IMG/VR virus record: IMGVR_UViG_3300033402_000780
Span: 1 to 41,024 of that record
DNA from: a virus
Taxonomy: Duplodnaviria > Caudoviricetes
Direction: 5' to 3' (one strand)
Length of the DNA stretch: 41,024 bases
The notes beneath the pieces were generated by a model, which was not told the origin of the DNA, did not search any database, and saw only the letters and a list, made by a program, of their open reading frames with translations. Shown in pieces: positions 1 to 41,024 of this stretch (positions within the stretch are counted from its first letter, which is position 1; the number at the start of each line of letters is the position of its first letter). The translations under genes were made by a program, and so were the position numbers.

Positions 1-363
1 GTCTGAACCTCACATACAGAACAGAACCTGCGCTCCGCGGTTAATCTCAAACTTGTACAAGATACTACCCGGTTCTCCTGTGAAAAATCTTCCCAATCGC
101 TGCCAGAGAAAGTATTTCTCAATTTACCAGCCCTATTCTGTCAATGAATATTCGGGCCAGAGTTGCGGATTGTTGTTCCGCTTGGGCTCACAGCCGCTCA
201 GAGTCTTGCGCTTCTGCCGGCTGCCTCTACTCCAGTTGTGACATGAAAAGGCCCGCGTTCCTTCGGTAAAGAATTCCTCAGCTTCGGAAGCTGACACTGA
301 GCGGTGGATTCAGGCAGAGGAATTTTCGGTCGGTGCTCGAAGGTCTGAGAGGGGCTGCTCATG

Positions 364-393
364 GGCTATCTCCTGATTTCTCACAAGATAGCC
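364..393 (-). terminator. Hairpin downstream of the displaced tRNA 3' end (probable host tRNA terminator)
   Basis: GGCTATCT (364-371) pairs with AGATAGCC (386-393), directly after the CCA end. Confidence 0.5.
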
Positions 394-398
394 AGATC

Positions 399-454
399 TG
401 GTGGGCGAGGCGGGGATTGAACCCACAACCCCCGGCTTAGAAGGCCGGGGGTTG
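399..454 (-). other. Prophage att site: displaced 3' half of tRNA-Arg(UCU), core probably in the anticodon loop
   Basis: Minus strand reads CCGGC-CTTCTAA-GCCGG-GGGTT-GTGGG-TTCAATC-CCCGC-CTCGCCC-ACCA with no intact 5' half; perfect 11-bp inverted repeat (426-436 / 444-454) around the 7-bp loop. Confidence 0.85.
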
Positions 455-624
455 AACCCTAGTCAGCCGGTGCTCTAAACACCGTCTGCGCCTCTTGGCA
501 ATACATTCTGAATTTAGGTCCAACTGTTGTACAGAATTGGGCTTCCGCCCGATTTCTGTCTTTCAGGATGGCACGCCCCTGCTGTGTGTGAATGTGACGG
601 GGGGCACAGGGTATTGTGACAGTT

Positions 625-804
625 TTATGCTGGTTTCTTCGGGTTTCTTTGGGTTTCTTCCTGGGGTTTCAACTCGGAATCACAGGTAGTCCTAATGCAG
701 TAACGTATCGCGTTCGTTCGATCGAACCCATACTTGGCCGCCAACTTGTCCAAGTCTTTCAGCATGGGCATGGCCAGCCCCAGGTTAATTCTCGTAAGTC
801 CCAT
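625..804 (-). CDS. Ribbon-helix-helix (CopG/Arc-like) regulator, divergent from the integrase
   Basis: TRINLGL..MLKDLDKLAAKYGFDRTNAIRYCI fits the RHH pattern; TACGAT -10 lies 6 nt before ATG 804 (leaderless). Confidence 0.7.
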   Translation of the reverse strand: MGLTRINLGLAMPMLKDLDKLAAKYGFDRTNAIRYCIRTTCDSELKPQEETQRNPKKPA

Positions 805-913
805 CAAGTCATCGTAGAAGCGTCTGGATGCACGCGCGGGCGTTACCAATGTGCATTTGCGACGCGCAAACGTGCCTCGGGTCACACCTGTTTGACAAGG
901 GGGGCGGCCTAGA

Positions 914-2098
914 ATGACGCGTATTCCAAAAAATTCATTGAAGAGCACACCGGCCAGCGCGGTGGCCCGCAAAATCAGGCTACAACACACCGCTGACCAC
1001 CATAACTGTCCTGCGTGTATCGAGGCTAACTTGCTTTTGATTCAGATCGATTCAGATTTTTCTCGGTTGCCTTTCAGTCAAGCGTCCACGCTTTGGATGG
1101 TCATACGGAGACAACGCCGGAACCTCAAGCCGCGCACCCACGAATCCAATCAAGGGTACATAGACGCACTGGAGAAGTTTTTCAGTGCGATCCGTCTTTG
1201 CGACATCACCCCAGGTCATTTGCGTGAGTATCAGCTTGCGCGGGCAACCAACACCCTCCCCGTCAACGGACGTGAGGAGCATCCATGGACGCGCGCCGCC
1301 GGGCATTCGATCATCAACCATGAAATCTCCGCGCTGGGCCAAATCCTCAAGCACTGCAAATTGTGGGAGAAGATCAAACCCTACTATTCGGCGGAGGGCA
1401 TTCCGAAGTGGAGCCCGCGCGACATTCTTTCAGAAGAGGATGAGGAGGACTTGTTCAGTAAAGCGGCAAGCCATCCCGAGGCCGCGCTTGCCTACTGGGT
1501 CGCGTGCATCACCAACAACACGACGGCGGCCGGCTGTGAGTTGCGCGGCTTGCGGCTCAAGAACATCTTTCTACGGGATAGCAAAGACATCTCCGAAATC
1601 TACATCCCGGAAGATGCGGTCAAAAACAACTCGCGGCCCCGCAAGATTGCGTTGAACCGTACGGCGCGGTGGGCAGTTGAGCAGTGCTACAAACGTGCGC
1701 TGGAGATTGGATCGACGCATCCGGATCACTACTTGTTCCCCTTCCGCCTCAACCGGGTGAAGAAAGGCGAGCGCGCATCCGTAGGAAATGCCAAGTACGA
1801 TCCGTCGCGGCCGGCAACGCGGTGGTTTCTGCGCAAGAGTTGGGATAAGCTGCGCACGGCCACGGGATTCATTCACCTCAACCCGCACGACCTCCGGCAT
1901 CAGTGCATCACGCGGCTCTTGGAAAACGGCGTGGAGCCGGAGACGGTGCGGGCCATTGCCGGCCATGTGACAGAGCAAATGATGCAGTATTACAGCCATC
2001 ACCGCCGGCAAACGAAATACGACGCGGTGATGGCCATTGAACTCAACAAAGAGGACCGCATCAAACCGGGGCCGCGCATGGTGCGCAAATCCGCATAA
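914..2098 (+). CDS. Tyrosine recombinase/integrase (int1) with atypical box I
   Basis: HDLRH, AGH and YYSH motifs; adjacent to the att site; box I reads TTAAGCEL; start codon uncertain. Confidence 0.9.
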   Translation: MTRIPKNSLKSTPASAVARKIRLQHTADHHNCPACIEANLLLIQIDSDFSRLPFSQASTLWMVIRRQRRNLKPRTHESNQGYIDALEKFFSAIRLCDITPGHLREYQLARATNTLPVNGREEHPWTRAAGHSIINHEISALGQILKHCKLWEKIKPYYSAEGIPKWSPRDILSEEDEEDLFSKAASHPEAALAYWVACITNNTTAAGCELRGLRLKNIFLRDSKDISEIYIPEDAVKNNSRPRKIALNRTARWAVEQCYKRALEIGSTHPDHYLFPFRLNRVKKGERASVGNAKYDPSRPATRWFLRKSWDKLRTATGFIHLNPHDLRHQCITRLLENGVEPETVRAIAGHVTEQMMQYYSHHRRQTKYDAVMAIELNKEDRIKPGPRMVRKSA

Positions 2099-2124
2099 GC
2101 GAGACACTCAAGACAGGAGAAACA

Positions 2125-2436
2125 ATGAGACGCAAGACAATGGAATTTCCTTTGAACAACGAACGCATCGAAACCGGCCCGGTACGCTTTGGGGAAGACT
2201 GGCCAGGTGTATTCGTTCGCGGCGACGACGCAATCATGTTTGCGGTAGTGCTGAAAAAGTTCCTTCGATCCAAGGAGTTTGATGAGCAGAGCATAGAAGA
2301 GGCCGGCCAACGGCTGGAGTTGCGCCGCCTGACCGACCTCTTGAATTCGTGCTTTGTCAAGCGCGACCCGCGCCTTGCGGGCCACATCACGCCGGAGACG
2401 GCACAGCACTACAACGCTCAACAACCACAGGTGTAA
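2125..2436 (+). CDS. Hypothetical phage protein
   Basis: AGGAG SD before the ATG; follows int1 on the same strand. Confidence 0.7.
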   Translation: MRRKTMEFPLNNERIETGPVRFGEDWPGVFVRGDDAIMFAVVLKKFLRSKEFDEQSIEEAGQRLELRRLTDLLNSCFVKRDPRLAGHITPETAQHYNAQQPQV

Positions 2437-2442
2437 CCGAAC

Positions 2443-2477
2443 GGGCGCGCTGTCTCCGGATCGGCGGCGGCGCGCTC
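2443..2477. terminator. GC-rich hairpin between convergent genes
   Basis: GGGCGCGC...GCGCGCTC stem between the stops at 2436 and 2477. Confidence 0.45.
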
Positions 2478-2809
2478 TAGGTAGACTCGTCTTCCAGCCC
2501 GGCGAAATAGAACTCCATCATAGCGTTGAAGGCCACGGCCGCGAGTTGATGCTTGCGGGTTTGGAAGTGATCGTGCGGTAAGCCGGCCAGGTATTCGGCG
2601 AAGTGGTTCAACGCATGGTTTGCGATCACCTCTGAATCCGTACGCGCCAGGCTCCCGCGCGATTTGTCTCCAGCCAGGGCGCGTTGGTGGAAACTATCCT
2701 TCCCGTACTTCTCGTTCCCATACTTGCCGATTTCGTTCATCGCCTCAAGGAACTTGGCGTTGAGGAATTGGTGTTGCGTAACGGTGCTCTCAAGCACAGC
2801 TTGACTCAT
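2477..2809 (-). CDS. DUF5664-like dATP/dGTP diphosphohydrolase-domain protein
   Basis: YGNEKYG...ALNHF...HQLAAVAFNAMM pattern; GGGGAG SD before ATG 2809. Confidence 0.7.
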   Translation of the reverse strand: MSQAVLESTVTQHQFLNAKFLEAMNEIGKYGNEKYGKDSFHQRALAGDKSRGSLARTDSEVIANHALNHFAEYLAGLPHDHFQTRKHQLAAVAFNAMMEFYFAGLEDEST

Positions 2810-2828
2810 GCTCTCCCCTTCTTTGATT

Positions 2829-2846
2829 TTGTATCGTACGAAACAA
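2829..2846. promoter_or_regulatory. 18-bp palindromic operator, copy 1
   Basis: TTGTATCGTACGAAACAA, one mismatch from a perfect palindrome; second copy at 28658-28675. Confidence 0.65.
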
Positions 2847-2856
2847 CACAACACAT

Positions 2857-4155
2857 TTACTTACCCGATCCGCTCATCTGGCCGGGCAATATCGAGTAGG
2901 TTGCGCCGCCTATCAGTGCCTCTGTCTTTGACCACACAAAAGCCTCGGCCGCGCGGATGGATTGGTACATGTTCTCCGCACTCCAGGCGCATGGAGGCCG
3001 GAGCGATGGCAGGATGCGCACGGTGCAGCCGGGCTGCTCAATCAGCCTCCTTTGGTGCTTGTCTCCGCTGTGCGTTTCGCGCCAGTGCGTACGGCCCCAC
3101 ATGGCGGGCTGTTCGGCGGCCATCGTCTTGCCGTAGTCTTCGAGCTTGCCGGCGTTGCCGTGCAAGAGCATGAGCATGTTGACGCCGTGCTCCCACCACT
3201 TGCGCATCGTGGGCGCGTTGTCAATGGTCACGCGGGGATTGTTGCGATACCACGCGGCCAGCTCTTCGCCCAGATGCCATGCGGCCAACGGATCGTGATT
3301 GCCGCGCACCACGGGAACGTGGACGCGGAGGCCACGGGCCAACATCTGATCGATAGCCCACTTGGTGGCATCGCGCGAAATCGAATAGACCTTCTCATAG
3401 CGCGTGTCCATCGATTGCGAGGTGCCCTTTTCGGTTGTGCCGGCGCGGTTGTCTGCGTTCTGCTGATCGTTGCCGATCACAAAGAGCGCGCCCTCGGGAT
3501 TGAATGAGGCGGTGCGATCCAAGAGGCTAGAGAGCGCCTGGCCCCAGCAACGCTTGGCAATGGCGCAATCGTAATCGTCCTGGCCGGTTTCCTTTGCCCA
3601 TATCAGCGCGCCGAAATGGTGATCGTAGAGGGATGGCTCAACCCACACGCCGGAGCTGTACTGGGAGCGCATCCGCACGATATGCGGGAACTTGGGGGAG
3701 TAGCGCGCGGCCTCTGTCTTGAACCGCTCGACCTCATCCTTGAGGCGCTGCACTTCCACTTTCTTTTTGAGCCAGACCTTGATCTGATACAGCGGCTCCA
3801 CGATGATTCCCCGGAGCTTGCCGTCGCGCTTATCCGCCGCGCCCACTTCCCACTTATTGCAGACGTACCGCTCAACTTCCCATACGTCCCGATCCACCTC
3901 GCAGAACTTCAACAGCTCATCCAATGTGTGGATGCGCGTCTTTGGCATCGAAATGACGCGGCTGTCTTTGCTCATGTCATCGGTGACGGTCTGCGCGGGC
4001 TTGGCCTCGACGCGCGGGCGCTTGGCGTCCTCCGGCATGTAGCGGAGCACGGTGGTATCGTGATGGCCCACTAGCTTGGCAATCTGACGAGACGACTTAC
4101 CCTCACGGGCCAGACGTTCAATCTTGCGGCGCGCGCTTGCGGAGACGGTTGGCAT
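2857..4155 (-). CDS. N-terminal HTH plus calcineurin-like metallophosphoesterase
   Basis: DHHFG, GND, GNHD, HGN and GDKH motifs; HTH SSRQIAKLVG; TGATG coupling to the upstream gene. Confidence 0.8.
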   Translation of the reverse strand: MPTVSASARRKIERLAREGKSSRQIAKLVGHHDTTVLRYMPEDAKRPRVEAKPAQTVTDDMSKDSRVISMPKTRIHTLDELLKFCEVDRDVWEVERYVCNKWEVGAADKRDGKLRGIIVEPLYQIKVWLKKKVEVQRLKDEVERFKTEAARYSPKFPHIVRMRSQYSSGVWVEPSLYDHHFGALIWAKETGQDDYDCAIAKRCWGQALSSLLDRTASFNPEGALFVIGNDQQNADNRAGTTEKGTSQSMDTRYEKVYSISRDATKWAIDQMLARGLRVHVPVVRGNHDPLAAWHLGEELAAWYRNNPRVTIDNAPTMRKWWEHGVNMLMLLHGNAGKLEDYGKTMAAEQPAMWGRTHWRETHSGDKHQRRLIEQPGCTVRILPSLRPPCAWSAENMYQSIRAAEAFVWSKTEALIGGATYSILPGQMSGSGK

Positions 4156-4448
4156 CAGTGCCTCACGATGGTGACGATGTGATAGACCAGATCGGCGCTC
4201 ACAGCCACCACGGCGGCAATGCGCAGAATCATCCACCACGCGCCGGCTCCGCGCTGTTTCAGGGCTTCGAGACTGTCGATCCGTTGCTCGTGATCGTCAA
4301 CCTGCATTTCAAGCCGTGGCACGCGGCCGTGCGAGTTTTCGGCGGTCGCATCGCCGAACAGCTTGGTAAGTGTGTCGCGAAGATCGCCGCGCATACCGCG
4401 CACCTCGTTCGTCAATTCATGGATGGCGGTAGTGTCATCGAAAGACAT
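4155..4448 (-). CDS. Putative holin (coiled coil plus C-terminal TM helix)
   Basis: Position in the lysis cassette; hydrophobic WWMILRIAAVVAV segment; AGGGAG SD. Confidence 0.55.
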   Translation of the reverse strand: MSFDDTTAIHELTNEVRGMRGDLRDTLTKLFGDATAENSHGRVPRLEMQVDDHEQRIDSLEALKQRGAGAWWMILRIAAVVAVSADLVYHIVTIVRH

Positions 4449-4460
4449 GGCATAACTCCC

Positions 4461-4503
4461 TAAGTTCACTATGCCTACAAATGCAAAGGCCCCGCGAGTT
4501 AGC
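4461..4503 (-). promoter_or_regulatory. Late-promoter motif copy (holin unit)
   Basis: AACTCGCG-N19-CATAGT-N5-TA, same spacing as the other copies. Confidence 0.6.
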
Positions 4504-4512
4504 GGAGCCTTT
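4485..4512. terminator. Intrinsic terminator overlapping the promoter motif
   Basis: AAAGGCCCCGC-GAGTTA-GCGGAGCCTTT. Confidence 0.6.
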
Positions 4513-4532
4513 GGGTTGTGAATGATGCGAAC

Positions 4533-4898
4533 TTACTGAATGTCCGCCTTGACTTCGGCGTACAGGGACTCCACGAGCGGAATGAACGTGCTCTTGAAGT
4601 AGTTGAAGAATGCCTCGGCGTCTGCAAGGGCCTTGGCATCGTCGGCAAGGTTGATGCCCTTTTCTGCCGTGGCCGTGGCGACGTCGCCAATCACGCCGGT
4701 GGCCTGTTTCACAAGGCCCAGCACGGCCGTCTTGACTTCCGGCGAATCCTTGACCGCTGAGGCAATCACCGCCTCAGCCTTGACACAGAACTCGATGGGG
4801 TGAACGATGGCAAACTCGACGGCCTTCTCGACGCCCTTGCCCACATCCTCGGCACCGACCTTGACATCGTGCCCGATAGTTTCAAAAACATTGCCCAT
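4533..4898 (-). CDS. Hypothetical lysis-region protein
   Basis: GGAAGG SD; lies between the endolysin and the putative holin. Confidence 0.65.
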   Translation of the reverse strand: MGNVFETIGHDVKVGAEDVGKGVEKAVEFAIVHPIEFCVKAEAVIASAVKDSPEVKTAVLGLVKQATGVIGDVATATAEKGINLADDAKALADAEAFFNYFKSTFIPLVESLYAEVKADIQ

Positions 4899-4945
4899 GC
4901 GAATAACCTTCCTTTGGCCTGTTGGCCGGTTGATGGTTGAGGTTG

Positions 4946-5392
4946 TTATTTTGCCGGGATATGCCCGGTCCAAAGTTGGTACTCCGCCGCGCGGCGTGTC
5001 TTGAGCGCGGCACACTCTTTTGCGCCGGCGTGATCCCATTGCAAGAGTTGGAGGGCAGCCGCATCCGATTGCCCCGCGTTCAAGTCTTTGAGCAGCGTGG
5101 AGCTTGCCAGCCGGCCTTGCCCTAGGTTGAAAACAAAATCAACCAGCGCATCGAACTGCCCTTGCGTGAGCGTGACCCGCGCCATGCGCGCAACAGCGCC
5201 CTCGGAGATGGCCACGTCGCGGCTCAGCATCACCGTGGCTTCCGCCTCGGTGATTCCGTTGGGATAGCTTTCGCCGGGCAACAGGCGGTGACCGTAGCCG
5301 ATGGTGGGAATGCCGGCAACGTCAAGGTATCGGCTGCCACGGAAGCCCTCGGATTGTTTCAACAGCGCAAGCCCAGCCGCACTCAGTTGCAT
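4946..5392 (-). CDS. Endolysin, GH24 phage lysozyme
   Basis: EG...YLDVAGIPTIGYGH, QFDALVDFVFNLG, RRAAE. Confidence 0.95.
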   Translation of the reverse strand: MQLSAAGLALLKQSEGFRGSRYLDVAGIPTIGYGHRLLPGESYPNGITEAEATVMLSRDVAISEGAVARMARVTLTQGQFDALVDFVFNLGQGRLASSTLLKDLNAGQSDAAALQLLQWDHAGAKECAALKTRRAAEYQLWTGHIPAK

Positions 5393-5403
5393 CGCTCAAC
5401 CTC

Positions 5404-5446
5404 TACGGTGAGTGTGGCGCGGATCACGAAAAGCGGGCCATTTTGG
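5404..5446 (-). promoter_or_regulatory. Late-promoter motif copy (endolysin)
   Basis: AAATGGCC-N19-CACACT-N5-TA. Confidence 0.5.
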
Positions 5447-5465
5447 GAGTAGTGGCGGCTGTCAC

Positions 5466-5494
5466 TCGACATCTAGCCGGTAACGAGTTAAGCT
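5466..5494 (+). promoter_or_regulatory. Sigma70-like promoter of the moron
   Basis: TCGACA-17-TAAGCT upstream of a GAGGTG SD. Confidence 0.5.
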
Positions 5495-5513
5495 CCGACC
5501 TTTGAGGTGAACG

Positions 5514-5957
5514 ATGAAGGGGATTCTTTTCGCATTCGTCTTGGTATTTGCCAATGTTGGCTATGCGCAGTCTTTGCCTGAATCCCCTACGCCGCGCCTT
5601 GACCGCGCGGAATGGGCGCTGCTGGCCACCGACGCGGCGGCGCGGGGCTTGGATGTCTACTCAACGCATTGGGCGGAATCGGCAGGCAATAAAGAGGGAA
5701 CGCTACCGGGATGGATTGCCAATCATCCGCCGGTGATGGCCCTCTACTCCGGCGGGATGGTTTACGCGCAATACTGGGTGGCGCGGAGGCTATCCGCACG
5801 CCACCATCGCAAGTTGGCCTTAGCGATGACGGCGGCGGATATATCGATCACGGCTCCCTTTGCGATTCATAACCTGTTCTTGCCTGTCTGCAAGGCCCCG
5901 GATGTGTATCTCGCGTCGGGTTGCCAGGCCCCCGTGCCCGGCGTGATCTACCGTTAG
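5514..5957 (+). CDS. Exported/membrane moron protein
   Basis: Signal peptide ending GYA|Q, hydrophobic helices, opposite strand to the late genes, own promoter and SD. Confidence 0.75.
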   Translation: MKGILFAFVLVFANVGYAQSLPESPTPRLDRAEWALLATDAAARGLDVYSTHWAESAGNKEGTLPGWIANHPPVMALYSGGMVYAQYWVARRLSARHHRKLALAMTAADISITAPFAIHNLFLPVCKAPDVYLASGCQAPVPGVIYR

Positions 5958-8071
5958 TAGATTTGTTGACAGGTGACGCGGGTTTCCGCTTTTACGGTGA
6001 AGGGATACCCGTTATTGTTGGCGTAAATCGCTATGGTATGCGCGCCCGTGGTTAACCCACTAACCGTCGCGGCGATTGGAAAGACATACCACGTGCTCAG
6101 CGTTGGAAATCGCGGGACGCAAGGATATGAACCCGCAAACACCCCATCCACATAAAAATAGACATTCACAGGGTTGTTGGCCGCGCCGGATGTCTGCTCT
6201 GCGGTGAGCGCTCCGAAAAAGTTGAACACATCGGCTCCCGAATGCACAGTTACTGGCCAGCTCAACCCCGGAATCAATGCGTTATCTGATCCCACAGCAA
6301 TGTTGTCCGATGATGGCTGCTTAAACATGGTCACAACGCGGTTGGCTGTGCTCAACTCCGTGCCGTCCGGAAAGAGCACCATGTTTGCGCTGAGAGTGCC
6401 CGTGGTGATGTTGCTGGCGTTGAGGTTGGTCACAGCAACATTGGCCGCGTTGAGCGTGCCGGTGGTAATCATGTTTGCTGTGATCGCTCCGGAAGCAATG
6501 TTCCCGGCTGTGACGCACCCTGCTGTGAGTGCGGCGGTTGTAACCGACCCTGCGGCCAGTTCACTTGCGGTGATGGCCCCCGCCGCAATCTGTGCGGCTG
6601 TGATGGTGTCCGCAGCAATGTTGGAGCCGGTGATTGTGGTCGCCGCGATGTTGCCGCCCGTGATGGTTGCAGCGGCGATGTTCGACGCCTGAATAGTGCC
6701 AGCCGCGATGTTGGCGGAGGTCACCGTACCGGCGGCGATCTGTCCGGCTGTGATCGTTTGAGCCGCGATCTGCGTTGCCGTGATAGCCCCAGCGGCAATG
6801 TTGGTGGCAGTGATCGTGTTGGCTGCAATCTGCCCGGTTGAAATTGAGCTTGCCCCGATGAAGGTGGAGACATTCGCCGGCATGATCGGGTTGGCGGCGC
6901 TGATTGAGGGCGGTGCCCATCCGCCCAGCGTGTCTCCCTGCTGTACCTGCACACACGAAAAGTCCAGGTTGACGCCGCTCGGCATGTTGCCTGTGACCGT
7001 AAAGAAGCCGTTTGCGTCGATAGCATTGTTGCCAAAGTTGATGAGAACGGCGTAACGCTGCCATGAGGTCGTGAGCACCGGGCTTTGGAGCCAAGTCACC
7101 ACGGCAGGACCGCGATTCCACGCGTCCCTTATATTGAGAGCGTTGGGGTTGGTCGATGCTCTGGCGTAGAAACTGAGGACATAGTTAGTGTTTGCCACAT
7201 ACCCGCCGAACGCTGAACCGGCGCTCAAATAAAAGCCGAAAGTGTTTGTTACTGCGGCGTTTGTAGTCAGCCGCCAATAGTTCGCCGTCCCGATTGCGCC
7301 TCCGGCGGCAACTGTTGGAGTGATCGAGATGCCTCCGTTGTTATAAATATTGAAGTTGGTGGGCACCCCTCCGCTGCTGACCATAAAGTCGCTGTTGGCG
7401 CACTGGTTGCTTGAGCCAACCGCTCCTGTAATCTGTGACGCGGCCAAGCTGGCAACCTGCGCGGCGGCCAACGTTCCGCTAATGTTGGCCGCCGCTACGG
7501 TTGAGGCTGTCCATGTACTCCCGGCGCTTATGTAAAGGTGACCGTCTGCGGTGTTCCAAACTATGCGCCCGGCTGGATAGGCTGCATTTGGCAGGGTTGG
7601 AAGGCTGGACACTTGGACAGGCGCGGAGGCGAGTGCTTGGGCGACTGCTGTAGAAATGGCCGCCGCTTGGGCAGCCGCCGCTTGGGAAGCCGATACAGAC
7701 GACTGCAACGCCGTGCGCTGGGTTGCCACCTGTGCCCACAGGTTGGCCAGCGATGTTTGTATGCCGGGCCACGGGCCGCTCGTGGTGCCATCCGGCCAGG
7801 TGGTTGCCCAGTTCGACGGCGCGCCGGCATTGATAAGCGCCGTGCTGATAGCGGCGACGGCGTTGTCATAGAAAGTGCTGGACACTCTCCATGTTGAGGC
7901 CAGCGTATCCAGAGAGGTTTTCATTGCCAACTCGGCGGTGTATTGCGCCATCAGGTTTATCTTGTCTTGATTCGACAGATAGTTGACGTTCTCCGGATCG
8001 CTTCCAATCGTGGTGGTTGACGGCACCAAACTGATCGAGCTTCCTGTTTCAGTCCAAGGCGAATTAGGCAT
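5954..8071 (-). CDS. Tail fibre / receptor-binding protein with CBM-like domain and decapeptide repeats
   Basis: Follows gpJ; NQCANSDF...YVLSFYAR...WQRY CBM-like segment; ITAxxIAAxx repeats; AGGAG SD at ATG 8071. Confidence 0.85.
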   Translation of the reverse strand: MPNSPWTETGSSISLVPSTTTIGSDPENVNYLSNQDKINLMAQYTAELAMKTSLDTLASTWRVSSTFYDNAVAAISTALINAGAPSNWATTWPDGTTSGPWPGIQTSLANLWAQVATQRTALQSSVSASQAAAAQAAAISTAVAQALASAPVQVSSLPTLPNAAYPAGRIVWNTADGHLYISAGSTWTASTVAAANISGTLAAAQVASLAASQITGAVGSSNQCANSDFMVSSGGVPTNFNIYNNGGISITPTVAAGGAIGTANYWRLTTNAAVTNTFGFYLSAGSAFGGYVANTNYVLSFYARASTNPNALNIRDAWNRGPAVVTWLQSPVLTTSWQRYAVLINFGNNAIDANGFFTVTGNMPSGVNLDFSCVQVQQGDTLGGWAPPSISAANPIMPANVSTFIGASSISTGQIAANTITATNIAAGAITATQIAAQTITAGQIAAGTVTSANIAAGTIQASNIAAATITGGNIAATTITGSNIAADTITAAQIAAGAITASELAAGSVTTAALTAGCVTAGNIASGAITANMITTGTLNAANVAVTNLNASNITTGTLSANMVLFPDGTELSTANRVVTMFKQPSSDNIAVGSDNALIPGLSWPVTVHSGADVFNFFGALTAEQTSGAANNPVNVYFYVDGVFAGSYPCVPRFPTLSTWYVFPIAATVSGLTTGAHTIAIYANNNGYPFTVKAETRVTCQQIY
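6380..6850 (-). repeat. Degenerate 30-bp coding repeat (ITAxxIAAGT-like, about 14-15 units)
   Basis: Visible periodicity in the tail fibre protein; boundaries approximate. Confidence 0.8.
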
Positions 8072-11000
8072 ACACACTCCTTACAGCCGCGTTGACGATA
8101 CTCATTGCGGCGGTTGGGCAAACGGGTACGGTGTAGGACGTGGTGGTAGCCCCGACCGTGACCATATCGAAAAGGTAGTTAGCCGCCGCCGTTGGATCGG
8201 ACCCGGTGAAGGCGACGACGTTGAAGGCGGACGGCGTGGGATAGTTGCTGGGCCACGTCCATGAGATGGTGAGCCACACGATTGCAGCCGTAGTGACAGA
8301 ACCGTTTGAATTGACCGTGACGCCGGCGCTTGCCGTTGCGCTTCCGCCGCTCCCGCTTGTGTTGGTGGCGCTCTGCGAGATGGTGACAATGGGCGGATCG
8401 GGATACGGCGTGATGTACGCCGGGATGAGACTCATGAGGCCGCCGGCGGCCACGGAAAGCACCGCGACAATCATGTACATGCCCGTGCGGAGCGTGGTAT
8501 CCGTCCACGTTGTTCCGGTGCCATCCCACAGCACGGTCGCCGTGTCCCACGGGTAATAGTCCTGGCTGCCTTGGTAGCGAATCTCGTAGTGATCCGCGCC
8601 GGTGACGGCCGCCCAGGTGAGCACCGGCAGGCCGCTGGAGTTGATGGCGCAACTAAAGCCGGTGACGTTGGCGGGCACGTTGGTGGAGGCTTGCACGGTA
8701 ATCAAGCCCGTAACCGGGTTGCCTAGCAAGTTTCCTTGCCAATCGAATCCGGTTGCGCTCACGTTGTACGTGGTGCCGATGGTGCCCACAAAGGTGCAGC
8801 TCTGACCTTGAATGTTGCCCAGCGTGTTCCATGTTCCGCCGGAGGCTTGCACCTGCACCTGGGCACCCACGGCGGTGTTATTGTTGCGCCAGCCAACGGA
8901 GACAACAGCGGAGTTGGATGAGCCGGTGAGGGTCCCGTTTTGAAACTGCTCAACCAACGTGAGGTCGGTAATCACAGGCGAGGAATCGGGCACGCCCACA
9001 ATCTCGCCGTAGTTGGGCACCACGTCGGTGTAGATGGTGGCGTTGTACTCCATGGCCCCGATGTCAAAGTTGAAGTCACCGGATTTCTTGATGCTCACCA
9101 CGCGGAAGAGCTTGGCGGGTTGGGCACCGGCGCTTTGGCCATAAGCCCAGGCACTGTCTTTCGAGGGCACGGCGGAGAACTGCCCCGAGACGGAAACCAC
9201 CGAGCCAAATCCCGGCGTGACAGCAACGGCGGTGACACTGAGGTTGTCAATCACATTGCAGTCGTAGAGCGTGAGCACCTGGCCGGCGGCAAGGCTCCCC
9301 GTGCTGCCTGAGAGCGTGATGGTTGAGCCGGAGTATCCGGTAACGATGTACTCGTTTCCGGGTCCGTCAACGGCCTTGACAATGCGCCCGGTGGGGAGCG
9401 CGGCCGTCATGGTGACGTTGAGGCCGGAGACGGATTGCACCTGTGCGGTTCCGCGTTGCACCACGGGATGCTGTACGCTCACCGTCCACCCGGAGGCCGC
9501 TGCAAAGGTCAGGTCGGTGCGGTCAACGCTCAACGTGTTGAGGGTGGAACCGGCTTGTACGCGGCCACCCACGGCCCATTGCACAACATCGGACTGGAGA
9601 GCGATCACCGATCCAAGCGAACAGCAGACGGCCTCAACGGGCGCGCTGAATTGCACCGTGCGCAACGTGAGCTTGGTGCTCATCAGATGGAAGTAAGCCC
9701 AGCGCCAGGCTTGGTCGCGGCTTGTGCATCCGGTGAGCTTGGTGCGCGTGATCTTGGGTTGCAAGCCGCTGTTGATGTCCGCCGCCGTCATGACGGATAC
9801 GGGCAAGTCCATGCGGTAATTGCGGGCGGCGTCGGCGAAGTCAACTTCAATCAGCGTGCAGCGATCATCGAGAGCCATCCATTGCTCTTGAAAGCTGGAT
9901 TTCTTGGTGTTGCCCACAGTGAAGAGCTGTACCGGATCGCCGGGCGCGTCGAGGATCACGCTGTAACGCATTCCAAGCTGAATGATGGAAGCGCGGCTCA
10001 TGCCGCCGATGATGCCGAGCGCGTGCCACGCATCCCCGGCTTGGTCAAAGGTTCCCGAGAAGATGTGCCGGCGCACCTGGGAGCCGTCCTGATTCGTCAC
10101 CATCTGATCGTTGAACGCGGCCCATGCGACGAAAGCGGGAACATCGATCAGGTTGGCGGCAATGCCCATGCCATAGAGCGGGTTGACGAGCATGTCATAG
10201 GCCACGATGGCCGGGTTGTCATGCTCGTAGCTGGAGAGCCGCGCGGGGATCACGGTATCCGCGCCGATGTCATGCTTGATGGTGGCCATGAGTTGAATGC
10301 TTCCGCCGTTCAACTGTGAAGTGGCCAGAGCCTTGACGCCCACAAGGATCATGTTCGGGTACGAGAGATTCGACCAGAAAATCTCATTGATGTTCCACAG
10401 CCAGCAATCGCAGACGGTTTGAGAGCTGGTTGCATCGCTGTAGAAGATGTAGTGGTTGTTATCCCACTCCCACGCCACCTTGGTTATGCGTACATCCCAC
10501 TGGCCGGAAGTGAGCCCGTAGACGCTCACGGTGTCAAAGAACGCGGAGAAAGTGCAGTCCTCAACAATGCGGTAACCCTGCCACCAACTGGTAACAAGAG
10601 CTTGGTTGAGGTTGGGGTCGCACGGCTGCCACTCACCCTTGAACGTGGCCGAGGTGTTGGAGGTTGTGCCGTCCACGTTGTTCGTGGTCACCGTTTGTGT
10701 GTTGCTCCACAGGTCGCCGGGCGTGTGGGTGCCATTGTCACTGGCGTAGACGATGCCTGAACCGGCAAAGCGATCGGTGGGCACCACAACCCATGCGGGC
10801 CAGGTCTGCGTTCCGTCGCTATGCGTGGTGGCAACGGTCTGTGTGTTGTTCGGGAAGAGCGGAGATGTCCAGGTGTTGGTGTTATGCGGCGACACCTCAA
10901 TCTTGTAAATCACCTTGAGTGGTACATCGTTGCCGTCGCCGGTGATGCGGTAGAGGCCAGAGGGGAACTTGACGGTGATGTCCAACCCCTGGACGTTGGT

Positions 11001-11978
11001 TCCCGTGCCCTGCACCACGATAGGCCCGTTCGAGATGAGCATCTCAATCTTTTGCGGGTAGCCGTTGGTTGTGCGGTCAAAGCCGTCAATAGGCGCTTGA
11101 TTGTTGGTGCCCAGGCGCACCTGATAGGAGCAGTTGCTAAAGACGGAGATGGGCTGTTGATTGATGAGCACGTTGGAAATGCTCACGGCCTGGCCCCATC
11201 CGTAGCAGACAAGGCAGTTGATGTAAGCGTCTTTTCCGTCGAAGTTCACATAAGACGAAATGACGTTGCCACACCAACCCATGGTGCCGTACCCCTTGGG
11301 GACGGGCACGCCGGGTTGTGCGAGACCCTTGGGGCCGGTGGGGTCATAACTTGCGGACCATGCCGGGGAACTTTGCTGCCCTGGAGAGAACGCCCAGGAG
11401 ATAAGCAGGCTGCCCACCATGCCCACGCCGGCAGAGATAGCGGCGGCCATGCCGGTAGTGAGATAGGGTCCGAGGAAGGCCAGGAAACCGACTCCGCCCG
11501 CGCCCGCCGTGATGGCCGCACAGAGCACGGTGAGCGCCAACATGCTCACCATCTCCCACACCTTGCCGCCGGCGGCGCGCGGATAGAGAACTATTTCGTC
11601 TCCCGGCTCAACTTCGGTGGAAGATAAGTCCTCGTCAAGGACGCGGTCACCGTTGAGGCTGCACTTGAAATCCGCAAGCCGAAACTCATTCCTAAACTCG
11701 GCGGCTTGGTGTTCCTCAGCGAAGCTCAGCGCGTCTTTGACATCCCCGTCCAACGCGCGCTCGATAATCGCGGCCATGCTTTCGTTATTGAATGTCGGTA
11801 TCTCAAAGACGCGGTGCTCTTCAGGCTTGAAAGGATTGTCATTGACAAGGATGCGCACAGGGCGCGAGGTGAGCGTGCGCTCGATGTCCGGGAGAACATA
11901 AGCGGGCGCGGCGCACTCGACAATGGAGACAACTTGCGCGGGTGGATTTAAGGACGGGAAGTTAGAACTTGTTTCCAT
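8064..11978 (-). CDS. Central tail tip protein (gpJ-like) with N-terminal gpI-like ubiquitin fold and FN3-like C-terminus
   Basis: GDEIVLYPRAAGG, PVPKGYG, LSYPN, DNPA, GCTSRDQA and FRVVSI motifs; likely start 11978. Confidence 0.9.
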   Translation of the reverse strand: METSSNFPSLNPPAQVVSIVECAAPAYVLPDIERTLTSRPVRILVNDNPFKPEEHRVFEIPTFNNESMAAIIERALDGDVKDALSFAEEHQAAEFRNEFRLADFKCSLNGDRVLDEDLSSTEVEPGDEIVLYPRAAGGKVWEMVSMLALTVLCAAITAGAGGVGFLAFLGPYLTTGMAAAISAGVGMVGSLLISWAFSPGQQSSPAWSASYDPTGPKGLAQPGVPVPKGYGTMGWCGNVISSYVNFDGKDAYINCLVCYGWGQAVSISNVLINQQPISVFSNCSYQVRLGTNNQAPIDGFDRTTNGYPQKIEMLISNGPIVVQGTGTNVQGLDITVKFPSGLYRITGDGNDVPLKVIYKIEVSPHNTNTWTSPLFPNNTQTVATTHSDGTQTWPAWVVVPTDRFAGSGIVYASDNGTHTPGDLWSNTQTVTTNNVDGTTSNTSATFKGEWQPCDPNLNQALVTSWWQGYRIVEDCTFSAFFDTVSVYGLTSGQWDVRITKVAWEWDNNHYIFYSDATSSQTVCDCWLWNINEIFWSNLSYPNMILVGVKALATSQLNGGSIQLMATIKHDIGADTVIPARLSSYEHDNPAIVAYDMLVNPLYGMGIAANLIDVPAFVAWAAFNDQMVTNQDGSQVRRHIFSGTFDQAGDAWHALGIIGGMSRASIIQLGMRYSVILDAPGDPVQLFTVGNTKKSSFQEQWMALDDRCTLIEVDFADAARNYRMDLPVSVMTAADINSGLQPKITRTKLTGCTSRDQAWRWAYFHLMSTKLTLRTVQFSAPVEAVCCSLGSVIALQSDVVQWAVGGRVQAGSTLNTLSVDRTDLTFAAASGWTVSVQHPVVQRGTAQVQSVSGLNVTMTAALPTGRIVKAVDGPGNEYIVTGYSGSTITLSGSTGSLAAGQVLTLYDCNVIDNLSVTAVAVTPGFGSVVSVSGQFSAVPSKDSAWAYGQSAGAQPAKLFRVVSIKKSGDFNFDIGAMEYNATIYTDVVPNYGEIVGVPDSSPVITDLTLVEQFQNGTLTGSSNSAVVSVGWRNNNTAVGAQVQVQASGGTWNTLGNIQGQSCTFVGTIGTTYNVSATGFDWQGNLLGNPVTGLITVQASTNVPANVTGFSCAINSSGLPVLTWAAVTGADHYEIRYQGSQDYYPWDTATVLWDGTGTTWTDTTLRTGMYMIVAVLSVAAGGLMSLIPAYITPYPDPPIVTISQSATNTSGSGGSATASAGVTVNSNGSVTTAAIVWLTISWTWPSNYPTPSAFNVVAFTGSDPTAAANYLFDMVTVGATTTSYTVPVCPTAAMSIVNAAVRSVYA

Positions 11979-12340
11979 CGATAGAAGCCCTCTATTCGAG
12001 CTTTCCACGGAAACGAGTTATACCGCTCTTTTAGGACTCCAACGCCCTCGCGGCTGTGCAGCATCCAACCATCTCCGCAGACCACACCGATATGCCAGCG
12101 TGGATTGAGGGAGCGAATAAGTATGGCGTCACCGGGAGCTGGGTCCGCAACTAACTCCCAATCGGCAACGGCAAGCTCTACGGCCTCCACTGCGCTTGCA
12201 TACGCGGGCACCGGAACGCCGAGACGGCGCTCTATCTCCAGCAGTAAGCCAACACAGTCATAGGCATCTGGACCGCGCGCGTCTTCACGCCACGGCTTTC
12301 CTAGCAAGTCTGCCCACAGTGAGTAAGGGATGGTCTGCAT
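11948..12340 (-). CDS. Tail assembly protein, NlpC/P60 (gpK-like)
   Basis: GPDAYDCVGL...WHIGV...LHS. Confidence 0.9.
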   Translation of the reverse strand: MQTIPYSLWADLLGKPWREDARGPDAYDCVGLLLEIERRLGVPVPAYASAVEAVELAVADWELVADPAPGDAILIRSLNPRWHIGVVCGDGWMLHSREGVGVLKERYNSFPWKARIEGFYRWKQVLTSRP

Positions 12341-12348
12341 CTAGTTCT

Positions 12349-12384
12349 CCACCCCAGCGGCATGGACCCGCCGCCAGGGACCCC
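12349..12384 (-). repeat. 36-nt conserved hairpin element, copy A
   Basis: GGGGT-CCCTGGCGGC-GGGTCCAT-GCCGCTGGGG-TGG, 8 nt before the gpK ATG. Confidence 0.85.
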
Positions 12385-12386
12385 GG

Positions 12387-13052
12387 TTAGTTTTGTGCCG
12401 CCAGCACTGTGCCGTTGGTTCCGATGCCTGGGAACGCTCCGAAGCGGCCGGCATTGTTATGCACCTTGCAGCCGTTCGCGCCGTTGTACGTGCCATCGCA
12501 GTTGGTGAGCGATCCGGTGTATCCACACCAGATGCTTTTGTAGTGCGAAACGTACATGCAGAAATTGGCTCGGTAAAGGTACTTGGGAAAGAGTTGCCGC
12601 AATGGGCTGGGAGCGGAGAGAGAGAACGTGACCACTTCCGCCGTGCTCACGGACTTCATTATCGTTGTGGAGACAGCCAAGTCCGGCTCACCGGCGGGAT
12701 GCGCGGTGTTGTAGACGTACACGTTTGCCGTGGCACCCGCGAGGCCACCGTACTGCTCAATGATGCCTTGCAGGATGCGCATGGTATTCGATGCCTTGAG
12801 CACCATCGTGGGCAGTTGTCCAGAGCCTGGCTGCTCAGCGGAGAATTCAAAGTTGAATGGTTGATACGTCTGTACGCCGTTGCCATCGCCGGCGTCGAAT
12901 TGGATCGGGTCAACGTTGCGCGCAAAGCGCATGTGTTGCCCGTTCCAAATGATGTCGAGCAACAGAAGCCAGGCGTCTCCGGAGGCCAGCACGAACTTAT
13001 CGCGCTGGGCAGCCAGGGAGAGCACGGCCATGGGAGAGACGGCAGTGGGCAC
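12387..13052 (-). CDS. Minor tail protein, gpL/DUF1833-like
   Basis: YQPFNFEF motif; C-terminal four-Cys cluster and RFGAFPGI. Confidence 0.85.
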   Translation of the reverse strand: MPTAVSPMAVLSLAAQRDKFVLASGDAWLLLLDIIWNGQHMRFARNVDPIQFDAGDGNGVQTYQPFNFEFSAEQPGSGQLPTMVLKASNTMRILQGIIEQYGGLAGATANVYVYNTAHPAGEPDLAVSTTIMKSVSTAEVVTFSLSAPSPLRQLFPKYLYRANFCMYVSHYKSIWCGYTGSLTNCDGTYNGANGCKVHNNAGRFGAFPGIGTNGTVLAAQN

Positions 13053-13054
13053 GG

Positions 13055-13993
13055 TTATACCTCCGTCAGTTCGAGCTTGGCTCCGTAGACTTTCACGCCG
13101 TTGCCCCAGCCGATGTCTGCGATTTCAGGCAGAGAAGAGAAGCGCACAAGACAGCCAAGCGACTGCGATCCAACCATGCGGCCGTAGGGCGTGAGCGGCG
13201 TGAGCAAGCTGCAACCCACCGTGTCCCAAGAAACCGATGCGGAGCCGTCAAGCGTGATGGCCGACGCGGTGGAGTTGGTAAGCGTGACGAGGAGACTCAC
13301 TTTGAAGCTGGCCGCGCTGGCCGGCACGGTGAACTGATAGCCGTACGTCTGCCATCCCACGCCGATGGTTGCCGCCGTGCCGTTTACCGTTGACAGCGCT
13401 CCGCCGCCAGCATTCAAGTAAGACACGCTCACTTGCGCGCCAAGCACGCCCGCCGCCAGTGTGCCCTGGATCGCATCCAGGGCCGCTGTGAAGACGTAAA
13501 CCTCTCCGGGCTTGCAGGGCACTGCCAGATCACAGTTGAGCGCGCCTGTGACGGTTGTGTTCGCGGCAATGGTATTTGTGGCCACGGTTCCGAACTTGAT
13601 TACCTGGGTGCCGTCCGCAACCGTGGTAGTGCCGATGCCGATGGACTCCTGAACCGGCGCGCTGGAGATGTTCCACCCCAAGACAAGATCGGAGGCCGTG
13701 AGGGCCGGAAACTCAAAGGACCAATTGGGCAGGAGGTTGGGAAAGAGAAAGCTGTTGCCACCGCGCGCCGCGTAGCTGGGCGACATGAAAAACTCGTCCA
13801 ACGCGCGGATGTCTTCCGCTACGAGGTTGCGGACGTTGAACGGCCAGGTACGCCGGGCGCGGGTCCCACGCGGGCGGGTGGAGACATACCCGCTCTCCGC
13901 CGGATCGCGGATCGTGTCATCCTCGGTTTTCTTCGAGGTGTCCATCGAAGGTTGGCGCGAAAGTGACGGAAAGATGAGCGGGAATGTCGCCAT
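13055..13993 (-). CDS. Distal tail protein (gpM/Dit-like) with inserted CBM-like domain
   Basis: GYVSTRPR.TR.RRTW N-terminus; NLLPNWSFE insertion; VRF...LELTEV C-terminus. Confidence 0.75.
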   Translation of the reverse strand: MATFPLIFPSLSRQPSMDTSKKTEDDTIRDPAESGYVSTRPRGTRARRTWPFNVRNLVAEDIRALDEFFMSPSYAARGGNSFLFPNLLPNWSFEFPALTASDLVLGWNISSAPVQESIGIGTTTVADGTQVIKFGTVATNTIAANTTVTGALNCDLAVPCKPGEVYVFTAALDAIQGTLAAGVLGAQVSVSYLNAGGGALSTVNGTAATIGVGWQTYGYQFTVPASAASFKVSLLVTLTNSTASAITLDGSASVSWDTVGCSLLTPLTPYGRMVGSQSLGCLVRFSSLPEIADIGWGNGVKVYGAKLELTEV

Positions 13994-14035
13994 ACCTCAA
14001 CCATGCGGCGATATTGGAAAAGGCCGCAAAATCCG
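13991..14035 (-). promoter_or_regulatory. Late-promoter motif copy (Dit operon), leaderless
   Basis: ATTTTGCG-N19-CATGGT-N6-ATG. Confidence 0.65.
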
Positions 14036-14070
14036 GGGTCCCCGTTGGCGGGTCCATGCCAATGGGGTGG
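14035..14070 (+). repeat. 36-nt conserved hairpin element, copy B
   Basis: GGGGT-CCCCGTTGGC-GGGTCCAT-GCCAATGGGG-TGG, 11 nt before ATG 14082. Confidence 0.85.
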
Positions 14071-14081
14071 AAAATAGAGCT

Positions 14082-14789
14082 ATGCAACTCAAGGCGACGG
14101 TGGATGTGAGTGAAGCGGTGGCGGGCTTGGATGAGCTACAACACAAGAGCTTGCCGTTTGCGCTGGCAAAGACGTTGACGGGATGCGCCAAGGCCGGCCA
14201 GACCGTGGTTCAAGAGAACCTGGGCGGCAAGTTCACACTACGGAACAACTTCACACAGCGAGGCATCCGCATCAAGCCGGCAGAAAAGAATGGCGCGGTG
14301 ATCGAGGCGGACGTTCACACGCACACCGACACGCCAGGGCACCCTGATTATCTTGGCATTCAAGAGGATGGTGGAGAGAAAGTCCCGTGGGGCGGGCACC
14401 ATTACGTCTCGGTGCCAACCAAATATCTCCGGCAGTTGGCCCCAGGGATCATCCCGGCGGAACTAAAGCCTGGGGCGCTGCTCACTGCGGTGGGCGGCCG
14501 GTTCACGGCCCACACGCGCAAAGGCCAGATCGCACTGCGCAACCAGAAAGTGGTGCAGGGGTTCGTTTTCTTTGTGCAGAGCCTCGGCGACGGGCACAAG
14601 GCCATCATGGGCCGGTACTGGACGGATCGGGACGCCTACCCGTTTTACCTGCTCATTCCGGAGGCACACATCAAGCCAAGGCTCGAGATGCAACAGGACG
14701 TAGAGCGCGCGGCGCAAGCGGCATTCCCGGAGCTATGGGCGGGTACATGGCGTCAGATCATGGCGCGCGGGTTGCGTATCACATCGTAA
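14082..14789 (+). CDS. gpZ-like minor tail/neck protein, on the opposite strand
   Basis: LPFALAKTLT..AK, FTLRNNFTQRGIRI, YLGIQEDGG and IKPRLEM resemble the gpZ / HK97-gp10-like family. Confidence 0.65.
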   Translation: MQLKATVDVSEAVAGLDELQHKSLPFALAKTLTGCAKAGQTVVQENLGGKFTLRNNFTQRGIRIKPAEKNGAVIEADVHTHTDTPGHPDYLGIQEDGGEKVPWGGHHYVSVPTKYLRQLAPGIIPAELKPGALLTAVGGRFTAHTRKGQIALRNQKVVQGFVFFVQSLGDGHKAIMGRYWTDRDAYPFYLLIPEAHIKPRLEMQQDVERAAQAAFPELWAGTWRQIMARGLRITS

Positions 14790-14836
14790 CGGTTGGGGTG
14801 TGTGGTAGACTGCGGTCGCAACTCCGGAGGGTAGCC

Positions 14837-15052
14837 GTGAACGGAAGCTCAGTGGATGGGATCGTTTTAGTTGGGTTGATCGCTGTACTTTATTTTCTAC
14901 CCTTGTGGGTTGCGGCTTCCCGCCGCTGCAAGGCTGGCGCGGGTATAGGTGTGGTGAATATCTTCCTGGGATGGACGTTCATCGGCTGGGTGGTTGCGTT
15001 AGCTTGGGCTGCATGTGGAGAGCAGAAGCCAAAAGAACTCCCCGCCGATTAG
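14837..15052 (+). CDS. Superinfection immunity protein (T4 Imm-like)
   Basis: LYFLP..VA..R....IGVVNIFLGWTFIGWVVALAWA; GGAGG SD; TGnTAGACT extended -10 at 14803-14811. Confidence 0.85.
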   Translation: MNGSSVDGIVLVGLIAVLYFLPLWVAASRRCKAGAGIGVVNIFLGWTFIGWVVALAWAACGEQKPKELPAD

Positions 15053-15450
15053 CGGGGAGTGTCGCTCAGTGGCTTGAGCTTGGCAATGTCAAACGCACCC
15101 TGCTCTGGCATCACCATTGTCAGCCGAAAATGGCCTTTCCAGAATCCGGTCTGAAGATCAGTCCTAAAGAAATACTCTTTCCCCGGCTCAAGTGTGACAA
15201 CCGCTCCAGCTTGCTTGTCATTGGCATAAAACGTGTGGGGTCCAGGTGACAGCCTGACATCGAACACAGTGCCACCTTGAATTCTCCCGACCTCATTCCC
15301 ATCGCAGTAAATCGAGGGTTTGAGAAGGACTCCCTCATACTGCTTATAACGATAAAAATGAACCGTGGCATCCGCAACAGGAGTCTGTTGCGCGTCACAG
15401 ACAGCGCACAGAGAACAAAGAGCGCACAGGAACAACAGAGTTTTTCGCAT
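15049..15450 (-). CDS. Exported DUF2846-like protein (moron)
   Basis: Signal peptide; ATVHFYR...L.PG.H...LEPGKEYF; TATAAT 7 nt before ATG 15450. Confidence 0.7.
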   Translation of the reverse strand: MRKTLLFLCALCSLCAVCDAQQTPVADATVHFYRYKQYEGVLLKPSIYCDGNEVGRIQGGTVFDVRLSPGPHTFYANDKQAGAVVTLEPGKEYFFRTDLQTGFWKGHFRLTMVMPEQGAFDIAKLKPLSDTPR

Positions 15451-15472
15451 GGCCAGCATTATACCTCTACCG

Positions 15473-17632
15473 CTAATGGCCGAACATGCCGGCGAAACCT
15501 TGGGTGATGGCCCCGTTGGTTTCCTGATCTTTCAAGACAATTTGCAGGATCATCGCTTCCGCCTGGCCGCTCGATTGTTGGGTTGAATCTACCTGTTGGG
15601 GCGTGCCCATGTTGTTCAGGATGACTTGTACGCCGCCCGCGCCCGATCCGGAACCCTTCCCTACCTGCAAGGCCCCAGCAACCGAACTGAGCACGGTTCC
15701 CGCCCCGGCGTTGCCGGTCCCGTTCGATGTCGGGCCGGATTTCTTGCCAAACAAGCCCTTCAGTAAGCTCTCCGCGCCGCCGATCCCCTGACCTACCAGG
15801 CCGTTGTGCCCTCCGGTACCCGCCCCATGTGCGCCGCTGCCATCCCAGCCCTTGCCTCCGCGTCCGGAGGGATCGCCGAACAACTCACCGAAAAGCTGAG
15901 ACTCCGCCGTCTGCCCAATGTCTTTGAGCATGTTGGCGCGAATCTGTTTCCACTGCTTATCCCACTTTTCGCCCAGGTCGAAGAGCGGATCGAACAGGCC
16001 ATGCGCGAATTTTTCCGCCTCATTATCGATGCTTTGGGCATTGTTCTTAGAAATTGGCGCAGCTATCAGGGAGTTCGCAGCAGCTTCGCCACCTAATGAT
16101 GTTATCTGGTTCTGCACTTCGTTTCGCTTTTTACTTGTATCCCCGCCGCGACTTTGGATTTGCTCCAACTCGTTCAAGAGCGCATTGAGAACCACAATAT
16201 CGGCTGCATATTGCTTGGCGCGGATCGAAGCCACAGCTTGAGCGGCGGCCTCGTCGCTGATTGATTTAGCAGCTTTGTCGTGCTCCACGGCAGCCTCGGC
16301 AACCTTAGCGGTAGCAGCGGAACGCACCTCTGCTGCGGTCGCCTCCGCCTGAGCCGATTCCTCTTGCGCTTTGAGGGTGTCTTCCCACGTCTTTGTAATC
16401 GCCTCGGTAATGTGGTCGTTCTCACTCTGTGCGTTTTTGGCGTCCGCAATCGATTCGCTCACAAATTCTGAAGTGATCTTCTTTTGTTCTTGAGCGTTCT
16501 TAGTGGCCACCTCTTTGGTGAGTCGGTTGATTTCGTTTAACGCTTCCAGGTATTGAGATGAGCCACGCTGAAACGCACCGATTCTCTTTTGCCAGAACGC
16601 TATCTCATCTTCGATTGACATAGCGTGCTGGCGTTGTTGCTCCGCGAGCGATGTGCGATCAGCCTGCATACGGGCACGACTCTGTTTCTCTAGCACCTCG
16701 GGATCAGTAGGCGGTAGTTTCGCCGGGCCAGTTGCATGTGCCGTCGAGGCGGCAAGATCTTGCGCGGCATGAAGTTGTGCCAGGTATTCATCAAGTGGGT
16801 GCTTTCCGTCATCGGAAAGCCAGTGCCACATGTCTTTCGCCGAGGAGATGATGGTATCCATGCCCTCTGCAAAATCGTTGACATAGGCAGTAATGACCGG
16901 CGCGGCTGTGCCGGTGATGGTGAGGCTTAGACGCTTCCACGCGGCGTCCAGATCGTTCAAGGCGTGGTGCATGTCCTCCATTTTCTTGAGGTCCTCATCG
17001 CTGAAAATGGGTGCCTCCGATTTCATTTTCTCAAGGACCTCCGAGCCTTGATTCAAGATCGGAATCATGTCCTGGCCGGCCTTGCCAAAGAGCTTGACGG
17101 CGGCAACGTTCTTTTCGATACCATCGGGCATCTGCTGGAATTTATCGGCAACCAACTCCATGACGCCGTACATGTCGTTGCCCTTGGTCTTTACTTCCTC
17201 GGCGGAGATGCCAAGGATTTTGAAGCCCTCAGAGAGCTTGCCGGCGTCCGTCTCATGAATGGCCTCGGCAAGTTTCTTTCCCGATTTAGCCACCGTCTCA
17301 AACTCAACACCGCTGGCGGCGGCGGCGTACTTGAGCACCGAAAGGCTATCTGTCGAGATCCCGGTTTGTTGATGGAGTTTGCCTATCTGTACGCCGGCCT
17401 CCATGGTAGAGGTGACCATTTCCCTTAAGCCGTTGACAACCTCTCCGATGCCAACCGTGATGCCGGCGTATTGGAGGCCCTGCATCAAGCTCTGTCCGAT
17501 ACCTGCGAGGGAACTGGAAGCCTCTTTGGCTTTCGCCTCAGTCTCATCCAAGTGTTTCTTGATTGCGTTGAAGACTTCGCCGGTCTTATCTTCGCCGGAT
17601 ACGACAACGATCACGCCGCCTTTACTCGACAT
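15473..17632 (-). CDS. Tape measure protein
   Basis: Long Ala-rich helical protein after the chaperone; QQTGIS...LFGKAG..MIP.LNQG motifs. Confidence 0.9.
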   Translation of the reverse strand: MSSKGGVIVVVSGEDKTGEVFNAIKKHLDETEAKAKEASSSLAGIGQSLMQGLQYAGITVGIGEVVNGLREMVTSTMEAGVQIGKLHQQTGISTDSLSVLKYAAAASGVEFETVAKSGKKLAEAIHETDAGKLSEGFKILGISAEEVKTKGNDMYGVMELVADKFQQMPDGIEKNVAAVKLFGKAGQDMIPILNQGSEVLEKMKSEAPIFSDEDLKKMEDMHHALNDLDAAWKRLSLTITGTAAPVITAYVNDFAEGMDTIISSAKDMWHWLSDDGKHPLDEYLAQLHAAQDLAASTAHATGPAKLPPTDPEVLEKQSRARMQADRTSLAEQQRQHAMSIEDEIAFWQKRIGAFQRGSSQYLEALNEINRLTKEVATKNAQEQKKITSEFVSESIADAKNAQSENDHITEAITKTWEDTLKAQEESAQAEATAAEVRSAATAKVAEAAVEHDKAAKSISDEAAAQAVASIRAKQYAADIVVLNALLNELEQIQSRGGDTSKKRNEVQNQITSLGGEAAANSLIAAPISKNNAQSIDNEAEKFAHGLFDPLFDLGEKWDKQWKQIRANMLKDIGQTAESQLFGELFGDPSGRGGKGWDGSGAHGAGTGGHNGLVGQGIGGAESLLKGLFGKKSGPTSNGTGNAGAGTVLSSVAGALQVGKGSGSGAGGVQVILNNMGTPQQVDSTQQSSGQAEAMILQIVLKDQETNGAITQGFAGMFGH

Positions 17633-18374
17633 CGTTCACCGCCTGTTTCGATTGTGCCCTGAATGCGGTCACCAGCGCACGTGCCTTGGCTTCGTCACTC
17701 TCAAACGCCGGCGCGGGCTTGCCGCGCTGTTTGCGGCCCATGAGTTGATCGGGAGTGATGGGATCGGCGTCGGCTTTCTTGTGAGGCATGAGCAGCCAGC
17801 TCACCTTCCATGCGGACTCCTCGCGGCGTTCGCGCGTCTCGCGCTTGTGACGCGCGGAGCGGCCCTCAAGGATGAGAATCAACTCGCTGTACTGGAGACG
17901 GTAGAACGCATCGGGCGCGAACCCCAGCTCACCGCAGACGATACGGAAGGCGTCTTCCCATGTGGTCTGCTTACCGGCGCGGCGCTTTGACTTTGTGGGT
18001 CTCGGATTCGCCTGGGCAGCTCCGCCGTAATACTGATTGAGAGCGCGGCGGATTGCCAACACGCCTTGCTCCGCCCAGTTATGCCGCTCACTCAACCACC
18101 GCAAGTCTTCCATGGTGAGCGTCTCGCTGTGCGCCTTTGCGTCCTCTTGCAAGGCTGCCCACAGGTAAAGGCGGAGATTGTCTTCATTGACGGCAAGCGC
18201 CCATTCCCGCTCACCCGTGGCCGGGTTGATACGGTGGCCCACTTCTTCCCATGCCGGAGCCTCTTTGCCGCCGGCGTTGCGGATCAGTATCTCGGAGCCA
18301 AGATTGATTTCCACGCGCCGCCGGCGGTCGAAGTCAACAAAGATCGGTTCTTTGTAGAGCACTACGTTTTGCAT
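17622..18374 (-). CDS. Tail assembly chaperone, gpG and gpT parts in one frame
   Basis: Lies between the tail tube and tape measure genes; C-half WEDAF...ELGFAPDAFYRL..SEL is gpT-like. Confidence 0.7.
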   Translation of the reverse strand: MQNVVLYKEPIFVDFDRRRRVEINLGSEILIRNAGGKEAPAWEEVGHRINPATGEREWALAVNEDNLRLYLWAALQEDAKAHSETLTMEDLRWLSERHNWAEQGVLAIRRALNQYYGGAAQANPRPTKSKRRAGKQTTWEDAFRIVCGELGFAPDAFYRLQYSELILILEGRSARHKRETRERREESAWKVSWLLMPHKKADADPITPDQLMGRKQRGKPAPAFESDEAKARALVTAFRAQSKQAVNDVE

Positions 18375-18389
18375 TTGTCCTCACCTCAA

Positions 18390-18425
18390 CCACCCCACAG
18401 ACGTGGACCTGTCTACGGGGACCCC
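18390..18425 (-). repeat. 36-nt conserved hairpin element, copy C
   Basis: GGGGT-CCCCGTAGAC-AGGTCCAC-GTCTGTGGGG-TGG, 15 nt before the chaperone ATG. Confidence 0.85.
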
Positions 18426-18429
18426 TATG

Positions 18430-18464
18430 AAAAAATGGGCGGCGCTCATTACGAGACGCCGCCC
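18430..18464 (-). terminator. Intrinsic terminator after the major tail gene
   Basis: GGGCGGCG...CGCCGCCC followed by ATTTTTT. Confidence 0.7.
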
Positions 18465-18511
18465 TCCCTCGAACCGACACGGGGTTACAGAGCCCGCGCC
18501 CTCATAAAACC

Positions 18512-19255
18512 TTACTGCACAGAGACGGTAAAGCCGGTATTGGCGGCGTTGGCCAGTGAGAAGGTTGCATCCTGCAAATCCTTCATCTTGCCAGACCACT
18601 TGTAGCTGGGAATGACCACCGTTCCCGCGTACACATCGACGCCAGAGCCGGTGCTCTGTTTGGGGAAGAGATAGATTTGCAGCGGCGTACGGTTGATGAG
18701 CGCGGCCAGAAATCCTTCCTGCCCGGCGTCTCCGGCGATGTAATCGAGCTTGGCGGTAGCGGTGAAGTCGAGCATCCCCAACATGCGGCCCTTCCACGAT
18801 CCGCCATGGTCGCTCGAATCCAACTCATCCGCCTTGAACTCGCCGTCAAGGTCCTTGAGGCCGGCAAGAATCTGCATGGCTCCGCCGGCGGCCGGAACGT
18901 AGCCCAACTGCGCTTGATAGCCTTGCAGTTTTAAGGGCGTCACATTGACGGCGGTTACCGTCTCATTGGCCGTTCCGGTGCCTCCGGTATACACAGCATC
19001 GCTATTCACATCGGGCGTGTAGGTTGTGGTGAGTGCGTTGACGCCCACCGCCAATGCGCCGGGCGGGATGGCGATGATTGCGGAGCCGGCCACCAAGTCC
19101 ACGGCGGCAGATGCGAATGCGCCACTGACGATTTTCACAGCGCCGGTGGGTGTGGCACCTGTGCCGGTGACGGCAACAGTGACCGCAACCGCCTGCACTG
19201 CGGTGACGGTAGTAGGCGCTGGGGTGACGGTTACTGTAGGCACAAGCAAAGACAT
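18512..19255 (-). CDS. Major tail tube protein with N-terminal Ig-like (Big_3-type) domain
   Basis: PTVTVTP...TPTGAV...L..GSA...LAVG...LT.TY Ig pattern, then tube domain ELDSSDH..WK..M.G. Confidence 0.8.
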   Translation of the reverse strand: MSLLVPTVTVTPAPTTVTAVQAVAVTVAVTGTGATPTGAVKIVSGAFASAAVDLVAGSAIIAIPPGALAVGVNALTTTYTPDVNSDAVYTGGTGTANETVTAVNVTPLKLQGYQAQLGYVPAAGGAMQILAGLKDLDGEFKADELDSSDHGGSWKGRMLGMLDFTATAKLDYIAGDAGQEGFLAALINRTPLQIYLFPKQSTGSGVDVYAGTVVIPSYKWSGKMKDLQDATFSLANAANTGFTVSVQ

Positions 19256-19306
19256 TTCTTATTCCTCCAGGCTCACAACTGAGAGCCGTACGTCTTGTTG
19301 CGAGCG

Positions 19307-19753
19307 TTAGCTCAGGTACGTCTTATTGACTGCCGGGTTGTTTCTGTCTACTTCTACTTCAACCCGGATCGTCATATCCACGCAAACTTGGTCGCTTGCG
19401 GACTTGTCCACGTAGCCGATTTCGATGTTATCGACGTAGACATCTTCCACAAGTTGGCCCAGCGTGGGGTCGCGGCGGATTTGAGTCCACGCCCACTGCA
19501 CAAGCGGATCGGCGGCCAGGTCAACTTCGCTGGTTGCGGCGATATTGGCGCGTACCACCATTGTGGCGTCGATCTTTACGGAGTCCTGGGCGCACTCATA
19601 CTTGCAATCGATTTTGGTGGGGTAGAGGTTGCCGGCGGTTTCAGTGTTACCCACAGCCTCAAAGCGCGCCCGGTAGAACGTAGCGGGCGCGCCGATGGCG
19701 TTGAGTGCGGTCATGATGGCCGTTGCGGCCTGTGTCCAGATGGTCTGTGCCAT
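19307..19753 (-). CDS. Tail terminator (gpU-like)
   Basis: Position before the tail tube gene; DPTLGQLV motif. Confidence 0.7.
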   Translation of the reverse strand: MAQTIWTQAATAIMTALNAIGAPATFYRARFEAVGNTETAGNLYPTKIDCKYECAQDSVKIDATMVVRANIAATSEVDLAADPLVQWAWTQIRRDPTLGQLVEDVYVDNIEIGYVDKSASDQVCVDMTIRVEVEVDRNNPAVNKTYLS

Positions 19754-19889
19754 CAGAGCCACCGTTCCTTTCCAAAGCATTCGCGGGCACCGGCTCCAAT
19801 CACAGAGAGCTTGACCCGCAAACGCTTGCGGCTTTCGATGGCCCCAAAGAAGATGCGAGCGAAGATAATGAGGCGGTCACAGAAACTCA

Positions 19890-20276
19890 TCAGAACGCCC
19901 CGCTGTACGCTTCATCGGGCACCTTGGCCGGGCCGGAGTCTTTGCTGTCGAGCAAGACAAGCTCCTCAGCAACGATGTTGGTTTTCCAGCGTTTCTGTTG
20001 GGTGTCGTCTTCCCAGGAGATGGTGCGGAGGCGGCCGGAGATGTAGACCTTGGAGCCTTTGCGGAGGTAGTCGCGGGCGATTTCAGCCAGGCGGCCAAAG
20101 AGGATCACCGAATGCCACTCGGTGTGATCTTCCCACTTATCGCTGTTGGGGACTTTCTTCCGTTCGTTGGTTGCGATGGAGACCGTCGTCCGCAACGTTC
20201 CATTTTGCGATGCTTTGGTTTCCGGCGGCTGGCCTACGTTGCCCAGCAGGGTGACTGAATTCACGCTCTTGCTCAT
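19890..20276 (-). CDS. ssb: Single-stranded DNA-binding protein
   Basis: SVNSVTLLGNVG, TEWH, YLRKGSKVYISGRLRT; C-terminal ..AF tail. Confidence 0.95.
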   Translation of the reverse strand: MSKSVNSVTLLGNVGQPPETKASQNGTLRTTVSIATNERKKVPNSDKWEDHTEWHSVILFGRLAEIARDYLRKGSKVYISGRLRTISWEDDTQQKRWKTNIVAEELVLLDSKDSGPAKVPDEAYSGAF

Positions 20277-20334
20277 GGTTGACGTTCCTTTCAACGTGCA
20301 ACATTCGATTCGTTAATCCGGTTTGCATAGCGCC

Positions 20335-20637
20335 TCATGCGCGCTTGAGATACAGCTCTGTGACCTGCATGTCGCGCGATTCAGGCAGGGAGTGGACGGT
20401 GTACGAGACACCGCCCACGGTGATGGGGTCAAGAGGTTTGGGCGTGGCCGTGAAAGCGTTGTACGGAATGTGCAGCACTATCGTGTTGCGCTCGAATCCG
20501 CCGGGGCCGCCTCCGTGGGAGAAAACATCGGTAGACGTGTCAAGGATTCCGTTCACGGCCGGCTCGTTATTCCAGATCACTGGATACTGTTGGCCAAAGT
20601 CATCGAAGAATACGTGCAGATCGGAATCACCAAACAT
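20335..20637 (-). CDS. Head-tail joining protein (gpFII-like)
   Basis: FFDDFG...GILD...D.ITVGG..YTV; size and position fit. Confidence 0.75.
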   Translation of the reverse strand: MFGDSDLHVFFDDFGQQYPVIWNNEPAVNGILDTSTDVFSHGGGPGGFERNTIVLHIPYNAFTATPKPLDPITVGGVSYTVHSLPESRDMQVTELYLKRA

Positions 20638-20645
20638 GAGCGCGC

Positions 20646-20906
20646 CTAGAAGTTCGGATTGTTGGTCAACGCATCCTGCGTAGCGTTGAAGGTGGATTGA
20701 TCGGCGGTAAGCTGAGTTTGCGCGGCGGCGACCGCAGCGGTGTCGGCTGCGATGGTTGCGGCGGTGACCGTGGCGCTTGTGGCCAGGACCGCGCGCCCGG
20801 CGGAGACGATCCAGGCCGCGTCTCCGTCGGACACGTCCACCGTGTCTCCGGCGTTATGAATCTGGCCGTTAAAAACGCCGGCTTGGGTGAGGGTGATTGC
20901 CGTCAC
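20646..20906 (-). CDS. Small capsid-region protein
   Basis: GTG start next to the upstream stop; NG....GDTVDV....A..IV..GRA motif. Confidence 0.6.
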   Translation of the reverse strand: MTAITLTQAGVFNGQIHNAGDTVDVSDGDAAWIVSAGRAVLATSATVTAATIAADTAAVAAAQTQLTADQSTFNATQDALTNNPNF

Positions 20907-20907
20907 G

Positions 20908-21210
20908 TTACTTGCCTTTCTTTGCGACGGCCAGCTCTGTTTCGAGGTTGGCAATGCGGGCCTTGAGAACTTCCTCGGTGGACGGTTGCGCGGCGCGCTT
21001 GGCGGCCTCTTCGGTGGACTTGATTTCCGCCTTGACGGCGGCGACGTTCTCGCCGGTTGCCTCGGCTACGCGGTCGTGTTGGAGAAGGTACTTGAAGTTG
21101 TGGCCGGACATCTCAACCACTTCGCCCTTTTCCATGCGCTCACCGTCCACAACCATGTCAACCCGCAACACGGCCTTGACGGTTTTGTTTCCTTTGTTTG
21201 CTGTAAGCAT
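20908..21210 (-). CDS. Small capsid-region protein (gpFI position)
   Basis: GAGG SD; DG....GEVVEM motif plus coiled coil. Confidence 0.65.
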   Translation of the reverse strand: MLTANKGNKTVKAVLRVDMVVDGERMEKGEVVEMSGHNFKYLLQHDRVAEATGENVAAVKAEIKSTEEAAKRAAQPSTEEVLKARIANLETELAVAKKGK

Positions 21211-21235
21211 CGATTACCTCTTCAGGGTTTAAGTA

Positions 21236-21253
21236 CGGGGCCTTGCGGCCCCG
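21236..21253 (-). terminator. GCAA-tetraloop hairpin after the capsid gene
   Basis: CGGGGCC-GCAA-GGCCCCG. Confidence 0.5.
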
Positions 21254-21282
21254 CCTTTGGTTGTTACTGTGTTGCGGTTGGA

Positions 21283-23313
21283 TTACGAGATTGCGATGTA
21301 GGGGTTGGCAACGAAAGCCGCAACGTGCCGGCAAGCGATGTCGTGCAGCGCGCGCTGAGTGACAACAATCGCGCCGCTGGCGGCCTGGGTGTACGGATCG
21401 ACAACCACCTCACGCGCGCCCCAATCGGCAACGATCAACTGGCCCCAATCGCCAAAGACGGCGTTGTGCAGGATGGAGCCGGTTACGCCCGCCTTGGTTC
21501 CGTTCTTGGCGAGCTGGTTGGTGACGGCCGCGCGATAGCCGGCGGGGCCTTGCGTGTCGATTCCCAGCGGGTCCTTGGGGCCGTCATCCCAGATCGGGAG
21601 AGCATAGCCGGATGCAAACTTCGGCGTTGCTTTGAGCTGGGCGCGCACTTCCGGCGTGAACATGAATCCGGAGGTAGCCACATCCGCGTTGGCGGCTGCA
21701 ACGGTGGATTCAAATGCCAGAATGTCAGCCCAGGTGAGCGGCTTGCCGCCGTCACCGAATGCAGTGCCGGAGGGCGAAAGCAGCGTGAGGCCGGTGAGGT
21801 TCATCAGGCCAACCGGGTTTGCGCCGCCGGTGGGGCCACTGAGCGCGGCCAGGTCAAGGGCCAACAGAATCACCCTGTCCTGATCGGCGCGGGCCAGGCC
21901 CTCAATATCGGGCGCGGTTTCAGCCAACAGTTCCACGGTCCATGCGGTCTGCGTCGAGATGCGATGCGGAGTCACGGAAATGAAATCCATGGACAGATCG
22001 GAGGGAGTCACAGCCGCACCCTCACCCACCCACTGCGCAGTGCCGGCACCGGACTGACGCGGCAACCGGATAACCCCGGTCAACCCGCCCAGGCGGCGCG
22101 CGCCAAGCTGCTCAACGCGCGGACGATTGCGCAGAATCTCGATGACTTCCGGCCGCGTGTAGGTTGCCACGGCGGCGGCTTCGGAGGTGACCGCAATCTG
22201 ACCGGCTCCGCTACCGATGCCCTGCGTACCGAGAGCGCGCGACATTGAGTCCGGAATCAGCGGGCCTTCCGTGGTGATCTTGAGCCTCTTTTTCAGTTCA
22301 TCGCTGAACTCGCGCTCAAGGGCCGCATCGCACAGGCTTGCAGAGAAAGAGCCGGGGCGGGCCGCATTGGTGAGCGAACGAACCAACCGGAACACGGAGA
22401 ACCGCTTCTGATCGGACTTATCCATCTCGCCGAAAAGGTTGCTGCCGGCGGTGCCCACCTTGCTGGCATCGTTGGCCGCGCAAATCTTGCGGGAGACGAG
22501 GTCGCGGAACTTGTCCGAGGAGGTGTTATCGGCGATGGCTTTCTGAGCCTCGTCAATGGTGACGTACTTGCGGAAATCGGAATCGGTCGCAACGGCCATG
22601 ATGTCATTGCGCCGCGCAAGCTCAAGTTCCGCTGCGGTTTTCTCAGCCGTTTCGGCCATGTTTCTTTTCTCCTGTGCGGGTGGAACAACGATGGAGGGTT
22701 GTGCAACGGGAGCCGGGTCAGCGCTCCGCCGCAAGACGGTTTCAATTTCAACCGGGAAGTTTTGGTCGCCGGATTCAGAGCGGCCCGCACCGACCGTGGG
22801 ATCGGCGGGCACGGTGACAAGCGATGCGTCGAACGGCTCCCAATCGGTCACACGGCATTCGTCGGGCGCATCGGGGTTATCCTCATCCTCAGTGCGGACC
22901 ATCTTGTGAACGCGGTAACCCACGGATGCGGACGTAAGAATCTTGTCGTCGTAGTCCTGGCGCTTTTCCTGCGCAAACGCCGAGCGGCTGAACGGACCCT
23001 CAACCACAAGCCGGCCGTCTTTGATTTCGTACTTGTCAACAACGCCGAGTTGTTTATTGGGATCGTGATTGAAGTTATTGGGAACCTGGCCGGAATCGAG
23101 GCGATCCGTGCGAATGCTTTTCTTGTCGTGCTGAAGAATCTCATTCGCCGCGCCCTCCCAGTAATTCCGCAGATACGGGGTTTCGCTGGAGACGGCAAAG
23201 CGAAACCGGCCCGGATCGGGGCCGGACAGCCGTTCGCCCTCTTTCGGCTCCGCGTCTATTTTTGCGGCCCGATACTGCATCGGAAGCGCCGCCGGTATGC
23301 TCTTAGTGCTCAT
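21283..23313 (-). CDS. Prohead protease-major capsid protein fusion (HK97 fold)
   Basis: Protease motifs SSETP, NHD, SVGY, DASLVTVPAD; capsid motifs WVGEG and FGDW. Confidence 0.92.
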   Translation of the reverse strand: MSTKSIPAALPMQYRAAKIDAEPKEGERLSGPDPGRFRFAVSSETPYLRNYWEGAANEILQHDKKSIRTDRLDSGQVPNNFNHDPNKQLGVVDKYEIKDGRLVVEGPFSRSAFAQEKRQDYDDKILTSASVGYRVHKMVRTEDEDNPDAPDECRVTDWEPFDASLVTVPADPTVGAGRSESGDQNFPVEIETVLRRSADPAPVAQPSIVVPPAQEKRNMAETAEKTAAELELARRNDIMAVATDSDFRKYVTIDEAQKAIADNTSSDKFRDLVSRKICAANDASKVGTAGSNLFGEMDKSDQKRFSVFRLVRSLTNAARPGSFSASLCDAALEREFSDELKKRLKITTEGPLIPDSMSRALGTQGIGSGAGQIAVTSEAAAVATYTRPEVIEILRNRPRVEQLGARRLGGLTGVIRLPRQSGAGTAQWVGEGAAVTPSDLSMDFISVTPHRISTQTAWTVELLAETAPDIEGLARADQDRVILLALDLAALSGPTGGANPVGLMNLTGLTLLSPSGTAFGDGGKPLTWADILAFESTVAAANADVATSGFMFTPEVRAQLKATPKFASGYALPIWDDGPKDPLGIDTQGPAGYRAAVTNQLAKNGTKAGVTGSILHNAVFGDWGQLIVADWGAREVVVDPYTQAASGAIVVTQRALHDIACRHVAAFVANPYIAIS

Positions 23314-23355
23314 AACTTCACTGTGCGGCGGAATGGAAAAACCCCGCTAATTTCG
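23311..23355 (-). promoter_or_regulatory. Late-promoter motif copy (capsid), leaderless
   Basis: AATTAGCG-N19-CACAGT-N6-ATG. Confidence 0.65.
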
Positions 23356-23357
23356 GG

Positions 23358-24041
23358 TCACACAGTGATGAGCATTTCCTGGCTGAGCCGCTGAGCTGCG
23401 ATTTCGCAGTAACGCTCCTCGCGCTCAATGCCGATGGCAGACAAGCCCAGGGCCTTGGCAGCTTCCAGCGTGGTGCCACTGCCCATGAATGGATCGAGCA
23501 CGGACTTACACGTGTCGGGCGCTTGCAGGATGGCCCAGCGCATTACGTCTTGCGGTTTCTGTGTGGGATGGGTGCGCACATCCTTGCAGCCGGGCTGCAC
23601 AAGAAACCCATTCCACCGATAGGCGATGCGGCGCACAGCCTTGTTGAGATTGGTCCATGCCAGTTCGCAGTCGGCAAAGTCTGTATTGCCGCGCAACTTA
23701 TCCCATACCAGCCAGCACTTGGAGGGTGGGAGTTGAAAGTAATTGCCGCCGAATATGATCTGGTACGGCGCGCATGAGCGGATGAGGTCTATCAGCTCCG
23801 CATCGGGCGGCGCATCGTCCCAAACGCCGTCGCCGTAATCGCGTTTCGCAATCATCTTTCCGGCCGCCAGGCCAGTGTGATGTTGCTTGACGCCGTGGCC
23901 GCCAAACTTATGTCGCGCCGCGCCGATGCCGTACGGCGGATCGGTGCAGAGGAGAGCAGCTTTCACGCTGCCCCCCCCTAACACCTCGCGACAATCCCCG
24001 CAATAGATGGTGATACCCGCGTGCTCATAGTACGGAGTCAT
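23358..24041 (-). CDS. DNA methyltransferase, N6A/N4C beta class
   Basis: DPPY, HPTQKP, VLDPFMGSGTT. Confidence 0.95.
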   Translation of the reverse strand: MTPYYEHAGITIYCGDCREVLGGGSVKAALLCTDPPYGIGAARHKFGGHGVKQHHTGLAAGKMIAKRDYGDGVWDDAPPDAELIDLIRSCAPYQIIFGGNYFQLPPSKCWLVWDKLRGNTDFADCELAWTNLNKAVRRIAYRWNGFLVQPGCKDVRTHPTQKPQDVMRWAILQAPDTCKSVLDPFMGSGTTLEAAKALGLSAIGIEREERYCEIAAQRLSQEMLITV

Positions 24042-24056
24042 TGGCGCTCTTTCGAC

Positions 24057-24488
24057 TTAGCTGAACAAGTGGAAGCTGAAACAGCGCGGGTTGGTGGTAG
24101 GCGCGGTCGTGGTGATGGTGAAGCTGGTACCGATGACGCGCGCGGAGACGGTGGGCGGCGCGGTGGCCGGGGTGACATTGCAGGTAACGCCCAGGTTGGT
24201 GCCCAGCGAGGAATCTTCCTGCACAATGATGTGCGACCCGGACGCAACCGCAGAGTCGTTGACCACCACGGTGGTAGCGCCAGCCGCCACAACCACGGAG
24301 CCGGTGAGGTCGTTGGCGCAAACCGCCGGGGCCGTCTTGGAAACACAATCGAGGCCGCCGTAGATGGGATGGCCCAGCGTGTCATAAGCGATGGGCGTCT
24401 GCTGTACGCTCTGCGCGCCGGAGAACGAAACAGCCAACGCCAGCGCACATGCACAGACCAAACCGAAAACCGCAAATTTCAATTTCAT
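24057..24488 (-). CDS. Exported beta-rich protein resembling a fibre C-terminal domain
   Basis: GGAGG SD; signal peptide ending SGA|Q; four mature Cys. Confidence 0.7.
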   Translation of the reverse strand: MKLKFAVFGLVCACALALAVSFSGAQSVQQTPIAYDTLGHPIYGGLDCVSKTAPAVCANDLTGSVVVAAGATTVVVNDSAVASGSHIIVQEDSSLGTNLGVTCNVTPATAPPTVSARVIGTSFTITTTAPTTNPRCFSFHLFS

Positions 24489-24537
24489 ATTCCCTCCTTG
24501 GGAATGGGTTGAGGCATCGAAACCACGATGCGGTGGG

Positions 24538-25515
24538 TTAGTCAACCACAGTGCCGGCGCAAGTTTTGCCGTCATAACTCCACACCACGAGCGTGCTGAA
24601 ATTGACCCAGGTGGGAATTACAAAGCTATTTCCAGACATGGACACATTCCCCACGGACCATTGCCATGTGCAACCCGATCCGAGAGTGACGGTCTGCGCG
24701 CCGGCGGCCTCGCCCATGGCATTGAGGACGAGCATGTAACGCCCTCCGGCCACCATGCCTGTGAGGTTGATGGTGCGCGCGGTGAGACCGTCCGCAGTCG
24801 GCACGCACGATTGCAGCGGCGCGGCACCGCAGTTGTTCTGCGGACCGGCCAGAGCGTAGAGCGGCAACGTCGCCGCGTTGAGGTTAGGGTTCGTAGCGTT
24901 CCATGTGACCACCGCCGCATCGGTAAGCGCAACGGGCGTGATGGAACCACCAGCGGTGATGTTATTGCTCACCATCGAATTCCACATGCCGATCATGTCT
25001 GGCGGCCCAGGTAATCCGGGGAAGCTGGTTTGCGGGATAGTCAGCACGGGGATGTAGTTATCGAAGTTGCATACGCCGGCCTGACACCAATCGGTTGGCG
25101 AGGTTGCGGTGCCATGCGGTTGAACGCATGAATAGCCCGGGCCCAGAACCTGTGCGCCGTTGAGCTGCGCGGTTACCTTGAAACACAGATTCGGAGGCGT
25201 GGTCAAAGTAACGTCGGGAAGGGTGATTGAAAACACGCCGTCTACCGCGTAGGCTGTGCAGGCTAGAGAGATGGACTGGCCGCCGTTCGGCATCTGGTAA
25301 CTGGCTGCTACGCCATTTGCCAACGTTGGCTGAAAGGACACAATGCCCGTGAGAGGCGTCAAGCCGCCAAGGTCGGAAGCGGTCACAGTCACCGTGCCTT
25401 GCGTACCGGCAACCAAAGACGAACAGGGTACAGTCTTCACGGTCTGCGCGGGGAGCGATGCGATTCCGGCAAGCATCGCGAGGGTAATGGCTGCAATTCG
25501 TAACAAGCTCTTCAT
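24538..25515 (-). CDS. Signal-peptide-bearing fibre-like protein
   Basis: ATGA overlap with the portal stop; signal peptide ending LPA|Q; 10 Cys; GLPGPP linker; LTDAA..TW...RT...G.YML.L...G..TVT.GS..W...YDG domain. Confidence 0.7.
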   Translation of the reverse strand: MKSLLRIAAITLAMLAGIASLPAQTVKTVPCSSLVAGTQGTVTVTASDLGGLTPLTGIVSFQPTLANGVAASYQMPNGGQSISLACTAYAVDGVFSITLPDVTLTTPPNLCFKVTAQLNGAQVLGPGYSCVQPHGTATSPTDWCQAGVCNFDNYIPVLTIPQTSFPGLPGPPDMIGMWNSMVSNNITAGGSITPVALTDAAVVTWNATNPNLNAATLPLYALAGPQNNCGAAPLQSCVPTADGLTARTINLTGMVAGGRYMLVLNAMGEAAGAQTVTLGSGCTWQWSVGNVSMSGNSFVIPTWVNFSTLVVWSYDGKTCAGTVVD

Positions 25516-27281
25516 TCGTTTTCCTCTTTCGTCAGGTCCCACAGGGCCGCATTGGCTGGGTGCATCCCGCGCGTGAGACTGCGGCCGGGTTTCACTTTCG
25601 GTTTGCCGGGCGCGGGCTTTGCGCCGGCCTTTGGCTTGGCGGGTTTTGCGGGCGACGTGGGCTTTTCGTCTTCCTCTTTAGGGGCCTCGCCGGTGGCATC
25701 TTCCGGCGTCTCATCTTCGTTATTGATTTCGCTTGTGCCCTGGCCGCGAATATCGGTGCCAAGCGCGATGCCTAAGTCGTCGGCAAGTTCCTGCTCACGC
25801 GCCAGTGACGTGTAGGTTTCTTCCAAGTCACGGCCCACGCTGTTGAGGATGCTTTCGTGCGTCTCAAAGCCGTTTTGCACGAGCAGGGTGTTGGCCTGTA
25901 CATCCTTCAATGGATCGATCCACGGCCAGCGGCGCGGCTCCCACTTGATGAATTCACCGCAGAACCGCTTGCGATCAGAAAAGGGCAGCGCAACAGCTTG
26001 ATTGAGAAGAGCAGCGCCGAGCCACGCATCGTAAATAGGCTCTGTCACGTTGTCGATAAACGAGGTCTGCATCTCCATCCAGAATTCGCGTACCTCCATC
26101 TCGCCGATGCGCGCGGAACTGTAATTGACGCCGCTCAGATCGTTGAACAGCGAGTGATAAGGGACGTTGAAACCGGATGAGACAAGACGGCCCGATTGCT
26201 TTGTGAAGGCGTCAAAGGCGTTGGTGGGATGTGTGGGCGTGTGATTGTTGAGGGTGGCCCCGGTGCCCGTGAGGTCAAGGGCGCTGCCGATGCCGATGTC
26301 GATAGCCTTGGAACCATCGGCGTTGACGCCGTCGCCTTCAATTTCATCGGCGTCGGGATCGGCGTCCTTGGCCGTCTCGATAGACATCATGATGGAAGCG
26401 CCGATGCGCGCGGCGGCCAGTTCCGCCTGGAAGTAGCCGTCAAGCATTCGCAATTGGCCCATGCCGGAAGCCATCCAAGGATAACCGCGCGTCTGGCCGG
26501 TGCGGTGGGCTATGACCCAGTGAATGATCTGATCGGCGGGAACGCGCACACGGTTGGAGCTACCGAACGACGCCTCGTAGGGGTTGCCCTGAAAGATGTG
26601 ATAAGCCAGCGGCTTTTGGTTGGCGTCCACCTCGACGCCCATGCGTATCTGTGTGCCATCAGCGCGGCCCATGAGGTTGTAATTGTCGTCAAGCTGATCG
26701 GCGTCGATCAGTTGTATCTGAAAGCCGAACGGGTTGACGGTTTTGGGCACGTAGACTTTGCGGATAAGCTGCTCTCCGTCGCGGCCTGTGTTCTCTGTGA
26801 TGAGCCGTTGCACCTCGCGCCATGAGTAGCGGCCACAGACGGTGCAGGAGCCTTTCTTGCCCCACTCACGCCACGCGCGGCGCAACTCATCATTGGCCTT
26901 TTCATCAAGTCCGTTGCTCTGTTTGCTCTTGCGCACCTGGGCAACCTTGAACGCCAGCTTGACGCCGTGGCGGCCGGCAACGTTGGCGCGCACCATGCCC
27001 AGGAACCGGGAAGCAATAGGCGAATTGATGGCCTGATCGCGGGCGCGGGCGCGGAGCTTGCGCAGATCGACCATTAAGTCCTGGTCGGCGGAGCGCGAGG
27101 CGGAGGGCCAATCGACACTCATCCGGTTTTGCTTTGCAGCCTGAAAGCCGGAGTATCCGTTGGAACCGCCGAGTTGAGCCAGGGTGGAATCGGAAGTGAG
27201 CGAACGCTTGCCAAGGAACACATCGATAGCGCCACGGAAGCGGGAAACGATGCTGCGATTGATGGGTTCAACGTGTGCCAT
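25512..27281 (-). CDS. Portal protein (lambda gpB family)
   Basis: LRARARD, QTRGYPW, DLSGVNYSSAR, WIDPLKD. Confidence 0.95.
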   Translation of the reverse strand: MAHVEPINRSIVSRFRGAIDVFLGKRSLTSDSTLAQLGGSNGYSGFQAAKQNRMSVDWPSASRSADQDLMVDLRKLRARARDQAINSPIASRFLGMVRANVAGRHGVKLAFKVAQVRKSKQSNGLDEKANDELRRAWREWGKKGSCTVCGRYSWREVQRLITENTGRDGEQLIRKVYVPKTVNPFGFQIQLIDADQLDDNYNLMGRADGTQIRMGVEVDANQKPLAYHIFQGNPYEASFGSSNRVRVPADQIIHWVIAHRTGQTRGYPWMASGMGQLRMLDGYFQAELAAARIGASIMMSIETAKDADPDADEIEGDGVNADGSKAIDIGIGSALDLTGTGATLNNHTPTHPTNAFDAFTKQSGRLVSSGFNVPYHSLFNDLSGVNYSSARIGEMEVREFWMEMQTSFIDNVTEPIYDAWLGAALLNQAVALPFSDRKRFCGEFIKWEPRRWPWIDPLKDVQANTLLVQNGFETHESILNSVGRDLEETYTSLAREQELADDLGIALGTDIRGQGTSEINNEDETPEDATGEAPKEEDEKPTSPAKPAKPKAGAKPAPGKPKVKPGRSLTRGMHPANAALWDLTKEENE

Positions 27282-27290
27282 GCGGCTCCC

Positions 27291-27935
27291 TTACAGACTC
27301 GTTGTGAAACGGAAACCAATTACGCGGCGCGGGGCATACTCACCCTTGGCGCGGAGTTCGGCTTTGTATTGTGCGCGCCAGAACGAACGCTCTTTGATGA
27401 GGTCGGCGCGGGGAAAGCGGCGGAGCTGGCGGCCGTTAATCATGTACTCAGAGACGCTGGGGTCGGTGTTGCCCAGGAGACACGCTTCAACGGCGTCAAG
27501 ATTTTTCTTGACGTTGGAGCGCGTATCCACGGGGCCGGTGGCGGCGGCCAGGTTCGGCGACACGCACACGTCTTGCAACGGCAAGGTGACTTGCTCACCG
27601 GCGGCCGTGGTGCCCGCAATGCCGATCAGGATGGCCGCAAGCTGATAGGTATCGGCCGGGCATCCGTTGGTGAGCGTTGCGGGCGCTTGAATATCGAAGG
27701 ATTGACCGTCGCTATCGGCGATAATGGGCGGGTTCGTGGCCAGCGTTCCATCGATCACAAAGCGGTTGTTCGCGCTGTTGAGGATGTACTTGAGCTGGTA
27801 GAGTCCGCTGGGGAAATCAGGGAACACGCGCATCCAATTCCATGAATCGCCGGCGCGGAGGTCGGTGGGCTCCAGCGGAATATCGGAATCATAGAATTGG
27901 TTGATCGGCGTAGCTGGATTGAGTAAGTTGCCCAT
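27291..27935 (-). CDS. gpW-like head completion protein with N-terminal extension
   Basis: C-terminal EYMINGRQLRR...DL; directly upstream of the portal. Confidence 0.7.
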   Translation of the reverse strand: MGNLLNPATPINQFYDSDIPLEPTDLRAGDSWNWMRVFPDFPSGLYQLKYILNSANNRFVIDGTLATNPPIIADSDGQSFDIQAPATLTNGCPADTYQLAAILIGIAGTTAAGEQVTLPLQDVCVSPNLAAATGPVDTRSNVKKNLDAVEACLLGNTDPSVSEYMINGRQLRRFPRADLIKERSFWRAQYKAELRAKGEYAPRRVIGFRFTTSL

Positions 27936-27977
27936 AACTTGACTATGGGCAACCTTGGCGATTTAGCGCGAATTTAG
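27933..27977 (-). promoter_or_regulatory. Late-promoter motif copy (gpW-portal), leaderless
   Basis: AATTCGCG-N19-CATAGT-N6-ATG. Confidence 0.65.
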
Positions 27978-27982
27978 AGCTT

Positions 27983-28633
27983 TTAAGCGTTGGCAAGCAT
28001 GGTTTGCGGGTCGCTGGGATCATCTTCAAAGCAGTTGCCGCAGATCAGCACGGCATCCGGCTTTGCCCAAGCGTTCTGTTCGCACGATGGGCATGTGAAC
28101 TTTGTCTTGCTTTCGTTCTTGGCCTTGGCCTCGGCGGCCATGGGCGCGGGCGACTCCCAGCGGAGCTTGAGGCCCTTGGCCTTGAGCTTGGCATAGGCGC
28201 GGGCGTAGGGACCATCCTTCACCACAAAGTGGGTGACGTGCTGGCCTGTCTCTTTGCCATCCGGACCACCCGTCGTGGTGGGCTGCAAGCCAATAGCTTT
28301 CATCTTCCCCGCCCACTCGCGGTCGTGATAGCAACGGCGCGGAGCGCGGCCGTGGGCTTGCTGCCACAGGTGAGCCATCTCGTGAGCCAGGGTAGAGAGA
28401 ATGCGCTCGTCTGTCTCATCACAGAAGCAATCGGGGTTGAGCGCAATCTCATGGATGGTGACTTTGTTCCCGCGTCCATGGAAGCGTTCCGGCGCGAAGT
28501 ATCCGCGCGCCTTGGCGTGACGCTGCAAGGTGACCAGCACTTGAGGGAGCGTGTCCGCAAAGAGCTGAGCGTTGAAGAAATCGAACGCGGCTTGAAAATC
28601 GAGGTACTGCTGCTCTGTGATCTTGTCTTTCAT
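27983..28633 (-). CDS. SprT-like zinc metalloprotease with C-terminal Zn finger
   Basis: FN..LF, HEMAH, YHDREW, CPSC...CGNC. Confidence 0.85.
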   Translation of the reverse strand: MKDKITEQQYLDFQAAFDFFNAQLFADTLPQVLVTLQRHAKARGYFAPERFHGRGNKVTIHEIALNPDCFCDETDERILSTLAHEMAHLWQQAHGRAPRRCYHDREWAGKMKAIGLQPTTTGGPDGKETGQHVTHFVVKDGPYARAYAKLKAKGLKLRWESPAPMAAEAKAKNESKTKFTCPSCEQNAWAKPDAVLICGNCFEDDPSDPQTMLANA

Positions 28634-28657
28634 CGTGCTCTCTCTTTCCTGATCTGT

Positions 28658-28675
28658 TTGTATCGTACGATGCAA
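28658..28675. promoter_or_regulatory. 18-bp palindromic operator, copy 2
   Basis: TTGTATCGTACGATGCAA. Confidence 0.65.
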
Positions 28676-28722
28676 TCATAGCTCGATATGTGACGGCGAG
28701 CACGATACCGAGTGATTTCTTT

Positions 28723-30777
28723 TTAGAGGGTCCGGCCAAAGTTGCGGAGCCGGGATGCTGCGGAGGGCCGCCGGCGCATGGGAGCGGGTTTAGCTGCCTG
28801 GGTAAGCACCTCTGCGAGTTTCACAGCGGTGTCGGCTGTCTTCTGTGCCCAATCGGACGGCGTTTCGCTTTCAACTGATTCCCCATCCGATCCGATGTAA
28901 TCCTCGGCGGGCGCGGGAGCCGGCATACCGGCGGCCTCGCGCTCAAGGCGAATCTTTTCCGCCGCGCGGAATAGGCTACGGGCTATCTTGCGGAAGTTTG
29001 GCCGGCGCACGGATACGGCGGCGCGGGCGTAGACGGCGCAATCGAGAGCCTCATTGCGTTCGCCGGTCTTAACCCAATTACCAACGGTCTGAAAGTCTTT
29101 TTTGGTGATGACGAACTTTTCCGCAGTGAGTTGACGGAAATACTCAGCATCGAGCGCATCACTGAAATGGGTATACTGCGAACCGGGATTGTGGACGCGC
29201 AACGATGTGAATACATCTTCCTTGGCGGTGTCAGTGCCCACGGTGTAGACCAGCGTTTTATATGGGCCGACGCGGTTTCCAGAGCTAATCAAGGGCTTGC
29301 CGATGCCGGCGCGGCCTACAATGGCGTGCCAGCGGCGCAACTCGTTTTTACGCGTGAATGCGTACACCCGTTCCGTGGCGTGGCCGGCGGAGTCAATGAG
29401 CGCGGTAGAGATGCGCATCGTAACGCCCAGGGCGTGTTCCCAGTCTTCCAACAGGTACTCACGGAGCGCGGCCCACGGGCTGGCCGGATCGGTTTCGGGC
29501 AACGATGTGTCACCGGGAAATACCTTGTGTTCGATGGACCATCGTTCATCGTCAAGGCCCCATCCCCACACCGTACATTCCAGGCGATTGTCCTGAGTAT
29601 CGACGCCGGCGGTGAGCCACAGAACGCCGGAGGGAAGCGGTTCGCGTGCGAAGCGCAGACGCTTTTCCAGCTCTGTCATGTTCGCGCCGGTGCCACGAAT
29701 CTCCCACGTCTCCGCGAGGTTCGTGTTCACAAAGACTTTCATCCGCTCAAGAGATGTCTGCGCTTCGAGCCACTCCTGAATGAGGTTCAACCAATCGACA
29801 ACGCCGTAGAGCGCATTGAGATGGAATCCGGCCGTCTTGCCGTCGTGACTCACGGCGGTGGCGCGCCACGATCCGCTGCGGATCATCTCATGCTTGGAGC
29901 GTTCGCGGATTTCACAACCGTTGACACAGACGTAGTACCAATCGACCACGCGCGGCCGTGAGTTCACGGCGATGTCTTCGGTTTTCCACTTGAGGCGCGG
30001 CCACTCCAGCTTTTGCATCTCACCGCATTGAGGGCACGGCACGTAGTAGTACCGTTTGTCGCTGGAGTCAAAGGCGCGCTCGATGCGGGATAGGTTCTTG
30101 ATATGCGGCGTCGAGGTGAGGACGATCTTGCGATTCCAAAACTTGGTGGATCGCTTTTTCGCAAGGTCAACCGGGTCGCCTTCCGTGCCGGCTGACTCCT
30201 CGTATCCATCTACCTCGTCCATGAGGATGACGCGCGCAGGAAGGCCGCGCAGACCCAGCGGGGAGTTCGCGCCGACTATGACAAGAACGCCGCCGGGGAA
30301 TTCTTTATTGAGCAGCGTGTTGCCGGAGTCCCGTGAGCGCGGCGAGGGAAACAGTTCGCGGAGCACGGGCGTATCGCGGATCATCTTGGCGATGCGGTTT
30401 TTGGAGAACTTCTCCGCCTCGGCCAGGGTGGGCTGTACGCACAGGATCGGCGACGGCTCCCAATGGCTGTAGTAGCCGATGGGGTTGAGGTTGGCGCACT
30501 GCGTTTTTCCGGACTGCGCGGCCAGCATCAAGACAACCGTCTCGGTGTCCTGATCGGTGATGGCGTCCATGATGCCGCGCTGATACTCCAGCGTGGAGGT
30601 GTGGAACTTTCCGGGAGCCGCTGAGTTTTCCTTGGGAATGTGGGCGTACTCATCCGCCCATTGGGAGAGGGTGAGGGGCGCGGGCGGCAAAAACATCTTG
30701 TGCGCCTTGTTGAAAGCGCGGCCCGTGGCGGCCATACCCTCGGGGCTGGTTTGGTAGGGCTGGCGGGGCCGGATCAT
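28723..30777 (-). CDS. Terminase large subunit (gpA family)
   Basis: AAQSGKT Walker A, DEVD, STP, GVDTQ, RNEALDC; ATGA overlap with terS. Confidence 0.95.
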   Translation of the reverse strand: MIRPRQPYQTSPEGMAATGRAFNKAHKMFLPPAPLTLSQWADEYAHIPKENSAAPGKFHTSTLEYQRGIMDAITDQDTETVVLMLAAQSGKTQCANLNPIGYYSHWEPSPILCVQPTLAEAEKFSKNRIAKMIRDTPVLRELFPSPRSRDSGNTLLNKEFPGGVLVIVGANSPLGLRGLPARVILMDEVDGYEESAGTEGDPVDLAKKRSTKFWNRKIVLTSTPHIKNLSRIERAFDSSDKRYYYVPCPQCGEMQKLEWPRLKWKTEDIAVNSRPRVVDWYYVCVNGCEIRERSKHEMIRSGSWRATAVSHDGKTAGFHLNALYGVVDWLNLIQEWLEAQTSLERMKVFVNTNLAETWEIRGTGANMTELEKRLRFAREPLPSGVLWLTAGVDTQDNRLECTVWGWGLDDERWSIEHKVFPGDTSLPETDPASPWAALREYLLEDWEHALGVTMRISTALIDSAGHATERVYAFTRKNELRRWHAIVGRAGIGKPLISSGNRVGPYKTLVYTVGTDTAKEDVFTSLRVHNPGSQYTHFSDALDAEYFRQLTAEKFVITKKDFQTVGNWVKTGERNEALDCAVYARAAVSVRRPNFRKIARSLFRAAEKIRLEREAAGMPAPAPAEDYIGSDGESVESETPSDWAQKTADTAVKLAEVLTQAAKPAPMRRRPSAASRLRNFGRTL

Positions 30778-31346
30778 TCCTCTTCCGATTCCGGCTCCTG
30801 GGCGCGGGCCTGGCGGATGGCATCGATGTTGGCCAGGTTGCTGAGCAGCGAACGGCAACTCCGGTCGATCAGGTTGAAAATCTTCTGACGATCATCCATG
30901 CCGATGAGCTGGGGAGCGAGGCCGGCGGGCAGGGCGAGGACTTGGGTTTGAATGGAGCGGTTGGAGTTGGCAAGAACGCGCTCCAGATCGGTAATGGCGA
31001 CAATCTGACCTTGTTCGCGGGCAAGTTGAAGCTCTTTCAGGTCCGCTTCGGCCATGGTTTTTCGCAAAATCGCCTCTTCCAGCGTCTCGGAAGGCAATTC
31101 GGAACCATCCTGGCCGGGATTCGGGCGGCGATTTCCGCCGTTTCCGCCGTTTTTGTCCGCCTGATAGGCCACGTACCACCGGAGCGTGGTGGGCCAGTCC
31201 AGCATCAGGCCGCGCGGATCGCTCTTGGACTGTAAGCCTTTGTCTTTGATCCAGTTGCGGACTTGCCGGTCAGTGACTCCAAGCAGCTCCGCAACGTCCG
31301 AAACGGGCAAGGCGGAGTAATTGCGCGGGTTTTCAGGCTTAGGCAT
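30774..31346 (-). CDS. Terminase small subunit (Nu1-like)
   Basis: wHTH VAELLGVTDRQVRNW; AEADLKEL...G; likely start ATG 31346. Confidence 0.9.
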   Translation of the reverse strand: MPKPENPRNYSALPVSDVAELLGVTDRQVRNWIKDKGLQSKSDPRGLMLDWPTTLRWYVAYQADKNGGNGGNRRPNPGQDGSELPSETLEEAILRKTMAEADLKELQLAREQGQIVAITDLERVLANSNRSIQTQVLALPAGLAPQLIGMDDRQKIFNLIDRSCRSLLSNLANIDAIRQARAQEPESEEE

Positions 31347-31386
31347 AGGCACGGAAACGGAAATGAGGTTAAAAATCCCTGGCGCT

Positions 31387-31441
31387 AGGGCACACGTGGG
31401 GCCATGCGTCACCCTCAGATGAGCCATACGGGGAAGGACCC
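31387..31441 (-). other. Candidate cos site (cosQ-like GGGTCCT plus imperfect dyad)
   Basis: GGGTCCT at 31435-31441, then AGGGTGACG-N10-CGTGTGCCCT just upstream of terS, as in lambda. Confidence 0.55.
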
Positions 31442-31658
31442 GCGAGGCTTGCCTCACTGATAGACCATCTCCGTGTGTGCTCACAACTGCTACGCTGTCA
31501 ATGGGTTACGCTTGTGATCCTCCAATAGAGTTGGCGGTTGGCCCTTTCGGGAATCTGGATATACAGGCAAAGCCTCACAGCGCACCGGCCCTCAAGCCGT
31601 CCCATCCCGCAACCGCCCTCTATCTCTGTGTTACCTGTGTGGCTCGAAACCGCGCCAA

Positions 31659-31913
31659 TTATGCAACCGCGTGCTCATTCGTCCGGGGTGGTTGGGGTGG
31701 TCCGGGCACGCGGGGATGGTAGATCAATCCTTGCGGATGGCATGGCACATCGAACTTTGTTCCATCGAAGCGCACATGCACATGACTGTCATAACAAGAC
31801 TTACGCACAATCACACCGTCTTTGGCTTTGCATCCAGGTTCGTTGAGGGTGACCCGTGTCCCAGGTTCTGCTGGCACGTTGTAATACCGCTTCACGTATT
31901 CGTAAGCCATCAT
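31659..31913 (-). CDS. Small hypothetical phage protein
   Basis: Starts directly after the int2 stop; YYNVPA..G.RV...V.FDG....CHP. Confidence 0.6.
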   Translation of the reverse strand: MMAYEYVKRYYNVPAEPGTRVTLNEPGCKAKDGVIVRKSCYDSHVHVRFDGTKFDVPCHPQGLIYHPRVPGPPQPPRTNEHAVA

Positions 31914-33083
31914 TTAGCCTTTCAGTGTGTCCAAGTAATCAGCCCATTGCTGCAACATCGCACTGCGTTGAGCTGCATACTGTGCGCGGTTGTAGATGCC
32001 GGCCACGCCTTTCTTGTTGTGGTTCAACGCCTTCTCAATCCAAGCCTCGTTGAACTCTTTCTCGGCCAGGTTGGTTGCCGCTGTTCTGCGTAGATCGTGA
32101 ACCGTAAAGTGTTCAATCTTCACAGGGATACGCTTGAGCGCCCGATTCAATGTGCTGGGCGCAAATGGCGTGTGCAACGCGCCGTGCATGGGGAACACAA
32201 CCGTTGCCGATGGATAGCGTTCCCGTTGCCGGCGCAACGCCTCAACCGCTTGCCGGCTCAACGGGATCACAAGCGCGGTATCCATTTTGCTGTGCTCTTC
32301 CGGCAACGCCCACTCTGCGCGCTCAAGATCGAACTCCACCCAACGCGCAAGCCGCAACTCGCTTTTGCGGACTAATGTCAACAAAATCAAGAGCAAAGCG
32401 TCTTTCAACTGCGGTTTGAGCCGGGCTGTTTCAAGGGCGCGCAGAAACAACCGAATCTCCGCCTCTTTGAGCGCCCGACTCCGTTCTGACTTCTCAGCAA
32501 CGTATTTCGCCTTTGGAATCATCACATCGGCGCTTTTGTCTGTGATTTCACACTCAACCGCGTAATCCCAGATCCGTTTGAAGATGTTGCGCAGAGCCAA
32601 CGCGGCTTGCGGGTGTTCGGCGTCCATCTTGCGCTCGATGATTTCCCGAAAGTCTTTCTTTTCAACGCTTGCCAATGGTTTTTTGCCGATCACCGGGTAA
32701 ATATCGCGGTTCAAATAGCGCCGGATCGGCTTCAAATCCTCACGCTTGCGGCTCACTTGCCGTGTCAACCACAGCTCCGCAAACCGTTCAAACGTCATGC
32801 CTTGAGACTGTTGCTCCGCGCGGCGCTGTTCTGCCGGGGATCGGCCTTCACGAACAGCCGCCAAAAGCACGTCGCGGCGCTGTCGTGCGTCCGCAAGGCT
32901 CAAGTGAGGGAATCGGCCCAGGTTGATCTTTGAGGGCCGTCCACGGAGCATATAGCGCCAACGCCACGCCATTAAACCGCTCGGGCTAACCTCCAGAGCC
33001 AAGCCGCGGCCGTCTGAAACCTCAAAGCGTTTCGCTTGAGGCTCCAATCCGCGAATCTTGGCAACTGAAAGGCTATTTCTCAT
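31914..33083 (-). CDS. Tyrosine integrase, P4/IntA type with arm-binding domain (int2)
   Basis: SDGRGLALEV.PSG..W.WRY N-terminus; LVRKSEL, HDLRRT, LNH and YN all intact. Confidence 0.93.
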   Translation of the reverse strand: MRNSLSVAKIRGLEPQAKRFEVSDGRGLALEVSPSGLMAWRWRYMLRGRPSKINLGRFPHLSLADARQRRDVLLAAVREGRSPAEQRRAEQQSQGMTFERFAELWLTRQVSRKREDLKPIRRYLNRDIYPVIGKKPLASVEKKDFREIIERKMDAEHPQAALALRNIFKRIWDYAVECEITDKSADVMIPKAKYVAEKSERSRALKEAEIRLFLRALETARLKPQLKDALLLILLTLVRKSELRLARWVEFDLERAEWALPEEHSKMDTALVIPLSRQAVEALRRQRERYPSATVVFPMHGALHTPFAPSTLNRALKRIPVKIEHFTVHDLRRTAATNLAEKEFNEAWIEKALNHNKKGVAGIYNRAQYAAQRSAMLQQWADYLDTLKG

Positions 33084-33085
33084 GT

Positions 33086-33109
33086 CCTGTAACCAAACCT
33101 GTAACCAAA
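33086..33109. repeat. Tandem 12-bp direct repeat, probable integrase arm-type sites
   Basis: CCTGTAACCAAA x2 immediately upstream of the int2 ATG. Confidence 0.7.
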
Positions 33110-33215
33110 CCCGAAAACCTAGCAAGAAAGTGTTTGTTTTCTAAAGCTGTCCACTTTCAGAGTGAGAAAATTCCCGAATTAAGGCAAGTCACGGTTCGGG
33201 TAGACTGAAAACGGC

Positions 33216-33291
<76 letters not shown>

Positions 33292-33298
33292 CGCCCAA

Positions 33299-33331
33299 AA
33301 GAGAAAGCCCAGCCGGATCCGGGCCTCTCTT
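33299..33331. terminator. Hairpin after the tRNA, between convergent units
   Basis: AAGAGAAAGCCC...GGGCCTCTCTT. Confidence 0.5.
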
Positions 33332-33352
33332 GGTAATCCTGCGTTCGCGACG

Positions 33353-33529
33353 TTACTCGCTGCGCTTCTCAGCATCGAGCTTCTTTTGCGTGATCTTTAC
33401 CCACGAATCGATGCACTCGACTTGAACGTCCTCATCAATGGCTTCCCAGTTGTGCCGGAATCCGCGCCGGTCGTTTTGGTCCTCTAGGATTGCATCTACG
33501 ATCTTCTGAGCTAACGACTTTTTCATCAT
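33353..33529 (-). CDS. 58-aa hypothetical protein (not in the ORF track)
   Basis: GGAGG SD; MMKKSLAQKIVDAILEDQNDRRGFRHNWEAIDED... Confidence 0.6.
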   Translation of the reverse strand: MMKKSLAQKIVDAILEDQNDRRGFRHNWEAIDEDVQVECIDSWVKITQKKLDAEKRSE

Positions 33530-33569
33530 TCCTCCGGTAACGTAACAGCGGCGAGATTATTTGTCTGTG

Positions 33570-34469
33570 TCACTTCGGGAACTCCAGCCACTCACGGCCA
33601 TCAAGTAGGTTACCGGCCGCTTTCTTGCCGACGTAGCTCATGCACCGCTCAAGTGGGATTCCGCGCGCCTTGGCAATGCTAGGATCGGTGGTTGGCATCC
33701 ATTCGCCCCATTGCTTGAAAAAGAACGGCACGCCGGCATGGGTGCATTGATCCCTCAAGCTACGCGCCCAATCGGCTTGCATCGGCCTCGCATCTGCGCC
33801 GCTCTCACCGCCCACGATTACCTGTCCGATAAATGGGCGTTCATTGATGCGCGCGGTTGTCAAATCAACAGCACAGTCATGTTGTGCAAGTTGGTTGGGG
33901 CCGGGCAGTTGAACTAACTGAAGATCGATTGCGCCAATCAGAGGCTCACAACTCACAAAGAACGGCAAGCACCCTCTCACTGTCAGCCGAAAATCGAGCG
34001 CAATCTTTGCGCGATCTTCCCACCGCTCCCGATCCTCCGCCGTGAATCCCAAGCGCACATGCGGCGGCCAGTTATCCAACCACTGCAATGGAAGCATTGC
34101 AATCCAGTTTTGTGGGCGCTTCGTGAGTAACAGAAACTCAAGATGGAGACACGCTTCAATCTCAGACCACAAACGCTCACGCGCTCCGTATGGTGCTTCA
34201 ACATCAAACACATCCGCGAGTGAAGCCACGAATACACGGCGTCTCACTCCATCGCGCTGTGCCTTGCGATCCCATTGCCTCAACTTCGCCCAGTTCGCAT
34301 CGGCCGTAACATGGCGCGTTGTGCCCGGCCCCCATCCTCCGCCGTTCCAATTCCACCGCTCGTTTTGCGTCTCCGCGTAGCAGTGCTGGCAGCCCGGCGA
34401 TACGCGCGTGCAGCCGATCCATGGATTGAACGTGTGATCGCACCACGCAATTTTCGTAACTTCGCCCAT
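33570..34469 (-). CDS. DUF5131 / phage Gp37-Gp68 radical-SAM-like protein
   Basis: TKIAWCDHTFNPWIGCTRVSPGCQHCYA, LLTKRP, SCEPL, GGESG, FFFKQWG. Confidence 0.92.
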   Translation of the reverse strand: MGEVTKIAWCDHTFNPWIGCTRVSPGCQHCYAETQNERWNWNGGGWGPGTTRHVTADANWAKLRQWDRKAQRDGVRRRVFVASLADVFDVEAPYGARERLWSEIEACLHLEFLLLTKRPQNWIAMLPLQWLDNWPPHVRLGFTAEDRERWEDRAKIALDFRLTVRGCLPFFVSCEPLIGAIDLQLVQLPGPNQLAQHDCAVDLTTARINERPFIGQVIVGGESGADARPMQADWARSLRDQCTHAGVPFFFKQWGEWMPTTDPSIAKARGIPLERCMSYVGKKAAGNLLDGREWLEFPK

Positions 34470-35149
34470 CACTCACCCTCTTTCACGCGGCGCAAGCTCA
34501 GCGCCCACAGCCACGGGTTTTTGTCCCATCCAAATCCGCGTTTCGCGTTGAGGGAATCCCAAAGTTTGGCAAATGAAGTGCGGGCATTTGCATATACAAA
34601 GCCGTGGTTTATGTCATGCCTCCATCCGCTGTGACCGATGCCGCCGCCGTCATGGAATAGAGCGCCCTCGGCCTGTGCATCTTCCTCTGTGATTTCCTGC
34701 AACCGTTGCACCCGCACATTGGTAATCTCAAGCGTGATGCGAGAAAACCTGCGGAACATGAAAATCGACGGCCGCCATTTCGCACCATTGAGCAACGTTC
34801 CGCCGTCTGCGGCATACACGCACTGTTCGGGGCCTTCGGTCATTCCCTCTGACGTGTAGGTTTTGCAGCGCCACGCGAAGTATGTTTCTTTCACCCACAG
34901 CCGGTCGCCCACTTCTCCGAATGGGCAGACAAGAAGATGCTTCAAACTTTCAGCCGTCCAAGGAACACGAATGATGCTCTTCTCACCCACCGTGTCGTAT
35001 CCGTCAGGTCCGAAGCAATTGCGGCTTTGTTCTCTGTTGCCTACCGTGTCAAAGTTGATTACGCGCCGCGTGTTCGTCTTGCGATCCTCAAGGAATGCGC
35101 GGACCATCGGACCGCTGAATAGAATCGGCCTCTCTTTCACTTCACCCAT
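34469..35149 (-). CDS. ASCH/PUA-like phage protein
   Basis: RPILFSGPMVRA..RKT.TRR, GDRLWVKET, WRPSI.M, RLQEI. Confidence 0.8.
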   Translation of the reverse strand: MGEVKERPILFSGPMVRAFLEDRKTNTRRVINFDTVGNREQSRNCFGPDGYDTVGEKSIIRVPWTAESLKHLLVCPFGEVGDRLWVKETYFAWRCKTYTSEGMTEGPEQCVYAADGGTLLNGAKWRPSIFMFRRFSRITLEITNVRVQRLQEITEEDAQAEGALFHDGGGIGHSGWRHDINHGFVYANARTSFAKLWDSLNAKRGFGWDKNPWLWALSLRRVKEGE

Positions 35150-35519
35150 TGCTGTCCTCTTTCGGCGCGTTCACTTCGTCTTGTATGAATGAAGACAGCG
35201 GCAAGCCTTCCGCCTCGGCCATATCCACGTAGCTCTGTTTGACTTCGCCCGGCTCCCATCCTTCATCAGTGAGAATCATGTGTTCGCCGGTCCACTCGTA
35301 GTAATCGCGCCACAGTTTCACACCGGGTCCGATCATCGATCCTCGCAACGGCACTTCGCCGTACACCTCAACAAACCTGTCAAGCAAGCTGGACGGCGTT
35401 GTCTTCGGCTTCAACACCTCGCCTTCCATGCGCCTGATTCCACCGGCCCAGCCGGCGCTGTATGCGGCGTGAACCAAATTCGCTGCGCGTTTTGCTAGTT
35501 CTTCTCTCGTGACCTTCAT
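35142..35519 (-). CDS. Hypothetical phage protein
   Basis: GGGAG SD; tightly coupled to its neighbours. Confidence 0.65.
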   Translation of the reverse strand: MKVTREELAKRAANLVHAAYSAGWAGGIRRMEGEVLKPKTTPSSLLDRFVEVYGEVPLRGSMIGPGVKLWRDYYEWTGEHMILTDEGWEPGEVKQSYVDMAEAEGLPLSSFIQDEVNAPKEDSNG

Positions 35520-35528
35520 CGTTCTCCC

Positions 35529-36104
35529 TTACGCGAACAGCGCCAGTTGATCCAGCGCCGGCACAACCCGAGGAGCATCGAACAGCGGCTCCACGTCGTC
35601 TTGAGGCTCACGCGTGCTCAGCTCATCCAAGCGCGCCCAGGCTTCGTCATTGTCACTGTCCACAGCCTTGTCAATTACTTCCAGCAAGGCCGCTCTCTCC
35701 ACATCCGGATCGAGCCCCAACATCTGGCAGCACTCCGGAAAGCTCAAGAACTCATGCGATGCTCCGAACGCATACACCCACGTAGGCGCGGCCTCAGACC
35801 GTGCAATCCAATCGCGCGCAAGCAACGCCTCATCCGTGGGCCGGCCGGGATACTTCAGCGCCGATGCCGGCAACGGTTCGTCGTCGGAAACAACCATGGG
35901 CACGGCCATCCCGCTCAACAGCGGCGGCGGCGCACACGGCGCGGCTTCCGTCCTCTGCCCAGGCGCACTGGCCGGGTAGATCGTGCGCGCATCCAAGAAC
36001 GCGACCTCGATCATGCGATAGAAAAACCAGAGCGCCGGAGTGTACTGAAACCCGCGCGTTGCCGCTTGCCATCTGCTCACATCTAACTGGGATTGCTCTG
36101 CCAT
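35529..36104 (-). CDS. Hypothetical phage protein
   Basis: TGATG coupling at 36104. Confidence 0.6.
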   Translation of the reverse strand: MAEQSQLDVSRWQAATRGFQYTPALWFFYRMIEVAFLDARTIYPASAPGQRTEAAPCAPPPLLSGMAVPMVVSDDEPLPASALKYPGRPTDEALLARDWIARSEAAPTWVYAFGASHEFLSFPECCQMLGLDPDVERAALLEVIDKAVDSDNDEAWARLDELSTREPQDDVEPLFDAPRVVPALDQLALFA

Positions 36105-36559
36105 CACACCCTCGATTTCGTGCCCTTGAAGCTGGGCCAACGCTCTAAAATTTCCGCTTCACTTTGGCCGGTGATTTCCATCCATCCGGGAACCATGCGC
36201 CAAAACTCCGCAATCTCCGCTTGCCTTTGGCCGGCCCGCTTGTTCTCTTCCCGCCGGCGTTCCCGCTTCCGTTCCAACGGCTCTACCAGATCGCCCAGGG
36301 CGGGGAAAGCTGTCTCACCCTCAGCGCGTTTGCGCATGGCCAACGTGCGCACAACATCCCGCACGTCGCCGGGATCGAAGTCACAGAGATGAGCGCTGTA
36401 CAGCTTCAACGTCTCCGCGCTCACGGATGCTTGCCGGGCCTCCGCCAACCCAGTCATGACCTTGACCAGCGATAGCCTCCGCTGCGGATCGAGCGGCTTC
36501 GAGATTGCCGTTGGTTCTTGCCTGGCCACGATTGCCGTAACTGCCGCCTCCACGTCCAT
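36104..36559 (-). CDS. Hypothetical protein at the helicase-loader position
   Basis: Follows and overlaps the initiator; LY...L...V.......FP...L pattern; start uncertain. Confidence 0.5.
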   Translation of the reverse strand: MDVEAAVTAIVARQEPTAISKPLDPQRRLSLVKVMTGLAEARQASVSAETLKLYSAHLCDFDPGDVRDVVRTLAMRKRAEGETAFPALGDLVEPLERKRERRREENKRAGQRQAEIAEFWRMVPGWMEITGQSEAEILERWPSFKGTKSRV

Positions 36560-37262
36560 TGCTGCCCCCGTCTGTCTTGATTGGGAATACTCCGCGCCAA
36601 CTGTTCGTGATGCTTTGGTTGAGCACGTCTTCCGCGTGTTGGCCCGTTGCTTCGATCCGGATGAGTTCGGCCACAAGGTTTATGCGGGCGCGGTCGGTGA
36701 GCGGTGCCTTGATCTTGCGGCGCATCTCCTCGAAGTCCTTCCAAACTTCACAGGAAATCCAATCCGGCAACACAAACAGCGGAGCCTTTGGCGGAGCGGC
36801 CTTTGCTTTTGCTTTTGTCTCTGGCTCTGGTACTGGTACAGGAACTGGTACTGGCTCCGGTAGGCGGGACACCGTACCCGATTCGGGCTTTTCGTCCGTA
36901 CTCTGTACACTCGGAGTACGTACAGGGTCCGTACAGAATCCAACGTGAGCACGGCCAAGAGCGTTCTTTGTAGCCTTGTCCGCGTGCTGTGCCCAGTCAT
37001 GCACAAGCAGCCGGTGAACCGGATCGGCATCGAGCCATCCCGCGCCGATCAACCCGGCAATCAGCGCGCCCGGCTCACCATCCCACTCGACCCACGCCTC
37101 GATGGCCTGATCGGTGTACTTGCCAATGTTCCCTTGCGGCGTGAACCGGCCGGTGAAATGCCAGATAGCCTCAAGGCATCCAAGCGCCACGTACTTGGGG
37201 CGTCCTAGCCTGGCTTTCAGGTCTGCGAATTTAGGGTGATCCGGTACGGCCCTGAGTGCCAT
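36381..37262 (-). CDS. Phage replication initiator (O-like)
   Basis: HPKF N-terminus, HDW, PEPVPVP linker, LPDWI...W..F...R...W.G.F C-terminal domain. Confidence 0.75.
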   Translation of the reverse strand: MALRAVPDHPKFADLKARLGRPKYVALGCLEAIWHFTGRFTPQGNIGKYTDQAIEAWVEWDGEPGALIAGLIGAGWLDADPVHRLLVHDWAQHADKATKNALGRAHVGFCTDPVRTPSVQSTDEKPESGTVSRLPEPVPVPVPVPEPETKAKAKAAPPKAPLFVLPDWISCEVWKDFEEMRRKIKAPLTDRARINLVAELIRIEATGQHAEDVLNQSITNSWRGVFPIKTDGGSNGRGGGSYGNRGQARTNGNLEAARSAAEAIAGQGHDWVGGGPASIRERGDVEAVQRSSL

Positions 37263-37909
37263 TAGGCTGCCTTTCTTTTCTGCCACGCAATAAGGCGCGT
37301 ACGATGCTCCGCCAGCCTCATCATGCGATCCACGCGCGTCTCGCTCTCCGGCTTTTCGCGCATCAAAACCTTGTGCATTTTCTCTATCCGCATCGCGTTC
37401 GTTGCGGTCACGTACTTGTGCCCGTAGAACTGGAGACGCTTGTCTGTATAGCCCATGTGCGTGGCCAACTGCGCCATCGTGTAGCCGTGTCCGATCAGCT
37501 CATCAATCAGCCGGGTAGAGGGCTTGCCACTTACCAGCGCGCCGCCGGATCGGGCATCCTCGGTAACGCGCATAATCTTCTCTTCCGTGCTCTGGCGAAT
37601 GCGCTGGCGCTTGCCGTTGCGTATCTCCATGAGCACAACGTCCGAGATGCCCGTGCAGTCCATCACCGCGCGCTTGCCCACGCCAGCCTCGCGTAACTCA
37701 ATCAAGTGTTCCCGTGCCATATCCGCGCTCACTGTCCAATCGCATTCGTTGCGTTTCACGCGGGCGCGGCGGTCGCGCTGTACGGCCGCGTATGCTCTCC
37801 GGCATCCCTCGCACCGGCAACCCGTCCGGTAACGCGTTGCCGTGCCGTGGGCCGCCGGTACAGTCACCGCACGGCCCTTGTAGTTACCTTTCGCCCAGGG
37901 CATCTTCAC
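37262..37909 (-). CDS. Zn-finger plus HTH protein
   Basis: HGT..RY..GCRC..CR.A motif and two HTH-like segments. Confidence 0.7.
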   Translation of the reverse strand: MKMPWAKGNYKGRAVTVPAAHGTATRYRTGCRCEGCRRAYAAVQRDRRARVKRNECDWTVSADMAREHLIELREAGVGKRAVMDCTGISDVVLMEIRNGKRQRIRQSTEEKIMRVTEDARSGGALVSGKPSTRLIDELIGHGYTMAQLATHMGYTDKRLQFYGHKYVTATNAMRIEKMHKVLMREKPESETRVDRMMRLAEHRTRLIAWQKRKAA

Positions 37910-39075
37910 ACCCTCATGGGCATCACAACGTAGCCCAGCGTTTCGCCTTCATGCGGGTCTGCTTTGATGAGCAGTGGCGATTGATTCGTGTCCGGGAGAG
38001 AGATGGTGATTTCGCCGTCGAGCCGCTTGACCAGATCGGTCAGATACGCGCCGTTGACGCCTATGTACAGCTTCTCGTTCGGCCGCCCTTTGCAGTCCAC
38101 CGTCTCCGTTGCTTCGCCGCTCTGCGAACTGGACGCCTCAATCGTGATCTGCTCATCAAACGTGAGCCTCACGCACCCGGAGCGTTCATCGCTGAGCAGC
38201 CCGCACCGCTCAAGGCTGGCCAGCATCTCTTTGGCGTTGACGGTGATTTCCGTGCGCTTGCCGCTGGGCATCACCGCTTCCCAATTGGGAAACTGTCCGG
38301 TAAGTTTGGTTGACGCCACATAGACCCGCATGTCCGCGTCAATGCTGGAGAGAATCATCCGGTCGCTAAAGCACAGATCGACTCCGCCGTCTTCATCGTT
38401 GAGCAGTGGCAACAGGGCCTTGATGAACCGGCTGGGCAGTAGCAGGGTGATTTTCTCAGTGCATGGCAGCGTGTAGGCCATCAGGCGGTGGCCGTCCGTG
38501 GCCACAAGCCGCAACCGCTCACCGTCGCCCTGGAGTAGCACGCCGTTGAGCGTGTAGCGCGATTCCTCCTGGCTCACAGCGATCATGACAAAGCGCAGTG
38601 CGCGTGCAAAGTCACCCTGGGTCAGCGTGATGCCTTCGGCCTTCATCCCGTACACTTCGTTGCTGGGCCAGCTTGCCGCCGACATCACGGGGAGCACCGC
38701 GCGGGAACGTCCGCATTGCATCGTGGCGCGGCGGTCTGTTGCGCTGATCTTCACATCCTCACCGGCCAGGAGCTTGGTCCATGCAGTGAACTTCTCCGCC
38801 GGAATCACAACCGGCTTTTCGGGTCCGCCCAACTCTTTCACAACCGCGCGCACATACACGTCAAGGTTGGTTGCTTCGAGCGCCAGGCCGTCTGTGATTT
38901 GCTCCATGCGGACGCATTGCAGAATCGGAATGGTAGCCGTGCGCTCAATGGCCATGCCCACAATCTTGAGAGCGTGTTTCAGGTTGCTCAGTGTGATGGC
39001 CGCTTTCATCGGCGCGGCTTCCGGCGTCTCCGCCGCTTTCTTCGCCGCTAACTCGGGGCTTACTGCTGTTGCCAT
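37906..39075 (-). CDS. dnaN: DNA polymerase III beta sliding clamp
   Basis: IPIL, ATNLD, SRYTLNGV, VATDGHRL, GQFPNWE.V.P, VVMPMR. Confidence 0.93.
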   Translation of the reverse strand: MATAVSPELAAKKAAETPEAAPMKAAITLSNLKHALKIVGMAIERTATIPILQCVRMEQITDGLALEATNLDVYVRAVVKELGGPEKPVVIPAEKFTAWTKLLAGEDVKISATDRRATMQCGRSRAVLPVMSAASWPSNEVYGMKAEGITLTQGDFARALRFVMIAVSQEESRYTLNGVLLQGDGERLRLVATDGHRLMAYTLPCTEKITLLLPSRFIKALLPLLNDEDGGVDLCFSDRMILSSIDADMRVYVASTKLTGQFPNWEAVMPSGKRTEITVNAKEMLASLERCGLLSDERSGCVRLTFDEQITIEASSSQSGEATETVDCKGRPNEKLYIGVNGAYLTDLVKRLDGEITISLPDTNQSPLLIKADPHEGETLGYVVMPMRV

Positions 39076-39115
39076 GGTGCTCCTTCGTGACTTACAGGGT
39101 TGAGGGTGAGTTGAG

Positions 39116-39571
39116 TTACTCGGGCAGGATGAGTAGTTCCGCCTCGATCAGCTTTGCGGTGAGGCGGTCCATGGCCGCCGCGAACTTGTAAGACATCGTG
39201 CGTGCGGCCATGCCAAGCAACACGGCCGCCTCGGTTTGCGTGTACTCCTGAATCACCACACGGTTGAGGATGTCCCTATCGAGTGAGGGCAAAGCCTTGA
39301 TGCACTTCTCCATGTCGTGAACGAAAATCGCGGCATCTTCAAAGCACATGATTGGCCGGCTTGAAACCCATCCACGGCCCACCGGGTCACGCAACGTGGA
39401 ACCTACGCGGCAAGGTTGCATTGAGGCGTATAGGTAGCGCCGCAACAGGCCGTGCGCATGGGCGCGGAGGAAATACAACTCAATCTCTTCCGGTTCTTGC
39501 ACGGGCTTGGCTTTCTTCCGTTCGGGCCGCGTGAGCGTTGGCTTGGGCGTATCGGTGAATGTGTGCTTCAC
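39116..39571 (-). CDS. Sigma70 region-4-like HTH protein (candidate late activator)
   Basis: IKALPSLDRDIL.......TQTEAAVLLGM...T; GTGA coupling. Confidence 0.7.
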   Translation of the reverse strand: MKHTFTDTPKPTLTRPERKKAKPVQEPEEIELYFLRAHAHGLLRRYLYASMQPCRVGSTLRDPVGRGWVSSRPIMCFEDAAIFVHDMEKCIKALPSLDRDILNRVVIQEYTQTEAAVLLGMAARTMSYKFAAAMDRLTAKLIEAELLILPE

Positions 39572-39786
39572 GCGTCCACCTCCATGCGGATCGTGATTCC
39601 TTCGAGAGCGATGTTGCGCTTGAGGTGTTTGGTAGCGGGGCGGCCACGGCGCTTGCGGCTCTCCGGCGTCGGGAAGTCTTTCAGCATTTCCGTGCAACGC
39701 GCGCAGTAAGGGTTTGTCTGAGTGCTAGGGCGCGTGAAGATAGAGCCGCAAGCCTCGCATGTTTTCAACTCAACGCAGGTGTCCAT
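39568..39786 (-). CDS. Small Zn-finger protein
   Basis: CEACG...YCARC. Confidence 0.7.
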   Translation of the reverse strand: MDTCVELKTCEACGSIFTRPSTQTNPYCARCTEMLKDFPTPESRKRRGRPATKHLKRNIALEGITIRMEVDA

Positions 39787-39799
39787 GTCGCCGCCTTTT

Positions 39800-40459
39800 C
39801 TAGCTGATCTGTTGAGCGATGCGCTCTACTTTGCACGCCATTGTGAGGTAGTGGAATCGGCGGATGAATTCCACCTGGGCGTGTTGCGGATCGAGCGGAT
39901 AGATCGTCTCCGGCAACTGTTCGCTACCGCATTGCCATTGCTCCAAATCGGCGGGTGGAACATCCATCAAGTCGCGCATTTCGGTGTTGAGCAAGATGCA
40001 ATCGGCGTGCTTCACCACAGCGGGCTCGTGGGGCGATAGGTCGAACCGCTCTTTGATAACTTCCATGAGGTTGCGCTCGAAGCCCTTGTAGAGCTGCCCC
40101 AGGCCAGGCGCGCGCTTGAGCGGGCTGGGTACATCGCAGAGATAAGCCTCTGAGGCATCGTGCAACAGACCCCAAAGAGCCATCTCGCGGGCCGCCTTCA
40201 CGCGGAGTGAGAGCGCGCCATGCTCTGCCATCGTCAACTGCTCTGCCAGCTTGCTCACGCGCAAGCTGTGATCGGCCACGCTGTAAAAGCAGTAAGTGTG
40301 GCCCGTGAACCGGCAGACAAGAGAGAGTGCGTGGGCAATGTCTTCAATGTCCACCTCTTCCGGCGTCGGATCGAGCGGCCAGAATTTCTTTCCGGTGAAA
40401 GTGCGGATGAATGTGTCTTGGGTGCGCATCACGCGCGTTGCTTCGGAGACCATCAGCAT
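39800..40459 (-). CDS. HD-domain 5'-deoxynucleotidase (YfbR/YfdR-like)
   Basis: IEDIAHALS..CRF.GH, YSVADHS, LLHDASEAY. Confidence 0.9.
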   Translation of the reverse strand: MLMVSEATRVMRTQDTFIRTFTGKKFWPLDPTPEEVDIEDIAHALSLVCRFTGHTYCFYSVADHSLRVSKLAEQLTMAEHGALSLRVKAAREMALWGLLHDASEAYLCDVPSPLKRAPGLGQLYKGFERNLMEVIKERFDLSPHEPAVVKHADCILLNTEMRDLMDVPPADLEQWQCGSEQLPETIYPLDPQHAQVEFIRRFHYLTMACKVERIAQQIS

Positions 40460-40809
40460 GAGACGGCCTCCATCTTGACGGCGCGGTACTGATAGAGGCC
40501 GCTGCCTGGCCGCGTGCGTTCGCGCTCAACCGTCCATCCGCGCCGGCGCATATCCCGCAAGCGCGCGCTGATAGACGCCTCCCCGTGCTTGCTGCCAGGG
40601 TGACGGCGGCGGAGTTCGGTGCAGATGTTGGGAAGGGTGCGCCAGAAGCCATCGGCCATGACGGCCTCAACCTGGGCTTGCTGTGAGATGAGGCGTTGCC
40701 CGTCCTGTGCCGGTGCGTCACAGAAGAGTTGCGGCGTCTCGTTGGGATTGAACAGGTTACCGTGCAGGGGATTCGCGCCAAGGGTTGAGCGGCTGTGTCC
40801 AAGTTTCAT
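40453..40809 (-). CDS. Winged-HTH protein
   Basis: WRTL..I...EASISARLRDMR...G..VER. Confidence 0.7.
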   Translation of the reverse strand: MKLGHSRSTLGANPLHGNLFNPNETPQLFCDAPAQDGQRLISQQAQVEAVMADGFWRTLPNICTELRRRHPGSKHGEASISARLRDMRRRGWTVERERTRPGSGLYQYRAVKMEAVSC

Positions 40810-41024
40810 CCCTGCACCGCCGGTTCTTGGCTTGCCGGAACGAGCTTGACTTCATCCGGCAACCCGCATTGGCGCATAAATTCATCGAGCGCCCACTGGG
40901 CCTTGGAGACGGCAGCGGAGATTTCATCAAGCTCCGCCTTGCGTTGCCGGTAGTGCGAAATGAGCACCCGGCGGGCAGCCTCGCCAATGTCAACCTTGAT
41001 GGTGATGCACGCTTGGCCGGCCAC
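40806..41024 (-). CDS. Hypothetical protein, 5' end possibly outside the window
   Basis: Open frame coupled (ATGA) to the wHTH gene. Confidence 0.5.
   Translation of the reverse strand: MAGQACITIKVDIGEAARRVLISHYRQRKAELDEISAAVSKAQWALDEFMRQCGLPDEVKLVPASQEPAVQG

What the first reader, a model, noticed from the sequence alone, without database searches (positions are those of the whole stretch)
12349..18425. Three copies of a covarying 36-nt hairpin, each directly before a tail gene
Seen: A (12349-12384, minus) GGGGT CCCTGGCGGC GGGTCCAT GCCGCTGGGG TGG; B (14035-14070, plus) GGGGT CCCCGTTGGC GGGTCCAT GCCAATGGGG TGG; C (18390-18425, minus) GGGGT CCCCGTAGAC AGGTCCAC GTCTGTGGGG TGG. All have the same length, invariant flanks and an RGGTCCAY loop. 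Every stem difference keeps pairing (compensatory or G-U). Each copy is intergenic, in the sense of the next gene, and 8/11/15 nt before the ATG of gpK, the gpZ-like gene and the tail chaperone. There is no U-tract, so it is not a terminator. Inference: an undescribed cis-regulatory RNA (protein-bound translational operator or processing site) that sets the stoichiometry of low-copy tail proteins, or a folded-DNA recombination/REP-like site.
Basis: partly seen in the sequence, partly recalled or inferred. Interest (0 to 1): 0.85.

Follow-up and report, generated by a model that had tools for sequence, protein, structure and literature searches.

The report
Tiny mobile hairpin of Acidobacteria phages
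The three hairpins are insertions of a 38-base repeat that most close relatives of this phage lack at the same places and that is scattered through peat-soil Acidobacteria chromosomes and their phages, even in frame inside genes, so it is likely a selfish jumping hairpin rather than a tail-gene regulator.

Summary
The three hairpins are real but are not a tail-gene operator. Of 21 related tail modules, the identical phage aside, 0 of 20 carry site A, 2 of 20 site B and 0 of 14 site C. Empty alleles show net insertions of 46, 43 and 42 nt: a 38-nt unit plus an 8, 5 or 4-nt target duplication. The unit is a dispersed repeat: 59 of 61 Terracidiphilus genomes hold 1-87 copies on both strands, and one 134-kb phage holds 35. 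It forms tandem arrays, nests in other REPs and sits in frame in genes (exact 14-residue gap in PBP1a). Its two ends pair and covary, and G-T pairs outnumber A-C on its own strand whether it is sense or antisense to genes, so the fold likely serves its movement. No Rfam match. The mobilising enzyme was not found; a RAYT-type Y1 enzyme acting in trans is my best guess (about 40%). Verdict: new variant of REP/RPE-like palindromic elements; an effect on downstream translation is possible but secondary.

The parts
12349..12386 (-). Element copy A (38 nt: 5' CC, GGGGT, 10-bp stem, 8-nt loop, TGG)
   Evidence: absent in L040, L028, L029, L021, L024
12387..12394 (-). 5' copy of A's 8-nt target duplication; holds the stop codon of the gpL-like gene
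   Evidence: empty allele L040 shows one copy, net insertion 46 nt
12341..12348 (-). 3' copy of A's 8-nt duplication; the element's last GG plus its first AG spell GGAG, 6 nt before the gpK-like ATG
   Evidence: sequence
14033..14070 (+). Element copy B (38 nt)
   Evidence: filled in L020, L021, L029, empty in the other 18 of 21
14028..14032 (+). 5' copy of B's 5-nt target duplication (AAAAT)
   Evidence: 43-nt gap in four empty alleles
14071..14075 (+). 3' copy of B's 5-nt target duplication (AAAAT)
18390..18427 (-). Element copy C (38 nt; 5' dinucleotide TA instead of CC)
   Evidence: 42-nt gap in L021 and L028 and in a contig of run X6
18428..18431 (-). 5' copy of C's 4-nt duplication (TTCA)
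18386..18389 (-). 3' copy of C's 4-nt duplication (TTGA, one mismatch)
   Evidence: the same TTCA/TTGA pair recurs at host sites
18430..18464 (-). Predicted intrinsic terminator (hairpin plus U-tract) just upstream of C, present in the empty alleles too; not part of the element
   Evidence: fold, alignments
11948..12340 (-). gpK-like minor tail gene downstream of A
   Evidence: phrog_329, E 3e-20
14082..14789 (+). Minor tail gene (gpZ-like) downstream of B, on the opposite strand in all 21 relatives
   Evidence: phrog_1924, E 2e-21
17622..18374 (-). Putative tail-assembly chaperone gene downstream of C (by position only)
   Evidence: no PHROG hit; lies before the tape-measure gene

Best explanation
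The three hairpins are separate insertions of a 38-nt palindromic repeat shared by Terracidiphilus-type Acidobacteria and their phages, each flanked by a 4-8-nt target duplication, and the repeat likely moves as a folded single strand with the help of an enzyme encoded elsewhere, probably a RAYT-type Y1 (HUH) transposase. SHOWN: empty versus filled alleles; target duplication (mode 4 nt, so 42 nt net, 14 codons); dispersal on both strands, tandem arrays, in-frame coding copies, nesting in other REPs; a fold (2-bp closing pair, 5x1 internal loop, 10-bp stem, 8-nt loop) kept by compensatory change on one strand only. INFERRED: (1) the fold brings both ends together and shows fixed single-stranded marks (5' GGGGT, loop RGGTC) to the enzyme; (2) the strand is joined into a nicked or single-stranded target, often at another REP or hairpin, and fill-in gives an often imperfect 3' copy of the target; (3) tandem units arise by re-insertion or rolling-circle-type amplification; (4) in a gene-dense tail operon the surviving copies are those in short spacers, hence just before a start codon, and the sense orientation is tolerated because the 3' arm (GGGGTG) is Shine-Dalgarno-like. 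Odds: mobile repeat about 0.93; single-strand mechanism about 0.7; Y1/RAYT as the enzyme about 0.4.
For: Empty alleles for all three sites. 28-48 copies on both strands in five chosen host genomes, reversed-pattern control 0; 59 of 61 genus genomes, 1-87 copies. 4-nt flanking repeat with at most one mismatch at 37 of 110 independent sites against 6.9 shuffled, exact at 9 against 0.7. Outer terminal pair is Watson-Crick in 26 of 40 G444 copies (13.7 shuffled) and 34 of 44 other viral copies (23.0 shuffled); 11 U-A for C-G swaps in a 39-row alignment. G-T against A-C in the stem: 50:6 in antisense copies, 42:6 in sense copies. Exact 14-residue gap in PBP1a against two orthologues; copies inside a LeuRS-like and a BirA-like ORF (named by sequence look only). 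68 of 195 host copies lie within 45 nt of another repeat's tag (background 1.2% per 45-mer), with the same polarity at 56 against 3 distinct junctions; one such host repeat brackets a Y1 gene in inverted orientation (L298). Size, 5' tag and conserved loop fit REP determinants (PMC8266576, PMC6006769, passages).
Against: No Y1 gene is bracketed by the element in 37 Y1 loci from 10 genomes; only 3 hold a single nearby copy. Y1 genes also occur in two genomes with no copy. The papers' passages that I read describe no target duplication for TnpA-REP, and IS200/IS605-type enzymes make none (recalled). 73 of 110 sites lack a near-exact 4-nt repeat (some have other lengths). The polarity count uses tags that I chose after seeing the data, and junctions within one repeat family are not all independent events. 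The G-T count is slightly favoured by my filter (8 of 10 pairs, G-T counted as a pair). All about 8 insertions in this phage family are sense to the local gene, which pure neutrality does not predict.
Confidence: 0.85

Rival explanations
1. A phage cis-regulatory RNA (translational operator or processing site) that tunes low-copy tail proteins; weaker form: a mobile repeat secondarily co-opted for this.
Against: Empty in most orthologues; only 2 of 30 host intergenic copies with a sense gene downstream lie within about 20 nt of a start; 29 antisense against 6 sense of 40 copies in phage G444; wobble bias is independent of transcription direction.
Confidence: 0.05
2. Same mobile unit, but moved as a small RNA by a reverse transcriptase priming at a staggered break (retro-element-like).
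For: Variable 4-8-nt, often imperfect duplication whose 3' copy is A-rich and C-poor (39% A, 12% C against 29% and 23% on the 5' side); one-strand G-T bias.
Against: PF00078 not found in G504 (72 copies; a MAG, so possibly incomplete) and found in G465 (0 copies); no RT among 46 window proteins or 116 G444 proteins scanned; needs an RNA with precise ends.
Confidence: 0.15
3. An ultra-short MITE moved as double-stranded DNA by a DDE transposase that makes 4-nt staggered cuts.
For: Modal 4-nt duplication; ends read CC...GG like a 2-bp inverted repeat.
Against: 38 bp is below the 50-800 bp and 10-15-bp TIRs given for prokaryotic MITEs (PMC11602168, passage); wobble asymmetry shows that one strand folds; no transposase seen between neighbouring copies in 20 stretches read (by eye, no family scan).
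Confidence: 0.12
4. A site for site-specific recombination that inverts or shuffles tail genes.
For: B is inverted relative to A and C; two integrases in the window.
Against: Gene order and the opposite-strand gene are the same in all 21 relatives regardless of hairpins; contigs of four runs show joints that skip single hairpins, none that change strand between them (presence only).
Confidence: 0.02

Closest known systems
REP / BIME elements and RAYT (TnpA-REP) Y1 transposases (PMC3733652 section 16 and passages; PMC8266576, PMC3333891, PMC6006769 passages)
   Same: 20-40-nt imperfect palindrome, short conserved 5' tag at the foot of the stem, conserved loop, tens of copies on both strands, tandem arrays, some intragenic, some nested in other palindromes.
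   Different: Tag is GGGGT, not GTAG/GTGG or CGTC; ends pair around a 5x1 internal loop; single copies rather than inverted doublets; short target duplication; no cognate REPtron found; abundant in phages.
Rickettsia palindromic elements (RPE) and intragenic REPs (PMC10969869, PMC3733652, passages)
   Same: Palindromic repeat that sits in frame in unrelated housekeeping genes; mobiliser unknown.
   Different: 38 nt (14 codons net) against about 150 nt for RPE-1; read in several frames on both strands; free-living hosts and phages.
TIRs of TIRYT genes, motif GGGGWSAS, including an Acidobacteria group (PMC3733652 section 16)
   Same: The element's GGGGTCCC fits 7 of 8 positions of that motif.
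   Different: Not found as inverted repeats around a Y1 gene in 37 loci.
Prokaryotic MITEs shared by hosts and phages (PMC11602168, passages)
   Same: Non-autonomous, target duplication, links a phage to its host genus (here likely Terracidiphilus).
   Different: Far shorter, only 2-bp terminal pairing; would escape TIR-based finders.
Mycobacteriophage Cluster K SAS/ESAS start-associated repeats (PMC3203893, passages)
   Different: SAS/ESAS are conserved at orthologous genes and nearly absent from the host; this element is the reverse on both counts.
Acido-Lenti-1 (RF01687)
   Same: Short structured repeat of Acidobacteria.
   Different: Its 22 matches in five host genomes do not overlap the element's listed places; no match at the window copies.

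Membership tests
REP (RAYT-associated) | 20-40-nt imperfect palindrome, multicopy, both strands | tested here: met
REP (RAYT-associated) | GTAG/GTGG (or CGTC) tetranucleotide 0-2 nt 5' of the stem | tested here: not met
   5' tag is GGGGT
REP (RAYT-associated) | Copies bracket a cognate tnpA-REP gene | tested here: not met
   0 of 37 Y1 loci bracketed; 3 hold one copy; sample of 10 mostly draft genomes
REP (RAYT-associated) | Mostly extragenic | tested here: inconclusive
   56 of 96 host copies intergenic, 40 in ORFs by a crude gene caller, 15 with strong coding signal on both sides
REP (RAYT-associated) | Bound and cleaved as single-stranded DNA by the Y1 enzyme | not testable with these tools
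   needs in vitro assay
MITE (DDE-mobilised) | Target-site duplication | tested here: met
MITE (DDE-mobilised) | Terminal inverted repeats of 10-15 bp or more; length 50-800 bp | tested here: not met
   2-bp terminal pairing, 38 nt; criteria from PMC11602168
MITE (DDE-mobilised) | Autonomous IS with the same ends | tested here: inconclusive
   none seen in 20 stretches around neighbouring copies; no genome-wide search
RPE-like coding palindromes | In-frame insertion in conserved genes, absent from orthologues | tested here: met
   PBP1a: 14-residue gap against L264 and L265; L266 and L267 align less cleanly
Conserved phage cis-regulatory RNA (SAS/ESAS-like) | Kept at orthologous genes across related phages | tested here: not met
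   A 0 of 20, B 2 of 20, C 0 of 14 besides the identical phage L020 (several loci are duplicates)
Conserved phage cis-regulatory RNA (SAS/ESAS-like) | Rare in the host chromosome | tested here: not met
Rfam family (incl. RF01687) | Match to a covariance model | tested here: not met
   no match at the copies at E up to 5 or 10; only tRNAs in 20 loci at gathering

The most novel reading that the evidence does not exclude
A 38-nt hyperparasite of the REP machinery: a folded single strand that has no transposase locus of its own, is written into the strand that other REP-moving enzymes open (hence the shared polarity in four or five unrelated host repeat families), leaves a 4-nt duplication so that it is frame-neutral, and runs a phage-adapted lineage (loop RGGTCCAY, ends TC...GA) that can reach one copy per 3-4 kb in a phage genome. 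It would be among the smallest mobile DNAs with a target duplication and a direct handle on how REPs insert.
Probability: 0.25. Interest if true: 0.72.

Novelty: new variant of a known kind. Interest (0 to 1): 0.42.

Why it matters
[quoted passage not shown] This family offers clean empty and filled alleles in close phage relatives, defined ends that covary, and a measurable target duplication, which narrows the chemistry and can be tested. It adds 14-residue loops to essential proteins, and it assigns this phage and a 134-kb phage to a likely Terracidiphilus host. It is also a warning: a covarying hairpin before start codons in a phage need not be a regulator.

Tried and rejected
Rfam: no match at the copies; RF01687 lies elsewhere. 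No DNA match in the GenBank phage set; in plasmids one full-length 85% hit in Acidisarcina, the rest chance-like. Mobiliser hunt: Y1 flanks, RT presence, recurring neighbour families among 602 called proteins (none transposase-like by eye; the largest cluster is held together by the element's own peptide), cargo between nearby same-strand copies (housekeeping-type genes), G444 proteins (116 by Pfam, 47 by PHROGs; short ORFs not scanned): nothing found. Donor carry-over of the 3' flank: no linkage to stem variant (0.312 against 0.304 identity; weak test across genomes). Extension of the stem into the flanks: none. Replichore bias: tallied by eye with the origin assumed at position 1, opposite trends in two chromosomes, dropped. 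No RNA holder listed. Inversion model rejected. Literature: searches found no description of this family; the motif strings were not in the 4 supplements of PMC3733652 held as text (its figures and other papers' supplements, such as the MITE tables of PMC11602168, were not seen and could list it). My recollection that REPINs make target duplications was not borne out by the passages read; the MIRU analogy (4-nt target, tandem units; recalled) could not be sourced. One row of the alignment (L072) had wrong coordinates and stayed as noise.
Full report
Observation. Each folds as a 10-11-bp hairpin. The window is a 41-kb temperate lambdoid phage with two integrases, terminase, portal, capsid and a tail module. 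No Rfam family matches the copies.

The sites are optional. A search with the gene behind copy B gave 21 related tail modules with the same gene order, including the opposite-strand gene. One (L020) is identical to the window. Of the others, 0 of 20 have the hairpin at A, 2 of 20 at B and 0 of 14 at C; several of these loci are duplicates of each other. Alignments give net insertions of 46 nt at A (against L040), 43 nt at B (four empty alleles) and 42 nt at C (L021, L028). A contig of run X6 with 9 differences over about 300 flanking bases also skips exactly 42 nt at C. Each insertion is 38 nt plus a repeat of 8, 5 or 4 target bases. The two extra 5' bases (CC at A and B) are not in the empty alleles, so they belong to the element. 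L024 keeps only GGGGTGG at C, which I read as a deletion between the two GGGGT words (inference). Relatives carry copies at other places instead: after the tail-tube stop (L022; two in tandem in L245), in frame in the chaperone gene (L245), before the SSB gene (L211, L027) and before the endolysin (L040).

It is a dispersed repeat of the hosts. A relaxed pattern hit about 3,600 stored stretches (estimate) in the species-genome collection; 79 of the 80 titled loci are Acidobacteriota, mostly Terracidiphilus. Five such genomes hold 28-48 copies on both strands, control 0. In an even sample of that genus 59 of 61 genomes hold 1-87 copies. It is patchy above the genus with the fixed-length pattern: 12 of 151 in the family and 17 of 301 in the phylum, about 9 of the latter real by inspection. 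Size classes of 36, 37 and 39 nt share the ends. A complete 134-kb phage (G444) holds 35 copies at up to two mismatches, far denser than any chromosome. Tandem arrays have a period of 41-44, mostly 42.

Position before a start codon is not general. Only 2 of 30 host intergenic copies with a sense gene downstream are within about 20 nt of a start. 40 of 96 host copies fall in called ORFs, 15 with strong coding signal on both sides, in several frames on both strands (my gene caller is crude). PBP1a of L119 has an exact 14-residue insertion against two orthologues. In G444, 29 of 40 copies are antisense and 6 sense. Against this, all about 8 separate insertions in the window's own phage family are sense. 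I read that as selection on survivors: the tail-operon spacers are short, and the 3' arm is Shine-Dalgarno-like; at A the junction spells GGAG 6 nt before the ATG. A side effect on translation is untested.

Anatomy. The stem covaries (95% of cells paired, 71 double changes against 18.5 shuffled, 39 rows; relatedness not controlled). The outer terminal pair covaries too, C-G against T-A, so the fold is a 2-bp closing pair, a 5x1 internal loop, a 10-bp stem and an 8-nt loop. G-T outnumbers A-C on the GGGGT strand equally in antisense (50:6) and sense (42:6) copies (88 of the G-T cases overall are one position and partly inherited). So one fixed strand folds, whichever strand is transcribed: the structure likely serves movement, not the mRNA. 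At 110 independent sites a 4-nt flanking repeat with at most one mismatch occurs 37 times (6.9 expected), exact 9 times (0.7); the 3' copy is A-rich and C-poor. 68 of 195 host copies lie inside or beside other repeats, nearly always in the same polarity as their tag (56 against 3 distinct junctions; 47 against 1 without one ambiguous family). One of those repeats brackets a Y1 gene as an inverted pair (L298). The loop RGGTCCAY is in 37 of 84 phage copies and 1 of 146 host copies; part of the viral set was fetched with that loop, but 17 of 40 copies in the wholly read G444 have it.

Mechanism. I commit to a non-autonomous element that is copied in as a folded single strand by an enzyme acting in trans. 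Size, 5' tag, conserved loop, one-strand folding, tandem units and coupling to REPs fit TnpA-REP biology (PMC8266576, PMC3333891, PMC6006769; passages read), so a RAYT-type enzyme is the best guess at about 0.4. Against it: no Y1 gene is bracketed by the element in 37 loci, and a target duplication is not what these enzymes are known for (recalled). An RT route fits the sloppy 3' duplication but RT presence does not follow copy number in five genomes. A DDE route fits the 4-nt stagger but not a 38-bp length.

Comparison and verdict. It works like a REP or an RPE but fails the membership tests for tagged REPs and for MITEs, and it is the reverse of SAS/ESAS. Ten paper searches found no description of this family; unseen supplements may list it. 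Earlier AI notes of this scan report similar intragenic hairpins in Acidobacteria and one-way hairpins in a phage; one mentions an 87-copy repeat in a peat-soil genus and may be this family, which I could not check. Verdict: new variant of a known kind, interest 0.42; the regulatory reading is rejected.

Noticed in passing
G003:C88:19653-20278 (L173, L191, L194); G004:C1:19780-20257: Two Acido-Lenti-1 (RF01687) matches bracket a Y1 transposase gene in inverted orientation, and another lies just before a related gene; this Rfam 'RNA' may be the REP of a Y1 enzyme.
   Followed up: partly
window:399-468 (-) and 33216-33291 (+): Two tRNA-Arg(TCT) sequences in inverted orientation, each near one of the two integrase genes (914-2098, 31914-33125); possibly two att systems.
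   Followed up: no
window:14082-14789: A minor tail gene lies on the strand opposite to the rest of the tail operon in all 21 relatives.
   Followed up: partly
window:17622-18374: The putative chaperone is one 250-aa frame here and in L021, L024, L028, L040, but splits into two tblastn pieces near residue 120 in other relatives, as a frameshifted pair would.
   Followed up: no
G444 (L257-L263): 134-kb complete temperate phage with 35 copies at up to two mismatches and more decayed ones, 34 of 40 on one strand; also TROVE-domain, tRNA-synthetase-fragment, PspA and RecT genes.
   Followed up: partly
L270:506-3100: An ORF that looks like leucyl-tRNA synthetase carries two in-frame copies of the element.
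   Followed up: no
L298:1298-1945: A RAYT-type gene flanked by inverted GGGTG-tagged REPs; this REP type is the commonest host of nested copies and shares the tag-stem-8-nt-loop layout.
   Followed up: partly
window:6475-6843: 30-nt repeat array in the tail-fibre gene (10-residue repeats).
   Followed up: no
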